Notes: a model not told the origin generated them from the sequence alone. DNA of 35,664 bases from a virus (IMGVR_UViG_3300045988_119994); one strand, 5' to 3'. Positions 1 to 35,664 are shown, counted from the first letter of the stretch. Numbers and translations are program-made.

Positions 1-77
1 ACTTCGAACGTCTGATGGAAGGCGCTAAACTGCTGAAATGTTCAGAGTTTGGTGATGCGATCATCAAGAACATGTAA
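1..77 (+). CDS. icd: isocitrate dehydrogenase, 3' end (partial; 5' part outside window)
   Basis: Frame-3 translation FERLMEGAKLLKCSEFGDAIIKNM* matches the conserved Icd C-terminus as recalled; stop TAA at 75-77; terminator follows. Confidence 0.8.
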   Translation, partial: FERLMEGAKLLKCSEFGDAIIKNM

Positions 78-100
78 TTACTACATGTGTTAAATATTGT

Positions 101-130
101 AACGGGCGTATAACACGCCCGTTGTTTTAT
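101..130 (+). terminator. rho-independent terminator downstream of icd
   Basis: 8-bp stem AACGGGCG / CGCCCGTT (101-108 / 116-123), 7-nt loop, then T-rich GTTTTAT. Confidence 0.6.
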
Positions 131-200
131 GTTAGTACGCTAACGGTTATCAAAATTTTATCAAAATTAGTTATCAAAACCCTTCTGGAAGATTCATGTT

Positions 201-815
201 ATGGACTGCATTTCAAAACAAAAATTCACAATTATTTTAATAGTGGTGTTAATTGCCTTGGGCTGTGCTGCTTATTTTGGAGATGGTGAAGGATATTTTA
301 TAGGTAGCTTTGTGCCTGAATTTACTGGAGTGTGCCTTGAGCTTCTTATTATTTTAAAGGTTTTTGAGGTCTGGCAGCAAAGAGATGAGAAAAGGAAGCT
401 TATTAAGGTTGAAAGACGATTAAGGGAGTTTCTTATTTTCTTTCTGAACCATACGTGCATGGATTTTCCTCCATCCTGCCGTCCAGGGCGTTTTTATGGA
501 ATTGACTATGAGCAAAATCAAAAAGCATTAGAAAAATTAATCAATCATATTGAAGAAAAAGGATTAGCTGAAAATCTTGTTATTCAAGTTCAAATGTATT
601 GTAAGAGTGAATGTCAAATTATAAATAATTTAATCCCAGTTTCTTCTGAGCTTGAAAATGATCACTTTAAATCATGGGTTCGGATTGCCTATTATATGAA
701 TGCCGTTGCTAATGGGCAAGAAAAGGCTAGTGTTGCAATGATTAAAATACTTGAAAATATAAAAAGATTTGATAAGGAATCTCATGATAAAAAACTTTAT
801 GTTGGTGCAAATTAG
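201..815 (+). CDS. hypothetical membrane protein (two N-terminal TM helices plus ~150-aa soluble domain); AT-rich cargo of decayed element
   Basis: 204-aa ORF with ATG at 201; hydrophobic segments at about residues 9-26 and 33-55; visibly AT-rich; no recognisable catalytic motif. Confidence 0.55.
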   Translation: MDCISKQKFTIILIVVLIALGCAAYFGDGEGYFIGSFVPEFTGVCLELLIILKVFEVWQQRDEKRKLIKVERRLREFLIFFLNHTCMDFPPSCRPGRFYGIDYEQNQKALEKLINHIEEKGLAENLVIQVQMYCKSECQIINNLIPVSSELENDHFKSWVRIAYYMNAVANGQEKASVAMIKILENIKRFDKESHDKKLYVGAN

Positions 816-821
816 ATAACA

Positions 822-1083
822 ATAGCTCAGTCTTTCCCTTGGTCATCATAGTGGTGAGCAGTTTGCTACTGGGTCTTATGGCCCAGTAGTTTTCTGGTAT
901 CAACCCCTTGTTCCTTGTAAAGACGCTCAGATAAAGAATTTTGTTCATGAAAAGTTGCTAGAGTTCATGTGCCCTGGTCATTTCCTGCCAAATCCCTCGC
1001 TTTAATGAAATTCACCGTCAACGAATTGGATTTAACCTGTGCACCACGCTCTGTCTGTGAAGTTAAACGGAAAAAATCATGTG
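822..1083 (-). pseudogene. integrase 3' fragment (remnant of an earlier e14-like element)
   Basis: Nucleotide similarity to the 3' ~260 bp of the intact integrase gene (2788-3050) with indels and frame disruptions; no intact ORF; similarity stops near 1083. Confidence 0.7.
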
Positions 1084-1113
1084 TCTAAAACGGATCTATT
1101 TACAGATTGCACT

Positions 1114-1254
1114 AAAGCCGTAGACCTGATTGTTAAAGGTATGGAAGGCGCAATCAACTCCAAGAGCGTAATCTATGACTTCTAACGCTAGATTGAGGTT
1201 ACTAATCTGCTGAAATGTTGAGAGTTTAGTAAATCAATCACAGAAAACATGTAA
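1114..1254 (+). pseudogene. degenerate duplicate of the icd 3' end (icdC-like displaced copy), part of att repeat copy 2
   Basis: Translates as ...[43 protein letters not shown], i.e. Icd C-terminus interrupted by in-frame stops at 1183, 1189 and 1222. Confidence 0.7.
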
Positions 1255-1335
1255 TTCACATTCTGGAATATGTGAGAACGGTAGTCTAGCGGTTCCAGTT
1301 TTTATTATTAGATTTTGAACGGTTATCAAAACAGG
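1114..1335. repeat. att-like direct repeat copy 2 (pseudo-icd 3' end plus AACGGTTATCAAAAC arm at 1318-1332)
   Basis: Same order of elements as copy 1 (icd-like tail, hairpin, GGTTATCAAAA arm), diverged. Confidence 0.55.
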
Positions 1336-1336
1336 T

Positions 1337-1801
1337 TCACTTTGATTCAATTTTGAAACTTTTTTTAACCACTAAAATCATGCAGCTAATCACTTCTGCA
1401 ATGAGGTTAAGAGATAGCACGATAGCAAAAAGTTCTAAAGCAGTAAATAGCTTGCCTTTAGAAGGGATAAATTCGTGCTGAGGATAATTTACTAGTGGTA
1501 TGTCATAATTACGTAAATAGGGAAGGAAGATTGTTACTGCCAGACACATGACCAGTAATTTCAAATCTAATTCTAAACTATCTAAATAGTCCGTAAAGTC
1601 TGTGCTTTTCTCGCCCTTATTAATGACAGCCAAAATTCCGAAGATAACGGAGATACCTGCGGCAATACCTCCAAGTATTGAACCTATTACTCCAGCAGAA
1701 GCCTGCTCAAGTAAGGTATAAATGGTTTTATCAGTCGATGCTAATGCTAAGCACAAAAAGAAGGTAGCTATAGCTTTAATCCAGACAGTTAGATTTTGCA
1801 T
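1337..1801 (-). CDS. small four-TM membrane protein (second gene of cargo operon; candidate effector)
   Basis: 154-aa ORF; four hydrophobic helices (about residues 7-22, 37-60, 81-96, 118-145); start overlaps the upstream gene by 26 nt; AT-rich. Confidence 0.7.
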   Translation of the reverse strand: MQNLTVWIKAIATFFLCLALASTDKTIYTLLEQASAGVIGSILGGIAAGISVIFGILAVINKGEKSTDFTDYLDSLELDLKLLVMCLAVTIFLPYLRNYDIPLVNYPQHEFIPSKGKLFTALELFAIVLSLNLIAEVISCMILVVKKSFKIESK

Positions 1802-2672
1802 TTTTGAACGTATACCTGTTTTGATGTAATGCTATGATCTCTTTAATATCATTTGCTGAGTAGCCATCAAGTTCAATTTCTGATATCTCACCTTCGATCA
1901 GCACGATTTTGGCTGTCTGATTACTGGATACCGTAGTAGATTTTGACTTGAGTGTCTTACGTCCTTTAATCAACCATGACCCGCCACCATCTTTGACCCA
2001 GTCAACAAGAGTCTCAGCCCAATGAGAACCTTTGAGTTTCAAATTGCCATCTTTGTTTTCAAAAATAGTGGTCACAGTATTTGCATTGGTATCTTTTTCA
2101 AGCTTCCGTAAATCATTGGTTAACGCTTGCTTACTGCTTCCGAAGATATTCGGAGTAATCAGCGTAAAGCTGACTTTGTCGATAAATTGAAGCCTATGGT
2201 ATTCTGACCAAAAATCTTCCATTTCAAGACAAGGCTCTATAAATATTCTAAGTCCTAACTGAGCCAAATAGTCGTTATTGGCTAGATCTTCAAACGCTTT
2301 AGCAACTTGTTGCGCATCCTTGAAAACAGCGGTTTTCCTCTCAACCAGTAACACCTGCTCTACTTTGTCCCAAATCCATACGATAGGTGGATAGTTGTCT
2401 ACATCGTACTCTCGAAAGTCTTTATCATGTCCTTTAATCTTTTGCAGCTTTGATATGACTCCAGCCATAACACCATCAGTAGGTTTTATGCTCAATTTCA
2501 GGGTGTAACTAGTTTTCTTATGAACGGAAGGTGTTGATGACGTCATGTGTAAATTTTTTGCAGCGATAACCATAGCATTTTCAAAATGAGAGATATCTTT
2601 CTGAACAGTTCCTTTCGAAAAGAGGTCTGGATCGCGCGGTCTCATTAACACACGTAAGGCATACAACTGCAT
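1776..2672 (-). CDS. hypothetical 298-aa soluble protein (first gene of cargo operon; candidate sensor)
   Basis: ATG at 2672 with AGGAG 7 nt upstream; AT-rich; no HExxH, no GS..DxD nucleotidyltransferase motif and no obvious Walker A; possible D-x8-E-R-K nuclease-like motif is speculative. Confidence 0.7.
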   Translation of the reverse strand: MQLYALRVLMRPRDPDLFSKGTVQKDISHFENAMVIAAKNLHMTSSTPSVHKKTSYTLKLSIKPTDGVMAGVISKLQKIKGHDKDFREYDVDNYPPIVWIWDKVEQVLLVERKTAVFKDAQQVAKAFEDLANNDYLAQLGLRIFIEPCLEMEDFWSEYHRLQFIDKVSFTLITPNIFGSSKQALTNDLRKLEKDTNANTVTTIFENKDGNLKLKGSHWAETLVDWVKDGGGSWLIKGRKTLKSKSTTVSSNQTAKIVLIEGEISEIELDGYSANDIKEIIALHQNRYTFKNAKSNCLD

Positions 2673-2701
2673 AAGAAAACTCCTGTAAACTATTTGGTTT
2701 C

Positions 2702-2776
2702 ATTATTCCATAAAACCAAGCACTTTCAAGAGCTTAATTTTCTTTCAATTCTGTATGCATATACAGTATCATTCAA
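2702..2776 (-). promoter_or_regulatory. candidate sigma70 promoters for the cargo operon (TTGAAT-N17-CAGAAT overlapping the LexA box; TTGAAA-N16-AATAAT downstream)
   Basis: Minus-strand hexamers: -35 at 2771-2776 with -10 at 2748-2753; second pair -35 at 2724-2729 with -10 at 2702-2707. Confidence 0.35.
2751..2766. promoter_or_regulatory. LexA (SOS) box CTGTATGCATATACAG upstream of the cargo operon
   Basis: Exact CTGT-N8-ACAG palindrome with AT-rich centre (6/8 match to ATATATAT); 12 bp downstream of intE stop, 79 bp upstream of the operon start; no other such match found in the intergenic regions checked. Confidence 0.5.
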
Positions 2777-2787
2777 TTTTGTAAAAT

Positions 2788-3915
2788 TCAAACCTTGATT
2801 TTTGCCCATTCCTTACCACGATCATCATGGTATTTAGCTGTCTGGTTAGGCGATTTATGTCCCAGAAGTTTTTGGGTGTCGACGCCCTGAGCTTCGTAAA
2901 GTCGCTCAGATAAAGATCTTTGTTCATGGAATGTGGCGGGCGAACCTTCACCCCAGTCAATGCCTGCTAAATCCCTCGCTTTACTGAAATTCATCGTCAA
3001 TGTATTGGCTTTTACTTGCGCGCCACGTTCAGCCTGTGAAGTAGTACGAAAAAAATGTACAAGGTATGGGCTGACTGCATAGTCACGGCAGCGGGCTACT
3101 ACATCGCGTAAACTCCAGTTAATTGCATTGAGGCGAAGGGAAAGCGGGATGGCGATTTTGCTCCCGGTTTTTTCTTGGATGACGTGAAGATGATCATCCC
3201 AAATATCGCTAAATTTCATACGTGAGATATCACCTAACCGTTGGCCGGTAACCAGTGCTAACAGCATGGCATTCCCCATATAACGATGGCGGGCATCTGC
3301 GATATCAAAGATTTTTTGCCATTCTTCAAGACTTAACCGTTGTCGGGTAATTTTTCTTCTGGGTTGTTTGGTTGCCAGTGCTGGATTATAGCCCGGAGGG
3401 ACTTCCCCATAGTGTTGTGCCTCCTTGAATACATCAATTAGAACGGAGCGGACTACTTGCGCCATCCTCGGTTGCCCGGCAGTGATATACTCGTCAAGTA
3501 ATTGTGCTATATCCCTTACATCAACTGATGAAATTAATTTCATTCCTGCTCGTTCCCTGAGCAAGGATACTGGTTTGGCTTTCTGTTTATAGGTGTTTAG
3601 CTTTATATCGCCACTTTCCAGTCTGTCATCCTGGATTGCTTGATAGCGATCTAACCAGGTTGACGTTGTGATTGCTTTTCCTTTGCTGGTTGCGATCCTG
3701 TCACTGATAGCCAGAATCTGCCGGGTTCTTTGCTCAGCCAGGCGTGAATTTGCCTCAGTGGCAATAGCAATGGCTTCAGCTTCGTTTGTGCCTAAAGAAT
3801 GAAACTTCCCGGTCACTGGATGTTTATATCGCCAATAGACTTTATTTACTTTTCTACTATAAAGCGGATACAAGTTCGGGACTGAAACATTATTTTTACG
3901 TGGTCTGGCTGCCAT
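2788..3915 (-). CDS. intE: tyrosine integrase (lambda-integrase family), e14 IntE-like
   Basis: 375-aa ORF next to the icd-derived att; C-terminal catalytic region with conserved Arg, HxxR (HEQRS) and Tyr (YHDDRG); 5' end overlaps xis by 20 nt; size matches e14 IntE as recalled. Confidence 0.9.
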   Translation of the reverse strand: MAARPRKNNVSVPNLYPLYSRKVNKVYWRYKHPVTGKFHSLGTNEAEAIAIATEANSRLAEQRTRQILAISDRIATSKGKAITTSTWLDRYQAIQDDRLESGDIKLNTYKQKAKPVSLLRERAGMKLISSVDVRDIAQLLDEYITAGQPRMAQVVRSVLIDVFKEAQHYGEVPPGYNPALATKQPRRKITRQRLSLEEWQKIFDIADARHRYMGNAMLLALVTGQRLGDISRMKFSDIWDDHLHVIQEKTGSKIAIPLSLRLNAINWSLRDVVARCRDYAVSPYLVHFFRTTSQAERGAQVKANTLTMNFSKARDLAGIDWGEGSPATFHEQRSLSERLYEAQGVDTQKLLGHKSPNQTAKYHDDRGKEWAKIKV

Positions 3916-4141
3916 TACTTAAAATCCTTTGTAGAATAATAGAATCATTTTTCTTGATGACAGGAGTAACTAATTCCCCAACTAACTCTGCGTCCTCACG
4001 CACTCGCCATAGTCGACCTTGTTTCATTGCCGGTGGACAAAATAAATTCTGCTTAGCATAACGACGCAATGTGGACACGCTTGGAGGATTACTTCTGTAT
4101 TTTTCCGCAGCCCATTCCTCAAGTGTCAGCATTTGAAGCAT
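3896..4141 (-). CDS. xis: excisionase (lambda Xis-like)
   Basis: MLQMLTLEEW...FCPPAMKQGRLWRV resembles lambda Xis (MYLTLQEW...); start chosen at Met6 of the track ORF (GAGG 9 nt upstream) giving 81 aa; alternative starts at 4156 and 4132. Confidence 0.75.
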   Translation of the reverse strand: MLQMLTLEEWAAEKYRSNPPSVSTLRRYAKQNLFCPPAMKQGRLWRVREDAELVGELVTPVIKKNDSIILQRILSNGSQTT

Positions 4142-4184
4142 TTTTGATAACCTCATTTCTTTTGCTACAAAACTATTTCACTAG

Positions 4185-4733
4185 TTAATTTCGCTGTCTG
4201 GATTGTTTATGCATCTTATGCAGCTCTTTAAAGCGTTCCATAAACATCCCGTAGGCATGGCCCGGTGCCAGTGGAATCACGTTGAACATATCTGTTGCCG
4301 GGATGCCTTCCAGTACAGGCCAGAAAGAGCCATCATCAAGCCCGAGATCGCGGCGTTCGGTTGCCAGCATGATGAGATCGGCATATTTCACGGGCGTACT
4401 CATAACCGGGGGTAACCCGTATTTCTCACGGATTACGGCGTCTATTTTTTCTTCCATCTGTTTATAGTCAGGAAGAAGGCGTTTCAGTGGAGCGGGGATG
4501 TCCTGGCAATACACTTCTGTTGCATCATGCATTAACGCTTCAAAAGCAAATTCCTGCGGTACCAGTTGGCTGCAAAGAACCGCATGTTGGGCGACGCTGT
4601 AGAAGTGTGAAAGATGTCCTGCAAAGCGACAGATATTTGAAAGGGAAAACGCGATATCGTTAATAACGATATCGTCTTTATTTATCCTGTCATAATAAAA
4701 ATGCTTCCCAGAAAAAGTTTTAATAAATGACAT
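4185..4733 (-). CDS. yfdR: HD-domain 5'-deoxynucleotidase, YfdR/YfbR-like
   Basis: SVAQHAV...MHDATEVYCQDIPAP motif (His...HD...E...D) typical of YfbR/YfdR family; ATG at 4733 with GGAGAA SD; 182 aa; synteny with YfdQ- and YfdP-like genes. Confidence 0.75.
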   Translation of the reverse strand: MSFIKTFSGKHFYYDRINKDDIVINDIAFSLSNICRFAGHLSHFYSVAQHAVLCSQLVPQEFAFEALMHDATEVYCQDIPAPLKRLLPDYKQMEEKIDAVIREKYGLPPVMSTPVKYADLIMLATERRDLGLDDGSFWPVLEGIPATDMFNVIPLAPGHAYGMFMERFKELHKMHKQSRQRN

Positions 4734-4827
4734 TTTGTTCTCCACGTTATTTGCGCTGCACCGCACTGAATTCTGGTAAAAGGAAGCCCTCACCATCCGG
4801 CGATTATTGAGTTAATTACGTTTCCAT

Positions 4828-4849
4828 AAATGCCCCCGCAGGGGCATTT
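4828..4849. other. perfect 9-bp hairpin AAATGCCCC-CGCA-GGGGCATTT between yfdQ-like and yfdR-like genes
   Basis: Inverted repeat read directly; no clear U-tract on either strand, so terminator function is uncertain. Confidence 0.45.
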
Positions 4850-4861
4850 GCAGTAATCAAA

Positions 4862-5686
4862 TCAGGCGGTGAAAGTACCAATAAAGGTTTCTACTTTGCT
4901 GTCTTTGAATTTCTCAACAAGCAGATCGCGAAATTCGTTAGCCATTTCTTCCTGCACCGCCTCCAGCTGAATAATGCGCAGAACAAGTACAGGACGATCG
5001 CCAGTGATAATGCTGAGGCGTAATTTAAAAGAACGTTCTTTCAGACCTTCAAACGGAACGCATTTAAATTCAAATGCCACTGGCATAATGTCTTTGGTCT
5101 TCGCTTCGACAGACTCCATCAGGGAGCGTTTGCCGCTGAAGTCATTGTCTTCAAAATCAGCAGTCTGGTTCGCTTCAATTGTGATTTTACGGATCGCCGC
5201 AGCCGCTTTGGTTGCCTGAATGGCGTCACCATTAGCATCAAAGCCCACAAGGTTGTCGGCCCAGTCTTCAATCCATTCTGCCAGTGATTTCTGGGAGTTA
5301 CGCTCGCCGTGAACAGACAACAGAGCAGAGAACGGTGCTGTCTTTTTCAGTTTGAGAGTGGCGGTGTTATCTGCGTGGCCTGGTTCATCAATAGTACCCA
5401 GGTTAAGCACACTGACGGCACGCATATTATCAGCATCGATAAAGCAGCGGGTGCCTTCATCTGCAAGATCTTTAGAATAACGGGTAAAGTCATCAATGCT
5501 GGCAGTGGAAAGCGCACCACGGAAACGGAAGCGATTTAAATTAAATTTTTCCAGGTCATGAATGCGGAAATTCTCAGGCAATGCCACAGCATCGGCACCA
5601 ATCTTACTGATAATTTCATTAACACCCTGAGCAGAAATAAGGGCATGGATTTGATTAATTGCGGTTGCGTCTAAGTTCTGAGACAT
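4862..5686 (-). CDS. yfdQ: conserved prophage early protein, YfdQ-like (DUF2303 family as recalled)
   Basis: 274-aa ORF, GAGGA SD upstream of ATG at 5686; size and position between YfdP-like and YfdR-like genes match the CPS-53 yfdP-yfdQ-yfdR arrangement; identification from memory. Confidence 0.65.
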
Positions 5687-5751
5687 AATAAGTCCTCACT
5701 ATATAAAGATATTCAGTGATGAGATAAATAATCAGTTAATTAAAAACGATA

Positions 5752-6114
5752 TTAACGACCTGCTGCGCGGAGTTTTCCGTCAGGTTCACCGGCAAGAGTC
5801 AGTAACTGTCCCTGGTCTTCCTGCAGAATAGTCAGGCGACCACCGCGATTGACATACATCGGCGTTTCGGTGGTGTCTTCTTCGGAAATTTTCCCGCGGT
5901 TAGTCGGGCGAACATATGAGAGTTTGTGTTTGATTTTCACACGGTTCTCATCAAATGGTTCGATTTCCAGGTTGAGTGAGACCTTACCTTTGGTTTTCGT
6001 GTTCATCACACCGGAAGCGACTTCACTGAGAACTGCGCCGATTTTGGTTTCAAATACGCCGCCGTCCAGCTCCCCGATAAATGCCTGCACATCAGTACTG
6101 CGTTCGCTAGCCAT
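5752..6114 (-). CDS. yfdP: conserved prophage early protein, YfdP-like
   Basis: 120-aa ORF from ATG at 6114 with GAGGAG SD (track ORF extends N-terminally through GC-rich sequence, judged non-coding); synteny as above; symbol tentative. Confidence 0.6.
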   Translation of the reverse strand: MASERSTDVQAFIGELDGGVFETKIGAVLSEVASGVMNTKTKGKVSLNLEIEPFDENRVKIKHKLSYVRPTNRGKISEEDTTETPMYVNRGGRLTILQEDQGQLLTLAGEPDGKLRAAGR

Positions 6115-6162
6115 TTTGCTGCTCCTCATCATATCGACCCTGCAAGGCCGATTAGTTTCTCC

Positions 6163-6251
6163 ACAAAACAGAGAAGAACACCTGCGGTGGCAGCCGCCAG
6201 GATGGATTGGGTTATGAGCCCGTCGTCCGGTGATGCTCTTCTCTGTTTTGT
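6163..6251. other. long inverted repeat (17/18 bp arms, 53-nt loop) inside a GC-rich non-coding stretch
   Basis: ACAAAACAGAGAAGAACA at 6163-6180 pairs with TGCTCTTCTCTGTTTTGT at 6234-6251; A-tract before and T-tract after. Confidence 0.5.
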
Positions 6252-6515
6252 AAAAAGGACGGTACCAGCCGGAAGCAAGGGTACAAACTGGTACCGCCAG
6301 GACTACACACAGCATAAAGTTGTGGTGCCGGGTGCCTCCCGGTGCCTGGCGAAGGTTGCACACCAGGCGGGTGGGTATCCACAGAAGGTCGACTGTCAGC
6401 CTCAACCTTAACCCGCGTGCGCTGAGCCGCATTCACCACAACGCTAAGGATTCTCTCTGGTTGAAAATACTTAGCTGTTATGTGCCTGCTTTTAGCCACA
6501 TCAGGCGAGGTGGAC

Positions 6516-6567
6516 CTGGTTATTCCCCAACAACAAGGATTCGGTTAATCTGGTTATCCCCAACAAC
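6516..6567. repeat. two direct repeats CTGGTTAT(T)CCCCAACAAC immediately upstream of the 6583 ORF
   Basis: Copies at 6516-6534 and 6550-6567, 34 bp apart; possible regulator-binding sites. Confidence 0.5.
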
Positions 6568-6582
6568 GCAAAAGGAAAAGAA

Positions 6583-7017
6583 ATGTCCGGTAATATCTAT
6601 ACGCTGTACAAATCCCACTGTGAAAATGTTGGAAAGTATCGGGGCATTGAAATCAGTGGGGTAGTGTCATCAGTCGAAATAAGCAAAGTTGAATCAAGGG
6701 CAACATTACTTACTCTTTTGGACCTTGTCTTACATGAGCACCGGAAGAAATTCGGCACTCCCTATAATCAGTTGAATGGGAAAAAGGCTCTGGTTCACCT
6801 TATTCTGATGAAGCATCACTGGATGCCAAAACAGATTAATGAGATGAAATTTGATGAACTTCTTCTTTCAATTCAGGATGAACTCACACTTGATAAAATA
6901 AGCGTAACCGCCCAGAAATTTTTAGATTATCGAGACTGGAGATCACAAATTCATCACTTTGATGATTTTGACGAAAATGAATGGGATCCTAATTTGTCTG
7001 CACAATATCTAAAGTAA
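6583..7017 (+). CDS. hypothetical protein (immunity-region gene opposing the early-left operon)
   Basis: 144-aa ORF, AGGA SD 7 nt upstream of ATG; AT-richer than flanks; no recognisable motif. Confidence 0.5.
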   Translation: MSGNIYTLYKSHCENVGKYRGIEISGVVSSVEISKVESRATLLTLLDLVLHEHRKKFGTPYNQLNGKKALVHLILMKHHWMPKQINEMKFDELLLSIQDELTLDKISVTAQKFLDYRDWRSQIHHFDDFDENEWDPNLSAQYLK

Positions 7018-7195
7018 CATCCTGTGATAAAACCGTGATTTCCTGATCCAGTTTTTTTAAGGAGTCTATTGTTTCCTGTCGATAAGACAGCACTTCACGA
7101 AGCTGGTTTATAGCTGCCAGCTTCTTTGTCATCCACTCATAAATTTCCTCATCTGTGTAGCCAGGCGCGACGATTTTGGGTTCTGTTTTGTGCAT
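6989..7195 (-). CDS. hypothetical small protein, first gene of the leftward early operon
   Basis: 68-aa ORF from ATG at 7195 with GAGGAG SD; not arginine-rich so not obviously N-like; 3' end overlaps the convergent 6583 ORF by 29 nt. Confidence 0.45.
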   Translation of the reverse strand: MHKTEPKIVAPGYTDEEIYEWMTKKLAAINQLREVLSYRQETIDSLKKLDQEITVLSQDVTLDIVQTN

Positions 7196-7254
7196 TTCAC
7201 ATCTCCTCAAGTTATCAGTTACTTGTTGATGGGGACCAGATTGTTAAAGAGCTA

Positions 7255-7278
7255 AGCGTCCTGTAGGGCGCTTTTTTG
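7255..7278 (+). terminator. candidate rho-independent terminator (plus strand) between the 144-aa gene and cI
   Basis: 7-bp stem (AGCGTCC / GGGCGCT, one G-U), TGTA loop, then TTTTTTGTT. Confidence 0.45.
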
Positions 7279-7443
7279 TTGCTAACGAATCATCCTGGAC
7301 TTCATATGCCCCAGGCGGCTACTTCGTGGGCGTCCTGCCTGTTCGTTTTTGACATTTACTGACTGCTTACGACACATGCACCGTGTTGCAACCAGATTTT
7401 GTTGTAATCCTGTAGTTGGTCTGGAACAAAAGATAAAATTAAA

Positions 7444-7480
7444 TTGCGAGATATGCAAGTGATATTTGCGAGATATGCAA
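7444..7480. promoter_or_regulatory. oL-like operators: two identical 15-bp sites TTGCGAGATATGCAA, 22 bp centre to centre
   Basis: Sites at 7444-7458 and 7466-7480; TTGC-N7-GCAA inverted half-sites; same motif recurs in the cI-cro intergenic region. Confidence 0.6.
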
Positions 7481-7488
7481 ATTTATAG

Positions 7489-7514
7489 GTAATAAAAAGC
7501 CACCTTTCGGTGGC
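7489..7514 (-). terminator. rho-independent terminator downstream of cI
   Basis: Minus-strand hairpin GCCACC-GAAA-GGTGGC (7499-7514) followed by TTTTTATT. Confidence 0.55.
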
Positions 7515-7534
7515 CGATGGATGGGATATTGAGG

Positions 7535-8227
7535 TTAATTATGTCTCTTAAGGGTTTGCGACTGACTGATTAAGACCTTTCCAAAGACCATGAATCGGTG
7601 TTCGTTTTCGCTAGTAATTCCCCATTCACGGTAAATCTGGTTATCAGAAATCACCAGCAGTTTGTCAGGAATCATTTGAAGTCTTTTAACGTATATTTTG
7701 TCATCAAAACCAAAGACATATATACCATCACCATCAAACTGATTGATGCTGACATCAACGAAGATGAGATCTCCTGGCTCAATGGTTGGACACATACTGT
7801 CCCCACGAACGTTGATAACTTTGATGTGATTGGCTGGTCGTCCGCCGAACATTGATACAGCATTATCAGTTCTGTATTCGATGGCATGAATCACATCAAT
7901 GACATCACCGCCCTGGATAAGGCCATTTCCCGCACTGGCACTGATATCCAGCATTTCAATACGGAACACATCCTTCACCTGCGCAACATCCTCATTATTA
8001 CTGTTTTTATATACAGTATTACTTTTGTGGGCAGAGGTAAAGAGATCAGCAATATCAACACCTAAGCTCTTGGCAATATTACTCAGTGTTTGTTCGGTAA
8101 ATTGTTTTTGCTTACCCGTTTCTAAGCGCGAGATGTTCGCCGCATCTACTCCTATCGCTTCAGCGAGATCGGCGATTTTCATGTTCTTCGCTTGGCGAAG
8201 TTGTCTGACTCGGTTTCCTATGTTCAT
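7535..8227 (-). CDS. cI: CI-type repressor (N-terminal HTH, C-terminal peptidase S24 / LexA-like autocleavage domain); CohE-like
   Basis: 230-aa ORF; HTH in MKIADLAEAIGVDAANISRLETGK; C-terminal GDSMCPTIEPGDLIFVD and KRL motifs typical of S24; divergent from cro; weak SD. Confidence 0.9.
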   Translation of the reverse strand: MNIGNRVRQLRQAKNMKIADLAEAIGVDAANISRLETGKQKQFTEQTLSNIAKSLGVDIADLFTSAHKSNTVYKNSNNEDVAQVKDVFRIEMLDISASAGNGLIQGGDVIDVIHAIEYRTDNAVSMFGGRPANHIKVINVRGDSMCPTIEPGDLIFVDVSINQFDGDGIYVFGFDDKIYVKRLQMIPDKLLVISDNQIYREWGITSENEHRFMVFGKVLISQSQTLKRHN

Positions 8228-8247
8228 GCGTTTATTACATTTCTTTA

Positions 8248-8310
8248 TTGCGTGATAAGCAAATCAACTTGCGCAAAATAATTGCGTGAAATAACATGCA
8301 TAACGCGCAA
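8248..8310. promoter_or_regulatory. oR-like operator region (strong site TTGCGTGATAAGCAA at 8248-8262; palindrome TTGCGCAA at 8269-8276; weaker site at 8296-8310)
   Basis: Same TTGCG-N5-TGCAA family as oL; lies between divergent cI and cro. Confidence 0.55.
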
Positions 8311-8324
8311 TATTTGGAGGGCGT

Positions 8325-8585
8325 ATGCAATCACCATTACGAAATGTGCGTAAGGCGCATGGTTTCACTTTGCAGCATGTTGCTGCGGGTGTTCAAGTCA
8401 ATCCAGCGACGTTGAGTCGTATTGAGAGGCTGGAGCAGATTCCATCTATCGAGCTTGCAGAACGTTTAGCCAATTTTTTTAAGGGTGAAGTCAGCGAAAT
8501 GCAGATTCTTTATCCGGCACGTTTTCAATCTAGCCAAAACCAGAATGGGTTTAAACCACAGGAACAGGAGGTGAACCGTGGGTAA
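8325..8585 (+). CDS. cro: Cro-like HTH regulator
   Basis: 86-aa ORF divergent from cI; GGAGG SD; HTH in FTLQHVAAGVQVNPATLSRIERLE. Confidence 0.85.
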   Translation: MQSPLRNVRKAHGFTLQHVAAGVQVNPATLSRIERLEQIPSIELAERLANFFKGEVSEMQILYPARFQSSQNQNGFKPQEQEVNRG

Positions 8586-9129
8586 GCATCACTGGAAAGT
8601 AGAAAAACAGCCTGAGTGGTACGTGAAAGCTGTCAGAAAAACTATCGCAGCGTTGCCGGGGGGGTACGCTGAAGCTGCTGACTGGCTGGATGTAACAGAG
8701 AACGCATTATTTAACCGCCTTCGTGCCGATGGCGATCAGATTTTCCCGCTGGGATGGGCAATGGTTTTGCAACGTGCTGGTGGAACTCACTTCATTGCTG
8801 ACGCTGTGGCGCAGTCTGCAAATGGCGTCTTTGTGTCTCTTCCTGATGTCGAGGATGTGGACAACGCCGATATCAACCAACGCCTGCTGGAGGTCATTGA
8901 ACAGATCGGCAGTTATTCAAAACAGATTCGTTCAGCAATTGAAGACGGTGTAGTGGAACCGCATGAGAAGACAGCAATTAACGACGAGCTGTACCTCTCA
9001 ATTTCGAAGCTGCAGGAGCATGCAGCACTGGTCTACAAAATCTTTTGCGTTTCAGAAAGTAGTGACGCCCGCGAGTGTGCAGCTCCGGGCGCCGTGGCGT
9101 GTCGTGACTGTGGAGAAACTAACGCATGA
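8578..9129 (+). CDS. early regulatory protein, YmfL-like
   Basis: 183-aa ORF with GTG start overlapping cro stop, AGGAGG SD; synteny with e14 ymfL as recalled; no motif verified. Confidence 0.6.
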
Positions 9130-9464
9130 ACAGTTTAACAACACACTACCGTCGCTCGCAACTGATTGCGCTTCCTGTACCGGGTGGAAAAGCGAAGGTG
9201 GAGTATTGCTATGCAGTAAATGTACCAGGTGACAGGGAAATTGTAACCCACAGCTTTGCTGAGTGGGCTGTGGGTGATTTCAACCGGCAGAAGGAGACAG
9301 TCCTTTGCGACAAGTTAACCGCTGGTTCAAAGATCACTACGGAGTGCCCGTCAGAGTCATTCGTTGGGAGCCGGAAACACAACGAGTTATCTACCTCCGC
9401 GAAGGCTATGAGCATGAGTGCTTCAGCCCGCTCGAACAGTTTCGTCGTAAATTCAGGGAAATAG
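9126..9464 (+). CDS. ymfM: YmfM-like protein (candidate SOS-associated division inhibitor)
   Basis: 112-aa ORF, ATG overlapping upstream stop (ATGA); size and position match e14 ymfM as recalled; an alternative-frame ORF (9305-9484) overlaps its 3' half. Confidence 0.5.
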
Positions 9465-9473
9465 AGGTCGGTC

Positions 9474-10415
9474 ATGAGCACTAAATTAACCGGCTATGTA
9501 TGGGATGGTTGCGCTGCATCAGGCATGAAATTATCCAGCGTGGCAATTATGGCCCGCCTGGCTGATTTCAGTAATGACGAAGGTGTGTGTTGGCCATCAA
9601 TTGAAACCATTGCCCGTCAGATTGGCGCGGGGATGAGTACCGTCAGGACGGCTATCGCACGGCTGGAAGCAGAAGGCTGGTTAACGCGTAAGGCGCGTCG
9701 CCAGGGTAACCGCAATGCGTCGAATGTTTATCAGCTTAACGTTGCGAAGCTTCAGGCAGCGGCATTTTCTCAACTGTCAGATTCTGACCCGTCAAAATCT
9801 GACGCATCAAAATCTGACCCGTCAAAATTTGATGCGTCGAAATCTGGCAAAAAAGCGGGTTTTCACCCGTCAGAATCTGGCGGGGATCCGTCAGTAAAAT
9901 CAAAACATGATCCGTCAGATAAAAAACCTTCTCGTCCGGACGCTTCGCAACCGGACACGCAGACGGATGAACAGGATTTTTTAACTCGCCATCCTGATGC
10001 GGTTGTATTCAGCCCTAAAAAGCGCCATTGGGGAACGCAGGATGATTTGACCTGCGCACAGTGGCTCTGGAAAAAAATCATCGCCCTGTACGAGCAAGCC
10101 GCCGAATGTGACGGCGAGGTGGTTCGTCCCAAAGAACCGAACTGGACAGCCTGGGCAAACGAAATTCGCCTGATGTGTGTGCAGGATGGTCGTACTCACA
10201 AACAAATCTGCGAGATGTACAGCCGCGTCAGCCGCGATCCGTTCTGGTGCCGTAACGTGCTCAGCCCGTCGAAGTTGCGGGAAAAATGGGATGAGCTTTC
10301 CCTGCGCTTATCACCGTCCGTCAGCACGTACACCGAAAAACGCGAAGACCCGTACTTCAAATCCAGTTACGACAACGTGGACTACAGCCAGATCCCGGCA
10401 GGATTCAGGGGGTGA
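9474..10415 (+). CDS. replication initiation protein (N-terminal winged-helix DNA-binding domain) with internal origin iterons
   Basis: 313-aa ORF; N-terminal VCWPSIETIARQIGAGMSTVRTAIARLEAEGWL resembles phage replication-protein HTH; tandem 15-bp repeats inside the gene. Confidence 0.8.
   Translation: MSTKLTGYVWDGCAASGMKLSSVAIMARLADFSNDEGVCWPSIETIARQIGAGMSTVRTAIARLEAEGWLTRKARRQGNRNASNVYQLNVAKLQAAAFSQLSDSDPSKSDASKSDPSKFDASKSGKKAGFHPSESGGDPSVKSKHDPSDKKPSRPDASQPDTQTDEQDFLTRHPDAVVFSPKKRHWGTQDDLTCAQWLWKKIIALYEQAAECDGEVVRPKEPNWTAWANEIRLMCVQDGRTHKQICEMYSRVSRDPFWCRNVLSPSKLREKWDELSLRLSPSVSTYTEKREDPYFKSSYDNVDYSQIPAGFRG
9786..9924. repeat. iteron array (probable replication origin): four tandem 15-bp repeats GAYSCRTCRAAATYT (9786-9845) plus three related copies (9864-9878, 9885-9900, 9908-9924)
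   Basis: Direct repeats read in sequence; encode the repetitive SDPSK/SDASK peptide; analogous to lambda ori inside gene O. Confidence 0.7.
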
Positions 10416-10417
10416 TC

Positions 10418-10906
10418 ATGAGTCTTTTGAATGAAGTTCAGAAATTCATTGAAGCCCATCCGGGATGTACTTCCGGAGACATTGCGGATGCTTTTGCAGG
10501 TTACTCACGGCAGCGCGTTCTGCAGTCAGCAAGCAAGTTACGTCAGAGTGGGCGTGTGGCTCACCGTTGTGAAGGAGATACACGCAGACATTTCCCGCGC
10601 CTGACTGAGAGAGCGCAGGAACCGGAACCACAACCAGTTCGAGAAACCAGACCTGTGCGCAATTTCTATGTCGGCACTAACGATCCACGGGTGATTTTGT
10701 GCCTGACCCGCCAGGCTGAAGAACTGGAGTCCAGGGGCTTATACCGTCGTGCTGCAACCGTGTGGATGGCGGCATTCCGTGAAAGCCACTCCCAGCCAGA
10801 ACGAAACAATTTTCTGGCGCGTCGTGAGCGGTGCTTACGGAAAAGCAGCAAGCGCGCTGCATCGGGTGAAGAGTGGTATCTGTCAGGGAATTACGTGGGG
10901 GCTTAA
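10418..10906 (+). CDS. hypothetical regulatory protein (N-terminal winged-helix-like; C-terminal part reminiscent of PerC-like regulators)
   Basis: 162-aa ORF from ATG at 10418 just after the rep stop; family assignment from memory, low certainty. Confidence 0.55.
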   Translation: MSLLNEVQKFIEAHPGCTSGDIADAFAGYSRQRVLQSASKLRQSGRVAHRCEGDTRRHFPRLTERAQEPEPQPVRETRPVRNFYVGTNDPRVILCLTRQAEELESRGLYRRAATVWMAAFRESHSQPERNNFLARRERCLRKSSKRAASGEEWYLSGNYVGA

Positions 10907-11559
10907 TGAGTAATAAATATTGCCAGGCGCTGGTGGAACTGCGGAACAAACCAGCCCATGAACTGAAGGAAGTGGGCGATCAGTGGCGCACGCCGGACAA
11001 CATTTTCTGGGGAATTAACACCCTGTTTGGCCCGTTTGTTCTGGATCTGTTTACTGACGGTGATAACGCCAAATGTGCCGCGTATTACACGGCGGAAGAT
11101 AACGCGCTGGCGCATGACTGGTCAGAACGTCTTGCGGAGCTTAAAGGTGCTGCCTTTGGTAATCCCCCATACAGCCGCGCCAGTCAGCATGAGGGACAAT
11201 ACATCACCGGCATGCGTTACATCATGAAACATGCCAGTGCCATGCGTGATAAGGGCGGGCGCTATGTTTTCCTGATCAAAGCTGCCACCAGCGAAGTGTG
11301 GTGGCCGGAAGATGCGGACCATATTGCTTTTATTCGCGGGCGTATTGGTTTTGAACTGCCTGCCTGGTTTATCCCGAAGGATGAGAAGCAGGTGCCGACA
11401 GGCGCTTTCTTCGCTGGTGCTATTGCTGTTTTCGACAAGACCTGGAAGGGACCGGCAATCAGCTACATCGGGCGCGATGAACTTGAGGCATGTGGTGAAG
11501 CCTTTCTGGTGCAGGTTCGCCAGCAGGCGGAAAAACTGGTCAGGGAGATGGCGGCATGA
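10906..11559 (+). CDS. phage DNA N6-adenine methyltransferase (Dam-like, orphan)
   Basis: NPPY catalytic motif (FGNPPYSRA); start overlaps upstream stop (TAATG); no adjacent restriction gene. Confidence 0.8.
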   Translation: MSNKYCQALVELRNKPAHELKEVGDQWRTPDNIFWGINTLFGPFVLDLFTDGDNAKCAAYYTAEDNALAHDWSERLAELKGAAFGNPPYSRASQHEGQYITGMRYIMKHASAMRDKGGRYVFLIKAATSEVWWPEDADHIAFIRGRIGFELPAWFIPKDEKQVPTGAFFAGAIAVFDKTWKGPAISYIGRDELEACGEAFLVQVRQQAEKLVREMAA

Positions 11560-11882
11560 CGACGTTAACTCAATGCCAGCAGCAGGTGCTGGATATGCTG
11601 ATTTCTTACCAGAAAGAGCGTGGCTTTCCGCCAACCAATCAGGAGGTGGCAACCATGCTGGGATACCGTTCAGTGAATGCAGCGGTAGAGCATCTTCGTG
11701 CACTGGAGAAAAAAGGCGTCATCACGATAAAGCGTGGCGTGGCCCGGGGGATAACGCTTCATACCGCGGTGAAGGACGACGACAGCGAGGCGGTCGGGAT
11801 TATCCGCGCACTGCTTGCCAGTGAGGAAAACGCCAGGCTGCGTGCAGCCCACTGGTTACATGAGAGAGGCCTGAAAGTATGA
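11556..11882 (+). CDS. LexA DNA-binding-domain-only protein (no peptidase S24 domain)
   Basis: 108 aa; aligns with the LexA N-terminal winged helix (LT-QQ-VLD...G-PPT..E-A..LG-RS-NAA-EHL-AL-KKGVI...ARGI-L); C-terminal ~40 aa is a short helical tail. Confidence 0.8.
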   Translation: MTTLTQCQQQVLDMLISYQKERGFPPTNQEVATMLGYRSVNAAVEHLRALEKKGVITIKRGVARGITLHTAVKDDDSEAVGIIRALLASEENARLRAAHWLHERGLKV

Positions 11883-12268
11883 AGCTGATCTTGCCTTTCC
11901 CGCCCAGCGTGAACACGTACTGGCGACACCCCAACAAAGGGGCGTTTGCTGGTAAGAGTCTGATAAGCGCGGTGGGGCGAAAATTCCAGAGCGCGGCGTG
12001 CGCAGCAATAGTTGAGCAGTTACGTCGTCTGCCGAAACCAACGTCGGCACCTGCTTCAGTGGAGATCGTGTTGTTTCCTCCGGATAACCGGATCCGCGAT
12101 CTGGACAACTATAACAAGGCGCTGTTTGACGCCCTGACCCACGCGGGTGTGTGGGAAGACGACAGTCAGGTGAAAAGAATGCTGGTGGAGTGGGGACCGG
12201 TTATCCCGGGAGGGAAGGTCGAGATCACTATCAGTAAGTACGAGAAAACGGCGGGTGCAGCCGCCTGA
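11879..12268 (+). CDS. rusA: Holliday junction resolvase RusA
   Basis: 129 aa; LPFPPSVNTYWRH...DLDNYNKALFDALTHAGVWEDDSQV matches RusA catalytic region. Confidence 0.9.
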   Translation: MKLILPFPPSVNTYWRHPNKGAFAGKSLISAVGRKFQSAACAAIVEQLRRLPKPTSAPASVEIVLFPPDNRIRDLDNYNKALFDALTHAGVWEDDSQVKRMLVEWGPVIPGGKVEITISKYEKTAGAAA

Positions 12269-12287
12269 TTAAGAGGAGAAACGAAGT

Positions 12288-13097
12288 ATGAATAATCTGA
12301 TGGTCATTGATGGTATTGAAGTTCGTCGTGATGCTTATGGGCGTTACAGCCTGAACGATCTGCACAGGGCAGCCGGGGGAGAACAAAAAAACCGCCCGAA
12401 ATACTGGCTCTCCAATAAGCAAACCTGTGAATTGATTGAACAACTTTTCACCGAGGGTGGAATTCCGCCTCTGGAACAAAATCAACCAGTTAGCGTCATT
12501 AATGGCGGAAATAACCAGGGGACGTATGTCTGCAAAGAACTGGTGTATGCCTATGCAATGTGGATCAGCCCGTCATTCCATCTGAAGGTGATCCGTACTT
12601 TCGATATGGTAACCAGCGTACCGGAAAAATTATCCGGGCAGGCTGCTGACAAGATGCAGGCTGGAGTGATTCTGCTGGACTTTATGCGCAGGGAGTTAAA
12701 CCTGTCTAACTCTTCAGTGCTTGGGGCCTGTCAGAAACTCCAGGAGGCTGTTGGCTTACCGAATCTGGCACCGCGCTATGCCATTGATGCTCCTGCTGAC
12801 GCGCCTGATGGCTCAAGTCGCCCGACACTGTCGCTGAGTGCACTGCTGAAACAGTATGGTATCCGCCTTACAGCTAATCAGGCATATCACCAGATGGCGA
12901 AGCTGGGGATCGTCGAGCAGCGCGAACGATACAGCCGTACCGCGATTAACAACATCAAAAAATTCTGGTCGCTGACGGCGAAAGGCTGCATGTTCGGCAA
13001 GAACATCACCAGTCCCGCAAATCCGCGCGAGACGCAGCCGCATTTCTTCGAATCCCGATTCCCTGAGCTGTTAAAGTTGCTCGATACCGTTCATTGA
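12288..13097 (+). CDS. KilA-N domain protein
   Basis: 269 aa; N-terminal IDGIEVRRDAYGRYSLNDLHRAAGG...WLSNKQTCELI is a KilA-N signature. Confidence 0.8.
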   Translation: MNNLMVIDGIEVRRDAYGRYSLNDLHRAAGGEQKNRPKYWLSNKQTCELIEQLFTEGGIPPLEQNQPVSVINGGNNQGTYVCKELVYAYAMWISPSFHLKVIRTFDMVTSVPEKLSGQAADKMQAGVILLDFMRRELNLSNSSVLGACQKLQEAVGLPNLAPRYAIDAPADAPDGSSRPTLSLSALLKQYGIRLTANQAYHQMAKLGIVEQRERYSRTAINNIKKFWSLTAKGCMFGKNITSPANPRETQPHFFESRFPELLKLLDTVH

Positions 13098-13098
13098 G

Positions 13099-14094
13099 GT
13101 GACCGTGAGAGCACTACTGACCCCTGAAATAGCCCCGCGTATGGGGATCGTATTGTTCAGACCAGGTTCAGAGCTGATGCCCCTGTTTATGCAGGGGCGT
13201 GTACTGCTGGAGCCTGAGCCGGAACGTTATTCATCTTTCGCCAGTGGTGCCGTTCCCGCGGCATCACAACCGCTGGCGGATGATCCTGCTGTTCGGGCCG
13301 TGTTCCGCAATGAGGCAGTGATCCGTCGTGCTGGTGGCGTAGAATGTCTTGAAAGCTGGTTACTTCGTGAAAAAGGCTGCCAGTGGCCTCATTCCGACTG
13401 GCACAGCGAGAACATGACCACAATGCGACACGCTCCGGGCGCAATCCGTCTGTGCTGGCACTGTGATAACCAGCTGCGCGATCAGTTCACGGAACGGCTG
13501 GAATCAATGGCAACGGATAACTGTGCCCGCTGGGTGTTGTCTGTTGTGCGTCGGGATCTCGGTTTTGATGATAGTCACGTTGTGACAATGCCGGAACTGT
13601 GCTGGTGGCTGATTCGTAATGACCTGGCGGATGCCTTACCGGAAAGTGCAGCCCGTAAGGCACTGAGATTACCAAAGCCTGTTGTGCCGTCTGTCACCCG
13701 GGAAAGTGACCTTGTGCCTTCGGTTCCTGCCACCAGCATCATCCAGGATAAGGCAAAAAAGGTGCTGGCGCTGAAAGTGGATCCGGAGTCGCCGGAGTCT
13801 TTTATGTTACGCCCAAAACGTCGCCGCTGGGTTAATGAAAAGTACACGCGCTGGGTTAAGACACAGCCGTGTGCATGTTGTGGAAAGCCCGCTGATGATC
13901 CCCACCACCTGATAGGCCACGGTCAGGGGGGAATGGGTACAAAAGCGCATGACCTCTTTGTGTTGCCTTTGTGCAGAAAGCATCACGACGAGCTGCATGC
14001 GGATACCGTGGCATTTGAAGAGAAGTATGGCTCCCAGCTGGAGCTGATATTTCGTTTTATCGATCGTGCGCTGGAAATAGGCGTGCTGGCCTGA
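13099..14094 (+). CDS. DUF968 family phage protein (YdfU-like)
   Basis: 331 aa; Cys/His-rich C-terminus (CACCGKP...HHLIGHG...CRKHHDELH); family recalled from prophage Qin; start may be GTG at 13105. Confidence 0.65.
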   Translation: MTVRALLTPEIAPRMGIVLFRPGSELMPLFMQGRVLLEPEPERYSSFASGAVPAASQPLADDPAVRAVFRNEAVIRRAGGVECLESWLLREKGCQWPHSDWHSENMTTMRHAPGAIRLCWHCDNQLRDQFTERLESMATDNCARWVLSVVRRDLGFDDSHVVTMPELCWWLIRNDLADALPESAARKALRLPKPVVPSVTRESDLVPSVPATSIIQDKAKKVLALKVDPESPESFMLRPKRRRWVNEKYTRWVKTQPCACCGKPADDPHHLIGHGQGGMGTKAHDLFVLPLCRKHHDELHADTVAFEEKYGSQLELIFRFIDRALEIGVLA

Positions 14095-14111
14095 TTTTGT
14101 GGAGAAATTTG

Positions 14112-14477
14112 ATGCGTGATATTCAGATCATCCTTGAACGTTGGGGGGCATGGGCAGCTAGTGATAGCTCAGGAGTGGACTATTCGCCTATAGCTGCTGG
14201 GTTTAAGGGACTTCTTCCCTATACCAGTAAGGCACGCCAAGCTTGTTCAGATAATGATGCGCTAATTATTGAAAGTTGCTTGGAGCAACTAAAAAAAAGA
14301 AAACCTTATGAGCATTCTCTACTGGTTGCGCATTATTTGTACGGGTTTTCAAAGCGGAAGATTGCCAAAGTACAAGGAAAGGATGAGAAATTAATCCGTA
14401 TAGAAATATTGTTAGCAGAGGGATTCATTGATGGTTGCCTTTCTACTCTCGATATTCATTTAGATATGGAGTTATAA
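14112..14477 (+). CDS. late-gene antiterminator Q (QuuD-like)
   Basis: MRDIQIILERWGAWAA... N-terminus matches QuuD-type antiterminators as recalled; GGAGA SD. Confidence 0.8.
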   Translation: MRDIQIILERWGAWAASDSSGVDYSPIAAGFKGLLPYTSKARQACSDNDALIIESCLEQLKKRKPYEHSLLVAHYLYGFSKRKIAKVQGKDEKLIRIEILLAEGFIDGCLSTLDIHLDMEL

Positions 14478-14487
14478 TAAAAAATAA

Positions 14488-14512
14488 CCCCGTAAACTTT
14501 ATGTTTACGGGG
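14488..14512. terminator. bidirectional terminator between convergent Q and TIR genes
   Basis: Perfect 10-bp stem CCCCGTAAAC / GTTTACGGGG, 5-nt loop, A-tract upstream and T-tract downstream. Confidence 0.6.
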
Positions 14513-14517
14513 GAAGG

Positions 14518-15333
14518 TTATTTCTTTTTTTTATTACTTTCAGATAATCGTTGGTTTAATGTGTATTTTATTTGGTTCCTAATCATTTTTTCAGGAATGT
14601 CATATTTGTCTAAGAATGATATTATTTCATCCTCGTCAAGCAATCCATTCTTTATAATTTCATCTATCTGTTTTTGTAGATACCAAACATCCTTCTGTTC
14701 TACAGGAGTTAAATTCATATGGCTATTTATGGAGTTGATAGTAGCATCACGTTCAAGAACTCTAATCCTTTGATTTAATGAACGAGTGTTTTGTAATATT
14801 TCAGATAAAAGATCTTGTTCAGTACGTGGTTTTACTTCTTCAGTTGGAGGGTATTGATCTAAAGCTCGTTTAAAATTGTTTTCAAATTGCTCCCAGTATG
14901 TATTAAAAACTTGCTTTAGAATACGGTCATCTAAAGATTTATCGACAAGACAATTGTTTATTGTCCTTACTAATTCCCAAACACTCTCTTTATTTGGCGT
15001 TGTGTGATTGAATTGAGCAAGTGGATCTTTTAAATCTTCTGGTTTTAAGTCAATCAAGAATGTACAAACTTTATTTGTTGAAAGTCCTTTTGCTAGTGCT
15101 CCTGTTTCAAACAAAATCCATGGTTTATTTTTATTTTCTTGTGTCAAACATACAATTCCGACAGATACATCTTTTAATTTATCATTAATTTCAGAGAACC
15201 ATATAGCGCCACGATCAATATCTCTGGTTGAAATCCATGGCTGCGAAGCTTGGATAACACACTTCAGCCAGTCGCTAATAAGTTCTGCAACAGCTTGACT
15301 TCTTTGCCCAGACCAACTTATGAACACTTTCAT
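14518..15333 (-). CDS. TIR-domain protein (N-terminal TIR-like domain plus ~170-aa helical C-terminal domain); AT-rich moron
   Basis: From ATG at 15333 (GGAG SD 6 nt upstream): MKVFISWSGQRS... then PWILFETGA with Trp-x3-Glu; markedly AT-rich; opposite strand to late operon. Confidence 0.8.
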   Translation of the reverse strand: MKVFISWSGQRSQAVAELISDWLKCVIQASQPWISTRDIDRGAIWFSEINDKLKDVSVGIVCLTQENKNKPWILFETGALAKGLSTNKVCTFLIDLKPEDLKDPLAQFNHTTPNKESVWELVRTINNCLVDKSLDDRILKQVFNTYWEQFENNFKRALDQYPPTEEVKPRTEQDLLSEILQNTRSLNQRIRVLERDATINSINSHMNLTPVEQKDVWYLQKQIDEIIKNGLLDEDEIISFLDKYDIPEKMIRNQIKYTLNQRLSESNKKKK

Positions 15334-15457
15334 TATGTACTCCATGTAATCACTCAAAAGGAACTGAAATTTACATTAAAAATTAAATAAAATCACTCAC
15401 GCGGTCCGCAGAAACCATTGTAATCTGTTATGAGTGGTTACTTCGCCACACAACTTA

Positions 15458-15486
15458 AACCCGCCGTCGAGCGGGTTTTGTCGTTT
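15458..15486 (+). terminator. tR'-like terminator in the late promoter region
   Basis: Stem ACCCGC / GCGGGT (15459-15464 / 15471-15476), loop CGTCGA, then TTTGTCGTTTC. Confidence 0.4.
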
Positions 15487-15630
15487 CTGGTCCTAGGGAT
15501 TAATTGCTTCTGCCCTATCCCGCAGTTATCCATTGGCTCGGCTTCTTTTACGTTTCCGCTTCTGATTTGCGGTTCGTGGTACACCCTCAATTTGCACCTC
15601 CTTTATCGGCGAGGTGAGAGATAACTACAA

Positions 15631-15957
15631 ATGCCTCATAACCCAAATACCTGGCTGGAGTTGTTCCAGAGCTGGTGGCGTGGAGACACACCACTGGGCG
15701 CAGTAATTATGTCGATCGTTATGGCTGGCTTGCGCATTGCCTATTTTGGCGGTGGTGGTGGCTGGAAGCGAAAAACGCTCGAGATTTTTCTCTGTGGCGC
15801 TCTGACACTGACTTTTGCATCCGCTCTTGAGTATGTCGGATGGCCTAAATCTCTTTCTGTTGCCATTGGTGGCGGCGTTGGGCTGATCGGGGTCGATGCT
15901 ATTCGTGGTGCGGCAATGAGAGTAATCGGTAACAAGTTTGGTAGCTCGAAGGAGTAA
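15631..15957 (+). CDS. holin (lambda S-like class I)
   Basis: 108 aa; hydrophobic segments and A-LR--Y-GG pattern similar to lambda S; GAGGTGAGAG SD; directly upstream of endolysin. Confidence 0.8.
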   Translation: MPHNPNTWLELFQSWWRGDTPLGAVIMSIVMAGLRIAYFGGGGGWKRKTLEIFLCGALTLTFASALEYVGWPKSLSVAIGGGVGLIGVDAIRGAAMRVIGNKFGSSKE

Positions 15958-15960
15958 TTT

Positions 15961-16437
15961 ATGCAGGAACTAAATCCTCAGCGTAAAGCTTTCCTTGATA
16001 TGGTGGCCTGGTCAGAAGGAACGGATAACGGGCGACAACCGACACGTAACCACGGTTATGACGTTATTGTTGGCGGCGAACTGTTTACTGATTACTCCGA
16101 TCACCCTCGCAAACTTGTCACGTTAAACCCCAAACTCAAATCAACAGCAGCCGGACGTTACCAGCTTCTTTCCCGTTGGTGGGATGCTTACCGTAAGCAA
16201 CTTGGACTGAAAGACTTCTCTCCGAAAAGCCAGGATGCTGTTGCGCTGCAGCAGATTAAGGAGCGTGGCGCTTTACCGATGATTGATCGCGGTGATATTC
16301 GTCAGGCAATCGACCGTTGCAGCAATATCTGGGCGTCGTTACCTGGTGCAGGTTATGGTCAGTATGAACATAAAATAGGCGACCTGATTGCCCGATTTAA
16401 AGAGGCTGGTGGGGAAGTAAATGAAGCTGAGATATAA
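15961..16437 (+). CDS. R: endolysin, lytic transglycosylase (lambda R-like)
   Basis: 158 aa; NPQRKAFLDMVAWSEGTDNGRQPTRNHGYDVIVGGELFTDYSDHPRK... nearly identical to lambda R as recalled. Confidence 0.95.
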   Translation: MQELNPQRKAFLDMVAWSEGTDNGRQPTRNHGYDVIVGGELFTDYSDHPRKLVTLNPKLKSTAAGRYQLLSRWWDAYRKQLGLKDFSPKSQDAVALQQIKERGALPMIDRGDIRQAIDRCSNIWASLPGAGYGQYEHKIGDLIARFKEAGGEVNEAEI

Positions 16438-16813
16438 GCTGGTTATTGTTGCCTTCTTTGTTACCGTCATTGGTTCCTTCATCTGGTCTACCGGGCATTA
16501 CTACAGCAAATATCAGCACGAAAAGGAGCGTGCTGATGAGGCTGTACGAAATGCTGAATCAGCAACTGCCATTACCCGTAACGTTCTGCAATCACTGCAA
16601 ATCATCAATACAGTTATAGAGGCTAACCAGCATGCAAAACAGCAGATCGCACTGGAGTCACAGAGAACCCAGGAAGATATCAAAGTGGCTGTTGCGGATG
16701 ATGATTGTGCTTCACGTCATGTGCCTGCTGCCGCTGCTGACCGGTTGCGGAAGTACGCGAACAGTTTACGTGCCGGTTCCGGCGGTACCGCTGCCAACAA
16801 GCCTGACCACTGA
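16421..16813 (+). CDS. i-spanin (Rz-like)
   Basis: 130 aa; N-terminal TM helix then coiled-coil-like periplasmic region; overlaps endolysin end. Confidence 0.8.
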   Translation: MKLRYKLVIVAFFVTVIGSFIWSTGHYYSKYQHEKERADEAVRNAESATAITRNVLQSLQIINTVIEANQHAKQQIALESQRTQEDIKVAVADDDCASRHVPAAAADRLRKYANSLRAGSGGTAANKPDH

Positions 16814-16955
16814 AACGCCCCAGCCAGTCATTCCCGACCCGCTGACCTATGGGGCCAGTCTGGATCTGAATGTGAGCCTGCTTTCGGCGCTGGGCCAGTG
16901 CAACATCGACAAGGCCAGTATCAGGAAGATAGAAACGTCACGCAACTCACAGTAG
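16698..16955 (+). CDS. o-spanin (Rz1-like lipoprotein), overlapping and extending beyond Rz
   Basis: Alternative frame within Rz; signal peptide with lipobox LLTG|C; proline-rich mature part. Confidence 0.75.
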   Translation: MMIVLHVMCLLPLLTGCGSTRTVYVPVPAVPLPTSLTTETPQPVIPDPLTYGASLDLNVSLLSALGQCNIDKASIRKIETSRNSQ

Positions 16956-16995
16956 CCATTACAAAGCTCATCTGCGGGTGGGCTTTGTAATGGCT
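16954..16995. other. perfect 14-bp inverted repeat (AGCCATTACAAAGC / GCTTTGTAATGGCT) at the convergence of Rz1 and a minus-strand ORF
   Basis: Read directly; 14-nt loop; no clear U-tract. Confidence 0.5.
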
Positions 16996-17300
16996 TATTC
17001 GTAGTTGTCACCAGGGAAGTATTCCTGAAACTTTGATTTTGGGAGCTGGGTTTTCGCGAAGTTCGCAAGCCTTCCTCTTGTAAGCATGTAGTCACACCCA
17101 CCTTCTTGTTTGAGAAGGTCACTAGCTAATGTCCGATACACAACGTCACTTCGCAAAATTTCAATGGTGGAATTCCTGATGAGAAATGTTTCACACATCG
17201 GGCATCTAATTAACCAAGCGGTATCACGGTTCTGCCAGGTCGCATCTGAATTGCAAGCCGGGCAGCATTTCTGATCTTCTTGTCCTATGACCATTGTCAT
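16995..17300 (-). CDS. hypothetical Cys-rich (zinc-ribbon-like) protein encoded antisense to the late operon
   Basis: 101-aa ORF with CCPACN...CPMCETF motifs; weak SD, so coding status uncertain. Confidence 0.4.
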   Translation of the reverse strand: MTMVIGQEDQKCCPACNSDATWQNRDTAWLIRCPMCETFLIRNSTIEILRSDVVYRTLASDLLKQEGGCDYMLTRGRLANFAKTQLPKSKFQEYFPGDNYE

Positions 17301-17373
17301 GCTCTCGCATAGTGAAGGAATTTTCAGATTAACTCATTTTCAGACGCATCGTAATGGCTTAAGGAAACAATTA

Positions 17374-17724
17374 ATGCCACCACGTACACCAAAAGCCTGC
17401 CGCGTTCGCGGTTGCCGCAATACCACTACTGACCCGTCAGGCTATTGCGAAAGCCACAAAAGCGAAGGCTGGAAGCAATACAAACCAGGCCTGTCACGTC
17501 ATCAGCGCGGTTACGGTTCGAAGTGGGATACCATCCGTGAACGTGTGCTGAAGCGTGACAAAGGCCTGTGTCAGTTATGTCTGCGTGCCGGTGTGGTGCG
17601 TGAGGCGAAAACCGTTGACCACATTATCCCTAAGGCGCATGGCGGCACTGACGCTGACAGTAATCTGCAGAGCCTGTGCTGGCCATGTCATAAGGCGAAG
17701 ACGGCCCGTGAACGGTTGAAGTAA
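17374..17724 (+). CDS. HNH endonuclease (terminase-associated)
   Basis: 116 aa from ATG at 17374 (AAGGAAA SD); Cys-rich CRVRGCRN...CQLC...DHIIPKAHGG...CWPCH HNH motif; directly upstream of terminase. Confidence 0.85.
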   Translation: MPPRTPKACRVRGCRNTTTDPSGYCESHKSEGWKQYKPGLSRHQRGYGSKWDTIRERVLKRDKGLCQLCLRAGVVREAKTVDHIIPKAHGGTDADSNLQSLCWPCHKAKTARERLK

Positions 17725-17750
17725 GAACCAGTTCCCACAGCCAGAGGGGA

Positions 17751-17810
17751 GGGGCGGGTCAAATCCCTGTGACCTGACGTCTTCCGGACTGCCCGCCCCA
17801 TCGTTTTTTT
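17751..17810 (+). terminator. strong hairpin plus T7 tract between HNH and terminase small subunit
   Basis: GGGGCGGG (17751-17758) pairs with CCCGCCCC (17792-17799); 33-nt loop; followed by TTTTTTT. Confidence 0.5.
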
Positions 17811-17849
17811 ATACCCGCGAAAAATGAAATTTAACCAGGAGTGCCGCAT

Positions 17850-18344
17850 ATGGCTGGAACGGCGGGGCGTTCCGGGCGTCGCCCCAAGCCAACGGCGCGC
17901 AAGGCGCTGGCCGGAAACCCCGGCAAGCGAGCCCTGAACAAAGATGAACCTGTTTTTACGCCCATCAAAGGTGTTGAGCCACCGGAGTGGTTCGCTGAAG
18001 AAGATCTCCCTCTCGCCACGATCATGTGGCAACTGACAACCAAAGAACTCTGCGGTCAGGGCCTGCTGTGCGTGACTGACCTCGCGGTGCTTGAGCGGTG
18101 GTGCGTGGCCTATGAGTTCTGGCGACGTGCCGTGAAAAATATTGCCAGACAGGGCAACACCATCACCGGTGCAATGGGCGGCATGGTCAAAAATCCGGAG
18201 CTGACCGCCAAAAAAGAACAGGAGTCCGAGATGAGCAGTACGGGGGCAATGCTCGGACTCGACCCCAGCAGCCGCCAGCGTCTGATTGGCCTGGCGGGGC
18301 AGAAGAAAGCCACTAACCCGTTTCTGAAAATTATCGAATCATGA
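17850..18344 (+). CDS. terminase small subunit (P27 family)
   Basis: 164 aa from ATG at 17850 (AGGAG SD); [15 protein letters not shown]-terminus typical of P27-family small terminases. Confidence 0.85.
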
Positions 18345-20074
18345 GCCGGAAATCTTACCCCAACGTAAATGCTGCAAATCAGTATGCCCGTGATGTCGTG
18401 CGCGGAAAGATTGTGGCCTGCCAGTTTGTGATTCAGGCCTGCCAGCGCCATCTTGATGACCTGATGGCGGAAAAAAGTAAGTCGTTTCGTTACCGCTTCG
18501 ACAAGGACCTGGCTGAACGGGCCGCCAAATTTATTCAGCTGTTGCCGCACACCAAGGGTGAGTGGGCATTCAAGAGGATGCCTATCACGCTGGAGCCGTG
18601 GCAGCTCTTTGTGATCTGCTGCGCGTTTGGCTGGGTCAATAAAGGCTCCCGGCTGCGCCGCTTCCGTGAGGTGTATACCGAAATCCCCCGTAAGAACGGC
18701 AAATCGGCAATTTCTGCCGGTGTCGCCCTGTATTGTTTTGCCTGTGATAACGAGTTCGGCGCGGAAGTGTATTCCGGTGCCACGACGGAGAAACAGGCAT
18801 GGGAAGTCTTTCGTCCGGCAAGACTGATGTGTAAACGCACACCCATGCTGACGGAAGCGTTCGGGATTGAGGTTAACGCCTCAAACATGAACCGTCCGGA
18901 GGATGGTGCGCGTTTTGAACCGCTGATCGGTAACCCCGGTGATGGTTCATCACCCCACTGTGCGGTGGTGGATGAATATCACGAGCACGCCACCGATGCG
19001 CTTTACACCACGATGCTTACCGGGATGGGGGCGCGACGTCAGCCACTGATGTGGGCTATCACTACCGCCGGGTACAACATTGAGGGGCCGTGCTACGACA
19101 AACGGCGGGAAGTCATCGAGATGCTCAACGGCTCGGTGCCTAACGATGAACTGTTCGGGATTATCTATACCGTTGATGAAGGTGACGACTGGACCGACCC
19201 GCAGGTGCTGGAAAAAGCTAACCCGAATATTGGCGTGTCGGTTTATCGCGAATTTTTGTTAAGTCAGCAGCAGCGTGCGAAAAATAACGCCCGTCTGGCA
19301 AACGTCTTTAAAACAAAACACCTCAATATCTGGGTGTCGGCGCGTTCGGCGTATTTCAACCTGGTGAGCTGGCAGAGCTGCGAGGATAAATCACTGACCC
19401 TTGAGCAGTTCGAGGGGCAGCCGTGCATTCTGGCCTTTGACCTGGCGCGTAAGCTGGATATGAACAGCATGGCGCGACTTTATACCCGCGAGATTGACGG
19501 TAAAACGCATTACTACAGTGTGGCCCCGCGTTTCTGGGTACCGTATGACACGGTGTACAGCGTCGAGAAAAATGAAGATCGACGGACAGCCGAACGCTTT
19601 CAGAAATGGGTGGAAATGGGCGTTCTGACCGTTACCGATGGTGCGGAGGTGGATTATCGCTACATCCTCGAGGAGGCCAAAGCGGCGAACAAAATCAGCC
19701 CGGTCAGTGAGTCACCCATTGACCCCTTCGGGGCGACCGGGTTGTCACATGACCTTGCTGATGAAGACCTGAACCCCATCACTATCATTCAGAACTACAC
19801 CAACATGTCCGACCCGATGAAAGAGCTGGAAGCGGCAATTGAATCGGGGCGCTTTCATCATGATGGCAATCCCATCATGACCTGGTGTATCGGCAACGTG
19901 GTCGGCAAAACCATTCCGGGTAACGATGATGTGGTGAAGCCCGTCAAAGAGCAGGCGGAAAACAAAATCGATGGTGCAGTTGCGCTGATTATGGCGGTTG
20001 GCAGAGCCATGCTGTACGAGAAAGAAGACACGCTGTCTGACCACATTGAGTCCTATGGGATCCGCTCGCTTTAA
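18341..20074 (+). CDS. terminase large subunit (HK97-type)
   Basis: 577-aa ORF following the small subunit with 4-nt overlap; family recalled. Confidence 0.9.
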
Positions 20075-20085
20075 CTGAGGTAATT

Positions 20086-20268
20086 ATGATCATGCTGATT
20101 CTCGCGCCTCTGGTGGGCGTGCTGGGGGCGCTTTTGCTGGCGTATGGTGCCTGGCTGATTTATCCCCCGGCGGGGTTTGTTGTTGCCGGGGCGTTGTGCC
20201 TGTTCTGGTCGTGGCTGGTGGCGCGATATCTCGACCGTACACAGTCGTCAGTCGGCGGAGGTAAATAG
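20086..20268 (+). CDS. ymfR: small membrane protein, YmfR-like
   Basis: 60 aa, two hydrophobic helices; GAGG SD; lies between terminase and portal, matching e14 ymfR in size and position as recalled. Confidence 0.55.
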
Positions 20269-21509
20269 TGTTCTTTTCGGGATTATTTCAACGAAAAAGT
20301 GACGCACCGGTGACCACGCCAGCAGAGCTGGCGGACGCTATCGGGCTGTCCTACGACACCTATACCGGAAAGCAGATCAGCAGTCAGCGGGCCATGCGAC
20401 TGACGGCGGTTTTTTCCTGCGTCAGGGTGCTGGCAGAGTCGGTCGGGATGTTGCCCTGCAACCTGTATCACCTGAACGGCAACCTGAAACAGAGAGCCAC
20501 CGGCGAACGTCTGCATAAGCTGATTTCCACGCATCCCAATGGCTATATGACGCCGCAGGAGTTTTGGGAGCTGGTGGTCACCTGTCTGTGCCTGCGGGGA
20601 AACTTTTACGCCTACAAAGTGAAAGCATTTGGCGAAGTGGCTGAACTGCTGCCCGTCGATCCCGGCTGTGTGGTACCGAAGCTTAACAGTAGCTGGGATC
20701 CGGTCTATCAGGTCACATTCCCGGATGGCTCCACGGATGTACTGAGCCAGGAGGATATCTGGCATGTGCGCACGCTGACGCTGGACGGACTGGTGGGGCT
20801 GAATCCCATTGCCTATGCCCGCGAGGCAATATCGCTGGCGGCAGCGACCGAAGAGCACGGGGCCAGACTGTTCAGCAATGGTGCGGTGACGTCGGGTGTG
20901 TTGCGTACAGAGCAGACGCTGTCAGATCAGGCTTACGAGCGCCTGAAGAAAGATTTTGAGGAGCGTCACACCGGGCTTGGCAATGCTCACCGCCCGATGA
21001 TCCTTGAGATGGGGCTGGACTGGAAGTCGATGGCGCTGAACGCCGAGGACAGCCAGTTCCTGGAAACCCGCAAGTTTCAGCTTGAAGAAATCTGTCGTCT
21101 GTTCCGGGTGCCATTGCACATGGTGCAGAACACCGATCGCGCCACCTTCAACAATATCGAAGAGCTGGGGCTGGGATTTATCAACTATTCACTGGTGCCG
21201 TATCTGACCCGCATTGAGCAGCGGATCAACACCGGACTGGTACGAAAAAGTAAGCAGGGCGTTTATTACGCCAAATTTAACGCCGGGGCCTTACTGCGCG
21301 GGGATATGAAGTCCCGTTTTGAAGCCTACGCCACTGGGATCAACTGGGGAATTTACTCTCCCAATGACTGCCGCGACCTGGAAGATATGAATCCGCGTCC
21401 CGGTGGTGATGTCTATCTCACACCGATGAACATGACCACGAAACCCTCCGATGGCAGTAAAGCCGGTAAGCAGAAGGATAACGCCAATGCAGACGAAACA
21501 ACGTCTTGA
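20268..21509 (+). CDS. portal protein (HK97 family)
   Basis: 413-aa ORF, GTG start with GGAGG SD; position after terminase; family recalled. Confidence 0.9.
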   Translation: MFFSGLFQRKSDAPVTTPAELADAIGLSYDTYTGKQISSQRAMRLTAVFSCVRVLAESVGMLPCNLYHLNGNLKQRATGERLHKLISTHPNGYMTPQEFWELVVTCLCLRGNFYAYKVKAFGEVAELLPVDPGCVVPKLNSSWDPVYQVTFPDGSTDVLSQEDIWHVRTLTLDGLVGLNPIAYAREAISLAAATEEHGARLFSNGAVTSGVLRTEQTLSDQAYERLKKDFEERHTGLGNAHRPMILEMGLDWKSMALNAEDSQFLETRKFQLEEICRLFRVPLHMVQNTDRATFNNIEELGLGFINYSLVPYLTRIEQRINTGLVRKSKQGVYYAKFNAGALLRGDMKSRFEAYATGINWGIYSPNDCRDLEDMNPRPGGDVYLTPMNMTTKPSDGSKAGKQKDNANADETTS

Positions 21510-22137
21510 TGTACCGCTGAGTCTGAAATCTGTCAGTGACTCCGGTGAGTTTGAAGGGTATGGCTCCGTCTTTGGTGTAAAGGACAGCCACGATGATGTG
21601 GTGATGTCAGGGGCATTTGCCGCTTCCCTGCGGGCGTGGAGTGACAGAAAAGCGTTACCTGCGCTGCTCTGGCAGCACCGCATGGATGAGCCCATCGGTG
21701 TTTACACCGAAATGAAGGAAGACGATGTCGGGCTTTACGTCAGGGGGCGGTTGCTCATTGATGATGATCCCCTCGCAAAACGCGCACATGCACACATGAA
21801 GGCCGGTTCGTTAACCGGCCTTTCTATTGGGTACGTCCTGAAAGACTGGGAATACGACCGGAGCAAAGAAGCCTTTCTGCTGAAAGAAATCGACCTCTGG
21901 GAAGTCAGTCTGGTGACGTTCCCGTCTAACGACGAGGCGCGGATCAGCGACGTCAAGAACGCACTGGCCCGCGGGGAAATCCCCGAACAGAAAAAAATCG
22001 AAAGAGTCCTGCGTGATGTCGGACTCTCCCGTACCCAGGCCAAAGCATTCATGGCCGGGGGCTATGGCGCACTGTCCCTGCGCGACGCTGAGGATGTGGG
22101 CTCTGCACTGAATGCACTGAAAAATCTGAACTTCTAA
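21487..22137 (+). CDS. prohead protease (HK97 family)
   Basis: From ATG at 21487 (alternative 21451); lies between portal and capsid. Confidence 0.8.
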   Translation: MQTKQRLDVPLSLKSVSDSGEFEGYGSVFGVKDSHDDVVMSGAFAASLRAWSDRKALPALLWQHRMDEPIGVYTEMKEDDVGLYVRGRLLIDDDPLAKRAHAHMKAGSLTGLSIGYVLKDWEYDRSKEAFLLKEIDLWEVSLVTFPSNDEARISDVKNALARGEIPEQKKIERVLRDVGLSRTQAKAFMAGGYGALSLRDAEDVGSALNALKNLNF

Positions 22138-22151
22138 TCAGGAGAAATACG

Positions 22152-23357
22152 ATGGCGGTTGATATTAAAGATGTCGAACAGGTCGCGCAGGAGCTGCAGC
22201 AGAAGTTTGACGACTTCAAGGCAAAGAACGACAAGCGCGTGGATGCGATTGAGCAGGAAAAAGGCAAACTTGCCGGACAGGTGGAAACCCTGAACGGGAA
22301 ACTCAGCGAGCTGGAAAATCTCAAAAGCGACCTTGAAAAAGAGCTGCTTGAGCTGAAACGTCCGGCAGGTGGTGCGCAAAATAAACTGGCCACAGAGCAC
22401 AAAGAGGCGTTTGTGGGCTTCCTGCGTAAAGGCCGTGAAGACGGTCTGCGCGATCTGGAGCGCAAGGCATTGCAGGTGGGCACCGATGAAGACGGTGGCT
22501 ATGCCGTGCCGGAAGCACTGGATCGCAACATTCTCACCCTGCTGAAAGATGAAGTGGTGATGCGCCAGGAAGCCACGGTAATCACTGTTGGCGGTTCCGA
22601 CTACAAAAAACTGGTGAATCTGGGCGGCACGGCTTCCGGATGGGTTGGCGAGACTGACGCGCGCTCCCAGACCGCCACCTCAAAACTGGGACTGATTGAA
22701 CCTTTCATGGGGGAAATCTACGGTAACCCGCAGGCCACCCAGAAAATGCTGGATGATGCCTTTTTCAACGTGGAAGCATGGATCAACAGCGAGCTGGCAA
22801 CCGAATTTGCCGAACAGGAAGAAATTGCCTTTACCACCGGCGATGGTACCAAGAAGCCGAAAGGGTTCCTGGCGTATGAATCCACTGATGAAACCGATAA
22901 GGTCCGGGCGTTCGGCAAACTTCAGCATATTGTATCCGGCGAAGCGACGGCGGTGACCGCAGACGCCATTATCAAACTGATTTACACGCTGCGTAAGGCA
23001 CACCGCACTGGCGCGAAGTTCATGATGAACAACAACAGCCTGTTTGCCATCCGTCTGCTTAAAGACAGCGAGGGTAACTATCTGTGGCGTCCGGGGCTGG
23101 AACTGGGGCAGCCGTCCTCTCTGGCGGGTTACGGTATCGCTGAAAACGAACAGATGCCGGATATCGCCGCTGATGCGAAAGCCATTGCATTTGGTAACTT
23201 CAAACGGGGTTACACCATCGTTGACCGTATCGGCACCCGCATTCTGCGTGACCCGTACACCAATAAACCGTTTGTCGGTTTTTATACCACCAAGCGCACC
23301 GGCGGGATGCTGGTCGATTCGCAGGCCATCAAACTGCTGAAGATTGCAGCGGCGTAA
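22152..23357 (+). CDS. major capsid protein (HK97 fold) with N-terminal coiled-coil delta domain
   Basis: 401 aa; N-terminal ~100 aa charged coiled coil (EQVAQELQQKFDDFKAKNDKRVD...); position after protease. Confidence 0.9.
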   Translation: MAVDIKDVEQVAQELQQKFDDFKAKNDKRVDAIEQEKGKLAGQVETLNGKLSELENLKSDLEKELLELKRPAGGAQNKLATEHKEAFVGFLRKGREDGLRDLERKALQVGTDEDGGYAVPEALDRNILTLLKDEVVMRQEATVITVGGSDYKKLVNLGGTASGWVGETDARSQTATSKLGLIEPFMGEIYGNPQATQKMLDDAFFNVEAWINSELATEFAEQEEIAFTTGDGTKKPKGFLAYESTDETDKVRAFGKLQHIVSGEATAVTADAIIKLIYTLRKAHRTGAKFMMNNNSLFAIRLLKDSEGNYLWRPGLELGQPSSLAGYGIAENEQMPDIAADAKAIAFGNFKRGYTIVDRIGTRILRDPYTNKPFVGFYTTKRTGGMLVDSQAIKLLKIAAA

Positions 23358-23406
23358 TCACTCAGGGGCGCGGAACCGCACCCCCTGTTCTGACGGGTGA
23401 AGAATC

Positions 23407-23607
23407 ATGATCCTGAAACAAGATCTGAAATGGTCACCGGACGGTATGCGTGTTGAGGTCATTCGGGCCGGTGAGTATGACGACGGGGCGCTTCCTGCCC
23501 GGGTGCAGGAGATTGCACTTCAGGCCGGGTTAGCAGAGCGCGGAATCAGTGTAAAAAGCAGTAAAGCGGCAAAAGAGAAAAAAGCCACGACCAGTAAAGA
23601 GGGCTGA
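23407..23607 (+). CDS. hypothetical small head-associated protein
   Basis: 66-aa ORF between capsid and connector genes; coding status moderate. Confidence 0.45.
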   Translation: MILKQDLKWSPDGMRVEVIRAGEYDDGALPARVQEIALQAGLAERGISVKSSKAAKEKKATTSKEG

Positions 23608-23609
23608 GT

Positions 23610-23933
23610 ATGCTTCTGACAATGGAAGAGATTAAAGCCCAACTCCGGCTGGATGAGGATTTCGATGCTGATGACCGCCATCTGCAACTGCTGGCCTGTG
23701 CGGCGCAAAAGCGGACGGAAACGTATCTGAACCGGAAGCTCTATGCACCGGATGAAACCATTCCGGACAGCGATCCGGACGGGCTGCACCTGCCGGATGA
23801 TATTCGTCTGGGGATGCTGATGCTTATCAGCCATTTTTACGAAAACCGCTCGTCGGTTACGGAAGTGGAGAAACTCGACATGCCGCAGAGTTTTGGCTGG
23901 CTTGTCGGCCCGTACAGGTACTTTCCGCAATGA
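23610..23933 (+). CDS. head-tail connector protein (gp6-like)
   Basis: 107 aa; position and size; family recalled. Confidence 0.75.
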   Translation: MLLTMEEIKAQLRLDEDFDADDRHLQLLACAAQKRTETYLNRKLYAPDETIPDSDPDGLHLPDDIRLGMLMLISHFYENRSSVTEVEKLDMPQSFGWLVGPYRYFPQ

Positions 23934-24340
23934 AAATTCGTCAGGCGCAGACCAGCGCAACCTACATTCTGCCGGACCCCGGTGAACTGAATAAACGCGT
24001 CCTGATCCGCCAGCGGGTGGATATGCCCGCGGATAACTTTGGCGTGGAGCCTCAATACCCGGTTGCGTTCCGGACATGGGCGAAGGTTGTCCAGACCAGT
24101 GCCACCACCTGGCAGGAAACCGCGCAGACCGGTGACGCCATCACCCATTACATCACCATTCGTTACCGCCGGGGGATCACCGCTGATTATGAGGTGGTCT
24201 GGGGTGACAGTGTGTACCGGGTGAAACGTCAGCGCGATCTGAACGGGGCGCGGCGCTTTCTGCTGCTGGAGTGTACGGAGCTGGGCGAATGTAGGCAGAG
24301 TCACGGAGGCAACAATGACGACTTCCTTTTTGCACGTTGA
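23930..24340 (+). CDS. head closure protein (gp16-like)
   Basis: 136 aa; 4-nt overlap with the upstream gene; position. Confidence 0.7.
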   Translation: MKIRQAQTSATYILPDPGELNKRVLIRQRVDMPADNFGVEPQYPVAFRTWAKVVQTSATTWQETAQTGDAITHYITIRYRRGITADYEVVWGDSVYRVKRQRDLNGARRFLLLECTELGECRQSHGGNNDDFLFAR

Positions 24341-24821
24341 TTTTCAGCAGCCCGCGGAGATGCGCTTTAACCGCGCCCGTGTCCGGCGGGCGTTTGTCAC
24401 GATTGGTCAGCGTCATATGCGTGATGCCCGTCGGCTGGTGATGCGCCGTGCGCGGTCGGCACCGGGTGAAAACCCCGGTTATCAGACCGGACGCCTGGCT
24501 CGTTCGATTGGTTACATGGTACCCAGAGCCAGTAAACATCGCCCTGGTTTTATGGCACGTATAGCCCCTAACCAGCGTAATGGAGAGGGAAACCGCCGTA
24601 TCACCGGTGATTTTTATCCGGCTTTTTTGTTCTATGGCGTGAGGCGAGGTGCAAAGCGTCGTCGCAGCCATCATCGTGGTGCATCCGGTGGCAGCGGCTG
24701 GCGACTGGCTCCACGTAATAACTTCATGGTGGAAACGCTTGAAAAGAACCACAGCTGGACACGCTATTTTCTGGCGCGGGAATTGCGTAAATCACTGAAG
24801 CCGGAGCGACGACACAGATGA
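24315..24821 (+). CDS. HK97 gp10-like tail component
   Basis: 168 aa; position; family recalled. Confidence 0.65.
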   Translation: MTTSFLHVDFQQPAEMRFNRARVRRAFVTIGQRHMRDARRLVMRRARSAPGENPGYQTGRLARSIGYMVPRASKHRPGFMARIAPNQRNGEGNRRITGDFYPAFLFYGVRRGAKRRRSHHRGASGGSGWRLAPRNNFMVETLEKNHSWTRYFLARELRKSLKPERRHR

Positions 24822-25378
24822 AACTGACGCCTGTTATTGCTGCGCTGCGTGCCCGCTGCCCGTATTTTGAAAACCGGGTGGCAGGCGCGGCACAGTTCAA
24901 AAATCTGCCGGAGGTCGGAAAGCTGAGACTCCCGGCGGCGTATGTGGTACCGGGGGATGATTCTCCGGGAGAAAACAAAAGCCAGACCGACTACTGGCAG
25001 GAGCTGAAAGAGGGCTTCTCCGTGGTTGTCATACTGAGTAACGGGCGTGATGAGTGCGGTCAGTTTGCTTCGTATGATGTGGTGGACGATGTCCGGCAGA
25101 TGCTCTTTAAGGCCCTGCTGGGCTGGAACCCGGAAGCGTGCGGTAACCCGATTACCTATGACGGCGGCACGCTGCTGGATCTGAATCGTCATGAGCTGAT
25201 TTATCAGTTCGATTTTTCGGTCATCAGCGAGCTGACCGAAGACGATACCCGCCAGCAGGATGAGCTGAACAGTCTGGATGAACTGCGAACGCTGGCGATT
25301 GATGTTGATTATCTCGATCCCGGTAACGGGCCTGACGGCGATATCGAACATCACACCGAAATAACCCTTCCTTCCTGA
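24818..25378 (+). CDS. tail completion / tail terminator-like protein
   Basis: 186 aa; immediately upstream of the sheath gene. Confidence 0.6.
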   Translation: MKLTPVIAALRARCPYFENRVAGAAQFKNLPEVGKLRLPAAYVVPGDDSPGENKSQTDYWQELKEGFSVVVILSNGRDECGQFASYDVVDDVRQMLFKALLGWNPEACGNPITYDGGTLLDLNRHELIYQFDFSVISELTEDDTRQQDELNSLDELRTLAIDVDYLDPGNGPDGDIEHHTEITLPS

Positions 25379-25386
25379 GGATCCTC

Positions 25387-25557
25387 ATGTTTGTCAAACC
25401 TGTTAAAGGGCGGTCAGTGCCTGACCCTGCCCGCGGCGACCTTTTGCCCGCCGAAGGGCGAAATGTTGACGAGAACAACTACTGGCTGCGCCGTGAAGCA
25501 GCGGGTGATATCCGGCGCGTGAATAAAAAGGTGAACACCGATGACGATAAGCTTTAA
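25387..25557 (+). CDS. small protein preceding tail sheath (DUF2635-like, tentative)
   Basis: 56-aa ORF not in the track (MFVKPVKGRSVPDPARGDLLPAEGRNVDENNYWLRREAAGDIRRVNKKVNTDDDKL); GAGGA SD 6 nt upstream; overlaps sheath start. Confidence 0.45.
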   Translation: MFVKPVKGRSVPDPARGDLLPAEGRNVDENNYWLRREAAGDIRRVNKKVNTDDDKL

Positions 25558-27037
25558 CACCATTCCGTCGAATACGCTGGTTCCGTTGTTTTATGCGGAA
25601 ATGGATAACCAGGCGGCGAATACTGCACAGGACAGCGGAGCATCGCTGCTGATTGGTCATGCCAATAACGGTGCAGAGATTGTTGCCAACAGTCTGGTAC
25701 TGATGCCGTCGGCAGACTATGCACGCCAGATTTGTGGTGCGGGAAGTCAGCTGGCGCGTATGGTCGAGGCTTATCGCCAGACTGACCCGTTTGGCGAGCT
25801 GTATGTGATTGCCGTTCCTGAATCCACAGGCGCGGCGGCAACGGTTACGCTGACGGTGACCGGGGAAGCAACCGAAAGCGGCACGGTGAATGTCTATGTG
25901 GGACGTACCCGCGTGCAGGCTCCGGTGACCAACGGCGATAACGTCACGACGATTGCCAGCAGTATCCAGGATGCCATCAATGCCGTTCCGACTCTGCCGT
26001 TTACAGCTTCATCTTCGGCTGGTGTTGTCACGCTGACCGCGCGTCATAAGGGGCTTTGCGGGAATGAAGTTCCTGTCAGCCTCAATTACTACGGCTTCGG
26101 TGGGGGTGAAGTGCTGCCAGCGGGCGTACAGATTGCCGTGGCGACGGGGACCGCCGGAACGGGTGCTCCGGTTCTCACCGGCGCGGTGGCTGCAATGGCG
26201 GATGAGCCGTTTGATTATATCGGTCTGCCGTTCAACGACACGGCCTCCGTTAACACGCTGGTGACCGAGATGAACGATACCAGCGGTCGCTGGAGCTATG
26301 CGCGTCAGCTGTATGGTCATGTGTATACGGCAAAGACCGGCACACTGTCAGAACTGGTGAACGCAGGTGACCAGTTTAACCAGCAGCACATCACCCTGGC
26401 GGGGTACGAAAAAGAGACCCAGACGCCTGCCGACGAGCTGGCGGCAAGCCGTACCGCCCGCGCAGCGGTGTTTATCCGCAACGATCCGGCACGTCCCACG
26501 CAGACCGGTGAGCTGGTGGGGATGCTGCCTGCGCCGAAGGGGAAACGGTTCACGATGACCGAGCAGCAGACCCTGCTGTCTCATGGCGTGGCAACGGCGT
26601 ATGTCGAAAGCGGGGGGCTGCGCATTCAGCGTGATGTCACCACGTACAGGAAAAATGCTTACGGGGTTGCGGATAACAGCTACCTCGACAGCGAGACGCT
26701 GCATACCAGTGCGTATGTACTGCGCAAACTGAAATCCGTCATTACCAGTAAGTACGGGCGTCACAAGCTTGCCAGCGACGGTACCCGCTTTGGTCCCGGT
26801 CAGGCGATTGTTACCCCGGCGGTAATCAAAGGGGAACTGCTGGCAACCTACCGTCAGCTTGAGCGTGCGGGGATCGTGGAAAACTACGAACTGTTTAAGC
26901 AGTACCTGGTTGTTGAGCGTGATGCCAGCGATCCGAACCGCCTGAACACGCTGTTCCCGCCTGACTATGTTAACCAGTTGCGTGTTTTTGCCGTGGTTAA
27001 CCAGTTCCGTCTTCAGTATTCAGAGGAGTCTGCATAA
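25541..27037 (+). CDS. tail sheath protein (contractile tail, Mu gpL-like)
   Basis: 498 aa; position before tube and chaperone genes; family recalled. Confidence 0.9.
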   Translation: MTISFNTIPSNTLVPLFYAEMDNQAANTAQDSGASLLIGHANNGAEIVANSLVLMPSADYARQICGAGSQLARMVEAYRQTDPFGELYVIAVPESTGAAATVTLTVTGEATESGTVNVYVGRTRVQAPVTNGDNVTTIASSIQDAINAVPTLPFTASSSAGVVTLTARHKGLCGNEVPVSLNYYGFGGGEVLPAGVQIAVATGTAGTGAPVLTGAVAAMADEPFDYIGLPFNDTASVNTLVTEMNDTSGRWSYARQLYGHVYTAKTGTLSELVNAGDQFNQQHITLAGYEKETQTPADELAASRTARAAVFIRNDPARPTQTGELVGMLPAPKGKRFTMTEQQTLLSHGVATAYVESGGLRIQRDVTTYRKNAYGVADNSYLDSETLHTSAYVLRKLKSVITSKYGRHKLASDGTRFGPGQAIVTPAVIKGELLATYRQLERAGIVENYELFKQYLVVERDASDPNRLNTLFPPDYVNQLRVFAVVNQFRLQYSEESA

Positions 27038-27393
27038 TGGCCCGTATCGGGGGAACCTGTTATTTCAAAATTGACGGTCAGCAGCTATCGCTGACCGGCG
27101 GCATTGAGGTGCCCATGAACAGGACGGTCAATGATGACATCATCGGCCTGGACGGTTCAGTGGACCGCAAGGAAACTCACCGTGCGCCTTATGTCAAAGG
27201 GACCTTCAAGGTGCCGAAGAATTTTCCGGTGAGCAAAATCACCTCGTCTGATGAGATGACCATCACTGCCGAGCTGGCGAACGGTCAGGTCTATGTATTG
27301 TCGTCCGCCTGGCTGCACGGCGAAGCGAACCATAATGCCGAAGAAGGCACGGTTGATCTTGAGTTCCACGGTGAAGAAGGGGATTACCAGTAA
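27037..27393 (+). CDS. tail tube protein (Mu gpM-like)
   Basis: 118 aa directly after sheath with ATGA overlap. Confidence 0.85.
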   Translation: MARIGGTCYFKIDGQQLSLTGGIEVPMNRTVNDDIIGLDGSVDRKETHRAPYVKGTFKVPKNFPVSKITSSDEMTITAELANGQVYVLSSAWLHGEANHNAEEGTVDLEFHGEEGDYQ

Positions 27394-27662
27394 TGAAAGA
27401 GCTTGAGTTAAAGAAACCGATTATCGCTCATGGTGAGACACTCTCCGTACTGGAGTTTGATGAACCCACCGGGAAGGATGTCCGCGAGCTGGGGTATCCC
27501 TACCAGATGAATCAGGATGAGTCCGTCAGACTTCTGGCGCATGTGGTGTCGAAATACATTGTGCGGCTGGCGAAAGTGCCGCAAAGCTCTGTCGACCAGA
27601 TGTCTCCGGCAGACCTGAATGCAGCGGCGTGGCTTGTGGCTGGTTTTTTCCTCCAGGCCTGA
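27393..27662 (+). CDS. tail assembly chaperone (upstream frame)
   Basis: 89 aa between tube and tape measure; ends just after a slippery heptamer. Confidence 0.75.
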   Translation: MKELELKKPIIAHGETLSVLEFDEPTGKDVRELGYPYQMNQDESVRLLAHVVSKYIVRLAKVPQSSVDQMSPADLNAAAWLVAGFFLQA

Positions 27663-27811
27663 CGGCTGAATACCTCACTGATCGCTTCTTTGACTGCGCC
27701 AGCTACTGGCGCATTAATCCCTTCGAATTGCTGAATATGCCGATCAGTGAAATTCCCTTGCTGGTCAGTCAGGCAAACAGGATAGAGCAGGAGAAACGCA
27801 CACATGGCTGA
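27629..27811 (+). CDS. tail assembly chaperone, -1 frameshift extension
   Basis: ORF in the -1 frame overlapping the chaperone 3' end and running to the tape-measure start; reached via T_TTT_TTC at 27644-27650. Confidence 0.6.
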   Translation: MACGWFFPPGLTAEYLTDRFFDCASYWRINPFELLNMPISEIPLLVSQANRIEQEKRTHG

Positions 27812-29636
27812 ATTTGAGCTTAAGGCGTTGATCACCGGTGTCGACAGGCTTTCTCCCGCGCTGTCGAAAATGCAAAAGAAAATCCGGGGATTTAAACGCC
27901 AGGCGGAAGAAGCGTCACAGGGTGGGCTGGCGCTTGGTGGCGGACTGGCAGCGGGGCTGACGCTTTCCCTGAAATCTTATGCCGATCAGGAAAACGCCGC
28001 TACCGGGCTGAAAGTCGCCATGATGGATGCGAACGGCGAGGTTGGAAAGAGCTTTCAGGACATCAATAAACTGGCTATTGGCCTGGGTAACCAGCTACCC
28101 GGTACAACGGCTGATTTCCAGAACATGATGCAGATGCTGGTGCGTCAGGGGATCCCGGCAGAAAACATTCTGGGTGGTGTGGGTAAAGCGACAGCTTATC
28201 TTGCGGTACAACTGAAAAAAACACCGGAAGCGGCTGCCGAGTTTGCCGCAAAGATGCAGGATGCTACCGGAACGGCCTCAGAAGACATGATGGGGCTGTT
28301 CGACACAATTCAGAAGGCGTTTTATCTGGGCGTTGACGACACCAACATGCTGTCATTCTTCACTAAAACCAGCTCTGTTCTGAAGATGGTGAATAAGGAC
28401 GGTCTTCAGGCTGCACAGAGTCTTGCCCCCATCAGTGTCATGATGGATCAGATGGGGATGAACGGGGAGTCGGCAGGTAATGCCCTGCGAAAAGTTATCC
28501 AGTCCGGATTAAGCGTTAAGAAAATCAGGGACGTCAATAAAGTCATGGCCCGCCAGAAACTCGGGGTACAGCTCGATTTTACTGACGGCAAAGGAAGTTT
28601 TGGCGGTCTTGATAACATGTTCAGGCAACTGGCAAAGTTGCGAAAACTGACCGACGTTAAGCGAACAGGCGTACTTAAGGCAATATTTGGTGATGATGCC
28701 GAAACCCTTCAGGTGGTCAATGCGCTGATCGATAAAGGAAAGGATGGCTACGATCAGATCCAGCAGAAGATGAATAAACAGGCCAGCCTGAATAAACGTG
28801 TTCAGGCTCAGCTTGGTACGCTGTCCAACCTGTGGGAGGCAATGACGGGGACCGCAACTAACGGCCTTGCGGCTATTGGCGGCGCATTTTCTGGTGACGC
28901 TAAGAACATCACGCAGTGGCTGGGGGAGTTGGGGGAGAAATTCACGAAGTTTGCGGATGAAAATCCCCGGGTTATTCGCGGCGTCGTCGGGCTTGCTGCC
29001 GGTCTTGCGATTCTGAAACTGGGATTGATGGGCGTGGGCAGTGCCATCAGCATTGTCAGCAGGATCATGTCGATGACGCCGATTGGCATGATTGCGACGG
29101 CGATAGCCCTGGCTGCGGGATTAATTATCACCAACTGGGATGTTGTCGGACCTTATTTCAAGAAGCTCTGGGAAACCATTGGTCCTTATTTTGAGGCTGG
29201 CTGGGAACTCCTTAAGAAAGTTTTTGCCTGGTCGCCGCTGGGGATGGTGATCAATAACTGGGGGCCGGTTGTTAAGTGGTTTCAGGATATGTGGGACAAG
29301 CTGAAGCCAATTATTGAGTGGTTTATCGACAGTTCCGGTGACACGGTCGATGCCATTAACTCTGCGCAGTGGGGCGCGGGTGCTTATGATGCTTATGGGA
29401 CGGGAATACCGCCACGGGGATACACTCCTTATCCGGAGGTGGATCCGGCTCAGGCAAACAACGCCTCCGGTGCCACAGGTCCGAATCCCTTCATGATTAA
29501 TAAAGCTACCGCGCCAAAAGTTGATGGTGAGATCAAGGTATCATTTATAAATATGCCACCAGGTATGCGGGTTACGGAAACACGCTCCAGTGGCATTGAT
29601 ATAAATCACGATGTTGGCTATACCCGATTTTGGTAG
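27804..29636 (+). CDS. tail tape measure protein
   Basis: 610 aa, helical N-terminus, Gly/Ala-rich hydrophobic central segments; position. Confidence 0.9.
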   Translation: MAEFELKALITGVDRLSPALSKMQKKIRGFKRQAEEASQGGLALGGGLAAGLTLSLKSYADQENAATGLKVAMMDANGEVGKSFQDINKLAIGLGNQLPGTTADFQNMMQMLVRQGIPAENILGGVGKATAYLAVQLKKTPEAAAEFAAKMQDATGTASEDMMGLFDTIQKAFYLGVDDTNMLSFFTKTSSVLKMVNKDGLQAAQSLAPISVMMDQMGMNGESAGNALRKVIQSGLSVKKIRDVNKVMARQKLGVQLDFTDGKGSFGGLDNMFRQLAKLRKLTDVKRTGVLKAIFGDDAETLQVVNALIDKGKDGYDQIQQKMNKQASLNKRVQAQLGTLSNLWEAMTGTATNGLAAIGGAFSGDAKNITQWLGELGEKFTKFADENPRVIRGVVGLAAGLAILKLGLMGVGSAISIVSRIMSMTPIGMIATAIALAAGLIITNWDVVGPYFKKLWETIGPYFEAGWELLKKVFAWSPLGMVINNWGPVVKWFQDMWDKLKPIIEWFIDSSGDTVDAINSAQWGAGAYDAYGTGIPPRGYTPYPEVDPAQANNASGATGPNPFMINKATAPKVDGEIKVSFINMPPGMRVTETRSSGIDINHDVGYTRFW

Positions 29637-29664
29637 CCAGGATTCCCCTCACAGGTATTGCTGG

Positions 29665-29692
29665 TTGTAAGTCATAAATAGAGTGATAGAAT
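29665..29692 (+). promoter_or_regulatory. candidate sigma70 promoter of the tail-module moron (TTGTAA-N16-TAGAAT)
   Basis: -35 at 29665-29670, -10 at 29687-29692, 36 bp upstream of the moron ATG. Confidence 0.4.
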
Positions 29693-29727
29693 TAATGCAC
29701 ATTTAGAAAAATGTTAATAGGCGAAAA

Positions 29728-30258
29728 ATGAAAGGCTATATCACAGCAAGTGTAATTCTTGGAGTGGCGGCTATTTTTTCATCTCTCATAATCTCTGGCA
29801 ACATCTCCTTTAAAGATGAACATATTATTCAGTTATCTGGAGGAGCCATAAAACTTGGTGATGTTTATAAAGAAAATAAATTGATAAGTGCAAAGATTAT
29901 TTTTCCAGATAATCAGGGTGAACAGATTCTTGTTGTCGACGGCAATCCTGAAAACTTTAAGGAGGATTTTCAGGAGAAATTAAATAAAGTAATAAAAACT
30001 TTAAATGCGTCAAAGAAAAAAGATGAAGAGAAAGTTAGCCTGGATAATTTAAGTGTTATTGAAGAGTCTAAACTAGAGCTCGTTTCTGCGGTGCGTTACT
30101 CTGCTCAGTATGTTCCTATGTTTACTCTGACGCTGGACAAAAAAGAAATTACCATGCCTAAAAATACGGTAATATTTCCATTTGCCAGCGATGAAACAGC
30201 TAAGTATTTAAATGAACAACAGCAAAAGTATAAAGATTCGTTGTTTCTGACTCGCTAA
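29728..30258 (+). CDS. hypothetical membrane-anchored protein (AT-rich moron inside tail module)
   Basis: 176 aa; single N-terminal hydrophobic helix; AT-rich; own promoter and terminator. Confidence 0.6.
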   Translation: MKGYITASVILGVAAIFSSLIISGNISFKDEHIIQLSGGAIKLGDVYKENKLISAKIIFPDNQGEQILVVDGNPENFKEDFQEKLNKVIKTLNASKKKDEEKVSLDNLSVIEESKLELVSAVRYSAQYVPMFTLTLDKKEITMPKNTVIFPFASDETAKYLNEQQQKYKDSLFLTR

Positions 30259-30276
30259 TTAATAAAATTCATTACA

Positions 30277-30305
30277 AGGCCACCTTCTAATAGGTGGCTT
30301 TTTAA
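30277..30305 (+). terminator. rho-independent terminator after the moron
   Basis: Stem GCCACC / GGTGGC (30279-30284 / 30293-30298), loop TTCTAATA, then TTTTTAATTTT. Confidence 0.6.
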
Positions 30306-30319
30306 TTTTCGGAGTATAT

Positions 30320-31648
30320 ATGACGTGGAAAGACAGACTTCAGGACGCGTCATTTCGCGGTGTGCCGTTTAAGGTTGAAGAAGAAAGTGCGGGAACCGGT
30401 CGTCGTGTGGAAACACATGAATACCCGAACCGCGACAAGCCCTATACCGAAGACCTGGGGAAAATCACTTTCCGCCCGTCCATCACGGCTTATGTGGTGG
30501 GAGATGACTGCTTTGACCAGCGCGATCGCCTGATTGACGCGCTGAATAAACCCGGTCCCGGCACGCTTGTCCATCCGACTTACGGTGAGCTGAAAGTCTG
30601 TGTTGACGGAGAGGTTCGGGTCAGCACATCGAAGAGTGAAGGGCGTATTGTCCGCTTTGACCTGAAGTTTGTCGAAGCGGGAGAACTCTCTTACCCCACA
30701 TCAGGTGCGGCGACGGCGCAGACGCTGATGTCATCCTGTTCTGCACTGGATGACTGCATCAGTGACAGCTTCAGCGGTTTCAGTATTGATGGCGTGGCGG
30801 ATTTTGTGCAGAACGACGTTATCGGTAATGCCAGCACAATGCTGGGGTATGTTTCTGATGCGATGAAAGTGGTGGATTCTGCCGTATCGGATGCCGCCAG
30901 GCTGTTGCAGGGGGATATCTCGGTACTTCTGCCGCCGCCATCGTCAGGCAAAAATTTTGTTGAGCAGGTGCAGAAAATGTGGCGTACCGGGAAGCACCTT
31001 TATGGTAACGCCAGCGACCTGGTCACCATGATCAAAACGCTTTCTGGTGTCAGCCTCGGCAGCGATCTGCAACCGCGCGGCGTCTGGAAAACGGACAGTA
31101 AAACCACCGCCACGGCGACGCAGCAGCGTAACGTGGTTGCCAGCACCCTTCGTACGACCGCAATCAGCGAAGCGGCGTATGCCGTCACCCGATTGCCTGC
31201 GCCAACAACTTCCGCGGTGATGCAGAATGCTGCAGTGGGGCAGTCAACAACACCCGCGCAGAGCACCGGCTGGCCTTCCGTCACGCATCCGGCACTGAAC
31301 AATGCACCGGCGGTGAAAAACACGGTTGACCTGCCAACGTGGGAGGAACTGACCGACATTCGCGACACACTGAATACGGCAATTGATAAGGAGTTGTCCC
31401 GTACAACCAGTGATGCGCTATTTCTGGCGCTGCGCCGGGTGAAAGCAGATCTGAATGCGGATATCAACACGCGCCTTGAACAGTCTGCACGGATCATTCA
31501 GCGCACGCCGGATGAGGTTTTACCCGCGCTGGTGCTGGCGGCGACCTGGTTTGATAACGCGGCGCGTGACGCGGACATTATCCGGCGTAATGCCATTAAA
31601 CATCCCGGCTTTGTGCCGGTGATCCCTCTGAAGGTGCCAGTGCAATGA
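30320..31648 (+). CDS. DNA circularisation protein (Mu gpN-like)
   Basis: 442 aa; MTWKDRLQDASFRGVPFKVEE... N-terminus typical of Mu N family as recalled. Confidence 0.8.
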   Translation: MTWKDRLQDASFRGVPFKVEEESAGTGRRVETHEYPNRDKPYTEDLGKITFRPSITAYVVGDDCFDQRDRLIDALNKPGPGTLVHPTYGELKVCVDGEVRVSTSKSEGRIVRFDLKFVEAGELSYPTSGAATAQTLMSSCSALDDCISDSFSGFSIDGVADFVQNDVIGNASTMLGYVSDAMKVVDSAVSDAARLLQGDISVLLPPPSSGKNFVEQVQKMWRTGKHLYGNASDLVTMIKTLSGVSLGSDLQPRGVWKTDSKTTATATQQRNVVASTLRTTAISEAAYAVTRLPAPTTSAVMQNAAVGQSTTPAQSTGWPSVTHPALNNAPAVKNTVDLPTWEELTDIRDTLNTAIDKELSRTTSDALFLALRRVKADLNADINTRLEQSARIIQRTPDEVLPALVLAATWFDNAARDADIIRRNAIKHPGFVPVIPLKVPVQ

Positions 31649-32724
31649 ACGATAACGTCACGCTACGGGTAAATGGCCGGGAGTGGAATGGCTGGACATC
31701 GGTGCGCATCGGTGCCGGTATTGAACGGCTGGCGCGGGATTTCAGTGTGGAGATCACCCGCCAGTGGCCGGGAGATGAGGGTATCACCACGCTTCAGCCG
31801 CGCATTAAAAACGGTTCAAAAGTGGAAGTGCTGATTGGTGATGAGCTGGTGATCACTGGCTGGGTGGAGGCGACGCCCGTTCGTTACGATGCCCGTTCGG
31901 TCAGCACCGGTATTGCCGGACGCAGTCTGACCGCTGACCTGATTGACTGTGCAGCCGAACCGACACAGTTTAACGGACGATCGCTGGTACAGATTGCGCA
32001 GGCGCTTGCTGCGCCTTTCGGCATTGAGGTGGTGAACAACGGTGCGCCGTCGGGTGTTATTCCTGACGTCCAGCCTGATCACGGTGAAACGGTGATTGAG
32101 GTAATCAACAAAATACTCGGTCAGCAGCAGGCACTGGCTTACGACGATCCGCACGGCAGGCTGGTGATTGGCGGTATTGGCTCAACGCGGGCACATACCG
32201 CGCTGGTACTTGGGGAAAACATCCTTTCCTGTGATACGGAGAAGAGTATCCGGGAGCGGTTTTCAGTTTACCAGGTGGCGGGGCAGCGTGCCGGAAACGA
32301 CGATGATTTCGGTGAGGCCACCACCACCGCGCTGCGGGCCCGCACAGAGGACGCATTTATTGCCCGTTACCGTCCGATGTATATCAGGCAGACAGGGCAG
32401 GCCACGGGGGCAGGCTGTATTGCGCGTGCTGACTTTGAAGCCCGACAACGGGCGGCGCGGACGGATGAAACCACCTATGTGGTGCAGGGCTGGCGACAGG
32501 GTAACGGTACGCTGTGGCAGCCCAATCAGCGGGTGATTGTCTTCGATCCGGTCTGTGGTTTCGACAATACCGAACTGCTTGTCTCGGAAGTCACGTTTAC
32601 TCAGGACCAGAACGGCACCCTGACGGAAATCCGTGTCGGCCCACCTGATGCTTATCTGCCTGAACCCGAAGCCCCCGGCGCGCGGAAAAAGAAAAAAGCC
32701 AGAGTACAGGAGGACCCGTTCTGA
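31645..32724 (+). CDS. baseplate hub protein (Mu gpP / gp44-like)
   Basis: 359 aa; position after the gpN-like gene. Confidence 0.8.
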   Translation: MNDNVTLRVNGREWNGWTSVRIGAGIERLARDFSVEITRQWPGDEGITTLQPRIKNGSKVEVLIGDELVITGWVEATPVRYDARSVSTGIAGRSLTADLIDCAAEPTQFNGRSLVQIAQALAAPFGIEVVNNGAPSGVIPDVQPDHGETVIEVINKILGQQQALAYDDPHGRLVIGGIGSTRAHTALVLGENILSCDTEKSIRERFSVYQVAGQRAGNDDDFGEATTTALRARTEDAFIARYRPMYIRQTGQATGAGCIARADFEARQRAARTDETTYVVQGWRQGNGTLWQPNQRVIVFDPVCGFDNTELLVSEVTFTQDQNGTLTEIRVGPPDAYLPEPEAPGARKKKKARVQEDPF

Positions 32725-33272
32725 TGAGGACGATTGAAGCCATGCAGCGACAACTCCTCGGCCTGATTGGGCGGGCCGTGGTGAAAAGCATCAGTGCCGC
32801 CACGAAATGTCAGACCGTGGATGTGTCCCTGATTGCCGGTGAACCCAAAGCCGGGGTTGAACATCTTGAACCCTACGGTTTTACCGCAAGGGCAAACAGC
32901 GGTGCGGAAGCGGTGGTGTTGTTTCCGGATGGCGACCGTTCTCATGCGGTGGTTGTTACGGTGTCGGACCGGCGCTACCGCCTGAAAGGGCTGCAGACGG
33001 GTGAGGTGGCTGTCTATGACGATCAGGGGCAGTCCGTGACGCTGACCCGGGAGGGGATCGTGGTGGACGGTGCAGGTAAAACGATCACGTTTCGCAATGC
33101 ACCTGAAGCACGTTTTGAAATGGATCTGGAAGTGACAGGACAGGTGAAAGACCTGTGCGACTCCGGCGGCACCACCATGTCAGCGATGCGGCTTGCCTAT
33201 AACGGGCATCGTCACAGAGAGAACGGCCAGGGCAGTAACACCGACAAACCTGATAAAGCGATGGAGGCATGA
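32724..33272 (+). CDS. baseplate spike protein (gpV / Mu gp45-like)
   Basis: 182 aa; position; family recalled. Confidence 0.8.
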   Translation: MRTIEAMQRQLLGLIGRAVVKSISAATKCQTVDVSLIAGEPKAGVEHLEPYGFTARANSGAEAVVLFPDGDRSHAVVVTVSDRRYRLKGLQTGEVAVYDDQGQSVTLTREGIVVDGAGKTITFRNAPEARFEMDLEVTGQVKDLCDSGGTTMSAMRLAYNGHRHRENGQGSNTDKPDKAMEA

Positions 33273-33697
33273 TGGAACTGTGGCTGACGGTGAACGGTAA
33301 ACGCACCTGCGCCAGCGCACCGCTGGATCCGCTGACCCGCGCCGTGGTGATTTCCCTGTTTACCTGGCGGCGGGCGGAGCCTGATGACAACGCCGACGTC
33401 CCGATGGGATGGTGGGGGGATACCTGGCCTGCGGTACAGAATGACCGTTACGGCTCCCGACTGTGGCTGCTTCAGCGCAGCAAATTGACCAATCAGCTGG
33501 TGCAGACGGTAAGGGGATATATCCGCGAATGCCTGCAATGGATGATTGATGACGGCGTGGTGTCCCGTATTGATCTGGATATCCGCCGCACCGGGATTAA
33601 TGAACTGGGTAACAGTATCACTCTCTGGCGTCGTGACGGACCGGTAATGATTTCTTTTGATGATCTGTGGAGTGCGATAACGCATGGCGGACAGTGA
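33269..33697 (+). CDS. baseplate protein (Mu gp46 / gpW-like)
   Basis: 142 aa; position. Confidence 0.75.
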   Translation: MMELWLTVNGKRTCASAPLDPLTRAVVISLFTWRRAEPDDNADVPMGWWGDTWPAVQNDRYGSRLWLLQRSKLTNQLVQTVRGYIRECLQWMIDDGVVSRIDLDIRRTGINELGNSITLWRRDGPVMISFDDLWSAITHGGQ

Positions 33698-34742
33698 ATT
33701 TCAGCGCCCGACGCTGGCAGAAAATATCAGTATGCTCCGTAACGATTTATTCGCCAGGCTGGACGTCAGCGACACGCTCCGGCGCATGGATGAAGACGTG
33801 CGGGCAAAGGTGTATGCGGCGGCGCTGCATACGGTTTACGGGTACATCGATTATCTGGCAATGAACATGCTGCCTGACCTGTGCGATGAGTCCTGGCTGG
33901 CGCGACATGCTGCGATGAAACGGTGTCCGCGCAAGGGGGCCACGGCTGCCAGCGGGTATATGCGCTGGGAAGGTGTCAGCGATGGCCTGAAGGTGACTGC
34001 CGGGAGCGTGATTCAGCGCGATGACCTGGTTCAGTACACGGCAACTGCCGATGCAACCAGCTCCGGTGGTGTCCTGCGCGTGCCGATCGCCTGCTCAACT
34101 GCAGGCGCGGTCGGTAACGCTGACGATGGTACGGCATTAATCCTGGTCACGCCGGTGAATGGTCTGCCGTCTTCCGGTGTGACTGACACCCTGACAGGCG
34201 GATTTGATACAGAAGATCTGGAAACGTGGCGCGCCCGCGTCATTGAGCGGTATTACTGGACGCCGCAGGGCGGGGCTGACGGGGACTATGTCGTCTGGGC
34301 TAAAGAAGTGCCCGGCATTACCCGCGCATGGACATACCGTCACTGGATGGGAACGGGAACTGTCGGTGTGATGATTGCCGGCAGTGACCTGATTAATCCC
34401 ATTCCGGAAGAATCAACGGAAACGGCGGCAAGACAACATATCGGGCCACTGGCCCCGGTGGCAGGCTCTGATTTGTATGTGTTCAGGCCGGTGGCGCATA
34501 CGGTGGATTTTCATATCCGTGTGACGCCGGATACACCGGAAATACGGGCTGCCATCACCGCGGAGTTGCGTTCGTTCCTGCTGCGTGATGGTTATCCGCA
34601 GGGAGAACTGAAGGTGTCGCGTATCAGTGAAGCGATTTCCGGTGCGAACGGGGAATACAGCCATCAGTTGCTTGCACCGGCGGAAAATATCTCCATTGCA
34701 AAAAATGAACTGGCGGTTCTGGGGACGATTTCATGGACGTGA
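33684..34742 (+). CDS. baseplate J-like protein (Mu gp47 / e14 JayE-like)
   Basis: 352 aa; position; family recalled. Confidence 0.85.
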
Positions 34743-35317
34743 CAAACGATGATTACATCCGTCTGTTGTCGGCACTGCTGCCGCCCGGTCCGGCGTGGTC
34801 AGCCAGCGATCCGGCGATTGCCGGTGCGGCACAGTCATTAACCCGCGTTCATCAGCGTGCGGATGCCCTGATGCGGGAGCTGGATCCGCGCACCACCACC
34901 GAACTGATAAATCGCTGGGAGCGTCTGTGCGGCCTGCCGGATGAATGTATTCCCGCAGGAACACAGACCCTTCGCCAGCGTCAGCAACGACTGGATGCGA
35001 AGGTTAACCTGGCGGGCGGCATCAATGAGGATTTTTACCTTGCACAGCTTGCTGCCCTGGGCAGACCAGACGCCACCATCACGCGATACGACAAAAGCAC
35101 GTTCACCTGCTCATCGTCCTGTACTGACGCGGTGAATGCGCCGGAATGGCGGTATTACTGGCAGGTCAACATGCCAGCCGCCACCAACAGCACCTGGATG
35201 ACATGTGGCGATCCCTGTGATTCCGCGCTGCGTATCTGGGGCGACACCGTCGTCGAATGTGTGCTTAACAAACTCTGCCCTTCGCATACCTACGTAATTT
35301 TTAAATATCCGGAGTAA
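34733..35317 (+). CDS. ymfQ: tail protein, DUF2313 / Mu gp48-like (e14 YmfQ-like)
   Basis: 194 aa, same size as e14 YmfQ as recalled; position between baseplate J and tail fibre. Confidence 0.7.
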
Positions 35318-35320
35318 TCC

Positions 35321-35664
35321 ATGCATCGTATAGACACGAAAACCGCGCAGAAGGATAAGTTCGGCGCGGGTAAGAACGGTTTTACCCGTGGTAACCCCCA
35401 GACCGGCACGCCTGCCACCGATCTGGATGATGACTACTTTGACATGTTGCAAGAAGAGCTTTGCAGCGTGGTGGAGGCATCCGGTGCCAGTCTGGAGAAG
35501 GCGCGGCACGACCAGTTGCTTACCGCGCTTCGTGCGCTGCTGTTAAGCCGCAAGAATCCGTTTGGCGATATCAAATCGGATGGCACGGTGAAAACGGCTC
35601 TCGAAAACCTTGGTTTGGGAGAAGGCTCTGCATTACCGGTTGGGGTGCCTGTTCCGTGGCCTTC
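35321..35664 (+). CDS. tail fibre protein, N-terminal part (partial; continues beyond window)
   Basis: [47 protein letters not shown]... conserved tail-fibre N-terminus; GGAG SD. Confidence 0.75.

Follow-up and report, generated by a model that had tools for sequence, protein, structure and literature searches.

An AT-rich single-gene cassette in the tail operon of an icd-integrated SfV-like prophage: a probable moron encoding a predicted envelope protein

Results

Organization of the cassette and its surroundings

The stretch of DNA analyzed here (the window; 35,664 nucleotides, IMGVR_UViG_3300045988_119994) represents a nearly complete prophage of the SfV/SfI/SfII/e14 type which is integrated at the e14 site, icd. 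Its sequence matches that of the prophage in E. coli strain E4 (NZ_CP104516) at 99.95% identity, with the exception of positions 4687-5734; the presence of an IS1 element as in E4 was considered and rejected, as the window differs from E4 exactly there. In the late region, an HK97-type head module is followed by a Mu-type contractile tail module. The Q antiterminator gene is labeled 'antiterminator Q family protein' by PGAP in the near-identical E4 prophage, and a scan of the whole window against Rfam returned no RNA families. The features on which the following analysis is based are:

14097-14477, plus strand: Q antiterminator gene (PF06530, E = 9.6e-49)
25541-27037: sheath gene
27037-27393: tube gene
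27804-29636, plus strand: tape-measure gene, left flank of the slot (PF10145, E = 9.8e-27)
29637-30319, plus strand: AT-rich cassette (probable moron) filling the slot between the tape-measure gene and the gpN-like gene, 683 bases from stop codon to start codon
29665-29692, plus strand: predicted sigma-70 promoter, TTGTAA-N16-TAGAAT with a TG-extended -10 element, found by scan with 9 of 12 positions matched
29719-29721, plus strand: weak Shine-Dalgarno-like AGG, 6 nt 5' of the ATG, read from the sequence
29728-30258, plus strand: ORF of 176 aa with an ATG start, member of phrog_5485
29740-29796, plus strand: codons of a predicted transmembrane helix (residues ~5-23), a hydrophobic 19-mer with a mean Kyte-Doolittle value of 2.23
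29815-30255, plus strand: predicted periplasmic domain, consisting of a hairpin at residues 33-42 (GxVxLGxVYxE) and a beta-beta-alpha-beta-beta-alpha two-layer sandwich
30276-30311, plus strand: terminator-like hairpin (30276-30301) with a T-rich tail, directly 5' of the gpN ribosome-binding site
30320-31648, plus strand: DNA_circ_N/gpN-like tail/DNA circularization gene, right flank of the slot (PF07157, E = 6.4e-34)
31645-32724: gpP-like baseplate hub gene, with more baseplate genes beyond

As stated in the preliminary description of this locus, the ORF resides between the tape-measure and the DNA-circularization genes and within an island of low GC content (0.32-0.37 across 29600-30350, compared to 0.52-0.60 on either side). 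This island is the only AT-rich one in the late region between 16 and 35.6 kb. A promoter had been proposed as well, and a site of the given sequence is present at 29665-29692. The term 'near-consensus' was generous, however, since 9 of 12 positions are matched and four such sites were found in 6 kb where 3.9 are expected from shuffled sequences, so that the match by itself does not rise above chance. Promoter-like sites also occur 5' of the homologues at three of five loci (L018, L020 and L021), at non-identical positions, and none was detected at the scan threshold upstream of the homologues at the other two (L004 and L022). Because the match is at chance level and its position is not conserved, the gene might be transcribed mainly together with the late operon. 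A further promoter-like match, located within the ORF on the minus strand (29801-29773), was judged to have arisen by chance in AT-rich DNA. With regard to translation, the homologous cassettes have GAG or AGG in front of the start codon at a position similar to that of the AGG observed here.

The proposed terminator, a hairpin with a T-tract, was recovered at 30276-30301. It comprises 10 pairs, then TTAATTTT, and the predicted fold of -17 kcal/mol (z = -6.2) was not equaled by any of 200 shuffled sequences. The ribosome-binding site of gpN, GGAG, is located at 30311-30314. A hairpin with a T-run 5' of gpN is similarly found in all five homologous cassettes, in the different cassette of phage SKA5 and in the empty site of SfII, where the depositors annotated the hairpin as a putative rho-independent terminator. 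The stems vary in sequence between the slot variants while the position is fixed. As hairpin and T-run are present even in an empty site, the terminator is to be attributed to the slot no less than to the insert.

The ORF product belongs to an uncharacterized family and is predicted to be anchored in the inner membrane

The 176-aa product matches phrog_5485, a family listed with unknown function in PHROGs, over its entire length (E = 6e-108; residues 1-176 aligned with positions 1-176 of the profile). Comparison with Pfam yielded no families at E <= 0.1, NCBIfam gave no matches, the PADLOC-DB v2 defense-protein models gave no families at E <= 1, and a PDB profile search produced nothing below E = 0.6. 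Pfam searches with all 57 aligned family members returned only scattered single chance matches, and none of the PHROG profile matches of the ORF is annotated as exclusion or Sie. Homology to known exclusion proteins was not found. When 50,697 phage records were searched by tblastn with the ORF and with a more remote member of the family, no match was obtained; a profile search of genome contigs with the family alignment confirmed no loci, and a literature search for the RefSeq accession of the ORF (WP_000679483) found no mention.

Relatives of the protein were obtained by a word-indexed search, which retrieved 23 sequences (~99% identity in E. coli, 52-57% in Leclercia and Lelliottia), and by an exhaustive comparison of a HMMER profile with 1.84 billion cluster representatives, which identified 77 family representatives, nearly all of ~175 aa. 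Phages and small mobile elements are the only carriers on which the family is seen. In an alignment of 57 sequences, the full length is kept down to ~20% identity, and a conserved block, N-[IV]-x4-G-x-V-x-L-G-x-V-Y-x-E, directly follows the hydrophobic segment; the residues G39, L43, G44, E49, Y124 and L134 vary little or not at all.

The preliminary description had further noted a single N-terminal membrane anchor and the lack of a lipobox cysteine, and our analysis agrees on both points: the product possesses one hydrophobic 19-mer (residues 5-23) and neither a second hydrophobic segment nor a single cysteine. Across the 57 family members, the single N-terminal 19-mer has a mean Kyte-Doolittle value of 2.14, a second hydrophobic segment is likewise absent, and the mean net charge is +0.98 at the N-terminal and -0.65 at the C-terminal flank of the segment. 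A lipobox pattern occurs in just one of the 57. Based on the charge bias, the presence of one hydrophobic segment and the near-absence of lipoboxes, the segment is predicted to act as an uncleaved signal anchor that keeps the N-terminus inside and exposes the C-terminus to the periplasm.

Structural modeling by AlphaFold gave a poor model with 13 sequences (pLDDT 64.9) and a confident one with 57 (pLDDT 91.7, pTM 0.76). The latter consists of a transmembrane helix (residues 2-23), a membrane-proximal beta-hairpin (33-42), strands 46-58 and 65-72, a helix (74-93), strands 114-126 and 132-143, and a final helix (149-171). The only significant match in a structure search of BFVD was a 144-aa 'Lipoprotein' of Pseudomonas phage ventosus (E = 7e-7, TM 0.66), which has the same fold with a different periplasmic tether. 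The ORF product is without a relative among known sequence families or solved folds.

The slot between tape-measure and gpN is empty in related phages or filled with unrelated cargo

The preliminary description had proposed to look for absence of the cassette from related prophages, and such absence is widespread. SfI, SfII, SfV, SfIV and vB_EcoM-689R6 are without the cassette, and their tape-measure and gpN genes lie ~20-60 nt apart. The flanks of the cassette are ~95% identical to those of all five phages. A 2,001-base query spanning the cassette aligns with SfI, SfII, SfV and vB_EcoM-689R6 in two pieces separated by only 1,380 bases. In SfIV, where the 3' end of the tape-measure gene is different, there is likewise no intervening gene. 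SfI has been isolated as an infectious contractile-tailed virion (PMC3636060), and the cassette is therefore dispensable for tails. The tape-measure|gpN junction was identified in 1,096 of 5,426 complete E. coli genomes; in most junction-bearing prophages the two genes are joined directly, and 174 of the 1,096 carry the cassette. All of the full-length E. coli copies of the ORF (176/176) reside in this slot.

Three further types of cargo were found at the same position. The second occupant is a signal-peptide ORF present in phage SKA5 and 85 genomes (phrog_8976), which is unrelated to the 176-aa ORF; in SKA5 it is annotated with 170 aa and would have 164 aa if read from an in-frame ATG six codons downstream. 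The third is a lipoprotein of 225 aa with an LLGGC lipobox (phrog_1353; 55 genomes), and the fourth, found in 79 genomes, is a transmembrane-anchored OB-fold protein (PF12869) encoded on the opposite strand. The latter matches phrog_8545, 'superinfection exclusion Sie-like', at E = 1.5e-49, the label being a database annotation. All four unrelated cargo types are small envelope-targeted proteins, and together the four cassettes occur in about 400 of the 5,426 complete E. coli genomes, or roughly 7%. In junction alignments of the slot variants, homology ends at the last codons of the tape-measure gene and resumes at the T-run, ribosome-binding site and ATG of gpN. Boundaries located at the flanking tail genes are the pattern expected from homologous recombination there. 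In the literature searched, we did not find the tape-measure|gpN position of e14/SfV-like phages described as a cargo hotspot.

Location of the cassette on plasmids was considered and rejected, as the 'plasmid' matches are whole phage genomes or large replicons. Five such records carry the cassette. Three of them measure 35-38 kb, as a complete circular phage genome would, and the one record that was inspected (strain CX04, 37.7 kb) proved to be a phage genome with a frameshifted copy of the ORF.

The prophage also has a second moron position, located between Q and the lysis genes, which is occupied by a TIR-TM candidate defense gene. This position has already been described as a moron site in SfIV (PMC3851460).

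The cassette is old in the phage lineage and its gene is under purifying selection

Pairwise dN/dS values range from 0.04 to 0.15 where dS, which is near saturation, can be estimated, and the family is thus under purifying selection; some copies are frameshifted or truncated (P0004, P0019). Leclercia prophages harbor a 52-55% identical orthologue in the same tape-measure|gpN slot, within cassettes of 34-37% GC which have a terminator at the 3' end and show the same contrast in composition to their flanks. The flanks themselves have diverged between E. coli and Leclercia: gpN shows 68% identity, and the tape-measure protein 36% over its whole length, its C-terminal third being highly conserved. 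An orthologue in the same slot between diverged flanks indicates that the cassette is old in the phage lineage and polymorphic rather than a recent one-off insertion.

In one genome of Lelliottia amnigena, the gene is located next to icd without a prophage. The ~770 bp that remain comprise ~190 nt from the 3' end of the tape-measure gene, the cassette, which is intact, and the terminator, and a promoter-like TTGTCA-17-GAAAAT is situated just upstream of the gene. This lone intact copy suggests, and does not prove, autonomous expression and a benefit to the host. More distant homologues (~24% identity; Pseudomonas-like and metagenomic) reside in the accessory regions of small integrative elements. 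Two such elements each encode a resolvase, together with a large serine recombinase and an Mrr nuclease in one and with a tyrosine integrase and a DUF5906 primase in the other; in both, the ORF adjoining the homologue codes for another secreted or membrane protein. A 180-aa gene upstream of the Pseudomonas homologue was examined as a possible paralogue and rejected (hhalign probability 0.3%).

Discussion

In this study, we have analyzed an AT-rich cassette which separates the tape-measure gene from the gpN-like gene in a prophage of the SfV type. With respect to the criteria put forward for morons (Juhala/Hendrix), the cassette displays presence/absence polymorphism, a distinct base composition and a terminator. 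Together with the unrelated cargo found in the same slot of sister prophages, these properties support the moron reading of the preliminary description, and we consider it very probable that the cassette is a moron or comparable accessory cargo. Conservation as a structural gene in all related tails, which had been named as a finding that would overturn this reading, is clearly not what we observe, since infectious relatives lack the cassette. As a tail-operon moron whose product belongs to an uncharacterized family, it represents its kind well, though it is fairly ordinary.

The closest precedent is gp15 of phage HK97, the first moron described, which is located in the tail operon beside the tape-measure gene and encodes a protein that becomes inserted in the inner membrane and keeps the genome of an incoming phage from entering, depending on the tail of that phage (PMC3594210). 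Similarly, the cassette described here is a single-gene moron of foreign composition that adjoins the tape-measure gene within a late tail operon of the Q-antiterminated lambdoid type, and its product is, by prediction, an inner-membrane protein. The original studies of gp15 are reportedly those of Juhala et al. in 2000 and Cumby et al. in 2012. There are also clear differences. The two proteins have no sequence relationship; gp15 is a small YebO-family protein encoded upstream of the tape-measure gene, between the tape-measure and chaperone genes (PMC3594210), whereas the ORF lies downstream of the tape-measure gene, has no YebO-type Pfam match and encodes 176 aa with a predicted folded periplasmic domain of ~145 aa. 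In addition, HK97 is a siphovirus while the phage studied here is contractile-tailed with a Mu-like tail, and exclusion has been shown for gp15, whereas for the ORF product we infer it.

A comparable picture emerges for SieA of P22, an inner-membrane superinfection-exclusion protein (PMC10883804). Both are prophage-encoded, SieA resides and the ORF product is predicted to reside in the inner membrane, and both are proposed to obstruct the conduit through which the DNA of related phages crosses the envelope; however, homology of the ORF to any Sie PHROG is lacking, sieA is located outside the tail operon, and topology and size differ. The phrog_8545 OB-fold proteins (PF12869) share with the ORF product the slot in sister prophages and the arrangement of an N-terminal anchor followed by a small extracytoplasmic domain, but they are encoded on the opposite strand, have no sequence similarity and adopt an OB fold instead of a beta-beta-alpha-beta-beta-alpha sandwich. 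The lipoproteins Cor, Llp of T5 and Ltp of S. thermophilus are likewise small envelope-tethered phage proteins, and the sole fold relative of the ORF product is annotated as a lipoprotein. In contrast to these, the ORF product has neither cysteine nor lipobox and is predicted to be held by a transmembrane helix in the inner membrane, which makes masking of an outer-membrane receptor unlikely. Taken together, the protein falls outside the gp15/YebO, SieA, lipoprotein-Sie and PADLOC families, and it may nevertheless work like gp15 or SieA.

With regard to the slot, moron positions in P2 are known as variable hotspots for cargo and defense genes (PMC3573123). The P2 positions and the Q|lysis moron site of SfIV (PMC3851460) resemble the tape-measure|gpN slot in that a fixed intergenic site receives alternative unrelated accessory genes. 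Unlike P2-type hotspots, the slot described here holds single small envelope proteins and not multi-gene cytoplasmic defense systems.

Based on these comparisons, the following scenario might be proposed. The slot would gain, lose or exchange its cargo through homologous recombination in the conserved tail genes on either side. During late transcription, Q-modified polymerase probably reads through the slot terminator and reaches the downstream tail genes, in analogy to lambda and HK97, so that the slot would tolerate inserts without loss of baseplate-gene transcription. The product would be a type II bitopic inner-membrane protein with a cytoplasmic N-terminus, one helix and a periplasmic alpha/beta domain of ~145 aa. 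This tethered domain may interfere with the tail-tip/tape-measure apparatus of an incoming phage during passage through the periplasm and the inner membrane, and delivery of the genome would be blocked, as is the case with HK97 gp15 and P22 SieA. Such a mechanism would protect the lysogen and possibly also the lytically infected cell. We assign a probability of roughly 0.45 to this explanation in full, i.e., a single-gene moron exchanged through the slot and acting in exclusion. Superinfection exclusion at the envelope, taken as the function of the protein, is a tentative proposal which we hold to be somewhat short of even odds; the preliminary description regarded the function as unrecognised, and literally this still holds true. 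A bolder version, which we regard as possible but rather doubtful, is that the protein represents a new family and a new fold of tethered exclusion proteins which would bind the tape-measure/gpN tail-tip complex of contractile-tailed temperate phages in the periplasm, and that the slot would be a dedicated hotspot of at least four interchangeable single-gene envelope shields.

Envelope morons also serve other roles, as exemplified by Bor, Lom and Cor. The strongest alternative is an envelope factor for lysogenic conversion or host fitness which has no connection with the exclusion of phages. It might be a periplasmic inhibitor or immunity-like protein directed against colicins, T6SS or peptidoglycan-targeting effectors, or a stress, serum or colonization factor such as Bor and Lom of lambda. 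We consider this an unlikely but serious option. The same anatomy, i.e., a moron encoding a tethered periplasmic domain under purifying selection, would fit such a role equally; retention of the lone gene after loss of the prophage in Lelliottia fits any benefit to the host; and diverse envelope roles of morons are known (PMC3594210). However, searches of Pfam, NCBIfam and PDB revealed no similarity to immunity or virulence families, and the family has its members on phages and small mobile elements only. Moreover, a co-occupant of the slot is annotated as Sie-like and the other moron site of the prophage contains a candidate defense gene, and these observations lean toward a role in conflict between phages.

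Distinctly less probable is a late-expressed accessory function in the lytic cycle, in which the gene has no promoter of its own and is transcribed with the tail operon under Q antitermination. In the envelope of the dying cell, its product might then stop progeny phages from injecting into lysing cells or debris, or modulate lysis, and could be likened to Llp of T5 or Imm and Sp of T4. The orientation of the gene, which is the same as that of the tail operon in every SfV-like prophage carrying a family member, is consistent with this, as are the presence of a Q gene and a promoter prediction that is at chance level here and below threshold at L004 and L022. Against it stand the lone Lelliottia copy, which is intact in the absence of a late operon and has a promoter-like site just upstream, the occupant on the opposite strand of the slot, which must have its own promoter, and the occurrence of distant homologues in non-phage integrative elements.

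That the ORF is a dispensable or selfish hitch-hiker lacking a function under selection, or else a minor protein of tail assembly or structure in this sub-lineage, would fit the damaged copies mentioned above and an ORF of unknown function, but is very unlikely in view of the low dN/dS, the conservation of full length among 57 sequences and the confident fold, and since infectious relatives without the cassette demonstrate that tails do not need it, a signal-anchored periplasmic protein cannot join a cytoplasmic tail assembly, and conservation in all phages sharing the Mu-like tail module is not seen (SfI, SfII, SfV, SfIV and most E. coli prophages, and tblastn on the phage collection).

Exclusion at the level of the envelope is understood from few examples, such as HK97 gp15, P22 SieA, T4 Imm and Sp, and Ltp. 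The slot described here provides a natural set of isogenic comparisons, as one and the same tail operon occurs either empty or with four alternative envelope proteins. If the ORF product or its slot-mates block genome delivery, new protein families would be added to the exclusion repertoire; this could help to explain strain-level phage resistance that is missed by catalogues of receptors and defense systems, and would open a way to study how Mu-type tails get across the periplasm. Should the protein have another role, the cassette would be a routine moron of unknown function. The additional value of the finding lies in the slot itself, and the locus offers a clean candidate for new exclusion factors of the envelope, one that can easily be tested.

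Alternative cargo and a conserved terminator in the tail operon

The junction between the tape-measure gene and the gpN gene, which in the prophage holds the AT-rich cassette with the 176-aa ORF, is occupied in other E. coli prophages (L008, L009, L010 and L011) and in phage SKA5 (L002) by three alternative cassettes that are mutually unrelated:

Signal-peptide ORF; phrog_8976, 85 genomes
225-aa lipoprotein; phrog_1353, 55 genomes
Transmembrane-anchored OB-fold protein, minus strand; PF12869 and phrog_8545 ('Sie-like'), 79 genomes

The OB-fold gene of L008 lacks the N-terminal anchor. In phage SfII (L001) the same position is empty, and the following element is found immediately 5' of the gpN ribosome-binding site:

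L001 2153-2191: hairpin and T-run, -14.8 kcal/mol, annotated as a terminator by the depositors

Its counterpart in the window is located at 30276-30311. The empty junction of SfII keeps the hairpin and T-run, and therefore the intra-operon terminator is a conserved feature of the tail operon, with or without cargo. Within the 176-aa ORF itself a promoter-like site was observed on the antisense strand, which probably matches by chance, the DNA being AT-rich:

29801-29773, minus strand: TTGCCA-17-AAAAAT with TG

Further cargo positions in the prophage and its relatives

The prophage carries a second moron at the Q-lysis position, a site for which this term has already been used in phage SfIV (PMC3851460):

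14518-15333, minus strand: TIR-TM candidate defence gene (PADLOC PDLC03016, E 1.7e-57; Pfam TIR_2)

This candidate gene is located between the Q antiterminator gene (14097-14477) and the holin gene, on the opposite strand, and is surrounded by an AT-rich island (14000-15500) with a GC content of 0.31-0.42. Similarly AT-rich (GC 0.34-0.39) is the region from the icd 3' end and attL to the integrase gene (1-3000), which probably represents more prophage cargo; searches of Pfam and PADLOC returned zero matches for its three hypothetical ORFs:

201-815, plus strand: hypothetical ORF
1337-1801, minus strand: hypothetical ORF
1776-2672, minus strand: hypothetical ORF

The tail module may have a further site for cargo in Leclercia-type prophages, where gpN and the gene for the gpP-like hub are separated by two extra ORFs without a match in Pfam, the 3' part of which drops to a GC content of 0.41-0.49:

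L004 10013-11808 (also L005-L007 and L021): ORFs of 503-520 aa and 94 aa

The near-identical prophage of E. coli strain E4 differs in a single segment, 4687-5734, in place of which it carries an IS1 element, and is otherwise 99.95% identical.

The cassette and its relatives outside intact prophages

Distant members of the family (~24% identity) reside in two small integrative elements (L012 3173-14541 and L016 6935-15462), in both of which the homologue has a resolvase of 188-189 aa and a further envelope ORF as its neighbours. Of the two elements, the one that has an FKBP-type gene as its insertion site encodes an Mrr nuclease as well as a large serine recombinase; the other has genes for a DUF5906 primase and a tyrosine integrase. 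In Lelliottia amnigena (L020 2810-3581), an e14/SfV-like prophage adjoining icd is reduced to ~770 bp, consisting of the 3'-terminal ~190 nt of the tape-measure gene and an intact homologous cassette with its terminator, with no other prophage DNA left. A further copy is found in a 37.7-kb circular record of strain CX04 (L023, NZ_CP081716.1), deposited as a non-mobilisable plasmid; CP088862.1 (35.4 kb) is similar to it in size, the only property compared. The ORF copy of L023 is frameshifted and annotated as 104 aa. As this 'plasmid' is an entire SfV/e14-like phage genome with the cassette, it points to excision or replication of the prophage in culture.
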